A stretch of DNA of 32,000 bases. It comes from Candidatus Aenigmatarchaeota archaeon (GTDB lineage Archaea; Aenigmatarchaeota; Aenigmatarchaeia; PWEA01). The notes beneath the pieces are model-generated. The model saw nothing but the letters and a program-made list of their open reading frames with translations, did not search any database and was not told the DNA's origin. The DNA is taken from contig JBKHHD010000002.1 of the NCBI GenBank assembly GCA_046539325.1, forward strand, positions 30,426 to 62,425. The letters run 5' to 3'. Numbering within the stretch: the first letter of the stretch is position 1; every line of letters begins with the position of its first letter. This document shows positions 1 to 32,000 of this stretch, one piece after another. The translations under genes were made by a program, and so were the position numbers.

Positions 1-282
1 TACAAGAAGGAGTTTGATGAACCGGAACTGGTCGACAACCCACCGACGAAAAAGGCGAACAAGGCATATTCACAGATCGTGGAGATAGAGTTCGTCGTTT
101 CCTCGGTAAAGAACCTTATGACGTTCTCGATGATATACGGTCCTTCATCCGTGGAAATCATAGAACCCAACTCTGTAGAAATCAAAGTCGATGAACTGCA
201 GGATATGGCAAACAGTGCCGCAGCCCTGATACATCAGTACGCATCACAGGGAGCCGGTGGCATTGTTACTTCGCCTGATTGA
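1..282 (+). CDS. C-terminal part of a hypothetical protein (gene starts upstream of the window)
   Basis: Frame 1 is open from base 1 to TGA 280-282. The track ORF 79..282 is only its Met-limited tail. No motif recognised. Confidence 0.5.
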   Translation, partial: YKKEFDEPELVDNPPTKKANKAYSQIVEIEFVVSSVKNLMTFSMIYGPSSVEIIEPNSVEIKVDELQDMANSAAALIHQYASQGAGGIVTSPD

Positions 283-347
283 AACGTTTCAGGAAAGCCG
301 AACAAAATCTAAAACTATTTATTTCTTGATTAGAAACCTTAGACAGT

Positions 348-1244
348 ATGAAAAGAATAGTTTTAAGTCTCGCTCTAGCGTTGGTGCTTATGCCTGCAGT
401 GGCAGAAGCAGCCAGTCTGAACCTTTACAGGAGACAGGTTCTCGCAGGTCCCGCGGAGAGCTCCGTGGAGGATACACTTCTCTTCGAGGAGGCACCATCT
501 ACGCTAGAACTACCGATTTTTTCCACCCTGAGTAAGTTCGAGGCAAGGTCAACACTCTCAAACCACACCTGCGAAGCGGGCGAAAAAGGGTATGGTTCAC
601 TCATAACCTGTGAGCTTCCTGAGGGCGAAAGCGGAAGGCTCTCCCTGGAGTTCACGACCAAGGGATTCGTCAGGGAAACGGGTAAACACTACTACTTCCA
701 GGACGACTTCGATACGCCGTACCAGACAGAAAACATGGTATACAACGCCAAGCTAAAGGAAGGTCTCGTGCTAATAGACGAGGATATGGAAACGCCCTTC
801 GACAGGTTCTCGCCGAGCTATGGTGAGGAGGGCTCGGACGGAAGGAGGATATATATTGTATGGTCGGAGGAGAATGTATCTCCGGGCGAAGGAATACAGG
901 TATCTATGTCCTTTGAAAAAACAACAAGAGAGAATGGTATCTCACTGGAGGTTTTGATAGTTATAACGGGTGTAGTCCTTGTGGCCTTACTCCTCGTATT
1001 AGGTGCAAATATAGGGAAGGGTGAGGAAGGCTCCCTTCCGGAAGCCCTCAAGGATGACGAGAGGAAAACAATGGAGATAATTGAGAACTCCGGAGGGCAG
1101 ATAAAACAGAAGAGGATCGTGGATGCAGTAGACTTCTCCAAAGCAAAGGTTTCAAGACTGGTCCACGATCTAAAGGAACGTGGCCTCCTGGAAACAGAAA
1201 AGGTTGGCAGAACGAACAGGGTAAAGCTAAAGGAAGGTAACTGA
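348..1244 (+). CDS. Membrane-anchored protein: signal/anchor, outside domain, TM helix, cytoplasmic winged-helix (MarR/TrmB-like) DNA-binding domain
   Basis: N-terminus MKRIVLSLALALVLMPAVAEA. TM helix LEVLIVITGVVLVALLLVLGANI. C-terminus MEIIENSGGQIKQKRIVDAVDFSKAKVSRLVHDLKERGLLETEKVGRTNRVKL reads as a wHTH. A-T rich TATA-like box about 25 nt upstream of the ATG. Stop TGA 1242-1244 lies one base before the next ATG. Confidence 0.75.
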   Translation: MKRIVLSLALALVLMPAVAEAASLNLYRRQVLAGPAESSVEDTLLFEEAPSTLELPIFSTLSKFEARSTLSNHTCEAGEKGYGSLITCELPEGESGRLSLEFTTKGFVRETGKHYYFQDDFDTPYQTENMVYNAKLKEGLVLIDEDMETPFDRFSPSYGEEGSDGRRIYIVWSEENVSPGEGIQVSMSFEKTTRENGISLEVLIVITGVVLVALLLVLGANIGKGEEGSLPEALKDDERKTMEIIENSGGQIKQKRIVDAVDFSKAKVSRLVHDLKERGLLETEKVGRTNRVKLKEGN

Positions 1245-1245
1245 C

Positions 1246-2475
1246 ATGTTCCTAACACAGCTACTGGTACAGAACTCGGTTATAATCGTTGCATCACTGA
1301 TATCGCTGTTCGTCACTATATACTTCCTCCTATGTTTCATCGAAAATCGCGGAAATCTAGACAGTCCGGAGTCCAACTGGACGCCATACGTATCGATACT
1401 TGTGCCGGCCTACAACGAGGAAGGCATTATAGGTAAGACGATAGAAGGACTGATGGAGATGAACTATCCTAATAAGGAGATCATCGTCGTGGACGACGGA
1501 TCCACGGACGACACGGTGGAGGTAGCGAGGGAAGCCTCGGGAGGCGATGACAACATCAGAATACTGACCAAGGAAAACGGTGGTAAACCAAACGCCCTAA
1601 ACTACGGCCTCGACTACTGTGAAGGTGAACTTATATTCTCCCTGGATGCAGACTCCGTCCCGAGGGAAGGAGCTATAAGGAATATGATCTCCCACTTCGA
1701 GAAGGACGAAAGGGTTATGGCGGTCGTCCCAACCCTCAAGGTCATGGAACCCTCCAACCTTTGGGAGAAGGCACAGGCCGTCGAATACGGAATAACTTCG
1801 TTTCTGCGTAAGATGCTTTCCTTCATAAACTCCCTCAACGTTACGCCGGGTGCACCGATGTACCGCAAGGAGTTCTTCGAGGAGCACGGTGGATTCGACG
1901 AAACTACGGTTACGGAGGACCAGGAAATGGGTCTGAGGATACACGAGAAGGGATACAAGGTGGACCACGCCATAGATTCTGTGGTCTACACGAAGGCACC
2001 GGACGATATGAAGGGGCTGAAGACACAGAGGGTAAGGTGGAACTACGGAAAGCTAGAGAACCTTGCAAAATATAAGCATATGTTGAGCAGGAACTACGGA
2101 AATCTAGGCACCTTTTACCTACCCACGACGCTGGCTTCCGTGGTGGTTCCTATAGCCCTTCTGTTGTACATAGGTGCGAACTCACTGGATAGACTTTACA
2201 GTCTTCTACGTCACCAGTACCTAATAGAGTTCGACCTGGAGTACCAGATGGCTTCATTTCTGGAGTTCGGGTTCTCGCCCAACATAGCCCACGTTATCCT
2301 CGGGTTTCTGATACTGTTCTCAGTAGTCACGTATATTCTGGCAAGGAGAAGGGTAAAAGAAATAGGTTTCAAGCTACCGTACATCTTCTACCTCTTCATC
2401 TACATATGGATACTTGCCGCATTCCAGTTTATAGCTCTTGTCCGGTTCATATTCGGAAGGAAACCGAAGTGGTAA
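1246..2475 (+). CDS. Family 2 glycosyltransferase, membrane-integrated processive beta-glycan-synthase type
   Basis: N-terminal TM helix. Motifs VVDDGSTDDT, SLDADS (DxD), TVTEDQE (TED) and QRVRW (QxxRW). Several C-terminal TM helices. Confidence 0.85.
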   Translation: MFLTQLLVQNSVIIVASLISLFVTIYFLLCFIENRGNLDSPESNWTPYVSILVPAYNEEGIIGKTIEGLMEMNYPNKEIIVVDDGSTDDTVEVAREASGGDDNIRILTKENGGKPNALNYGLDYCEGELIFSLDADSVPREGAIRNMISHFEKDERVMAVVPTLKVMEPSNLWEKAQAVEYGITSFLRKMLSFINSLNVTPGAPMYRKEFFEEHGGFDETTVTEDQEMGLRIHEKGYKVDHAIDSVVYTKAPDDMKGLKTQRVRWNYGKLENLAKYKHMLSRNYGNLGTFYLPTTLASVVVPIALLLYIGANSLDRLYSLLRHQYLIEFDLEYQMASFLEFGFSPNIAHVILGFLILFSVVTYILARRRVKEIGFKLPYIFYLFIYIWILAAFQFIALVRFIFGRKPKW

Positions 2476-2520
2476 GGAGAAAGATATTAATAGTAGGCTC
2501 GATTAAACTTCTCTGATAGC

Positions 2521-3882
2521 TTGAAAGATCTCGAAGAACTGAAGGGATGGATTTCAGAAAACAGGTACCTTCTCTTGATATGGATAGCTTCGACGCTGTT
2601 CTTCCTTTACCAGCAGTCCACGGGACTTTCCTGGGACTTCGCCGTCTACGAGATGAACGCGGAGTACCTCTGTTGTGACGGACACTACTTCGAGTGGGCC
2701 AGACCACCCTTTGCTCCGCTCCTCATGATCCTTTCCTCTGCCTTTACACTGTTCACGTGGAACTACGCAGGATACGTATACGTCGTCATAGTTTCCGCGA
2801 TATTTGGCTTCGGCTCCGTGAAATTCGCCGATGAGTTCGGAGTCGATAGAAGGCTGTTCTACGCTCTCATACTGTCGCCCTTCGTTCTAAACATGGGCCT
2901 CATGGCAGGCACGGAGCTGCTGACCCTGGGCTTACTGATGTTTTTTCTCTCCTACATAAAGGATATCAAGGGAGCCGTGTTTATGGGTTTGGCAGGTCTT
3001 TCGAGGTATCCTGCATTTATCTTCTTTCCGCTGGTCCTCTTCCAGAAGAACTGGAAGAAGATCCTCGCTTCCCTACTGGTCATAGGCCTCGTTGTCTCGC
3101 CTTGGCTTCTTTACAACGAGATGAAGAGGGACGACCCCATCTACTCCTTAGAAAACAGTTACGCACTCAACGTCGAGCAGCGACATGACACGGTCGATGA
3201 GCCCGGACTCATGGACTTCCTATTGCCGATAGGTTACTACCTTCCCCTTCTCTTCCTCGGAGCTTACTTCAAGTGGAAGGAAAACTGGGGCGAAAAGGAC
3301 TGGATTATAGTCGCCTTCACAGCTCTGGCCGTTTTCTCCTATCTCCGAACGCCTCACAAGGAACCAAGATACCTCTTCAACCTAATACTTCCAGCGGCCT
3401 ATTTTTCATACCACAGTCTGAGAGATCGGCACGAAAAGATTTTTATTGTAGTTCTGGCTGTAAACCTGGTTCTTGCTGGAGCGTTCTTCGTACCGCTCGG
3501 CGAGTACGCAGACATGGGTGAGGCCGTACAAGCAACGGGTAACTGCATGGCAACATCGAATCTCTGGGTGCCGATGAACTACCACGGAAAGCCAACCGAG
3601 CCAATCTCAACCAACATCTCAGAATCCCTGGAACAGGGGAATAGGGTAGTCCTTTTCAAACACGCCTCCAACTACGAGACTTACTTGAACAGAATCGACT
3701 CAGAACAACCGATAATCGAAGAAACCGAAATCTATACAGTTTTTGGTTACGAAGATAGATGTTCACCGGAGAGAAAGGCCGACCGTTCCTTCCTGGTAAG
3801 GGAAGGGGAACTGAACGACATAGAAGGCTGCGAGGATATGTTTCCTTGGTTTATCTGCGTATTCTCTCCTTCAGTAGCATGA
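2521..3882 (+). CDS. Polytopic membrane protein, probable GT-C fold glycosyltransferase (ArnT/PMT-like)
   Basis: About 10 predicted TM helices. The first loop, SWDFAVYEMNAEY...FEWARPPFAPLLM, resembles the D/E..Y and (K/R)PP(L/F) signatures of GT-C enzymes. TTG start sits 28 nt downstream of AAGATATTAATAG (2481-2493). The C-terminal ~110 aa are soluble. Confidence 0.6.
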   Translation: MKDLEELKGWISENRYLLLIWIASTLFFLYQQSTGLSWDFAVYEMNAEYLCCDGHYFEWARPPFAPLLMILSSAFTLFTWNYAGYVYVVIVSAIFGFGSVKFADEFGVDRRLFYALILSPFVLNMGLMAGTELLTLGLLMFFLSYIKDIKGAVFMGLAGLSRYPAFIFFPLVLFQKNWKKILASLLVIGLVVSPWLLYNEMKRDDPIYSLENSYALNVEQRHDTVDEPGLMDFLLPIGYYLPLLFLGAYFKWKENWGEKDWIIVAFTALAVFSYLRTPHKEPRYLFNLILPAAYFSYHSLRDRHEKIFIVVLAVNLVLAGAFFVPLGEYADMGEAVQATGNCMATSNLWVPMNYHGKPTEPISTNISESLEQGNRVVLFKHASNYETYLNRIDSEQPIIEETEIYTVFGYEDRCSPERKADRSFLVREGELNDIEGCEDMFPWFICVFSPSVA

Positions 3883-4510
3883 GAAGGATTTTAGGTGCGT
3901 CCCTCGTTCCGCTGAGGTTGGATTCACCTCTTCTCTGATCGTAATCCACCCAGACCTCCATCACGTTAAGCTCCTTCTTACATACCTGTGCGAAGATATT
4001 TGCCTCTATCTCGAATCCTCTGGCAATGAGCTCCAGGGAACGGAGAGCTTCCTGGGTAAAGCCAAGATAGCCTGTACAAAGGTCCTCGGTTTTTCTGTAA
4101 AGGAGGGTCGCAGTAATGGAAAATAAACTGTTGCCCAGATGGTGACTCAACAGCATGTTTTCCTCATCCATATCCCTGACGCCACGTACCACGTCGCAGT
4201 TCTCTAAAAGCTCAAGGAAACGTGGTATGTACTTCGGCGGATAGGTCATATCTGCGTCCAGCATTACGAACCTGTCGTAGTCATCTATTATATGACCAAC
4301 TGCAGCTCTGAAGGCTATGCCCTTTCCCTTCTCCCTTACCATCAGAACTCTGGCTCCCTTTTCTTTGGCTATCTTCACCGTGGCGTCCGTAGACAACCCA
4401 TCTATAACCACGGGCTCGAGGTCGTAGCCGTCTACATCATGAATCCTCTCCAGAACCTCGCCTATAGCCTCCTCTTCGTTGAGCGTAGGAAGGAGAACTG
4501 CGTTCCTCAT
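3851..4510 (-). CDS. Family 2 glycosyltransferase, dolichyl-phosphate sugar synthase (Dpm1)-like
   Basis: AVLLPTLNEEEAIGEVLERI, VVIDGLSTDATVKIAKEKGA, FVMLDADMTYPP. The 3' end overlaps the convergent upstream gene by 32 nt. Confidence 0.85.
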   Translation of the reverse strand: MRNAVLLPTLNEEEAIGEVLERIHDVDGYDLEPVVIDGLSTDATVKIAKEKGARVLMVREKGKGIAFRAAVGHIIDDYDRFVMLDADMTYPPKYIPRFLELLENCDVVRGVRDMDEENMLLSHHLGNSLFSITATLLYRKTEDLCTGYLGFTQEALRSLELIARGFEIEANIFAQVCKKELNVMEVWVDYDQRRGESNLSGTRDAPKILLMLLKERIRR

Positions 4511-4519
4511 CCTATCGTC

Positions 4520-4546
4520 AAGATATTTATAACAAGGGTTTAAATG
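4520..4546. promoter_or_regulatory. Divergent promoter pair in the 50-bp gap between the 4510(-) and 4561(+) starts
   Basis: AAGATATTTATAA (4520-4532) lies ~29 nt upstream of ATG 4561. GTTTAAATG (about 4538-4546, read on the minus strand) lies ~28 nt upstream of the minus-strand ATG at 4510. Confidence 0.5.
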
Positions 4547-4560
4547 TTTATACGGTATTC

Positions 4561-5316
4561 ATGGGTGAGGTATTCGACACGAACTGGAAGAGATACGGAG
4601 CAGCGATAATCGCAACGCTAGTAGTCTTCGGCTTCGGTGTGGGACTGGGCTATGCCTTTGCTTCACAGACCGCAAGACGTGTAAGGAACATGCAAGAGGA
4701 CCTCGAGGAGCAGCTCCTGGGCATGGAGGTTCAGGAGTCTCTGGCCGAGGAATACATCTGTGAGGCCGATATATTTGGGGTTAGTGAGGAAAGAACCAGT
4801 CTCGGACGGCGTCTCACCCGAATGGAGAACTCCTTCGGTCCCGAGGACGAAAGAGTAAAGGATATGAAGAAGAGGTACTCCTTGCTTTCAATAAGGCAGA
4901 TGCTCGTCGTCGAGGAGTACAACGAGTTATGTAACGACAGCTACGCACCTATAATATTCTTCTACTCGAACAAGAAAAACGTGACTGACAGCGAGTCACA
5001 GGGCTACGTCCTGGACTACATATACGAGACGTATCCGGACGAGGTCGTGATTTACTCCCTGGACTTCGATCTCGATGAACCAGGGCTCAACGCACTAAAG
5101 GATGTGTACAATGTCAACAGTACACCTACGATAGTTGTGAACGAGACGAAGTACGAAGGCCTGAGGGATCGTGACGAGGTCGAGGAGATACTCACTGAGG
5201 AGACATATCTGGACCTCAAGGAGGAAGAAGTCGAACCGGAAAGTTCGAACGAGACCGAAAGTCTCAACGAAACCTCAGAACCTGAAAACCAAACGTCTGA
5301 GAACACAGAAAATTAG
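4561..5316 (+). CDS. N-terminally anchored hypothetical protein with possible thioredoxin-like fold (no CxxC) and acidic tail
   Basis: TM helix AAIIATLVVFGFGVGLGYAFA. Central IIFFYSNKKN...STPTIVVNETKYEG is reminiscent of a Trx-fold beta-alpha-beta. C-terminal E/S/N-rich low complexity. Confidence 0.65.
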   Translation: MGEVFDTNWKRYGAAIIATLVVFGFGVGLGYAFASQTARRVRNMQEDLEEQLLGMEVQESLAEEYICEADIFGVSEERTSLGRRLTRMENSFGPEDERVKDMKKRYSLLSIRQMLVVEEYNELCNDSYAPIIFFYSNKKNVTDSESQGYVLDYIYETYPDEVVIYSLDFDLDEPGLNALKDVYNVNSTPTIVVNETKYEGLRDRDEVEEILTEETYLDLKEEEVEPESSNETESLNETSEPENQTSENTEN

Positions 5317-5459
5317 AAAACCTCTCAGAAAGCTTCTTTAAGACAATAAAAGTTCATAAGCTCCTATGAAACAGTTAAATGGTCTTAAAAATGTTCTGTG
5401 GTTCGAACAGAGTCTCTCCACAGAACGAAATCGCAGGCCTGAAACTGTTTCAAGTTACC

Positions 5460-5468
5460 TTTTTATAA
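5460..5468 (+). promoter_or_regulatory. TATA-like box upstream of the S-layer gene
   Basis: CCTTTTTATAAGG lies ~130 nt upstream of ATG 5596, which implies a ~100-nt leader. A Shine-Dalgarno AGGTGAT at 5582-5588 sits 7 nt before the ATG. Confidence 0.4.
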
Positions 5469-5595
5469 GGGAAAGGGGTTATCTAGTGATGGAGTTAAAA
5501 CAAAAGGTCCATCACGGACCGAATCCGGTTCCACCAAAATCTTTCGGAATCGGATAAACAAACAAAATTTTTAGCAAACTTAGGTGATTAGCAAC

Positions 5596-8331
5596 ATGCA
5601 AATTAAGAAACTTGCAGCATCTGCATTGGGTACATTGATGGCTGGAGCTTCTCTAGCCTTCCCAGCAGCAGCTGCATCAATGGAAGATCTTCCAGCACCG
5701 TTCATCGAGGACGGTGAAGCCGACTTCTCAATGGTAGTCGGTCAGGACGCAGCACCTTCAGACGTTGTAGGTGCTATCGACGTCGCAACGACCATGGGAG
5801 GTCAACCAACAGTAGAAGAAGAAGTAGAAACAGAAGGAGGTGTTTCAGAGTGGACAGCAGACAACGGAATCACACTCAACAGAGAGAACAGCAACCTGTT
5901 CCTATATGATGCAACAGACGCAGAAGAAAGCCGACTAGACAGCAGAGACCTAGACGCACTCTCCTCAACAGAATTCACATCTGAAGACGGAGAAGACGTA
6001 GACGTAGAATACGAAGCAAACATCGGAAGCGAGAACCAGAGCTTCAACACAGCAGGAGACCACGACGACCCACTCCTACACGTCAACGTTGACACTGACG
6101 CTGAAGAAGACGAACTGTTCTCAGCAACCGTTGAATTCAGTGACAGCATCGACTTTACAGAGACAGACCACGGCGAAGGAGATGCAGACGAAGTTCTTGA
6201 AGATGGAGATGAAATCTCACTCTTCGGAACAGAGTACAGCTTCTCTGACGAGTCCGACAAAGACACACTCGTCCTTTACGAGAACAGTGAGACATTCGAC
6301 GTCGAAGACGGAGACGAAGAAACAGTCGAAATCGGTGACGACGAACACACCTTCGAAACAGTAACAGTCAACGAAGAAGGAGACTCAGCAACAATCCGTG
6401 TCGACGAAGAACTTGAAGAAGTCAACGAAGATAGCGACGACGAAATCACAGTCGGCGACACAGACATCCGAGTAAGAAACATCTTCTCAACAGGCAGTGA
6501 CGGAGAAGGAGTAGTCGAATTCGCAATCGGAAGCGACGAACTGAACATCCACGAAGACGGAGAAGTAGAGAAAGACGAAGACGAAGTAGAAGGAGTCCAC
6601 GCTGAACTCAGCGGAGGCGACTTCAACGACGTTGACGACATAGAGTTCCGTTTCGGAGCCGCAGACAGTGATGAGGACTACCTCGAAGCTGGCGACAGCT
6701 ACACAGACCCAGTCTTCGGAGCACTTGAGTTCCACTACGGAGGACTCAGCCCGAACGCTGCTGAAGACCCAGCAGAGACAGTCGAAGTCGAAGCAGAAGA
6801 TGAAGAAGCAGCAGAGATCAGCTTCATGGACGAGAGCGGCGAAGACGCAGACATCGCATTCAAACACGAAGACGCAGACAACAACCTGGCAGTTGACGAC
6901 GACGAAGACATCGCGACCTACGACGGACAATCAGTCAAAGAAGAGGAACACCTCATCCTCAACCAGAACGAAGACGCAGCGATGTACCAGGTCACAGACG
7001 TCGACGACACAGACCTCCAAGACGCACGTGACAGTGATGATGATAACGATCCTTACACTGAAGACGGAGAAGTCTCAGTAGAACTTGAGAACGTTGTCAC
7101 AGGAGAATCAGTCACAGTCGAAGACGATGGACTAGAAATCGATGATGATGCTGCTGAAACAGTTGAACTCAAAGATGAATCTGTCGAAGGAATGGACTTT
7201 GATGTCACGTTCGAAGGCGACGACCACGTCTCACTCGAAAGCACCTACGACGACGGACAGGCAGTCTATCCAAACCTGTACAGTGAATCAGGTGCAGCAG
7301 TAGCATTCGCAGAAGAAGCAAGCAACTTTGCATCCATCACCGCAGATGATGAAGATAGTGATACACAGACTCACGACATCAGACTTCCAAGTACCACGTC
7401 TTCAGGAGATCTAGACGTAACAGTGGAGATTGATGAGTCTAATGAGGAAGCAACGGTAACTGGAGATGGCGTCTCAGACGCTGACACAGAAGACGTAGAC
7501 GAAGGAGCAACCATCGATTTCACAGCAGGAGAAGTTGACTACGACCTTGAGCTATCAAACGAGACTTTCGACGGAAATGCTGGTGATACGACGTTCGATC
7601 TGACTTTGAACGTTGACGAAGCAGACAGCAATCCGTCCGCAATGGTTCTTCAGCCTGAGGACGACGAAGAAGACGAGCACGGATTCATCTTCGAGCCTAA
7701 AGGCGCCGATGACGATGAGGTAGACGGCGGCGTAGACGTTGGCTACACAGGAGAAGACGACGACGACAGAGACGATGTCCGTAAAGGCGGTTGGGCAACA
7801 CAGGACATGGACAGTGAGGACAACGTCGAAGTAGGTTACAACACCTACGGTACGTACACAGAGTACGACACTGATGACGACGACGAAGTCTTCACAGCTC
7901 AGCTTCCAGAAGCTCAGTCAACATCTGGTATGGCTCTGACTGGCGAAGACGGAGAGCTTTCCGCTGAAGGTGGCGGAGGTTCAGTGAGCTACGACAGGAT
8001 CATGCCGGTTTATGATGCTGTCGGTGCACTCGACAGTGAAGTCGAAGACCCCGCAAGCCAGGATCTGATTCTGGTTGGTGGACCTACGGTCAACACTCTG
8101 GTCGACGATCTCGTCCAGGAAGGCAAGATCGAAGGAACAGGCGCAGAAGAAGAAGAAGAAGACACGTTCGAGTGGCAGGAAGACACGCCTGAAGTCCAGC
8201 TGGTCGAAGACGCATTCGCTGACGGTCAGACCGCTCTTGTTGTCGCAGGGTGGGACCCCGAAGACACGAGAGACGCTGCTTTCGAAGTGCAGGATCAGTT
8301 GAACCCTGACACTGAAAGTCCGTTCGCTTAA
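5596..8331 (+). CDS. Hyperacidic secreted S-layer-like protein
   Basis: Signal peptide MQIKKLAASALGTLMAGASLAFPAAAAS. N-terminal FSMVVGQDAAPSDVVGAIDVATTMGG and C-terminal DLILVGGPTVNTLVDDLV...TALVVAGWDPEDTRDAA resemble the conserved ends of the Methanococcales-type S-layer family (S_layer_N/S_layer_C). The centre is dominated by D/E. ATG 5596 is preferred over track GTG 5584 because of the SD spacing. Confidence 0.8.
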   Translation: MQIKKLAASALGTLMAGASLAFPAAAASMEDLPAPFIEDGEADFSMVVGQDAAPSDVVGAIDVATTMGGQPTVEEEVETEGGVSEWTADNGITLNRENSNLFLYDATDAEESRLDSRDLDALSSTEFTSEDGEDVDVEYEANIGSENQSFNTAGDHDDPLLHVNVDTDAEEDELFSATVEFSDSIDFTETDHGEGDADEVLEDGDEISLFGTEYSFSDESDKDTLVLYENSETFDVEDGDEETVEIGDDEHTFETVTVNEEGDSATIRVDEELEEVNEDSDDEITVGDTDIRVRNIFSTGSDGEGVVEFAIGSDELNIHEDGEVEKDEDEVEGVHAELSGGDFNDVDDIEFRFGAADSDEDYLEAGDSYTDPVFGALEFHYGGLSPNAAEDPAETVEVEAEDEEAAEISFMDESGEDADIAFKHEDADNNLAVDDDEDIATYDGQSVKEEEHLILNQNEDAAMYQVTDVDDTDLQDARDSDDDNDPYTEDGEVSVELENVVTGESVTVEDDGLEIDDDAAETVELKDESVEGMDFDVTFEGDDHVSLESTYDDGQAVYPNLYSESGAAVAFAEEASNFASITADDEDSDTQTHDIRLPSTTSSGDLDVTVEIDESNEEATVTGDGVSDADTEDVDEGATIDFTAGEVDYDLELSNETFDGNAGDTTFDLTLNVDEADSNPSAMVLQPEDDEEDEHGFIFEPKGADDDEVDGGVDVGYTGEDDDDRDDVRKGGWATQDMDSEDNVEVGYNTYGTYTEYDTDDDDEVFTAQLPEAQSTSGMALTGEDGELSAEGGGGSVSYDRIMPVYDAVGALDSEVEDPASQDLILVGGPTVNTLVDDLVQEGKIEGTGAEEEEEDTFEWQEDTPEVQLVEDAFADGQTALVVAGWDPEDTRDAAFEVQDQLNPDTESPFA

Positions 8332-8355
8332 GGACCTTCAGATTAGGGTGATCTA

Positions 8356-8400
8356 GGACTGGTTGATTCCGGTCCAAACCCCCTCCCTTTTTCTTTATTA
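8356..8400 (+). terminator. Hairpin plus T-tract terminator after the S-layer gene
   Basis: GGACTGG (8356-8362) / CCGGTCC (8369-8375) stem with a 6-nt loop, followed by CCCTTTTTCTTTATTATTCTT. Confidence 0.55.
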
Positions 8401-8470
8401 TTCTTACGCGACCAGCCTTGGCTCCGTGAAGCGTAAGGTTTTTATTTCTCAACGTAGACTTCATAAACAT

Positions 8471-8902
8471 ATGTTTGAATTCTTTGACTTCGAGCACTTC
8501 TCATGGGGAGTAGTTGTAGCACTGTTCGCCGTTATCGTACTGCTCGGAGTTACCTTTGGATTCTCCGCGTCGCTGGACATAGAGATGGAGAAGGTCCCTC
8601 TCTACGCACTCCTCGGTTTCACGATATCTATGGCACTGTTTGAGGGTGGTCTCATCGTCTACCTCTACGGTGCAAACCGTGGAGCCTTCCACTCCGAGGA
8701 GAGGAGGAAGAACCTTATCCTGAAGCTCAACTCAGTGAAGAACGCCAGGGAGGACGTCGAAGAGGGCTTCATGAAGAGGAACATGGACAAGGAGTCCAGG
8801 GACGAAATGCTGAGAGACCTCAAACAGAAGGAGCTGGAGATAAAGAACCAGCTGGAGACGCTACAGAAGGGCGAGCTGGATTTCGATATGGAGGGTGAGT
8901 GA
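8471..8902 (+). CDS. Small membrane protein (2 TM) with C-terminal coiled coil, hypothetical
   Basis: ATG 8471 lies ~27 nt downstream of GGTTTTTATTTCTC. The upstream part of track ORF 8363.. covers the terminator region. TM helices VVVALFAVIVLLGVTFGF and LYALLGFTISMALFEGGLIVYLY. Confidence 0.6.
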   Translation: MFEFFDFEHFSWGVVVALFAVIVLLGVTFGFSASLDIEMEKVPLYALLGFTISMALFEGGLIVYLYGANRGAFHSEERRKNLILKLNSVKNAREDVEEGFMKRNMDKESRDEMLRDLKQKELEIKNQLETLQKGELDFDMEGE

Positions 8903-8903
8903 A

Positions 8904-9518
8904 ATGTCTTACTCCTTTGACTTCGATCTTACAAAGATATCTCGTTCCTTCTTCCGCGAGCTCGCAAGCTTCACGGAGAAGAGCGAGGTTCACAGAAAAA
9001 CAGGGAACGCCTCGAGGAAACTGGCGAAGAAAATGAAGGTCAACGAGTTGACCGGAATTCCTATGACCGATGCGATAACTCTGGTCGAAGACATGATAGA
9101 CGTCCACGCGAAGAATCTCGCCCATGAGGACGAGTTCCAGGAGACGGAAAACAGGGCTCTTTTCCTTCCGCACTGCTCCAGGAAACACATGGACGGAGAG
9201 TGTGAAGCGAGCTTCGACCCCGAACTGTCCTCCTACAGCTGCAGAAAGTGCAGCGAGGACTGTCCCGTTAAGAAGGCAACGGAGATAGGAGAAGAAAGGG
9301 GCTACGATGTGTTTGTTTTCCCAGGAGGTTCCTGTATACCAAAGGTACTGGCGAAGAGGGACTACGATGGTGTAGTCGGTGTTGCATGTTCTGAGGAGAT
9401 AAAGCTCGGGATAAAAAAACTGGAGGAAGCAGGTGTCGAATACCAGGGAATACCTCTGCTGAAGAACGGGTGTGCAAACACGGAGTTCAACATAGAGACG
9501 CTCAAGAAAAAGCTTTAA
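8904..9518 (+). CDS. Cys-rich DUF116-like protein
   Basis: LFLPHCSRKHMDGECEASF..SYSCRKCSEDCPVKKA...VFVFPGGSCIPK..GVVGVACSEE matches my recollection of the DUF116 pattern. ATG follows the upstream TGA by 1 nt, with GGAGGGTGAG as SD. Confidence 0.65.
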   Translation: MSYSFDFDLTKISRSFFRELASFTEKSEVHRKTGNASRKLAKKMKVNELTGIPMTDAITLVEDMIDVHAKNLAHEDEFQETENRALFLPHCSRKHMDGECEASFDPELSSYSCRKCSEDCPVKKATEIGEERGYDVFVFPGGSCIPKVLAKRDYDGVVGVACSEEIKLGIKKLEEAGVEYQGIPLLKNGCANTEFNIETLKKKL

Positions 9519-9543
9519 AATACTTACGCGAAAGTGTTCTACG

Positions 9544-9873
9544 ATGAAAGTAAAGACGTTGGCTGTGCTCGTGCTGGTAGTTTCTGCAACCTTGATGGTA
9601 TCGGGATGTGTAGACTTCCTCAGAAGGACAGCAGACAGGGTCACAGGAGGCGAGTGTATAGAGCTTGAGAAAAAGGCAGAGACCAGACCGGGCATGGACT
9701 GCAAGTGTTATCCGACTGACTTCATTCCAGAAGGTGTCAAGAACCAGACAGATATGGAGCAACTGGAAGGAAAGTGCTACTGTACGTGCTCTTTCGAGGA
9801 AACCGACGAGGAGGCCAATATATCGATAGTCGAGGGCCCTGATGGAAACACGATAATTTCTCAGCTCACATAG
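9544..9873 (+). CDS. Small secreted Cys-rich lipoprotein-like protein
   Basis: MKVKTLAVLVLVVSATLMVSGC has a lipobox-like VSGC. Six further Cys residues. Confidence 0.55.
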   Translation: MKVKTLAVLVLVVSATLMVSGCVDFLRRTADRVTGGECIELEKKAETRPGMDCKCYPTDFIPEGVKNQTDMEQLEGKCYCTCSFEETDEEANISIVEGPDGNTIISQLT

Positions 9874-11044
9874 ACTTCTTCATAATTTCTCTCATAACCA
9901 CGGTGGCGTATCTACCGGGCTTCAGAGAGAAGGATACTTCCACTGTTGCTTTACCTTCAACTTCCTTTACTTCAGTCACTTCAAAATCCGGTTTGATAAG
10001 GACAGCTCGTAATGTACCCTTTGAAGAAAGTTCTCCGAAGTCTTTGAATTCGAAGTCCTTGAGCTTTACATTGTCTTCCTGTAATGCTTGCTCGAGGTAG
10101 CTGTCGAAGCTTTGCGAGGAAAAGTTGGTTCCGTATCCCGGAACCTTACCAGGAAAGTTCCTCGCATCGTGTCTCAACAGCCGTGATACGGCTTTGTTGA
10201 AAACATAGGACTGGTAGGCATGGACGAAAAGTCTCCGTAGGTTTTTAGGGAAAACCTTGAAGACCTTGATCCAGTCCTTGTCCGTGGAAGGATTCAGACC
10301 GTTTAACTTTTTAATAAGATCCCTTTCGTAGGTAAGAGGTCTTGGAAAGTATTCCAGTGCTTCATCGTAGTTTTTATTCTCTTCAAGCCTTGATCTCGCT
10401 TCTCTGAACTCCTGTTTCTCCGTGGAAAAAGTTTTGAAAAGGTAGGTTTCAACGGCTTCCCTGTAGTTTCTTCTGAGAAGCTCTTTTCCAACCAGGTGTG
10501 TGATAGGTCTCTTACCGCCGAATCTCTGTAGCCCATAGTAGTTGGGTACACCCTCCTTGATTTCTTCAGCGAGCTCTTGTAGCCTTTCCCTACACTCCTC
10601 CAAACCTACATCTATCCCTCTTAATGTTATGGTAAATCTGTTTTCCTTCAGGTCGCCGTTTTTGAGAGAACGGGAAACCTTCTTGACAGCTTCCACCTCT
10701 AGGCCTTCTTCGTCCAGCTTCACCTCCTCCCCATCCAAGCCCTCTAAGGTCACGAACTGGGTCGTACAAGCTCTCTTATCCTTCAAACCAGCGTATCCTA
10801 TCCTCTTCTTTGAGAGACGTAGCTTTGACGAAATTCTGTCTATGGCCTCAAAGGTGGTCATATTCCGCTTCTTGAGCTTGCAAAGAAGGAAGTTTCCGCC
10901 CTCCTCAAGGTCTATGGGAACTTCTTCGACTACGAAATCCTCAGGTTTGGTCTTCAGCCTTCCTCCTATACCCGGAGAATCAGTTCCGTACTCCTCGATT
11001 CCGCAGAACTCTTCAAGATCGAAGTCATTGGACATAATCAACAT
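9866..11044 (-). CDS. truD: tRNA pseudouridine synthase D (TruD/Pus7 family)
   Basis: GIGGRLKTKPEDFVVEE and GYAGLKDKRACTTQFVT (catalytic Asp motif). Length 392 aa. Confidence 0.9.
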   Translation of the reverse strand: MLIMSNDFDLEEFCGIEEYGTDSPGIGGRLKTKPEDFVVEEVPIDLEEGGNFLLCKLKKRNMTTFEAIDRISSKLRLSKKRIGYAGLKDKRACTTQFVTLEGLDGEEVKLDEEGLEVEAVKKVSRSLKNGDLKENRFTITLRGIDVGLEECRERLQELAEEIKEGVPNYYGLQRFGGKRPITHLVGKELLRRNYREAVETYLFKTFSTEKQEFREARSRLEENKNYDEALEYFPRPLTYERDLIKKLNGLNPSTDKDWIKVFKVFPKNLRRLFVHAYQSYVFNKAVSRLLRHDARNFPGKVPGYGTNFSSQSFDSYLEQALQEDNVKLKDFEFKDFGELSSKGTLRAVLIKPDFEVTEVKEVEGKATVEVSFSLKPGRYATVVMREIMKKSM

Positions 11045-11062
11045 CCATTGAAATATAATCTA

Positions 11063-11404
11063 TTACTTAATCAGAGGCAAGTGGCCTGTGACCTTGTCTA
11101 TTTTTTCCTCCGATCCTGGACCCACGGCCAGAGCCGTCGTGGTTCCCTGAGGAATTTCTGTCCTTCCGGCGTCCTTCACGAGGTAAGCAGGTACGCCTAT
11201 CCCCTCGGCATTCCTCTTGATTTGGAATAGCTCTTCCTCGTCTTCCACGCCAACTACCACCTTCTTCTCACCTGATTTTTCCCATTTTCTAAGGTTCTTC
11301 TCACTGACCTTACGGTATGCTCCCAGAGAGGCGTGGGCCGCCTGCGCAGCCGCCTTCCCCTTGCTGAGGTTCAGATCCTTTCTCACCACGATAACCTGTT
11401 TCAT
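11063..11404 (-). CDS. pth2: Peptidyl-tRNA hydrolase, archaeal/eukaryal Pth2 type
   Basis: MKQVIVVRKDLNLSKGKAAAQAAHASLGAY...VKDAGRTEIPQGTTTALAVGP. Confidence 0.9.
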   Translation of the reverse strand: MKQVIVVRKDLNLSKGKAAAQAAHASLGAYRKVSEKNLRKWEKSGEKKVVVGVEDEEELFQIKRNAEGIGVPAYLVKDAGRTEIPQGTTTALAVGPGSEEKIDKVTGHLPLIK

Positions 11405-11440
11405 AGAAACAATTAAAAAGAAACGGACTTATATTGTTGT

Positions 11441-12025
11441 GTGAAAACCATGCTCCACGATCTGGAGGAGAAGTACAGTATAAGAAGGAAGTTCACGGGA
11501 CCGCTTCTCGTAGACGTAAATCCAAACTACCTGTCGATCCTTGCGCTCTTCTTCGCCTTCGCGTCGGGCTATATGTTCTACAGGAATCTCAACGTGCTCG
11601 CAGGTGTCTTCCTTCTCGCCAACGGTTATCTGGATATACTGGACGGAGAGGTCGCCAAGGAGTTCGGAAGGTCCTCAAAGTTCGGGGACTTCATAGACCA
11701 CACCTTCGACAGAATAGCCGATCTCGCGATGCTACTGGGACTGGCACTGGGTCCTGTAGTTCCTCTCGAACTGGGGGGCCTCACGGCGGTAGTCGTACTC
11801 CTTGTCTCGTACATGGGCACGCAGCATCAGGCCATAAGCCAAGAGAGGCTCTACGGTGGTCTGTTCGGAAGAAGCGACAGGATAGCAGCACTTTTCGTCT
11901 TTTCCGTTGCCTCCTACTTTTTCCCTGAGGCACTGCTCTACGGAGTATACGTGGTCCTGATACTGTCGGCGGTAACGTTTATCCAGAGGTTTCACAGATC
12001 CGCAAAGGAGATAAGACGCCTCTAA
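11441..12025 (+). CDS. CDP-alcohol phosphatidyltransferase (archaeal polar-lipid head-group transferase)
   Basis: Signature DILDGEVAKEFGRSSKFGDFIDHTFD fits D-x2-D-G-x2-A-(R/K)-x8-G-x3-D-x3-D. Six TM segments. The start may instead be ATG 11450. Confidence 0.85.
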   Translation: MKTMLHDLEEKYSIRRKFTGPLLVDVNPNYLSILALFFAFASGYMFYRNLNVLAGVFLLANGYLDILDGEVAKEFGRSSKFGDFIDHTFDRIADLAMLLGLALGPVVPLELGGLTAVVVLLVSYMGTQHQAISQERLYGGLFGRSDRIAALFVFSVASYFFPEALLYGVYVVLILSAVTFIQRFHRSAKEIRRL

Positions 12026-12034
12026 GATAAAGGA

Positions 12035-12826
12035 CTAGACGGCCATGGCAACCGTAAACATGTTCCTTGCGGCTAGGGAGAGACCAAGTCCAAGGACAAC
12101 TATCTTCAGCCAGTTCAGAAGCTCCACGTCCTCTACGACGTCGTCAAGAAGGTAAAGAACCGGCCATACGACAGCTATCTTCAAAGGGATCATTACCCAG
12201 GCACCTGTTGCGTCTATAAGGATATCAGGGAGAACATGTTTCTCCGTGTAGCCGAAGACGGTTATAGCTATGAAGGTCGAGGTACCGTCCATAAGGTGCC
12301 CGGAAAGTATGTGGTGGTTGATTCTGGTGAGGTATTCAGGGCAGAGCTTCGTGACCACGTAAAGGACGGCGGAAAGTGCACCGGCTATTCCGAGGACGTA
12401 TACGAAGACCATGTAGTTCGGAAAGCCTATATTCGCGGCCGAGAAAAGACAAGCGAGGAAGGGAATTCCCCCAAAGATCCACATCCACTTAACGTAGGAA
12501 ATACTGTATCTGTCCTCGAGGTACTGTGAAAGGAGGACTGTGGGTACCGTATACGCAGCTATGAGAAGGTGTATCCCAGGAGTGTTGAACCAGAAACCTG
12601 TAAATATCTCCGCATCACCCTGTCCCAGAGACCTCAAAATACCTCCGAGGAGAAGGTAAGGGACCATGGCCAGCACAAAGCTCTTGTCTATATCCGTTCT
12701 TATTTTCTTGAGGAAGAAGCGGTGTATCAGATATATAGCAACTACGAGCAGAAGGGCGTATGCCACCGTCTCAACCGTGGTGTATCCCGAACCTGCAAAG
12801 TATGACGCGTAGATCTCCTCCAGCAT
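12035..12826 (-). CDS. DUF63-like polytopic membrane protein
   Basis: MLEEIYASYFAGSGYTTVETVAYALLLVVAIYLI... with 7-8 TM segments. The family call is from memory. The start overlaps the carS stop as TAATG. Confidence 0.6.
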   Translation of the reverse strand: MLEEIYASYFAGSGYTTVETVAYALLLVVAIYLIHRFFLKKIRTDIDKSFVLAMVPYLLLGGILRSLGQGDAEIFTGFWFNTPGIHLLIAAYTVPTVLLSQYLEDRYSISYVKWMWIFGGIPFLACLFSAANIGFPNYMVFVYVLGIAGALSAVLYVVTKLCPEYLTRINHHILSGHLMDGTSTFIAITVFGYTEKHVLPDILIDATGAWVMIPLKIAVVWPVLYLLDDVVEDVELLNWLKIVVLGLGLSLAARNMFTVAMAV

Positions 12827-13362
12827 TACCAGGGGACCTCCTTTATACCCAGATAGTATGCGAGAAGGTTAAAAAAGTAGTGCACTGCTGGAGTTATGAA
12901 AACTATTAAAGCAGCGGACATGTAGGTCATGTCCGAGAGGACGAGTGCAACGGGCAAAGAGAATACCAGGAAGTCCAGCTGATCCACAAGAGGAATACTT
13001 GTTCCCCTCTCAGTTCCTGCTCTTCTCTTAAAGAAGGACGCGACCATATCGCCGAGCATAGCAGAAAGCGAGAGTACGAAGGCGAGGGTTGCCGTCATGT
13101 ATGGCGTCGAAAAGCCAAAGCCCGTGGTAATCTGGTTGAACTGTGGCCACAGAAGGATCTGGACGAGGCCTATGAAGACACCGGAAGCTATGGCAAATAA
13201 GAACCCTTCCCAAGTCTTTCCGCCACCAAGAAGGTCATTTCCACGGAACTCCTTGCCGAAGTCCATTCTATGTCCTCCACCGAAAACAGGCGCTCCGCCG
13301 TTGGCTATGTAGGCAGGAAGTATAATCCATAGCCCCTGGATCAATGCATGTAGCCAGCTCAT
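12826..13362 (-). CDS. carS: CDP-archaeol synthase
   Basis: LWIILPAYIANGGAPVFGGG...MDFGKEFRGNDLLGGGKTWEGF resembles the CarS (DUF46) signature. 178 aa, 5 TM segments. Confidence 0.8.
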   Translation of the reverse strand: MSWLHALIQGLWIILPAYIANGGAPVFGGGHRMDFGKEFRGNDLLGGGKTWEGFLFAIASGVFIGLVQILLWPQFNQITTGFGFSTPYMTATLAFVLSLSAMLGDMVASFFKRRAGTERGTSIPLVDQLDFLVFSLPVALVLSDMTYMSAALIVFITPAVHYFFNLLAYYLGIKEVPW

Positions 13363-13421
13363 AGTCCCTATACTTATAACCAGATGGTTTATAAAAATGC
13401 TGACTCTATGCTCAATTTTTT

Positions 13422-13961
13422 ATGTTCAGAAGACAAAGAAAGTTCTGGGGTGATTTTATCTCAGAAACAGACAAGAATCTCGACAACGCGTTTGGAGGCG
13501 AGTCCCGGGCAAGGAGCAAATACCTGCTGTACGCTGAAAGGGCCGAGGAGGAAGGTTTAGAACAGATAGCCAAGCTCTTCAGAGCAGTAGCCAAGGCAGA
13601 GGCAATACACATAGGCAATCACGCAGAGGCTATGGACAAGGTCAAAGAGACAGTGAACAATCTCCAGGACGCGATAGAGGGAGAGAAGTATGAAAACAGC
13701 GAGATGTATCCAAAGTTCTTAGAGAAAGCCAGAGAAGAAGGCGAAAAGAACGCTGCAAGAAGCTTCCGCTGGGCAAAGGAAGTAGAGGAAGTCCATGAAG
13801 AGCTTTACAAGAAGGCCAAGAAGAAAGCAGAAGAAGGCAAGGATATGGAAGAGAAGAAAATCTTCATCTGTGGAGGCTGTGGCTACACGACCATGGATGA
13901 AGCTCCTGATGTGTGTCCGGTCTGCGGCGCTCCTAAGAAGATGTTTGAAGAAGTGGAGTAG
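13422..13961 (+). CDS. rbr: Rubrerythrin
   Basis: Ferritin-like GGESRARSKYLLYAERAEEEG / AKAEAIHIGNHAE / EGEKYE, plus a C-terminal rubredoxin-like CGGCGY...CPVCGAP. TATA-like GGTTTATAAAAATG ~25 nt upstream (leaderless). Confidence 0.9.
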   Translation: MFRRQRKFWGDFISETDKNLDNAFGGESRARSKYLLYAERAEEEGLEQIAKLFRAVAKAEAIHIGNHAEAMDKVKETVNNLQDAIEGEKYENSEMYPKFLEKAREEGEKNAARSFRWAKEVEEVHEELYKKAKKKAEEGKDMEEKKIFICGGCGYTTMDEAPDVCPVCGAPKKMFEEVE

Positions 13962-14009
13962 GCTTCAAAATTTTAAAAAGGACTGAAAGGTCCAGAAGGG
14001 GGTGAAAAT

Positions 14010-14369
14010 ATGGAATGTGAGGAGGACTTATTTTGTGGTGTGAACTATGCTGATAAAGAGCCAGATGAAATGGACGCTCTTGAGAAAAAGCATACGCCCG
14101 TTGTTGAAGTCGAGGAACTAGACGGCAATAGATATAGAGTTACTGTTAAGGTCGGCGAATACAAAGACCATCCAAACGAGCACAACCATTTTATAGAGTC
14201 TATAGAGCTTTACTCCGGAAGAACATTTCTAGGGAGAGCTACATTTGCCTCGGCAAGGTCCAATCCGGAAGCGACCTTTGAGGTAAAGTTAGACCATAAA
14301 CATCCGTTTGTGGCCTTTGCACGGTGCAATATGCACGGCACGTGGCGCTCCAGGGGGAAGGAGATCTGA
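14010..14369 (+). CDS. sor: Superoxide reductase (1Fe neelaredoxin type)
   Basis: [25 protein letters not shown] and ARCNMHGTW match the His/Cys iron ligands of SOR. Confidence 0.85.
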
Positions 14370-14370
14370 T

Positions 14371-14748
14371 ATGGAAGAAAAGATTTACTCTATACAGAAG
14401 CACGACGCTTCGCAGCTTCACTACGACCTGCGGCTGGAGAAGGACGGCGTGCTGAAGAGCTGGGCCGTTCCGAAGGAGCCGCCCGAAGAAGAAGGGACTA
14501 AGAGACTAGCGATACAGGTGGAGGACCACGAGCTTGACTACGCCTTCTTTGAAGGTCAAATAGAGGAAGGAAACTACGGCGCAGGGGAGGTGGAGGTCTG
14601 GGATAGGGGTAGCTACGAAGAAGTGAGCTGGAAGGAAAACAAGATAGTTTTTGAGATAAAGGGTGAAAAGCTGAGTGGGGAGTACGTCCTGGTGCGCTTT
14701 AAACCGGAGGAAGAGCCGGACAAGTGGCTGTTCTTCAAAAAAGGCTGA
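14371..14748 (+). CDS. Stand-alone LigD-type 3'-phosphoesterase domain protein
   Basis: [28 protein letters not shown]...[19 protein letters not shown] 14371 lies 1 nt after the SOR stop, with GGGGGAAGGAG as SD. Confidence 0.8.
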
Positions 14749-14790
14749 GTTTGTTTATTTAAGTCTTTATGACTAATTTCATCCTGGATT

Positions 14791-15099
14791 ATGTCAGATT
14801 CTGAAAAAGAGGAAATCGATTGTGGTGTAAGCCCTGGGTTTATAAAACATCTCTATGACTCACTTCTAGACCATGAGAAAAACAGAGGACCCCATAAGGT
14901 AGAAGAAGGACATGGAAACTCTCTGGACAAGGTTATTATGGGCGAGAGGTTCGTTACCGACAGTTTTTTTGAGTACAGAAACAAGAGGCTAGTCATAGAA
15001 AAGGAAGGTGGCTCTGACTATGAACTTCCAGGAAACTATGTAATTGACGCTGAAAACAGTGAAACGGACAATATCTGGCTTCAGGAAGAAGGCCTTTGA
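14791..15099 (+). CDS. Hypothetical acidic protein
   Basis: 102-aa ORF. TATA-like TGTTTATTTAAG ~27 nt upstream. No motif recognised. Confidence 0.5.
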   Translation: MSDSEKEEIDCGVSPGFIKHLYDSLLDHEKNRGPHKVEEGHGNSLDKVIMGERFVTDSFFEYRNKRLVIEKEGGSDYELPGNYVIDAENSETDNIWLQEEGL

Positions 15100-15114
15100 T
15101 CTGGATACGAGGAA

Positions 15115-15125
15115 AAGATTTATTT
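15115..15125 (+). promoter_or_regulatory. tRNA-Arg promoter TATA box
   Basis: AAGATTTATTT ends ~23 nt before tRNA base 1. Confidence 0.5.
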
Positions 15126-15147
15126 CTGCAGTATAATTCTTGAAACA

Positions 15148-15225
15148 GGGCCTGTGGTCTAGTCTGGACAGGACGGTTGGTTGCGGACCAACAGATCCTG
15201 GGTTCAAATCCCAGCAGGCCCGCCA
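15148..15225 (+). tRNA. tRNA-Arg (anticodon GCG), CCA encoded
   Basis: Acceptor GGGCCTG/CAGGCCC. D-arm GTCT..GGAC. Anticodon arm GTTGG-TTGCGGA-CCAAC. T-arm CTGGG-TTCAAAT-CCCAG. Discriminator G plus CCA. Confidence 0.95.
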
Positions 15226-15735
15226 TCAGCATATATTTCTTCCGTACTCCTCTAAGAGGCTTCTATTTACCTGTATAGGCGCGTCGGCGCGGAGTGCCAC
15301 CGCGACTGCGTCACTAGGTCTCGAGTCAAGCCTGTAGACAGTTTCTTCCCTCTCCAGGTAAAGGTCAGCTATGTAAGCGCCGTCCTGTAGGTCGTGGACC
15401 CTCGCCATAACAACCTCCACGTCGTATCCACGGAGAGCATCTACCATAAGGTCATGGCTTCCTGGTCTTTCCCACAGCTCGTTGTTCAAACCGTACTGTA
15501 TAGACCTCGCCTGATCAACGCCTATAGTCATAGTCAGAGCATCGCAGTTGTGCCTGAGTTCGAGGTTCTGATTTTGGAGAAATACATTAGCTTCAACAAA
15601 CCCTTCGTTCTCCACTGGAATTTCCGGTACTTCGCTGTCAGAAGGGGAAATAAGGAGGAGAGCAAACGCTACAATAGCAGCGATTGCAAGCATTGAAGGC
15701 TTGTTCTCGGTTATTTTTTCGTTATCGTCACTCAT
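15226..15735 (-). CDS. Membrane-anchored bifunctional nuclease (BFN/DUF151) family protein
   Basis: N-terminal TM helix MLAIAAIVAFALLLI. Core ...DQARSIQYGLNNELWERPGSHDLMVDAL...DSRPSDAVAVALRADAPI is typical of DUF151. The stop codon abuts the tRNA-Arg 3' end. Confidence 0.75.
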   Translation of the reverse strand: MSDDNEKITENKPSMLAIAAIVAFALLLISPSDSEVPEIPVENEGFVEANVFLQNQNLELRHNCDALTMTIGVDQARSIQYGLNNELWERPGSHDLMVDALRGYDVEVVMARVHDLQDGAYIADLYLEREETVYRLDSRPSDAVAVALRADAPIQVNRSLLEEYGRNIC

Positions 15736-16228
15736 CTTGTTCCACGGGAACTATTATTCCTTTGAGGTCTTCGTGCTCGTCGCGTAAATACTTTTTGCCA
15801 GTGAGAGCACAGACGAGAGCATCGAACTCGTCCTCCGTGAGGTTCTCCGTCCTCCTGACCTGAAGATTGTCCTCCGAAGCTCTTGGAAATACCTCTATTA
15901 TCTCGAAGCCGTCCACCGTCTTCAGTTTTTCTACGAGGGACTTGGCACGTCTTACGAGAACCTTCATTCCGGGAAAGTTAGGTGAAAGTACGTCGTAGCC
16001 CTTCTCCTTTAACTCTTCGTCACAGTCTCTGTACATGCCGTCCTCAGGGAAGCCAAGGGGCGCATCCAGAGCTATAAGGTCCGGGTTAACACCCTTCACT
16101 ACTTCAAGGATCTCCACATCCGTCTTAAGAACCTCCGTTCTCACAGAACAACCGTCCAGAAGACAGAACCCTGTGTCGTTTTCCTCTTTACCTGCAAGGT
16201 CCAGTCCCACGACCTTCATAGTTGTCAT
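15728..16228 (-). CDS. RNase-H-fold predicted nuclease (DUF429-like)
   Basis: MKVVGLDLAGKEENDTGFCLL ... LIALDAPLGFPEDG. 8-nt overlap (ATGAGTGA) with the downstream BFN gene. Confidence 0.6.
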   Translation of the reverse strand: MTTMKVVGLDLAGKEENDTGFCLLDGCSVRTEVLKTDVEILEVVKGVNPDLIALDAPLGFPEDGMYRDCDEELKEKGYDVLSPNFPGMKVLVRRAKSLVEKLKTVDGFEIIEVFPRASEDNLQVRRTENLTEDEFDALVCALTGKKYLRDEHEDLKGIIVPVEQDE

Positions 16229-16239
16229 TTCTCCTTGAG

Positions 16240-16731
16240 CTAAATAAAGTATAGGTTTGCGAGGATTATTACTGTGACTGTGCAGAATATGATAGGTAGG
16301 AAAGGATACCTGTCTCCTTTACTGAGTATAGATCTGAGAACAAGAGAGAAGATCTTCAGAAGAAGGTAGAAAGCTAGAAGAGGTGTAAAGCTTAAGAGGG
16401 TTGAGACCGCTACAACAGCAGAGACGTCCATCTTAGCAAGTCTGAATACGAAGCCTGTCCTTCGCCAGGATAAAAGAACAAATGCACCTATCAGAATCCA
16501 CTTACCTAAGAATAGCGGTGGGAAGGATCCTTCGACAAACTGAGGGTAAAAGTCCACTATGGCCATCACGCCTGAGAATATCAACCAGAAATGGAAGAAC
16601 TCTTTCTGTGCCGCCGTCTTCTTGAGGTCACTTATCGAAGATACAGCGAGGGAGCCAAGAAGAAAGAGCATAGCATATATTTGATAGGTGGTCAGTTCCA
16701 GCTGCAGTCCTTCCGCAAGCTCCGCTAACAT
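16240..16731 (-). CDS. Polytopic membrane protein (5 TM), function unknown; weak resemblance to A24 prepilin-peptidase first-Asp motif
   Basis: SISDLKK after TM1. The second catalytic GxGD motif is not convincing (KGDRYPFLP). Confidence 0.55.
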   Translation of the reverse strand: MLAELAEGLQLELTTYQIYAMLFLLGSLAVSSISDLKKTAAQKEFFHFWLIFSGVMAIVDFYPQFVEGSFPPLFLGKWILIGAFVLLSWRRTGFVFRLAKMDVSAVVAVSTLLSFTPLLAFYLLLKIFSLVLRSILSKGDRYPFLPIIFCTVTVIILANLYFI

Positions 16732-16806
16732 GTTTAGGTTTTGTGGCGGTCTGTATTTAAAATTTTCAGATAAAGAATTAAAAGATAGATACCCAATGAT
16801 GATGCA

Positions 16807-18210
16807 ATGAAGAAGCTTCTTGGTCTGATCCTGGGGATAGCAGCGTTCATCGGGTTCTCGGAGACATCTTACGCGTATATCTCGGGATCAAATACTCGAG
16901 CTCATGTACTTATGAGTACCGGAGAAATAGTACTTTCTTCTATACTGTTATTTCTGGTAAACCTTTTGATAACGATTATAGTTATCTCAGTTCTCGTAAA
17001 GATGTTTTGCAAATGGAACACCAAGAAAATTATAGTACTTTCTCTGACAACAGCTACTGGTTTCTTATTTTTTGACCTTCTAACGTTTTTCTCATTGACG
17101 CGTTCCGGAATGGAAGGACATTCTATATCAATATTCTACCAGGTCTTCAGAACACTAATAGTTGTTGCAGTGGTTTACGGGTTAGAGAAGTTATATCTGA
17201 AGTTTACAGAAGACGGAGGAATAAAAAAGGCCTTGGTATTTGCAGTTTCAGCTGCATTTATCATTAACTCCGTAGCCTTCACTGGCCTATATTACTACGG
17301 GGGCATGGATACACTTCTTCCTGGTATACCTGAACCAAAAAATGGCAGGCGAGACAAATCAACAGCTACAACTGAAGATGTTCTTGTCATTGAAAACGAG
17401 GAAATCAGTCCTTCGCCGGTTAAAGCTAACGATGTCTTTGATTTTTCCTTCCATTTAACCAATATCAACAAAAGAGAAAAGGCAGAGAACGTTGAGGTCA
17501 GGTTATACGAGACAGATATGTGCGACCTGCATGACGACAGTGCTGAAGGATTAAGTGATGTTGTCATCTTTGAAGAGGCCACAAGAATGATAAAATGGAA
17601 CTTGAAAGCGCCTAATGAAGATGAACTCGGTCTGATGGAGGATACTTGTTCGCTTGAATACTACGTTAAGTATGATTTCGGGACCCAGGGCCATGCAGAT
17701 CTCTACGCCATGGATGAAAATGTTTCCGAGGACGATGAAATCGCTCAGGTTTCTCCTTCAACAGAAAAAGGTAAGGGTCCATTGAAAATAGAGATTGAAT
17801 TCGGTGGTCCACAACCTTTCAGAAAAGGAAGTACCATACCTTTCAAAGTAAGACTTAGAAACGTAGGCGAGGGTGTTGTAGAATACATAACACCAGAAGA
17901 CTTGATTATTAACATAAGCTATGACGATGATGAAAACCAGATAAATGAAAACTATCTGTATCAAGAGGACGAATGGGAAACGGGCTGCAGGCTTCCAGTT
18001 GGCGAGGTAGATGAAAACATACCGTTTATCGATGACACAAGTCCTCCTATAGCCTGCAGATTATACTTTCATGAAGGAAACGAAGACAAGGACTACGGAA
18101 CCTACTTCGAAGAGCCTCTGAGTGAATTCAACATAGAAGTAAGTGTAGAGAACTATACCTATAAGCTTACCAGTAAAAAATCTGTAGAAATTGAAACTTC
18201 TTCTAATTAG
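16807..18210 (+). CDS. Membrane protein: 5-6 TM N-domain plus ~290-aa outside domain with two CARDB-like beta modules
   Basis: TM-rich residues 1-165. Then FDFSFHLTNINKREKAENVEVRLYE and IPFKVRLRNVGEGVVEYI repeats, which read as CARDB-like. Confidence 0.65.
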   Translation: MKKLLGLILGIAAFIGFSETSYAYISGSNTRAHVLMSTGEIVLSSILLFLVNLLITIIVISVLVKMFCKWNTKKIIVLSLTTATGFLFFDLLTFFSLTRSGMEGHSISIFYQVFRTLIVVAVVYGLEKLYLKFTEDGGIKKALVFAVSAAFIINSVAFTGLYYYGGMDTLLPGIPEPKNGRRDKSTATTEDVLVIENEEISPSPVKANDVFDFSFHLTNINKREKAENVEVRLYETDMCDLHDDSAEGLSDVVIFEEATRMIKWNLKAPNEDELGLMEDTCSLEYYVKYDFGTQGHADLYAMDENVSEDDEIAQVSPSTEKGKGPLKIEIEFGGPQPFRKGSTIPFKVRLRNVGEGVVEYITPEDLIINISYDDDENQINENYLYQEDEWETGCRLPVGEVDENIPFIDDTSPPIACRLYFHEGNEDKDYGTYFEEPLSEFNIEVSVENYTYKLTSKKSVEIETSSN

Positions 18211-18302
18211 CAATTAACCCTATCAGGACTTGTTCTGGTTTCTATTTAAAATTTGAGACAGGACAGCATATTTTTAAGTTTGACTGGGTAAAAGGTTAGA
18301 AT

Positions 18303-19628
18303 ATGGTACTTGATAACCTTTCCGAGGGAATACAGAATGCAGTTGACAAGATCAGCGGCAAGAGTCTCGTGGACGAGGAAGTGATAAAGGAGGTGTGTAA
18401 GGACATACAACGCGCTCTGCTCCAGTCTGACGCAGACGTTGAGCTTGTCTTTGACCTCACGGAGTCGATAAAGAAGCGTGCTCTGAATGAAGAACCACCA
18501 GAAGGACTTACGGAGAAGGAGCACGTTGTAAACATTGTATACGAGGAGCTTGTGAAGTTTGTTGGTCAGGACGAGGCAAAGGTCTCTCTGGACAAAGGAA
18601 GGATACTTCTTATGGGTACCTTTGGCTCAGGAAAGACTACAACAAGCGGGAAGCTGGCGCGTTTTTACAAGAACCGTGGACTGAAGCCAGCCCTGGTTGC
18701 ATGCGATACCTACAGGGAGGCAGCTTACGACCAGCTGAAGCAGATAGGCGACAGGCTTGACGTGCCTGTATACGGCGATCCGGATGAGGAGGATTCAGCT
18801 AGGGTTCTGAAGGACGCACTTGAAGAGATAGAGGAAGAGGTAGTTATCGTGGACTCCTCTGGAAGGGACGCGCTGAACGAAGATATGATAGAGGAGATAA
18901 GTACCCTAAATGATATACTGGAGCCAGACGAAAGGTTCATTGTAATTCCTGCTGACATGGGACAGCAGGCAGGAAAACAGGCTAGAAGATTTCAGGAGGA
19001 ACTGGATATAACTGGCGTGGTGGTTACGAAGATGGACGGTACGGCCAAAGGTGGTGGCGCTCTTTCTGCATGTGCCGCTACAGGTGCAAGCGTGAAGTTC
19101 ATAGGTACCGGAGAGGAGATGAAGGATCTGGAGAAGTACGATCCGGAGCGATTTGTCTCGCAGCTTATCGGCTACGGTGACCTGGAGGGTCTTCTGGAGA
19201 GAGTCGATGAAGAAGAAGCGGCGGAGCAGGCCAAAAAGATGATGGAAGGTGAGTTTACGTTAGAGGACTTCCAGAGCCAGATGGAGCAGGTCCAGTCCAT
19301 GGGCTCTCTGGACGAAGTTATGGGCAAGATTCCAGGGATAAGCAAATCAAAGCTTCCGGATGGGTTGATAGATATGCAGGAGGAGAAGATGGAGCTATAC
19401 AACTATATAATAGATTCTATGACGCCTGAAGAAAAGAAGGATCCCAAGGTCATAGGCTCTTCGAGGAAGAGGAGGATAGCCAAAGGTTCCGGGACGGAGG
19501 TTGAGAACGTCTCCGAGCTCATCAAGCTGTACAGGCAGTCGAAGAAGGCCATGAAGATGTTCAAAGGCGGAAGAGGCGGAATGAAGGGTAATCTGAAAAA
19601 GATGATGAAGCAGTTCGGCGGATTCTGA
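18303..19628 (+). CDS. srp54: Signal recognition particle protein SRP54
   Basis: GTFGSGKTTTSGKLARFY, DTYREAA, VVVTKMDGTAKGGGALS, and a Met-rich M domain. Confidence 0.95.
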   Translation: MVLDNLSEGIQNAVDKISGKSLVDEEVIKEVCKDIQRALLQSDADVELVFDLTESIKKRALNEEPPEGLTEKEHVVNIVYEELVKFVGQDEAKVSLDKGRILLMGTFGSGKTTTSGKLARFYKNRGLKPALVACDTYREAAYDQLKQIGDRLDVPVYGDPDEEDSARVLKDALEEIEEEVVIVDSSGRDALNEDMIEEISTLNDILEPDERFIVIPADMGQQAGKQARRFQEELDITGVVVTKMDGTAKGGGALSACAATGASVKFIGTGEEMKDLEKYDPERFVSQLIGYGDLEGLLERVDEEEAAEQAKKMMEGEFTLEDFQSQMEQVQSMGSLDEVMGKIPGISKSKLPDGLIDMQEEKMELYNYIIDSMTPEEKKDPKVIGSSRKRRIAKGSGTEVENVSELIKLYRQSKKAMKMFKGGRGGMKGNLKKMMKQFGGF

Positions 19629-19648
19629 TCCAGAGAAGTTTCTGTGTT

Positions 19649-20269
19649 CTAAAACGAAAGAGCTTCTAAAGGAACAGTTTGACCTCCAGCAGATGCGGAA
19701 GACTCTATTCCTCCTAACCAGAAAAGCGGTATGAAAACAATTAAGACAACTACTAATCCCAGTAATACAGTACCTAATATAACTGAAGCCGCTGCTTTTC
19801 CGGTGCTCATTCCATGCATCTTCTCTATGCCCCTTGCTTCCGCATATATAATGTAGATAAAAACAAGAAGGTTTAAGATCGGTATCCATCCAAAAAGAGC
19901 ATTTATAGCAGTCGGGTAGGAAACAGCTTCTGTAGTTTTCTGATACCCATCAAATCCAAACAGCTTTACAAAGACATGGATAAATCCTGACTGTAACAGT
20001 AAGCCAAGGGTCCCGCTGATCACGCCAACTAAAAGAAGGTAAAAAAGGCTTTCAAGCACTGATACACCCGGCATCGGTTTGGTCCCAATGCCAGCCATTA
20101 TTTGAATCTCCTGTGAAACAAAGACAAGGAGTGATAGAACTATGCCGGATGTAACCGCGAATTTGATTGGATAACTGTAGTTCCCTCTTTGTTCAACATC
20201 TTCGTAGAAGTCCACGGGACTTAAAACAATTTTCTTGGCCTGTTCAGCCCACTCCTTGAGCCAGTTCAT
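19649..20269 (-). CDS. Yip1-domain membrane protein
   Basis: N-terminus LSPVDFYEDVEQRGNYSYPIKFAVTSGIVLSLL followed by 5 TM segments. Family call is from memory. Confidence 0.6.
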   Translation of the reverse strand: MNWLKEWAEQAKKIVLSPVDFYEDVEQRGNYSYPIKFAVTSGIVLSLLVFVSQEIQIMAGIGTKPMPGVSVLESLFYLLLVGVISGTLGLLLQSGFIHVFVKLFGFDGYQKTTEAVSYPTAINALFGWIPILNLLVFIYIIYAEARGIEKMHGMSTGKAAASVILGTVLLGLVVVLIVFIPLFWLGGIESSASAGGQTVPLEALSF

Positions 20270-20321
20270 AGTTGGTATTAGTAAAAAGAGATTTAAAAGC
20301 TTGGAGTCTTAGAGGTAAGCT

Positions 20322-20888
20322 ATGCGAATACTGTTGATAGGCGATATGCATATTCCGGAAGAAGCTGAGGAGATTCCAGACGAGTTCTTGGAAGAAGCAG
20401 AGAGCTGCGACCTTATAATATGTACAGGCGATTTGACAGAAAATATGGTTCTTGATGAGCTGTTTGAGAGGGCAAAGGTAAGAGCCGTCAAAGGAGAAAA
20501 GGACTACATAGATCTTCCTGAGCAAGACCTTGTGACTATAGAAGAAATGAAGTTCGGCGTTGTTCACGGTCATCAGATCGATGAAGTTATCGACAGCGAG
20601 AACGAGAAGATGGAGGACGAAAGAGATAGAAGCTGCGAGGCAAGTGAAGAAGAAGGCAAGGACAGCGACGGAAAAGGACATGCGGAAAAGCTCATGGAGT
20701 TCGCAGATCTGTTGAAGGCAAACGTTCTGGTTACAGGTCATACACACAAGCCTTTCAGAACAGAAAAGAGCGGAACTGTCCTTCTAAACCCTGGAAGTGC
20801 TACAGGCGTTGGCGGCGGAAAAAGAACCTGTATGGTCGTTGAAGTGGAGGGCACGGATCTGAGGGAATGTGAAATTCTTACAGCGTAA
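20322..20888 (+). CDS. Metallophosphoesterase, MJ0936/YfcE family, with acidic insertion
   Basis: GDMHIP, GDL, VVHGHQ, VTGHTHKPF, LNPGSATG. About 40 aa of D/E/K-rich insert lie between the GH and GHTH motifs. Confidence 0.85.
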   Translation: MRILLIGDMHIPEEAEEIPDEFLEEAESCDLIICTGDLTENMVLDELFERAKVRAVKGEKDYIDLPEQDLVTIEEMKFGVVHGHQIDEVIDSENEKMEDERDRSCEASEEEGKDSDGKGHAEKLMEFADLLKANVLVTGHTHKPFRTEKSGTVLLNPGSATGVGGGKRTCMVVEVEGTDLRECEILTA

Positions 20889-20941
20889 CTGAGGACGAGA
20901 AACACTTTTATATTTTGCTCCAGAACTTAGTTTTGGTAGAG

Positions 20942-21559
20942 ATGTTGGAGAGATTAAAGAGGTTACTGTCCGGCCTTTTCGGCGACAAAAATCAGATAAA
21001 GCTTGGTATATACGGTCCACCGAACACAGGAAAGACTACACTCGCAAACAGAATTTCTGAGGAGTTCACAGGCGAAGAGATGGGTAGTGCTTCTGAAGTT
21101 CCGCATGAGACAAGGGCTGTCCAGAAGAAGGAGAAGGTGAACCTGCAGACGGATGGAAAAGAGATATCGATGAACCTCCTGGACATGCCAGGTATTTCTA
21201 CGAAGGTCGACTACAATGATTTCGTTGACCATGGAATAGATGAAGACGAAGCGAAGGTCAGGAGCAAAGAAGCAACGAAAGGTGTAGTCGAAGCCATAAA
21301 GTGGTTGGACAAGGTCGACGCTGTTCTAGTTGTCTTTGATTCTACGGATGATCCTTATACGCAGGTCAATGTAACCATTCTCGGAAATCTCGAGGCAAAG
21401 GACATCCCAATAATACTTGTAGCGAACAAAACAGACCTCGATGAGGCAGATCCAGAAAGCATACAGGACGCGTTCCCACAGTACAACTTCACGCAGATTT
21501 CTGCCAAGGAGAAGGACAACCTCGACGATCTGTACAAGGAGATAGTTGAAAACGTCTAA
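20942..21559 (+). CDS. Small GTP-binding protein (P-loop GTPase)
   Basis: G1 GPPNTGKTT, G3 DMPG, G4 NKTD. ATG 20942 lies 30 nt downstream of CTTTTATATTTT, so it is preferred over track TTG 20915. Confidence 0.85.
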   Translation: MLERLKRLLSGLFGDKNQIKLGIYGPPNTGKTTLANRISEEFTGEEMGSASEVPHETRAVQKKEKVNLQTDGKEISMNLLDMPGISTKVDYNDFVDHGIDEDEAKVRSKEATKGVVEAIKWLDKVDAVLVVFDSTDDPYTQVNVTILGNLEAKDIPIILVANKTDLDEADPESIQDAFPQYNFTQISAKEKDNLDDLYKEIVENV

Positions 21560-21569
21560 GGTGCTTTAG

Positions 21570-21953
21570 ATGGCCAAGAAAAAGAAGGAAAAGAAGGGTG
21601 GAGTAAAGATAGAGTTTCTTTCAAGGTTGAGGCTCCAGGAGAAGGCCTTTGAAGATAAGCTCGACATGATAATGGACGGCGTCAAGGACGAAAACATCTT
21701 GGTTCTGGAAGAAGCTTTGAGTCCACAGGAAAAAACGCAGCTTATAGAGAAGTCGATGGAAGAGTGCGACGAAGATTTTCCTGGCATAGAGTTCTCAGGA
21801 TTCGATGCCAGGGAGAACTGGATTGAGAAAATTTTAGGTACTATAACAGGCAAACCTCAGAAGGACGGCCTGCTTATCGTTGGTTCTTCCGACGTGATGG
21901 AGAAAGTGGAGGAAGACAAAGACGCTATTTCAATGATAGCCAAGCTGGAGTGA
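21570..21953 (+). CDS. DUF2073-like conserved archaeal protein
   Basis: 127 aa. Its position between the GTPase and the Zn-ribbon protein matches a gene triad I recall as conserved in archaea. Needs an HMM check. Confidence 0.55.
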   Translation: MAKKKKEKKGGVKIEFLSRLRLQEKAFEDKLDMIMDGVKDENILVLEEALSPQEKTQLIEKSMEECDEDFPGIEFSGFDARENWIEKILGTITGKPQKDGLLIVGSSDVMEKVEEDKDAISMIAKLE

Positions 21954-21957
21954 TCTG

Positions 21958-22350
21958 ATGCCACACAAGTGCTTGAACTGCGGGAAGACACTCGAGGAAG
22001 ATTCGGACGAGCTTATGGAAGGCTGTAGTAACTGCGGCCAGAAGCTGTTCGTTTTCGAAGGCGATAAGGACATAAGTGATAGTGAAAGAGACTCTATAGT
22101 TCAGGACGTGGAGGAGTTCATGGACAACCTTGAAGAGGAAGAAGAAGCAAAGAAGAGGCTTCAGGAAGCGATGGAGTTCGACCTCGAATCGATAAAGGTA
22201 GAGGAACCAGGCGTTTACGAGATAAACCTGAGGAAGCTTCTTGAGGAGATTCCACTTATTGTGGAGATGAAGGAAGGCGAGTACTACATATACCTACCTT
22301 CTGCCTTCAGTAAGGATAGGAAGAACATACGTATAGACGACCTGGTTTAA
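21958..22350 (+). CDS. Zn-ribbon protein (DUF2072-like)
   Basis: N-terminal CLNCGK...CSNCGQ (CxxC-x16-CxxC) followed by an acidic linker. Confidence 0.65.
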   Translation: MPHKCLNCGKTLEEDSDELMEGCSNCGQKLFVFEGDKDISDSERDSIVQDVEEFMDNLEEEEEAKKRLQEAMEFDLESIKVEEPGVYEINLRKLLEEIPLIVEMKEGEYYIYLPSAFSKDRKNIRIDDLV

Positions 22351-22399
22351 GGAACTCCGGTACTAGCTTATTTAATTGTTGAAACCAAAGATATTTTCT

Positions 22400-23677
22400 A
22401 TGAAATTTGAAAGTTTGAAGGGTTTCCGGGACTTTTTGCCCGAGGAGATGGTTGCAAGAAGGGAGGTCTTCGATAGAGTTGAGAATGTTGTAGGGAAGTT
22501 CGGCTTCAGGGAGATAGATCTTCCTTCCCTGGAAAAAAGGAAGCTGTTCGAGGTGAAGAGCGGGGAAGAGCTAGTTGACCAGACATACAGCTTCAAGGAC
22601 AAGGGCGAAAGGAATGTAACCTTGATTCCTGAGCAGACTCCGTCCCGAGCCAGACTGTTAGCGCAGGAGAAGTCGTTGAACCGGCCCGTGAAGTGGTACT
22701 CCACATCGAAGCGCTGGCGCTACGAGCAGACGCAGAAGGGAAGGCTGAGGGAGTTCTATCAAACGGATATAGACATCTTCGGCGCGAACAGCGTGGAGGC
22801 AGACGCGGAAATACTTGCAGTCCTGGTCGAGATTATGGACGAGCTGGAGGTATTGGACGCTGTGGACGTTCTCGTAAACGACAGAAACCTTATGGAAGAG
22901 GTACTGGAAGAAGAAGGCACCGAAGAGAAGAGAAAGGTCATGGAAATTATAGACGACAAGGAGAAGATGAAAAGAGAAGAGTTTATGGAAGAGCTGATGG
23001 ACATCGGACTTGGCAAGGAGGAAAGTGAGAGGATAGAGGAGCTCACCTCTATCAGCGGGCCGATTGGACAGAAGCTGGGGGAGGTAGAAGAGCTTGTATC
23101 AGAGGATAACAAAGCTCTGGAGAGGATGATGGAGCTGAAGGAAATTCTCAAGAGCTACGGTGTTCTTGACAAGGTAAAGCTGGACATGTCGATAGTCCGC
23201 GGCTTGGACTACTACACAGGCCTCGTGTTCGAAGTTTTTGATAAGAAAGGTGAGCTGCGCGCTATATGCGGCGGTGGTAGGTACGACGAGCTTGTTGAGC
23301 TTTTCGGCGGTGAAAGTGTTCCTGCAGTTGGCTTCGCGATAGGGGACGCGGTTATCGAGGAGCTTATGAGAAGAGAAGATGTTTGGCCTGAGGAAGAGCT
23401 AGAAACGGACGTGTACGTGCTTCCTGTATCTGATGAAATCCGCGAGGAAGCTACGGACATTGTCAGAAAGTTGAGGGACGAAGAGCTGATTGTTGAAACC
23501 GACCTCAAGAACAGGAACGTTTCGGCGCAGCTGAACTACGCTAATTCGATAGGCGCAGACAAGGTAATTATAGTTGGTGAAAGGGACCTGAAAGAAGGTA
23601 AGGTAACAGTAAAAGACATGGAGTCGGGAGACGAAAAACTAATAAGTTTGGAGGAAGTAGTTGAGAAAGTCAAATAA
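22400..23677 (+). CDS. hisS: Histidine--tRNA ligase
   Basis: GFRDFLPEE, LIPEQTPSRARL, RYEQTQKGRLREFYQTDIDIFG (motif 2) and GGGRYDEL (motif 3). ATG 22400 lies ~25 nt downstream of GCTTATTTAATTG. Confidence 0.95.
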   Translation: MKFESLKGFRDFLPEEMVARREVFDRVENVVGKFGFREIDLPSLEKRKLFEVKSGEELVDQTYSFKDKGERNVTLIPEQTPSRARLLAQEKSLNRPVKWYSTSKRWRYEQTQKGRLREFYQTDIDIFGANSVEADAEILAVLVEIMDELEVLDAVDVLVNDRNLMEEVLEEEGTEEKRKVMEIIDDKEKMKREEFMEELMDIGLGKEESERIEELTSISGPIGQKLGEVEELVSEDNKALERMMELKEILKSYGVLDKVKLDMSIVRGLDYYTGLVFEVFDKKGELRAICGGGRYDELVELFGGESVPAVGFAIGDAVIEELMRREDVWPEEELETDVYVLPVSDEIREEATDIVRKLRDEELIVETDLKNRNVSAQLNYANSIGADKVIIVGERDLKEGKVTVKDMESGDEKLISLEEVVEKVK

Positions 23678-23682
23678 CGTGT

Positions 23683-23756
23683 GGCCGGGATGGTGTAGCG
23701 GTTTAGCACGAGGGCCTGTGGAGCCCTTAGCCCGGGTTCGAATCTCGGTCCCGGCC
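23683..23756 (+). tRNA. tRNA-His (anticodon GTG) with genome-encoded G-1
   Basis: G-1 at 23683. Acceptor GCCGGGA/TCCCGGC. D-arm GTGT..GCAC. Anticodon arm AGGGC-CTGTGGA-GCCCT. T-arm CCGGG-TTCGAAT-CTCGG. Discriminator C pairs with G-1. No encoded CCA. Confidence 0.95.
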
Positions 23757-23824
23757 CTTTTTCTTGACCTTTAAATAGTTCCAATGTTAATCTAGAGCTG
23801 CGCGGTTTTTGGTGGGGTTGCCGT

Positions 23825-23836
23825 AAGATATTTAAA
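23825..23836 (+). promoter_or_regulatory. Candidate rRNA operon promoter (TATA box)
   Basis: AAGATATTTAAA lies ~215 nt upstream of the 16S 5' end. A second TTTAAATA occurs at 23770-23777. Confidence 0.45.
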
Positions 23837-25480
23837 CCTCACTCTGAATTACTTTACGCTGTTAAGGCGTGCCGGCGTAGTTGAGCCTTGGACGTTCTGA
23901 CGTCCAGCGATGACCAAAATTCCAGGCACGAACAAATGATGAGGAAGGGAGTTCAATCTCTTCTGATGTAGGAAACCCGAGAATGAAACCGAGAGGTTTC
24001 AGTAGCCAAATGTAGTTGGTGTGACGCGAGGACTAGTTTACTCTCTTACCAATTCCGGTTGATCCTGCCGGAGGCTACCGCTATCGGGATTCGATTTAGC
24101 CATGCGAGCCGAGGGTGGTTTATCCGCCCGGCGGACTGCTCAGTAACACGTAGTCAACCTCCCCTCAGGACGAGTATAACCCCGGGAAACTGGGACTAAT
24201 ACTCGATAGGAAAGGGATACTGGAATGTTCCCTTTCTGAAATGTTCCGACGCCTGAGGATGGGACTGCGGTGGATTAGGTCGTTGGGGGTGTAACGGACC
24301 TCCAAGCCTATAATCCATACGGGCGTTGAGAGACGGAGCCCGGAGACGGACTCTGAGACACGAGTCCGGGCCCTACGGGGCGCAGCAGGCACGAAACTTT
24401 TACAATGCGTGAAAGCGCGATAAAGGGATCCCGAGCGCCTTGGCATTGCCAAGGCTTTTTTGGAGTGTAAAAAGCTCCACGAATAAGGGGTGGGAAAAAC
24501 GGGTGCCAGCCGCCGCGGTAATACCCGTGCCCCAAGTGGTGACCACGATTATTGGGCCTAAAGCGTCCGTAGCCGGCCGGATGGGTCCTCAGTGAAATCC
24601 TGCGCTAAAACGTAGGACTTGCCGGGGAAACTATTCGGCTTGGGACCGGGAGAGGTCGGGGCTATTCCTGGGGTAGCGGTAAAATGCTGTAATCCCAGGA
24701 AGAGCGCCTGTGGCGAAAGCGCCCGGCTGGAACGGCTCCGACGGTGAGGGACGAAAGCCAGGGTAGCGAAGGGGATTAGATACCCCCGTAGTCCAGGCCG
24801 TTAACGATGCCCGTTTGGTGTAGCATCTCCTACGTGGAGGCGCTGTGCCGTAGCGTAGGTGTTAAGCGGGCCGCCTGGGGAGTACGTCCGCAAGGATGAA
24901 ACTTAAGGGAATTGGCGGGGAAGCACCACAAGCGGTGGAGGCTGCGGTTTAATTGGATTCAACGCCAGGAACGTTACCAGCGCTGACAGCATGATGACGG
25001 TCCGCTTGAAGAGCGTACCTGAAGCGCTGAGAGGTGTTGCATGGCCATCGTCAGCTCGTACTGTGAAGCGTCCGGTTAAGTCCGGTAACGAGCAAGACCC
25101 ACATCCCTAGTTGCTATCGTGTCCTTCGGGACGCGAGCACTCTAGGGAGACCGCCTCCGACAAGGGGGAGGAAGGTGTGGGCGACGGTAGGTCTGTATGG
25201 CCCGAATGCGCTGGGCTACACGCGGCCTACAATGGTCGGGGCAGCGGGTTGCGACTCCGAGAGGAGGAGCTAATCCCAAAACCCGGCCTTAGTTCGAATC
25301 GAGGGCTGAAACCCGCCCTCGTGAAGCCGGAATCGCTAGTAAGCGAGGGTCACTATCTCTCGCTGAATACGTCCCTGCTTCTTACACACACCGCCCGTCA
25401 AGCCATCCGAGTGGAGCCTTGATGAGGCTTGGGAAATTTTCTCAGGTCTAATCAGGGCTCCGCAAGGAGGGCTAAGTCGT

Positions 25481-26294
25481 AAATTAATTGCGACCTCGGA
25501 CCGAAAGGTTCGAGAAAACCCGGCTGTATGCTGGAAACTCCACTCATACCAGGCTGCCGGAATTGTCCTAAGCTTTTTATCAAAAGCACGGGCAATGTAA
25601 GGTAGAGAGGTCTGGTCGTTGTGGACAATCAGCAGGGAAGCTCACTACTCTGACCTGAAAAGGTGAGGTATAGCCCCTCAGAGACTGCACGCCGGCCCCT
25701 AACGGAGCTGATTGGATGTCACAAAGCTACCTCAAGGGAATACTTCACGATGCCACGGAAAGGAAGTACACCTACCGAATTTCACAAAAGAACAAAGATT
25801 TCATTGAAAAGCTGGCCGAAATGATTCGAGATCTGGGCAAAAAAGCCTGGATTTAAGAAGAAGGCAACCGAGGAATATACGTAGTGGAATTTAGTAAGAG
25901 TGGTCTCAAAAAGCAAGAAATCGAAACAAGACAAGAAAAAAGAGACTATATCCGTGGCTACTTCGACGCTGAAGGAAGCGTTCCAAGGAGTCCTGAAGTG
26001 CGACCTTACATTTACTTCGCACAACAGGACAAAAAAGACCTAAAGAAAGTGAAGAAATTCATTGAGGAGTTTTAAATTGAAACAGGCAAACTCCACAGAC
26101 CCAGTAAGGAGTCTGATCCAGATTACTGGAGATTTTACATCTCCACAAAGGATCACAAAAAATTTGCCAGAGAAATAGGCTCTTGGCATCCAAAGAAAAA
26201 TCAGCTGCTGAGGGAGATGAGACAGTCCACGCCTCGATGCGAGTCGGGGTGACACTTTCAAAGTGTCCGAACACCATTATGGTGTGAGCATGTG
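25481..26294 (+). mobile_element. 814-nt intron in the 16S rRNA gene (group-I-like; junction ambiguous by 2 nt because of a duplicated AA)
   Basis: P1-like pairing GUCGUAA (25476-25482)/UUGCGAC (25488-25494) with a U:G wobble at the splice site. Last intron nucleotide is G 26294. GAAA-capped hairpin at 25495-25514. R-like UCAGAGACUGCAC at 25678-25690 and S-like GAUGCGAGUCGG at 26236-26247. Two P9-like hairpins at 26251-26285. Confidence 0.7.
25716..26252 (+). pseudogene. Double-motif LAGLIDADG homing endonuclease ORF with two in-frame TAA stops
   Basis: One frame reads MSQSYLKGILHDAT...KKAWI*EEGNRGIYVVEF...YIRGYFDAEGSV...KKFIEEF*IETGKL...WRFYISTKDHKKFAREIGSWHPKKNQLL. Stops are at 25854-25856 and 26073-26075, with no frameshift. 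Confidence 0.75.
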
Positions 26295-26335
<41 letters not shown>

Positions 26336-26404
26336 AATTCATACCAACTACAGGCTAAAATTTCGGGTTTCCTAAAGAACATACGGGCCCGTGGTCTAAT
26401 GGCA

Positions 26405-26441
26405 ATGCAGAACCGTGTTCCGATTTACGGTTTGCACCGGA
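26405..26441 (+). other. 37-nt insertion in the D-loop of tRNA-Ala (putative intron; junction ambiguous within duplicated AATG)
   Basis: Removing it gives the D-arm GTCT-AATGGCAA-TGAC. The insert folds as TGCA-G-AACCGT(G)..(T)ACGGTT-TGCA. Confidence 0.6.
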
Positions 26442-26480
26442 ATGACGTCGCCCTTGCAAGGCGAAGACTGTGGGTTCAAA

Positions 26481-26576
26481 AGAGACCACTTTGGAATGAA
26501 AACACTTTACTGAAAACGGAGTTTTCGTAAAGATCCAAGCTTCGTTTGAAATATTTTCCAAAGGGTTTTCTGGAAT
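26481..26576 (+). other. 96-nt insertion in the T-loop of tRNA-Ala (putative intron)
   Basis: Removing it restores GTGGG-TTCAAAT-CCCAC. Internal helices are CTTTGGAA (26489-96)/TTCCAAAG (26556-63) and a 12-bp hairpin at 26505-26532. Confidence 0.6.
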
Positions 26577-26616
26577 TCCCACCGGGTCCACCAGTACTGT
26601 TCGCGATTTTAGAAAG

Positions 26617-26625
26617 TTTTAAATA
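26617..26625 (+). promoter_or_regulatory. TATA-like box between tRNA-Ala and 23S (possible internal promoter)
   Basis: GAAAGTTTTAAATAAC. Similar in form to the other stable-RNA TATA boxes in this window. Confidence 0.3.
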
Positions 26626-26960
26626 ACTTCACTGTTACAGGACTTTTGAACCTGATACAGGCCTGATAAGATGACTGGAAAGTAAGACTTGAAGGATTAG
26701 TTGCTTACTTCAGTCTGTTCTTTTTCGTTTTGTTGTATAGTTTTAATGTGCAGCTCTCTACCGCAGGTAGAGGGTGAAGAGTGATAAGGGACGATGAATT
26801 GAGTTTTGTGAACACCCTTTGATCCCGAGAGGGAGATGATAGTAAGACGATCACAAGAGTCCCTTGGATGAGCTGTTATACGTCAAGTCTTGGAAACTTA
26901 TGTTTCCAGTTTGAAATCCGAGAGGATTTCAAGACCCACCAGCCAACTAGGCTGGAATGG

Positions 26961-29929
<2,969 letters not shown>

Positions 29930-30033
29930 GCATTCCAGCCTGGGCTAAAGGTGGATCTTGAAATCAAGGAACACAAACTTAGAAACAGAGGTTTCCAAGA
30001 CTTGGCGTATAGCAGCTGAAGCTCTTTTCTCAT

Positions 30034-30045
30034 AAGATTTAAATT
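30034..30045 (+). promoter_or_regulatory. RNase P RNA promoter TATA box
   Basis: AAGATTTAAATT ends 23 nt before the first base of the P1 helix (30068). Confidence 0.5.
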
Positions 30046-30067
30046 GTTAGAATCAAATGTTCCTACT

Positions 30068-30523
30068 GTGGTGAGCTGGAGAGGGACCACCGGGATAGTT
30101 TGGATGAGGTTGTTTTCCTTCACAGGAAACACCCTTGTATTCCCGGAGGAAGCTCCTCCCACCCGTTGTGCTGTAAAAGTGCAACGAGGCCCAGGCTCGC
30201 AAGAGTCCGTCCTGAGAGGGAACGGAACAGGGAACAGAAACGATACCCCCGCGCTGGAGCGTTGAAAGCTGAGAAGGCACGGAGGGATGGAACGTACCCT
30301 GATCTGGGTGGTGCAAGACCAAATAGGCTCCGGGAAATGGATGTGCCTTGCACGTCGGTCTCTTGGAGCGGGTAGGTCGCTATTTGGAGTCCGTGAGGGC
30401 TTCAAACTTGGAAGCATCTGCTTCCGAGAAGATGAATGTCCCGAAGACCTGACATGGACGCGGACTTCGTCCACGTCGTTTTTGGGTCCGAACAGAAGGA
30501 GGGCTACTCCCAGCACACCACAC
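30068..30523 (+). ncRNA. rnpB: RNase P RNA (archaeal type-A-like)
   Basis: P1/P2 pairs GTGGTGAGCTGGAGAG (30068-) with CTCCCAGCACACCAC (-30521). CR-I GGAGGAAGCTCCTCCCAC. P4 is AGC[U]CCUCC/GGAGGGCU with the conserved bulged U. GCAAGACCAAATAGG and GGGTAGGTCGC blocks are present. CR-IV AGATGAATG. CR-V ACAGAAGGAGGGCTAC. Confidence 0.9.
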
Positions 30524-30554
30524 TATTTTCTCGCTTGGATTTTAGGCACTACAG
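30521..30554 (+). repeat. Direct repeat copy 1 (overlaps the RNase P RNA 3' end)
   Basis: CACTATTTTCTCGCTTGGATTTTAGGCACTACAG. Confidence 0.8.
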
Positions 30555-30755
30555 AACTTTACGCTTTATTCTTCTGTAATATCTGAGGAACAAACCTATA
30601 ATAATCGAAAAGGCAGTAAATATCAGAAAGTAATAAGGTGGAAACAGCTCTTCGGGTGGGGCTGTTGGAGCTGGTCTTGTTTCGAGACCCAAAGTAAGTT
30701 GAAATAAGAGAATAGTGACGAATATAGTTAACAAAATCAAGGCCTTTCTCTGCAT
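30549..30755 (-). CDS. Small hydrophobic protein (2 TM), possibly the tail of a disrupted larger gene
   Basis: 68-aa ORF. The same frame stays open and hydrophobic for 45 codons upstream with no start codon (see findings). Confidence 0.35.
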   Translation of the reverse strand: MQRKALILLTIFVTILLFQLTLGLETRPAPTAPPEELFPPYYFLIFTAFSIIIGLFLRYYRRIKRKVL

Positions 30756-31113
30756 CTTGTCGTAACCTGTAAATATAATATAAATTACTAAGACAAGACC
30801 AGCAAGTGGTAGTATGAGAGTAGAAGTAAAGCCGACAACAGGTCTAAGGGTTGAAGCTATGAAACCAAGTAAAAATAAAAAATCCGAAAACTAAGAAGGA
30901 TTTTCCGGCTTTCTCTGTAAAGTTTCTCATAATTATGTTTCAGTGTTTCTATTTAATTAATTTATTAAGGCACTACACTTCCTTAATCTCTATATTCCAC
31001 TCATCTTTAAGCTTACATACAGGTTATCTTCTGTCCTTCCACCCTCCTCAAATAAATACCTAAAATCTCATTGGTTGGTATTTCGCCGGCTTCACATGAC
31101 ACTCATAACCAGG

Positions 31114-31365
31114 TTATTCATTCATTCTAATTACTCTTTTTCTACTTGTTGAATACCTCTTGAACCCTGCATAGAGTAAGTTGGCAAGTCCCACTGTCCA
31201 CCATCCCAAGAATAGGAATATCAAGAAGTGTGCTAATCCACTGCCATAAGAATATCTCTCCATCACTACTTTATGGTGAGCATCGGTCTTCACTTTCCAA
31301 CCCTCTTCTATTAGGTCATTCTTCTTGTTTTCTAACTCCTCCTTTGAGTCAACAGTCAGAGCCAT
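31114..31365 (-). CDS. Small protein with N-terminal soluble domain and C-terminal TM hairpin, hypothetical
   Basis: Strong SD GGGGGAGGTGAT 6-7 nt upstream of the ATG, complementary to the 16S 3' end. TM region LAHFLIFLFLGWWTVGLANLLYAGF. Confidence 0.6.
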   Translation of the reverse strand: MALTVDSKEELENKKNDLIEEGWKVKTDAHHKVVMERYSYGSGLAHFLIFLFLGWWTVGLANLLYAGFKRYSTSRKRVIRMNE

Positions 31366-31622
31366 TTATCTATCACCTCCCCCTTGACTTATCTATCATA
31401 CTTGCATCTTTTACTAAAAAAGGTACTAAAGATATAAAAGATTAAGTTTCTTAAAATTCTTCTTCTGAACTAGGAAAGAACTAGAATATACGCCCAAACC
31501 AATACCCATAGAAGAATAAAGGATTTCAAGGACTACAACTTTTAAATAGATTCGTTTGTAAAACTATAGTGGAAGGTAACACAGGCCAGTGATCTAGGCG
31601 GTGAGGTACTTCCAGAAGATTG

Positions 31623-31656
31623 CACTATTTTCTTTCATGGATTTTAGGCACTACAG
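31623..31656 (+). repeat. Direct repeat copy 2
   Basis: CACTATTTTCTTTCATGGATTTTAGGCACTACAG. 30 of 34 positions are identical to copy 1, including a 19-nt exact core TGGATTTTAGGCACTACAG. Confidence 0.8.
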
Positions 31657-31722
31657 GTAGAGCTGCGGTGTTGTCTTCGGGTACCCAATGACTTAAGTAT
31701 CTGTCTTCTTCAATACAAATCC

Positions 31723-32000
31723 ATGGAAAGTGAGAAGGAGTACATCAAGCCCGATATTGTAACATCTTCTGTCAGGAATGTTGAGCCGCTTAAGGAGAAG
31801 GACAAGGTTCCAGTTCTGAAGAAGGATGGAAGTCCGGAGCCTGGAGACGTAGCCGTTGCGAAGGTTGTCGAGGAAGGCGGAAGCTACGACGAGGCAGAGC
31901 TGGAGGGCGGTGAAATGGTAAAGCTGGAAGAGGGTGATTTAATTGTGGGCGTCCTGGGCGTGAGAAAAGCTGTCCGTGGCTTTGCCTCAAGAATACCTGA
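31723..32000 (+). CDS. 5' part of a hypothetical protein (runs off the window end)
   Basis: ATG 31723 opens a frame with no stop to base 32000 (MESEKEYIKPDIVTSS...GDLIVGVLGVRKAVRGFASRIP). It is absent from the track because it has no stop. Its acidic composition resembles the rest of the window. Confidence 0.55.
   Translation, partial: MESEKEYIKPDIVTSSVRNVEPLKEKDKVPVLKKDGSPEPGDVAVAKVVEEGGSYDEAELEGGEMVKLEEGDLIVGVLGVRKAVRGFASRIP

Follow-up and report, generated by a model that had tools for sequence, protein, structure and literature searches.

A predicted IB4-like group I intron with an interrupted LAGLIDADG frame at position 1498 of the 16S rRNA gene of an Aenigmatarchaeota-labelled archaeon

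The stretch of DNA analysed here (32,000 nt, hereafter the window) carries an archaeal rRNA operon on its + strand, delineated by an Rfam scan, in which a 16S rRNA gene starting at 24052, the only one in the window, is followed by the genes for 23S rRNA and RNase P RNA (Table 1). An Rfam scan of the spacer gave no match; a split tRNA-Ala gene is probable in the same operon. Near its 3' end the 16S gene is interrupted by an insert of 814 nt, as an earlier note made from the sequence alone had claimed, and the junctions read ...GGGCUAAGUCGU (25480)/AAAUUAAUUGCGAC... on the 5' side and ...GAGCAUGUG (26294)/AACAAGGUAGCCGUAGGGGAACCUGCGGCUGGAUCACCUCC (26335) on the 3' side. The exons of 1429 and 41 nt add up to the 1470 nt of the earlier note and rejoin, as it had stated, at AAGUCGU, giving the sequence AAGUCGU/AACAAGGUAGCC. 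An AA repeat allows three possible intron boundaries, and only with 25480/25481 and 26294/26295 does a U precede the 5' site and a G the 3' site; the last intron base is thus the G (26294) already read as such. The insertion site, which we take to lie between U1498 and A1499 (E. coli numbering, counted from A1518/A1519 and A1492/A1493), agrees with the previous placement at about 1498-1500, at the junction of helices 44 and 45 by the decoding centre.

Table 1. Features of the interrupted 16S rRNA gene and of the operon around it (positions in the window)
Feature	Position	Strand	Basis or remark
16S exon 1, 1429 nt, last base U1498	24052..25480	+	SSU_rRNA_archaea 1448.5 bits; junction read from sequence
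Predicted group I (IB4-like) intron, 814 nt	25481..26294	+	Rfam RF00028, nhmmer, covariation
P1: GUCGU (exon) + AA (intron) 25476-82 / internal guide UUGCGAC 25488-94	25476..25494	+	MFE fold
P2 hairpin, 8 bp, GAAA (GNRA) loop	25495..25514	+	MFE fold
P3 5' strand CCGGC	25520..25524	+	pairs with 25691-95
P4-P6 domain	25529..25677	+	Rfam alignment, MFE fold, covariation
P4	25529-34/25629-34	+	98.9% paired; one U:A to G:C change (A1)
P5	25539-43/25621-25	+	Rfam alignment, MFE fold
P5a/b/c extension	25544-25620	+	includes hairpin 25565-93
P6, with its own extension	25635-37/25675-77	+	Rfam alignment, MFE fold
P7 5' strand G(A)GACUG, A25682 bulged; predicted guanosine-binding helix	25681..25687	+	pairs with 26223-28
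P3 3' strand GCCGG; with P7 forms the P3/P7 pseudoknot	25691..25695	+	covariation
P8 5' strand: CCCU 25697-700 + AGCUGAUU 25706-13	25697..25713	+	direct reading
LAGLIDADG homing-endonuclease frame, P8 loop, 178 codons + TGA	25716..26252	+	translation, Pfam, homologues
In-frame TAA, first	25854..25856	+	Tyr in 15/15 aligned homologues (A2)
In-frame TAA, second	26073..26075	+	variable position in A2
P8 3' strand: AGGG 26211-14 + AAUCAGCU 26199-206	26199..26214	+	complementarity by direct reading; aligned
J8/7 AGAUGAGA + P7 3' strand CAGUCC	26215..26228	+	Rfam aligns to consensus aUgAAGAUAUAGUCu
P9, invariant GCGA loop	26232-38/26243-49	+	98.1% paired; both-side changes in 6/7 pairs
P9.1	26251-57/26261-67	+	centroid fold
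P9.2	26271-76/26280-85	+	centroid fold, MFE
Terminal guanosine (omega-G), 3' splice site	26294..26294	+	directly precedes AACAAGG
16S exon 2, 41 nt: helix 45 + anti-Shine-Dalgarno end	26295..26335	+	direct reading, AACAAGGUAGCCGUAGGGGAACCUGCGGCUGGAUCACCUCC
23S rRNA	26962-29927	+	Rfam scan
RNase P RNA	30071-30518		Rfam scan
Intron-less 16S allele, sequence around the insertion site			...GGGCTAAGTCGTAACAAGGTAGCC...

The group-I-like character that the earlier note had ascribed to the insert, and had proposed to check with the Rfam model Intron_gpI (RF00028), is supported by covariance models, homology and covariation. In a permissive scan of 25300-26500, the model matched 25475-25697 with 30.6 bits (E=1.2e-5) over model positions 5-158, namely P1 through P3'; a weaker match at 26049-26249 (13.7 bits) takes in J8/7, P7 and P9. 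These scores (30.6 + 13.7 bits) fall below the Rfam gathering score of 50 bits because an ORF of ~500 nt splits the match, while seven introns at the same site score above it (51.8-74.2 bits), the closest relative of the window intron (locus L025) reaching 57.9 bits in a single match. A profile was also built for nhmmer from 11 relatives, including the published intron IB4.19 and leaving out the window intron and its closest clade, and its two matches in the window, 25474-25713 (E=8.2e-27) and 26198-26255 (E=2e-6), coincide with the two ribozyme halves flanking the ORF.

Relatives were collected by searching genomes, one per species, for the 3' exon pattern GAACAAGGTARCCGTAGGGGAAYCTGCGG preceded by a G, which imposes the terminal G on all same-site introns retrieved, so that this base is an independent test in the window only. 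The search yielded 23 loci, 21 with a G-ending insert at the same site and two point variants; complete introns could be defined at 17 of the 21, with lengths of 216-819 nt and with hosts among the Micrarchaeota, further DPANN archaea and the Patescibacteria, and the remaining four are cut by the end of the stored stretch. With the same pattern at least 120 loci were found in metagenomes, where the matches listed include 64 complete introns (207-812 nt) and none of the window's own subtype. The 16S rRNA scores as bacterial at L004, L008, L011, L015, L017 and L020 (at L011 the adjacent 23S does so too, and L009 is bacterial by its adjacent 23S only) and as archaeal at L005, L014, L025, L026 and L029, hence the intron occupies the same site in both domains. 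The introns of L008, L009 and L011 have an archaeal-type core, and those of L004, L015, L017 and L020 form a second, more divergent CPR subtype in which P7 and P3' are separated by an extra insertion. The shared site in DPANN archaea and CPR bacteria is consistent with a transfer of ribozyme and endonuclease between the domains, among ultra-small cells that occur together.

The closest relatives of the window intron are nanohaloarchaeal, namely L025 (GCA_042218075.1) and L026-L028 from metagenomes, and have in common with it a G:C pair in P7, the CCCCU...AGGG base of P8, the sequence of P9 and the hairpins P9.1 and P9.2. They differ in the exon sequence GUCAU with the guide GUGAC, a compensated change in P1 relative to the window, and in the state of the endonuclease gene, which is intact in L025 (its product is 69% identical to that of the window) and interrupted in the window, whereas the introns of L026-L028 are only 308-309 nt long and lack a gene, a homologous one standing free just downstream of the 16S gene. 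The source of the window is a metagenome-assembled genome and homologous introns occur in bacteria from the same kinds of habitat, so that the intron of another organism might have been joined into the contig during assembly or binning. We consider such an artefact extremely improbable, since the insert has matching archaeal 16S exons on both sides, its contiguous 222-kb contig also carries host genes, the 23S and the RNase P RNA, its guide sequence fits the host exon, and its closest relatives, L025-L028, are found in other DPANN archaea.

For the analysis of covariation, 15 introns were aligned with MAFFT (alignment A1), the ORF-bearing P8 loop being cut in silico to 16+16 nt. When pairs were counted on a structure written from the window row, 89.8% of the cells were paired over the whole structure, compared with 77.8% in shuffled controls and 34-45% in controls with slid 3' partners, and 28 of the 51 pairs were changed on both sides; none of 500 shuffles reached any of the observed pairing measures. 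The unconstrained MFE fold of 25474-25700 (-89 kcal/mol, z=-5.1) contains P1, P2, P3, P4, P5 with a three-part extension, and P6, and in the Rfam alignment the core elements follow the canonical order P3-P4-P5-P6-P7-P3'-P8-P7'-P9. P2, P5 and P8 are 69-73% paired in A1, and their lower pairing is attributed to register shifts that indels cause in the MAFFT alignment.

At the 5' splice site, U25480 and G25490 form a wobble pair, and this U:G is present in all 15 sequences of A1, where P1 is paired throughout (100%). Position -2 pairs as G:C in 11 sequences and as A:U in four, and covaries with the exon (GUCGU/GCGAC versus GUCAU/GUGAC). The loop of P2 is of the GNRA type in 15/15 aligned introns, and both helices had been placed correctly in the earlier note, the MFE fold and the family alignment agreeing on P1 with its U:G and on the GAAA-capped P2. 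P3, by contrast, had been given a wrong 5' strand, GCCGG at 25556-60: it is the CCGGC at 25520-24 that pairs with 25691-95, with 100% pairing in the 15 sequences and changes on both sides in three of the five pairs, and a P3 at 25556-60 was rejected because the positions of P4 and P5 make it topologically impossible. Similarly, the hairpin at 25565-93, formerly taken for P4, J4/5 and P5, belongs to the P5 extension, and P4 and P5 lie elsewhere.

The folds and the family alignment uphold the proposed R-like element UCAGAGACUGCAC, whereas the sequence proposed as S, GAUGCGAGUCGG, turned out to be part of P9, namely its loop and 3' strand, the actual S being AGAUGAGA-CAGUCC at 26215-28. P7 is 100% paired in A1; five of its pairs are invariant, and at the sixth 11 sequences have A:U where the window, L025, L026 and L027 have G:C, a compensatory change. 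G25683:C26227, beside the bulged A25682, lies in columns that are invariant in 15/15 sequences, and by analogy with G264:C311 of Tetrahymena we take it to be the guanosine-binding site. The GAGACAGUCC variant of the J8/7 region is also found in L026-L028, and the placement of P8 agrees with that in relatives without an endonuclease gene. Further downstream, the fold of the 3' tail contains the two hairpins that had been noticed 3' of the ORF: the centroid structure of 26229-26300 gives P9, P9.1 and P9.2, while the MFE structure swaps P9.1 for a longer-range helix. P10 amounts to only ~2 bp.

Taken together, the insert is very probably a group I intron from the IB4-like family found at SSU rRNA position 1498 of both DPANN archaea and CPR bacteria; the assignment to this family, predicted from sequence, rests on homology to introns already classed as IB4, IB4.19 being part of the profile. 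A decay of the ribozyme was considered and rejected, as only three substitutions are private to the window at columns where the other 14 introns agree, all three in the poorly aligned internal loop of P5; no substitution unique to the window was found in A1 at core columns invariant in the other introns. The odd bases of J8/7 and P7 were likewise rejected as signs of decay, being common to L026-L028 and compensated.

The element could nevertheless derive from a group I intron and no longer splice itself, so that it would be retained in the rRNA, cut out without ligation, or wholly dependent on protein cofactors. This would fit the decaying endonuclease gene, the very short P10 and an Rfam score below those of the relatives, and some bacteria are known to leave group I introns in their rRNA unspliced, according to work cited in PMC11270868. 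We regard it as quite unlikely, as the conserved core and the clade-specific compensation in P7 point to continuing selection on the fold, and as decoding would, judging from ribosome structure, hardly tolerate 814 extra nucleotides or a broken chain between A1492/A1493 and helix 45 in the one 16S gene that the window contains. Because the core is conserved and compensated and the site lies between the decoding adenines and helix 45, we infer that the intron splices, and it may do so independently of proteins.

The classical intron type of archaeal rRNA is the bulge-helix-bulge (BHB) intron, which the tRNA splicing endonuclease excises and whose exons the ligase RtcB joins, and LAGLIDADG genes are known in such introns (PMC6125680), so that a conventional BHB intron with an endonuclease gene has to be weighed as well. 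The host presumably has the splicing endonuclease, given that its operon probably includes a tRNA-Ala with non-canonical intervening sequences. However, the hBHBh' motif (two 3-nt bulges and a 4-bp helix) is absent in all nine registers that give the mature junction, the best of which forms three of the four central-helix pairs and no flanking helix. A relaxed motif occurs once among 1024 position pairs, where ~0.7 are expected by chance, and would excise 817 nt out of register. The earlier note's failure to draw a convincing BHB at the junctions is thus borne out by an exhaustive register test, and with a covarying group I core that accounts fully for the sequence, a BHB intron is very unlikely.

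As a group I intron, the insert would be removed as follows. The operon would be transcribed as a single precursor, in which the intron would adopt its P1-P9 core structure, including the P3/P7 pseudoknot. P7 would bind an exogenous guanosine, which would attack the phosphodiester after U25480, this U being held by P1 in the U:G pair with the guide. G26294 would then take over the guanosine site, and the free 3'-OH of U1498 would attack after G26294, ligating the exons to the universal AAGUCGU-AACAAGG and releasing the intron. Endonucleases of the type encoded in the P8 loop spread such introns by cutting intron-less 16S alleles. The ribozyme, which the cell would need for a working 16S rRNA, is still intact in the window.

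The frame in the P8 loop encodes a protein of the LAGLIDADG_3 family (Pfam PF14528; 68.6 bits against a cut-off of 22.5) with two LAGLIDADG-type motifs, YLKGILHDATE and YIRGYFDAEGS, in which D12 and D84 are invariant in an alignment with homologues (A2) and would be catalytic by analogy. The ORF has 290 homologues, the best of which match it in length and share 69-72% identity with it; a PDB sequence-profile search with the endonuclease returned nothing at E<=0.01. It begins three bases past the 5' strand of P8, and its 3' end overlaps the 3' strand of P8, J8/7, the 3' strand of P7, and P9, so that the last ~18 codons lie in the core. Two TAA codons interrupt the frame (Table 1), the first of which is one base away from TAY; apart from the Tyr at this codon, the frame keeps each of the 49 further residues that are invariant or nearly so in A2, and there is no frameshift. 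A reassignment of TAA in the host was rejected: TAA closes 10 of the 29 host ORFs in the window, many of them with further stops or the next gene close behind, hence the host code is standard and the in-frame TAAs are real stops.

Most likely, therefore, the endonuclease gene is a recently inactivated pseudogene, whose product would be inactive. The 49 residues kept would be somewhat unexpected for a neutral pseudogene, so that the inactivation would have to be very recent or the frame still be used. Such use despite two TAAs, through low-level readthrough or as a splicing helper (maturase), appears quite unlikely. Homing endonuclease genes cycle through invasion, decay and loss, according to an established model. 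Of 85 same-site introns among the matches listed, 29 are without a gene, 50 have an intact one and six, including that of the window, an interrupted one, as the homing cycle predicts.

Group I introns at this site are already on record. A survey of 39 archaeal group I introns (Nawrocki, Jones & Eddy 2018; PMC6125680) described SSU/1498 as a new group I intron site, with three IB4 introns, namely IB4.8 in Nanohaloarchaeota and IB4.19 and IB4.26 in Micrarchaeota. The earlier note's view that a group I intron would be notable here, archaeal rRNA introns being classically of the BHB type, is hence out of date (PMC6125680). One of the loci retrieved here, L010, is IB4.19 itself (MNVH01000001.1 13564-12830, 735 nt) with identical boundaries, and aligns throughout with the window intron. 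The IB4 introns at SSU/1498 (PMC6125680) resemble that of the window in the site after U1498, the guide UUGCGAC and the LAGLIDADG_3 gene in the P8 loop, and share with it the core blocks GCUGUAUGCUGGAA, CAAUCAGCAGGGAAG, CCCCUCAGAGACU.CACGC and AGUCC and the GCGA loop L9. The window differs in its host label, Aenigmatarchaeota instead of Micrarchaeota or Nanohaloarchaeota, in larger extensions of P5 and P6 and two extra 3' hairpins (P9.1 and P9.2), in the P7 pair (G:C, compared with A:U in the Micrarchaeota introns), in J8/7 (GAGAC, compared with GAUAU) and in the two TAAs that break the endonuclease frame.

Position 1498 of the 16S rRNA is also listed, with LAGLIDADG proteins, in a 2024 study of rRNA insertions in CPR bacteria (J Bacteriol; PMC11270868). 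The inserts of CPR/Patescibacteria at 1498 are of the group I type and carry LAGLIDADG genes like that of the window, but have bacterial hosts, and LAGLIDADG_2 is mentioned for them (PMC11270868), compared with LAGLIDADG_3 in the window. BHB introns such as the 16S introns of Thermoproteales (PMC4496867) and those of the I-DmoI type likewise lie in archaeal rRNA and bear a double-motif LAGLIDADG gene, yet they lack a ribozyme core and are spliced by proteins at a BHB, which is absent in the window. The window intron is a further example of a published intron type at exactly SSU/1498 and no new kind.

The intron misleads the annotation of the gene that it interrupts. In the cmscan output a complete SSU_rRNA_archaea (model 1-1478) spans 24052-25525, the false 3' end at 25525 arising because the P2 hairpin of the intron is aligned to helix 45, and the Infernal/Rfam annotation misses the true 3' end at 26295-26335, which comprises helix 45 and the anti-Shine-Dalgarno sequence; the same false 3' end is found in the relatives L005 and L026. 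Furthermore, the intron splits the site of the universal primer 1492R, and such organisms would therefore be missed by full-length 16S amplicon surveys. This practical value for primer sites and for the annotation of 16S 3' ends exceeds the biological novelty, as SSU/1498 is a recurrent group I site in DPANN archaea and CPR bacteria whose biology is already established. What is new here is the Aenigmatarchaeota-labelled host, and a homing element that appears to have been caught in decay, with its ribozyme conserved and its gene stopped twice.

The archaeal small-subunit rRNA model places the 16S 3' end within the group I intron: the cmscan match (24052-25525; model positions 1-1478) is flagged complete and ends at 25525 because the P2 hairpin of the intron is aligned to helix 45, and the real 16S 3' exon (26295-26335) is omitted from it. 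The identical false end was seen in two further loci, L005 and the nanohaloarchaeal-type L026. The search pattern, the 3' exon sequence preceded by G, also catches insert-free 16S sequences in which G replaces U at position 1498 (AAGUCGG directly followed by AACAAGG). Among the matches listed, L003 and L006 are of this kind, as are 42 of the 120 loci from metagenomes. Many of these G1498 records are ~1.5 kb long and may be amplicon sequences. On L017, a Saccharibacteria contig with a group I intron at the same site, a group II intron D1-D4 match was also obtained (1130-1218), which falls outside the Rfam 16S span of 1512-3865.

Downstream of the 16S gene, the 16S-23S spacer holds a probable tRNA-Ala(UGC) gene in pieces whose order is kept (26385-26593), split at non-canonical positions by two intervening segments of ~35 and ~95 nt. 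The gene was missed by ARAGORN and Rfam in the native sequence; when both segments were removed in silico with 4406 different combinations of boundaries, ARAGORN called tRNA-Ala(tgc) for 2065 of them. A clean bulge-helix-bulge motif (BHB) was sought for each segment and resolved for neither. Farther on, 143 nt downstream of the 23S rRNA gene, the scan identified an RNase P RNA of archaeal type that has big insertions and a score barely over the gathering score; no 5S rRNA was found within the window.

RNA features in and beyond the 16S-23S spacer (window coordinates)
Feature	Position	Strand	Score
tRNA-Ala acceptor 5' strand and D arm	26385 to ~26409		
tRNA-Ala anticodon arm	~26446-26466		
tRNA-Ala T arm, 5' part	26470-81		
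tRNA-Ala CCCAC-CGGGUCC-ACCA	26580-93		
Archaeal RNase P RNA	30071-30518	same as 23S	85.7 bits vs gathering score 84

Among the same-site introns, those of three nanohaloarchaeal-type contigs, L026 (1099-3525), L027 and L028, are 308-309 nt long and lack an endonuclease gene; in all three a homologue of the endonuclease is free-standing, ~110-150 nt downstream of the 16S gene. The free-standing homologues P0006 and P0007 share ~61% identity with the endonuclease encoded in the window. A free-standing homologue (P0031, 3001-3516) also occurs ~160 nt downstream of the 16S gene in L029, a Hadarchaeaceae metagenome-assembled genome. At the 16S position that the intron occupies in the window, L029 carries a 32-nt insert with a 10-bp hairpin (~2760-2810; AAGUCGU-AACUCUAGGAGGUCACCCCUCUUAGGGCGAUA-AACAAGG), in which neither a group I core nor a BHB in register was found. 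Three readings of this short insert are possible: a remnant of an intron, a mini-intron, or an expansion that is retained.

Follow-up and report, generated by a model that had tools for sequence, protein, structure and literature searches.

We examined a 32,000-nt stretch of a Candidatus Aenigmatarchaeota contig (JBKHHD010000002.1), referred to here as the window, in which a HisRS gene is followed by an rRNA operon with the gene order tRNA-His, 16S, tRNA-Ala, 23S and RNase P RNA (Table 1). The HisRS shows 100% identity to a protein of a MAG labelled Candidatus Aenigmatarchaeota archaeon. The next named relatives of this HisRS are Nanohaloarchaea, at no more than 69% identity, and the DNA of the related Ca. 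Aenigmatarchaeota used for comparison derives from assemblies of hypersaline soda-lake sediment, a setting that has been described previously (PMC6146748). The true 3′ end of the 16S is at 26335 (sequence GGAUCACCUCC) and the 16S-23S spacer extends from 26336 to 26961.

Table 1 Features of the rRNA operon and of the tRNA-Ala(UGC) in its spacer, in window coordinates
Feature	Position	Strand	Sequence, pairing or remark	Source
HisRS gene	22376-23677		just upstream of tRNA-His
tRNA-His	23684-23757			ARAGORN/Rfam
16S stem BHB, 5′ half	24001-24024	+	AGU-AGCC-AAA-UGUAGUUGGUGUGA; predicted cut after 24009
16S	starts 24052			Rfam
16S stem BHB, 3′ half	26339-26362	+	UCAUACCAACUACA-GGCU-AAA-AUU; predicted cut after 26358
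tRNA-Ala exon 1 (positions 1-21)	26385-26404	+	acceptor 5′ strand, U8 G9, GUCU, D-loop AAUGGCA	sequence
tRNA-Ala intron 1 (21/22), 38 nt	26405-26442	+	D-loop/D-stem junction; relaxed BHB
tRNA-Ala exon 2 (positions 22-59)	26443-26480	+	UGAC, G26, anticodon arm, AGACU, GUGGG, T-loop UUCAAA	sequence; ARAGORN cloverleaf of spliced product
tRNA-Ala intron 2 (59/60), 96 nt	26481-26576	+	strict hBHBh′ motif	BHB scan
tRNA-Ala exon 3	26577-26593	+	U60, CCCAC, CGGGUCC, A73, encoded CCA	sequence
Acceptor stem	26385-26391 with 26583-26589		GGGCCCG with CGGGUCC, including G3:U70 (G26387 with U26587)
D-stem	26394-26397 with 26443-26446		GUCU with UGAC; three Watson-Crick pairs and U13.U22
Anticodon arm	26448-26464		UCGCC-CUUGCAA-GGCGA; anticodon UGC at 26455-26457
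Variable loop	26465-26469		AGACU
T-stem	26470-26474 with 26578-26582		GUGGG with CCCAC
T-loop halves	26475-26480 and 26577		UUCAAA and U
Discriminator; CCA	26590; 26591-26593		A; CCA
D-loop site, central helix	26399-26402 with 26437-26440		(A)UGG with CCG(G); fourth pair is an invariant A.G
D-loop site, 5′ bulge	26403-26405		CAA
D-loop site, intron helix	26406-26411 with 26431-26436		UGCAGA with UUUGCA
D-loop site, 3′ internal loop	26441-26443		AAU; 2x3 (or 3x4)
T-loop site, central helix	26475-26478 with 26571-26574		UUCA with UGGA
T-loop site, bulges	26479-26481; 26575-26577		AAA; AUU
T-loop site, inner helix	26482-26485 with 26567-26570		GAGA with UUUC
23S stem BHB, 5′ half	26936-26959	+	CCACC-AGCC-AAC-UAGGCUGGAAUG; predicted cut after 26946
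23S	26962-29927			Rfam
23S stem BHB, 3′ half	29931-29954	+	CAUUCCAGCCUG-GGCU-AAA-GGUGG; predicted cut after 29948
RNase P RNA	30071-30518			Rfam

Rfam places a false 16S end at 25525 because of an 814-nt group I intron (25481-26294), which follows U1498 (E. coli numbering) and has G as its last nucleotide. This intron scores 30.6 bits on Rfam Intron_gpI, a partial match under the gathering score of 50, and contains a gene for a LAGLIDADG homing endonuclease that is disrupted over three frames; once joined, its fragments match LAGLIDADG_3 (E 2.4e-15). The 16S of the related loci L003 and L004 lacks the intron, as does that of L005 to the extent that its exon junction was read, while an intron at SSU/1498 has already been reported for Nanohaloarchaeota and Micrarchaeota (PMC6125680). 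At the other end of the operon RNase P RNA lies directly 3′ of the 23S in the same orientation, a layout kept in L003/L004 (L003 16888-17318). A 5S gene might be expected in this place downstream of the 23S; none was found in the window. A 57-nt direct repeat (copies at 30498-30554 and 31600-31656, 79% identical), whose first copy consists of the RNase P RNA 3′ end and downstream sequence, encloses a 1.1-kb AT-rich segment. The alignment of the window with L003 stops just 3′ of RNase P RNA and the segment appears to be missing from L003. It resembles what would be left of an element that had inserted at the 3′ end of RNase P RNA. In a further compared locus, L001, a homologue of the window tRNA-His (11312-11409) with an insertion of about 26 nt in its T-arm has the anticodon GGG instead of GUG and adjoins a LAGLIDADG-like ORF. 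It obtains 39.3 bits from Rfam, is missed by ARAGORN and may be either another intron-containing tRNA or a pseudogene.

An interrupted tRNA-Ala(UGC) in the 16S-23S spacer

Inspection of the spacer identified all parts of a tRNA-Ala(UGC) in the right order and colinear within 209 nt (26385-26593), in agreement with an earlier note on this DNA which had listed these elements, each of which we found in its place. The G3:U70 identity pair, A73 and the alanine anticodon UGC are those of a tRNA-Ala. Also as previously noted, the anticodon loop of the window gene is uninterrupted at the canonical position 37/38 and the exons are instead separated by two non-canonical introns, one in the D-loop and one in the T-loop. 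A split or permuted tRNA gene was rejected because the three exons are colinear within the 209 nt. The unconstrained minimum free energy fold of the unspliced sequence is an extended cloverleaf with two extra hairpins protruding from the D-loop and the T-loop (-72.8 kcal/mol, z = -3.58, 0/200 shuffles as stable).

The earlier note had anticipated that standard finders would miss the gene, which is the case for both programs utilized here. ARAGORN called no tRNA in the spacer with or without its intron options and Rfam cmscan gave no tRNA match there at either the gathering threshold or E<=10; the tRNA-Ala in the spacers of L003 and L004 was likewise unseen by ARAGORN or Rfam. Presented with the spliced sequence, ARAGORN called tRNA-Ala(tgc) with a score of 119.8, the same call being made for 75-, 76- and 77-mers, and scored the intron-less tRNA-Arg and tRNA-His of the window at 121.6 and 124.1 respectively.

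Self-splicing group I and II introns have a detectable catalytic core and are hundreds of nucleotides long. Such a nature was rejected for the tRNA insertions, which are only 38 and 96 nt in length and gave no intron-family match within 26385-26593 (Rfam, E<=10). The tRNA-Trp intron of Euryarchaeota carries a C/D-box guide RNA, and we also considered a guide of this type within the 96-nt intron. It was rejected because no snoRNA or sRNA family matched this intron (Rfam, E<=10) and the only box-like elements visible by eye, AUGAAAA and CUGA with a 7-nt spacing, are degenerate. The sole Rfam overlap with the 96-nt intron, CRISPR-DR13 at E=9.9, was taken as a chance match.

The archaeal splicing endonuclease EndA recognises a bulge-helix-bulge (BHB), in which it cleaves each three-nucleotide bulge after the second nucleotide. 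We enumerated BHB motifs by reading each strand 5′ to 3′ as a helix, four central nucleotides, a three-nucleotide bulge and a further helix, with the cut set after the second nucleotide of the bulge. The 16S leader forms a strict BHB with the spacer (21 paired positions, including a 14-bp helix) and the 23S is enclosed by a second strict BHB with a 12-bp helix, the two stems having an identical central helix, AGCC/GGCU. The recovery of these textbook strict motifs around both rRNAs validates the BHB geometry, and their presence on either side of the 16S and 23S in the same transcript indicates that the organism uses EndA on the transcript containing tRNA-Ala. The predicted 3′ cut of the 16S stem falls 26 nt upstream of tRNA-Ala in sequence that is conserved in L003/L004.

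The same enumeration identified a strict hBHBh′ motif of 5+4+4 pairs at the T-loop intron, in which the T-stem serves as outer helix, although the earlier note had held that no strict BHB could be drawn. The predicted cuts remove 96 nt and restore the 7-nt loop UUCAAAU. This motif is among the three top-scoring motifs of the regional scan (13 paired positions) and is the only one of the three to have four central pairs at tRNA-compatible ends. A strict BHB was present somewhere in 89/300 shuffled 209-mers, with a mean of 0.4 per sequence, and the occurrence of a BHB by itself was rejected as evidence because about 30% of shuffles contain one. The T-loop BHB, however, sits at the single T-loop-restoring position pair among approximately 17,000 scanned.

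The D-loop site is less regular. The D-stem pairs GUC/GAC are followed by two unpaired nucleotides and then by a 3-bp helix, UGG/CCG, beyond which the clean three-nucleotide 5′ bulge stands between two helices, while at the 3′ splice site there is an internal loop instead of a clean bulge. A strict BHB for this intron was sought by enumeration and only relaxed forms were found. The site fits the relaxed class described in PMC4090602 and is predicted to be an EndA substrate. An A-run leaves up to 2 nt of uncertainty in the boundaries, and products of 75, 76 or 77 nt are possible. Applied to the D-loop, the BHB ruler gives a first cut at CA|A and, at a distance of four pairs, a second at AA|U, and the D-arm of the intron-less L003 gene, GGCA|GGAC, is equal in length to the predicted spliced GGCA|UGAC. 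On the basis of the ruler, the intron-less L003 gene and the paralogy of this intron with one at 37/38 in relatives (see below) we favoured a 38-nt intron and set aside boundaries giving 36 or 37 nt; the most likely junction is 26404^26443, with a predicted product of 75 nt including CCA. The earlier note had removed 37 and 96 nt to leave 76; its 96 nt stands, whereas the D-loop length is best placed at 38 nt and the product at 75 nt. The junction reads it had suggested, 26404^26441 and 26480^26577, in fact remove 36+96 nt and leave 77 nt rather than 76.

Conserved exons and variable introns in related genomes

Related spacers were obtained by two routes. The contigs of HisRS homologues P0002, P0004, P0005, P0007 and P0012 end at or before the rRNA operon and only P0011 gave a spacer; the syntenic operon of L003/L004, with the order HisRS, tRNA-His, 16S, spacer, 23S and RNase P RNA, was reached via one HisRS homologue. 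A scan of public genomes and metagenomes for the exon 2 21-mer GGCGAAGACTGTGGGTTCAAA, which is exact in all relatives found, provided L005/L012, L009, L010 and L011. Two further matches to the 21-mer were discarded, L007 being an unrelated tRNA with anticodon GCC and a common T-arm and L008 a eukaryote-like coding sequence. This resulted in six distinct alleles, namely those of the window, L003/L004/L006, L005/L012, L009, L010 and L011.

The alleles differ in their introns. Given in the order D-loop (21/22), anticodon loop (37/38) and T-loop (59/60), lengths in nucleotides are 38, none and 96 in the window; none, 11 and 55 in L003; 30, 34 and 49 in L005; 37, 34 and 28 in L009; 38, 40 and 27 in L010; and 29, none and 28 in L011. 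The D-loop and 37/38 introns are thus present or absent depending on the allele, the D-loop intron being the one missing from L003/L004, while the 59/60 intron occurs in 6/6 alleles with differing interiors and a maintained BHB. Pairwise identity between the six alleles is 96-100% for exons, 23-95% for introns and 64-92% for the flanking spacer, and the neighbouring HisRS is 74-82% identical between these lineages. Exon 3 is invariant, and exon 1 is identical in 3/6 alleles with a single U/C change in the D-loop of the others.

These comparisons bear on the possibility that the locus is a decaying pseudogene, an old spacer tRNA broken by two insertions whose function is supplied by a tRNA-Ala(UGC) elsewhere. 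The failure of ARAGORN and Rfam to call the gene, its weak D-stem and the imperfect D-loop splice motif would all be in keeping with decay, but in a pseudogene exon changes would accrue at the rate of the flanks, and the exons are far more conserved than either introns or flanks. The insertions also sit exactly where their removal gives canonical loops, and the splice motifs are maintained by compensatory changes. The T-loop motif is found at the same position in 6/6 alleles; four have the strict form, and in L003 and L005 the central helix contains a single A.G mismatch. In a T-arm alignment of the six alleles 92.5% of cells were paired vs 28-61% in slid controls, and four pairs had changed on both sides; the covariation score was reached by 1/500 shuffles. 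Purifying selection on a tRNA that is spliced and functional would be expected to give this pattern, and a pseudogene would not. The concern over a pseudogene raised in the earlier note is countered by the conserved exons and retained splice motifs of six alleles, and we consider decay very improbable.

The second alternative is that EndA splices only the T-loop intron, the D-loop insertion being removed in some other manner or retained as an expanded D-arm hairpin. The D-loop 3′ site has no canonical bulge and its covariation is thin, with one pair changed on both sides and 201/500 shuffles doing as well; EndA types of strict specificity are moreover reported to cut relaxed motifs poorly (PMC5829648). 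Against this, the clean 5′ bulge, CA(A/C), and its two flanking helices are conserved in five alleles. The fold was predicted independently in 5/5 carrier alleles, and the motif was paired in 86.7% of aligned cells vs 22-57% in slid controls. The L003 allele, which lacks the intron, has exactly the predicted junction length, and the 37/38 intron, a paralogue of the D-loop intron, has the same ends. A retained 38-nt hairpin between A21 and position 22 would also disturb the contacts between the D-loop and the T-loop. Exclusive splicing of the T-loop intron therefore appears no more credible than decay, and splicing at both sites is preferred. Least credible by a wide measure, and in effect already refuted by the comparison of alleles, is a chance arrangement of tRNA-like fragments within a structured spacer, for which the frequency of strict BHBs in shuffled sequences could be cited, but against which stand the presence of all tRNA-Ala identity and structural elements, the recurrence of the same exons in five other alleles, a BHB at the single T-loop-restoring position pair in 6/6 alleles and the location of the gene at the usual site of archaeal spacer tRNA-Ala.

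Taken from sequence comparison, 26385-26593 is very probably a functional, spliced tRNA-Ala(UGC) gene with two introns. The earlier note had left the mechanism open; the strict T-loop BHB and the relaxed D-loop site favour, as the reading with most support, the usual protein-dependent BHB splicing of archaea, one of the two sites being relaxed. The rRNA operon would be transcribed as a single precursor in which EndA would cut four motifs, the 16S stem, the 23S stem, the T-loop intron (after 26480 and 26576) and the D-loop intron (after 26404 and 26442). An RtcB-type ligase would then join the three exons and RNase P and RNase Z would trim the tRNA ends, giving a 72-nt tRNA body with the encoded CCA (75 nt), G3:U70, A73 and the anticodon UGC. 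Neither EndA nor RtcB was identified among the ten window proteins (Pfam) or in the Pfam listings of the syntenic loci. Cleavage and ligation, the exact D-loop junction and the acceptance of the relaxed D-loop site by the host EndA are what we infer from these motifs.

Relationships among the introns

The D-loop and 37/38 introns of the relatives resemble one another, with 27/37 and 27/40 identical positions in L009 and L010 (z 5.5-6.2, 0/500 shuffles), and the window D-loop intron resembles the 37/38 intron of L009 (z = 4.0). Both introns follow an exon ending in GCA, begin with AU(A/C)CGAAACC and end with ACCGGA(A/G), the ends of the 37/38 copy being fixed by the 7-nt anticodon loop. The D-loop and 37/38 introns are paralogous, which suggests that introns have been copied within the gene. 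L003 has 11 nt at 37/38, ending in CAGGAG; this intron may be a relative that has lost its interior. The T-loop intron showed no similarity to the D-loop or 37/38 introns (z -0.1 to 1.4), and no intron copies beyond orthologues were found elsewhere in the window or the compared loci. A 16-nt segment of the window T-loop intron (26493-26508) is the exact reverse complement of L003 13276-13291, within the intron of L003/L005, which suggests that an inverted duplication lengthened the hairpin of the T-loop intron and so brought the intron from about 50 to 96 nt.

Since the 21/22, 37/38 and 59/60 introns are variously combined among alleles with near-identical exons, one tentative reading, which we rate somewhat below even, is that this DPANN clade has in its spacer tRNA-Ala a hot spot at which BHB introns have recently moved, with transposition within the gene and growth of the T-loop intron by inverted duplication. 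The D-loop intron would have arisen from the 37/38 copy or the reverse, possibly by reverse splicing through EndA and the ligase. Across the six alleles, introns can be followed in detail as they are gained, lost, copied and enlarged against fixed exons, which bears on how archaeal tRNA introns spread.

Comparison with known systems

Were the tRNA-Ala not called, tRNA-Ala(UGC) would seem to be missing from the genome and the annotation would show a spacer without a tRNA; in a reduced DPANN genome such an omission could be mistaken for loss of the gene or for dependence on a host. Incomplete DPANN tRNA sets have indeed been attributed to undetected disrupted genes (PMC5829648). With its four predicted EndA substrates on one transcript, the locus also offers a compact means of testing which substrates an uncharacterised DPANN endonuclease accepts.

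Archaeal multi-intron tRNA genes are already known as a kind; the present gene is a new member and a good example of it, not a novel phenomenon. Genes with three introns and relaxed HBh′/hBH sites are established, mainly from Thermoproteales and Nanoarchaeota (PMC4090602, PMC4033280); according to these two papers, which cite Sugahara 2007/2008, the tRNA-Pro(UGG) of Pyrobaculum islandicum has introns at 25/26, 37/38 and 56/57. Like the multi-intron tRNAs of Thermoproteales, the genes described here have two to three short introns of no more than about 100 nt in the D-arm, anticodon loop and T-arm, with protein-dependent splicing (predicted in our case) at a mixture of strict and relaxed (HBh′/hBH) motifs. 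Published non-canonical sites include 20/21, 22/23 and 59/60 (PMC4090602); 59/60 is thus a listed archaeal insertion site, whereas the D-arm site 21/22 falls between 20/21 and 22/23. The host, moreover, is a member of the DPANN (Aenigmatarchaeota) and not a crenarchaeon, and the gene is the spacer tRNA-Ala of an rRNA operon.

Within the DPANN, the EndA variant epsilon2 of ARMAN-2 has been linked to disrupted tRNA genes (PMC3239211, PMC3488258) and lineages with an L3-loop alpha4 EndA show more such genes (PMC5829648), non-canonical and relaxed sites needing EndA forms with specific loop insertions (PMC5829648; also PMC3239211). The window gene belongs to the same superphylum, in which non-canonical and multiple introns are expected, although neither its lineage nor the gene itself features in those descriptions. 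In text searches we came across no previous account of a spacer tRNA-Ala with introns or of Nanohaloarchaeota tRNA introns, which is weak negative evidence. In Thermoproteales, similar introns at different tRNA positions have been interpreted as intron transposition (Fujishima et al. 2010, as cited in PMC4033280 and PMC4090602), and the 27/37 positions shared by the 21/22 and 37/38 introns are comparable, but here both copies reside in one gene beside the same exon GCA, the lineage is DPANN and a single gene has been sampled.

Spacer tRNA-Ala operons with BHB stems around 16S and 23S are known from archaea such as Haloferax (PMC7714728), with which the present operon shares the order 16S, tRNA-Ala(UGC), 23S and strict BHBs around both rRNAs. 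It differs in that the spacer tRNA holds two, and in relatives up to three, BHB introns and in that the operon runs on into RNase P RNA rather than 5S. What is particular to this locus is its host lineage, the position of the gene in an rRNA spacer, the presence of paralogous introns inside a single gene and the fast turnover of introns among alleles whose exons are fixed.

Follow-up and report, generated by a model that had tools for sequence, protein, structure and literature searches.

The DNA analysed here, which we call the window, is the whole stretch of 32,000 nucleotides (G000:C2:30426-62425) taken from a Candidatus Aenigmatarchaeota genome of 715 kb, which is distributed over 10 contigs and is 91% complete. 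Those of its relatives that have a name are Candidatus Aenigmatarchaeota metagenome-assembled genomes from soda-lake sediment. The right-hand part of the window carries the two large rRNA genes, the gene of the RNase P RNA (rnpB), a direct repeat of the end of that gene, and the start of a conserved protein gene that we call gene X. Their features, in the order of their position, are as follows.

24052-25525: 16S rRNA gene (Rfam).
26962-29927: 23S rRNA gene (Rfam).
30071-30518/9, plus strand: rnpB, intact.
30498-30554, plus strand: first copy of the repeat (attL-like), composed of the final 22 nt of rnpB, a T-rich trailer of 23 nt and a box.
30540-30554, plus strand: box 1, TTTTAGGCACTACAG, with its core at 30543-30553; its reverse strand provides the stop codon of a 68-aa ORF.
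30549-30890, minus strand: hydrophobic reading frame of 113 codons that has no start codon; the annotated 68-aa ORF is 30549-30755.
30555-31599: lineage-specific interior of the insert, 1045 nt long, with a GC of 0.361 and less than half of it coding.
30967-30977, plus strand: box 2, AAGGCACTACA, with one mismatch; its flanks are unlike those of either copy of the repeat.
31114-31365, minus strand: orphan gene of 83 aa, with a soluble N-terminus and one membrane helix; GGAGGTGA lies 8 nt before its ATG.
31521-31539, plus strand: degenerate box 3, GGATTTCAAGGACTACAAC, followed by the TATA-like TTTTAAATA at 31540-31548; no flank similarity.
31533-31644, plus strand: right end of the insert, including a pseudo-3' end of rnpB; homologous to a stretch before a box in the relative G007.
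31600-31656, plus strand: second copy of the repeat (attR-like), made of the decayed rnpB pseudo-3' end (31600-31621), a trailer and box 4.
31642-31656, plus strand: box 4, part of the second copy, with its core at 31645-31655.
31683-31722, plus strand: conserved promoter-proximal stretch, 81-89% identical to the stretch before gene X in G004 and G007.
31723-32000, plus strand: start of gene X, a conserved 348-aa gene that bounds a variable slot; its orthologues are 62-81% identical.

The rnpB gene is an archaeal RNase P RNA gene by its match to RF00373, which reaches 85.7 bits against a curated cut-off of 84 and covers the full model (positions 1-288), with the P1 pairing kept. Given this full-length match and a 3' strand that is the family consensus, the gene has remained intact after the duplication of its end. 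The gap that separates it from the 23S rRNA gene is only 143 nt long (29927-30071), with no 5S gene in between; the contigs of G004 and G007 end about 450 nt upstream of their rnpB, which fits the same linkage to an rRNA operon.

The end of rnpB is really duplicated. A repeat search and blastn gave a single direct repeat of 57 nt, 30498-30554 against 31600-31656, with 45 of 57 positions identical and a spacing of 1102 nt. One of its copies overlaps the 3' end of an RNA gene, since it takes in the last 22 nt of rnpB (a part in which it is identical to the family consensus), and the repeat then runs 35 nt past the end of the gene. The earlier note had described a 34-nt repeat starting inside the rnpB end and identical at 30 of 34 positions: the repeat is there, and the count has to be corrected to 31 of 34 between 30521-30554 and 31623-31656, in exact runs of 11 and 19 nt. 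Its impression that the sequence preceding the second copy still resembles the rnpB 3' end was also right, as 14 of the 22 in-gene nucleotides match between the copies. The pseudo-end of the second copy no longer pairs in the manner of P1/P2, and every difference within the best-kept 32 nt is a transition, a pattern that AT-biased decay would also give. We considered a second, decayed rnpB copy and rejected it: the similarity stops at the last 22 nt of the gene, and there is no Rfam match even at E up to 5.

Both copies end in a short box that is common in this genome, so the flanks of the box were scored separately. Over the 42 nt upstream of it, 30 positions match for this pair, against a maximum of 21 among 548 other pairs of boxes from the same genome (binomial P about 1.6e-9). 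When the box is left out, the local alignment still reaches a score of 18, where shuffled sequences give 7.5+-1.1 and none of 1000 comes up to this value. The earlier note would have given up its reading if the repeat similarity were no better than chance; it is far better. The idea that it merely reflects two common boxes, which alone account for 15 of the 19 bases in the longer exact run and of which there are 19 copies genome-wide, is rejected by these flank figures. A repeat made by the assembly is the other form of this explanation; the copies differ at 12 positions, which is not what a collapsed or duplicated read path gives, and the two flanking proteins are recorded on 2 contigs each, one of them of 222 kb. 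We give chance and artefact together next to no credence.

The box itself deserves a closer look, as it changes how the repeat has to be read. It is a letter-perfect, non-palindromic element of 15 bp, TTTTAGGCACTACA(T/G), and a sequence logo of 76 instances confines the conservation to exactly these positions. The 715-kb genome has 19 exact copies of TAGGCACTACA, where about 0.3 would be expected and where the reversed control has 0. Each of the nine family genomes has 8-20 exact copies, and the 32 other genomes of the order or class have 0-1. The sites are mostly intergenic, either some 35-90 nt before the start of a co-oriented gene or wedged between convergent gene ends, and many of them occupy orthologous positions in different species; one such position lies 23-39 nt after rnpB in the source genome and in G002, G004, L086 and L087. 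Over-representation, intergenic placement, orthologous positions and restriction to a single clade are what an operator-type site would display, and we read the box as a putative protein-binding site of this type. The 19-nt exact run that the earlier note had noticed between the copies does exist, but it is not evidence for the core of an attachment site, because the box is family-wide and normally follows rnpB in relatives. The same holds for the "partial core copies" reported inside the insert: they are present at 30967-30977 and 31521-31539, and we rejected them as extra attachment-site remnants, as they are instances of the genome-wide box whose flanks are not rnpB-like and match those of the two repeat copies no better than shuffles do.

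Several other roles of the box were considered. Contig C10, of 23 kb, holds 8 of the 19 copies of the source genome. It also carries a canonical-looking replication origin (L093:10600-10900), beside orc1/cdc6 (9301-10599, minus strand) and with PolB near, in which several ORB-like repeats (TTTCACGTGGA... with a GGGGGT or ACCCC run) surround a stretch of GC 0.29. The box is not an origin recognition box, as the canonical ORBs next to orc1/cdc6 and their AT-rich unwinding stretch differ from it in sequence. Pairing with a stable RNA was rejected as well, complementarity to 16S, 23S, rnpB or the spacer being at most 7 nt. In six of the nine family genomes we observed a conserved gene of 49-55 aa (MAFIREKEINGNKYLYLVKS...), which in the source genome lies at C10:10943-11089 on the minus strand (L093:10943-11089). 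In all 6 of these genomes a box is found 9 nt before its start codon, and in several a second one sits on its stop codon. The model of the 49-aa protein, three strands and a helix, has a pLDDT of 89.6 and no significant match in the PDB. We regard this protein as a candidate reader of the box.

The DNA between the two copies is lineage-specific. Its GC of 0.361, against 0.454 for the genome, is found in only 0.68% of windows of 1045 nt, which bears out the AT-richness that had been noted by eye, and the two small ORFs (30549-30755 and 31114-31365) are indeed both on the opposite strand. The longer frame around the first of them, 30549-30890, is probably a truncated membrane-protein gene, to judge from its hydrophobic translation. 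Neither the 68-aa ORF nor its 113-codon frame has a homologue in the 8 other family genomes or in a set of 5.8 billion proteins; the 83-aa gene finds only itself in that set, and nothing in the 8 other family genomes or in IMG/VR. For both ORFs, Pfam and PHROGs return noise only, so that the search of virus and plasmid databases which the earlier note had proposed brought no support for its view of the insert. The insert matched no family of phages, plasmids or defence systems, and its DNA has no match elsewhere in its own genome or in relatives. It is thus an outlier in composition in which the cargo of a mobile element is not recognisable. A viral origin was rejected, the rnpB end, the 83-aa ORF and the integrase presented below (L083) all being without a match in IMG/VR. 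We also rejected the right end of the insert as the end of a repeated element, for which the family has no second copy.

The absence of an integrase, which the earlier note had remarked, extends far beyond the insert. A family profile detects no remnant of one between the repeats, and no PF00589 gene is found anywhere in the 91%-complete genome, so not even one of the XerA type. A scan of the source genome for tRNA-end fragments, as marks of other scars, was uninformative, since its hits were intron-bearing tRNA genes missed by ARAGORN. That program finds only 11 tRNA genes in the genome, many of the genes being intron-bearing, such as the tRNA-Leu-like ones at C2:90934 and C2:24692.

The slot between rnpB and gene X is variable. 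Gene X, whose closest relative is P0003 (81% identical) and of which a distant homologue is labelled DUF1611 domain-containing in its source record, is preceded by different content in every species examined, and the relatives are without this insert. From rnpB towards gene X, the slot contains the following.

G004: box, then an AI-2E-like permease.
G007: 540 nt, then a pseudo-end, a native-type trailer, a box and a permease.
G002 and L086: box, then a 396-aa gene (gene read in G002).
L087: box, HAD hydrolase, permease.
G006 and L085: about 400 nt.

The comparison with empty sites that had been called for covered other species: species-level relatives lack the insert and carry other genes in the slot, and for a G006-like species both an occupied and an empty form are seen. 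Since G004 and G007 have a permease in this slot, we asked whether the insert is a decayed version of it. We rejected this, as neither tblastn nor blastn finds a trace; a homologue of the permease, 48-50% identical, is located elsewhere in the source genome (contig C4).

The right end of the insert aligns with the slot of G007 at 65% identity over 127 nt, and for 31533-31644, with the box excluded, the score is 18 against 8.4+-1.3 (0 of 1000 shuffles). The pseudo-ends of the two genomes have 5 derived positions in common that set them apart from every functional rnpB end. On this account the event is either old or was carried on related elements, and the presence of the second copy in G007 suggests an old one. 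The two genomes are well diverged, third codon positions of gene X being only 41% identical between them. In addition, the sequence that directly follows rnpB in G007 resembles, including a TATA-like stretch, the leader of the integrase contig L083 (score 12 against 4.3+-1.7; 2 of 2000 shuffles). The chain formed by this leader and the shared pseudo-end places the right end of the insert with elements of the L083 kind.

The preservation of this region in two diverged species can also be looked at in another way. The second copy may be a functional module, in which a TATA-like box, some 75 nt of old rnpB-derived sequence, a T-tract and the box are under selection as a small RNA or a regulatory region, with the interior as fast-evolving accessory DNA. 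The 120 nt before box 4 are about 65% identical to G007, where the third codon positions of the adjacent gene reach 41%, both species have the TATA-like TTTTAAATA some 100 nt ahead of the T-tract, and the box is conserved at orthologous positions across species. Yet the module is present in two species only, it coincides with no conserved ORF or Rfam family, its pseudo-end has no P1/P2-like pairing, and a pattern of differences limited to transitions in the best-kept 32 nt is also expected from AT-biased decay; the orphan interior and the integrase evidence would be left unexplained. We consider this explanation quite unlikely. We are equally doubtful of its combination with an integration, in which the displaced rnpB end would have been co-opted: out of the scar, 31540-31656 would have become a small module, transcribed or regulatory, that selection preserves in two or more species.

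An integrase-bearing element is found at the same rnpB end within the genus. Scanning metagenome contigs with an exact 28-mer of the rnpB end led to L083, a contig of 1415 nt that opens with 41 nt of the rnpB 3' end exactly as it reads in G006 and L085, lineage-specific bases included. L083 shares its sample of origin with L085, and the two part directly after ...CACACC: the native trailer and gene X follow in L085, another leader and the gene given next in L083.

L083:103-1386, plus strand: tyrosine recombinase of 427 aa, starting 61 nt after the rnpB 3' end.

This protein matches PF00589 with 68 bits (cut-off 27.1) over positions 3-168 of 172, and it has a C-terminal zinc ribbon. It is far below the Xer equivalog cut-offs, and its ORF is whole, unlike in integration of the SSV type, where the attachment site is within the integrase gene and insertion splits it. 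It is solely in this related contig that an integrase gene lies next to the rnpB end; the source genome has no homologue of it at all.

At E up to 1e-20, 95 of the 301 genomes of the class encode homologues of this integrase, frequently more than one, and none of the 8 other family genomes does. Of 32 loci that were fetched, 12 have a co-oriented tRNA gene that ends no more than about 500 nt before the integrase gene; for 10 of these 12 the distance is about 40-130 nt. An RNA gene end, a short leader and an integrase, in this order, are therefore a signature of the family, and L083 has this signature at rnpB. One such locus is an island of 11.3 kb in G011 (L123:100-11504; G011:C1:261500-272900), which follows an intron-bearing tRNA gene, is bounded by a 17-nt repeat of the tRNA end, is AT-rich (GC 0.278 against 0.347 beside it) and has mixed cargo. 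The island carries the integrase, an AIR-synthase-like gene, an 846-aa PLD-type nuclease-like gene, a winged-helix regulator and DUF2085. In G006, an integrase fragment of 110 residues adjoins tRNA genes, and integrase genes are thus seen to decay in this genus.

With this, the proposal of the earlier note, an integration scar at the 3' end of a stable-RNA gene, gains independent support in its central idea. It does so because the duplicated flank is statistically real and the insert is a lineage-specific outlier in composition, because, in the same genus, an rnpB end that two contigs share letter for letter is followed at 61 nt by a PF00589 integrase in L083 and is empty in L085, and because the family of this integrase typically sits just after tRNA genes. 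Three corrections apply: the exact core and its partial copies are no evidence of an attachment site, the event is either old or was carried on related elements, and the left junction is unlike the integrase-side one of other loci, with nothing in the insert that can be recognised as mobile-element DNA. We judge it probable, though well short of certain, that a genomic island inserted at the rnpB 3' end and decayed to what is now 30555-31599.

The sequence of events may have been as follows. The insert would have arrived in the same way as the L083 element, by an integration whose attachment region took in the trailer and the box in addition to the gene end. The first copy would then restore a working end to rnpB, and the second would be the displaced, non-functional end with the original trailer and box. 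The integrase and most of the cargo would have been deleted later. Two observations complicate this scheme. The left junction in the source genome consists of a native-like trailer and box, unlike the leader found on the integrase side in L083 and G007, so that an extra step must be assumed; a plausible route would be the re-insertion of a circular intermediate that had acquired the pseudo-end, the trailer and the box. Then, the trailers of the two copies are identical at 31 of 34 positions, which calls for a recent event, gene conversion or selection. Near-identical trailers together with a second copy in the diverged G007 would in turn be reconciled by related elements that arrived separately, by gene conversion or by selection on the second copy.

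A rival explanation dispenses with an integrase. Circular DNA, foreign or rearranged, with a stretch homologous to the rnpB end, the trailer and the box could have entered by a single homologous crossover, or the unit that goes from the rnpB end to the end of the next gene could have been duplicated in tandem, its first copy then decaying or being replaced. A crossover through a shared stretch of 57-130 nt gives exactly such a repeat, trailer and box included, the genome is without an integrase, and the repeat spacing (1102 nt) nearly equals the unit that runs in G004 from the rnpB end to the stop of the permease (about 1100 nt). Against this, the interior has no trace of the permease at the protein or the DNA level and instead carries, on the opposite strand, an 83-aa gene with a good ribosome-binding site, and this route accounts neither for the integrase that L083 has at this junction nor for the L083-like leader of G007. 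We hold this route to be improbable, and return to the integrated island in what follows.

Islands and proviruses that are inserted by tyrosine recombinases in the 3' part of tRNA or tmRNA genes are classical (Williams 2002, as cited in PMC8371274). Archaeal cases have been reviewed (PMC8371274, 2021), with tRNA genes, protein genes and intergenic sites as targets; this review mentions neither the RNase P RNA gene nor DPANN archaea. The present locus is like the tRNA and tmRNA islands in several ways: a direct repeat takes in the 3' terminus of a stable-RNA gene, which is kept whole, lineage-specific and AT-rich DNA fills the space between the copies, and, in related loci, a co-oriented integrase directly follows the RNA gene. 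It is unlike them in that the target is rnpB, no integrase or recognisable element gene is left, and the repeat extends 35 nt past the gene to include a host box of regulatory type. Attachment in a stable-RNA gene other than those of tRNA and tmRNA is shared with the phage phiEf11, whose site is in ffs, the 4.5S RNA gene of its bacterial host (PMC12540744, 2025). That prophage is bacterial, intact and inducible, and has an identical core of 27 nt, whereas we deal here with a decayed archaeal remnant and a diverged repeat.

The G011 island offers a comparison from the same order. Its integrase is of the same family as that of L083 (36% identical, residues 4-422), its tRNA gene, integrase, cargo and 17-nt repeat of the RNA gene end follow one another in this order, and its GC, like that of our insert, is below that of the host flank. 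It differs in being ten times larger, with an intact integrase, a short exact repeat and a tRNA target. In Sulfolobus genomes, remnants of integrated elements that have no integrase are marked by partial copies of tRNA genes. The locus described here would be similar in that a displaced end of an RNA gene is the only lasting mark of an old integration, although the lineage and the target gene differ.

To our knowledge, the mobile elements of DPANN archaea have barely been described. In full-text literature searches on integration sites, no paper came up in which rnpB is the target; tRNA, tmRNA and 4.5S RNA genes are already known as sites, and, from the sequences compared here, rnpB looks like a new landing site for mobile DNA islands. 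The scar itself is small, gene-poor and without a notable function. If this reading is true, a zinc-ribbon family of tyrosine integrases that is widespread in the class has added rnpB to its targets in this genus, and islands in genomes of about 0.7 Mb can be seen to shrink to a scar of 1 kb. The end of rnpB, followed by a pseudo-end, would then be a practical marker for accessory DNA in these genomes.
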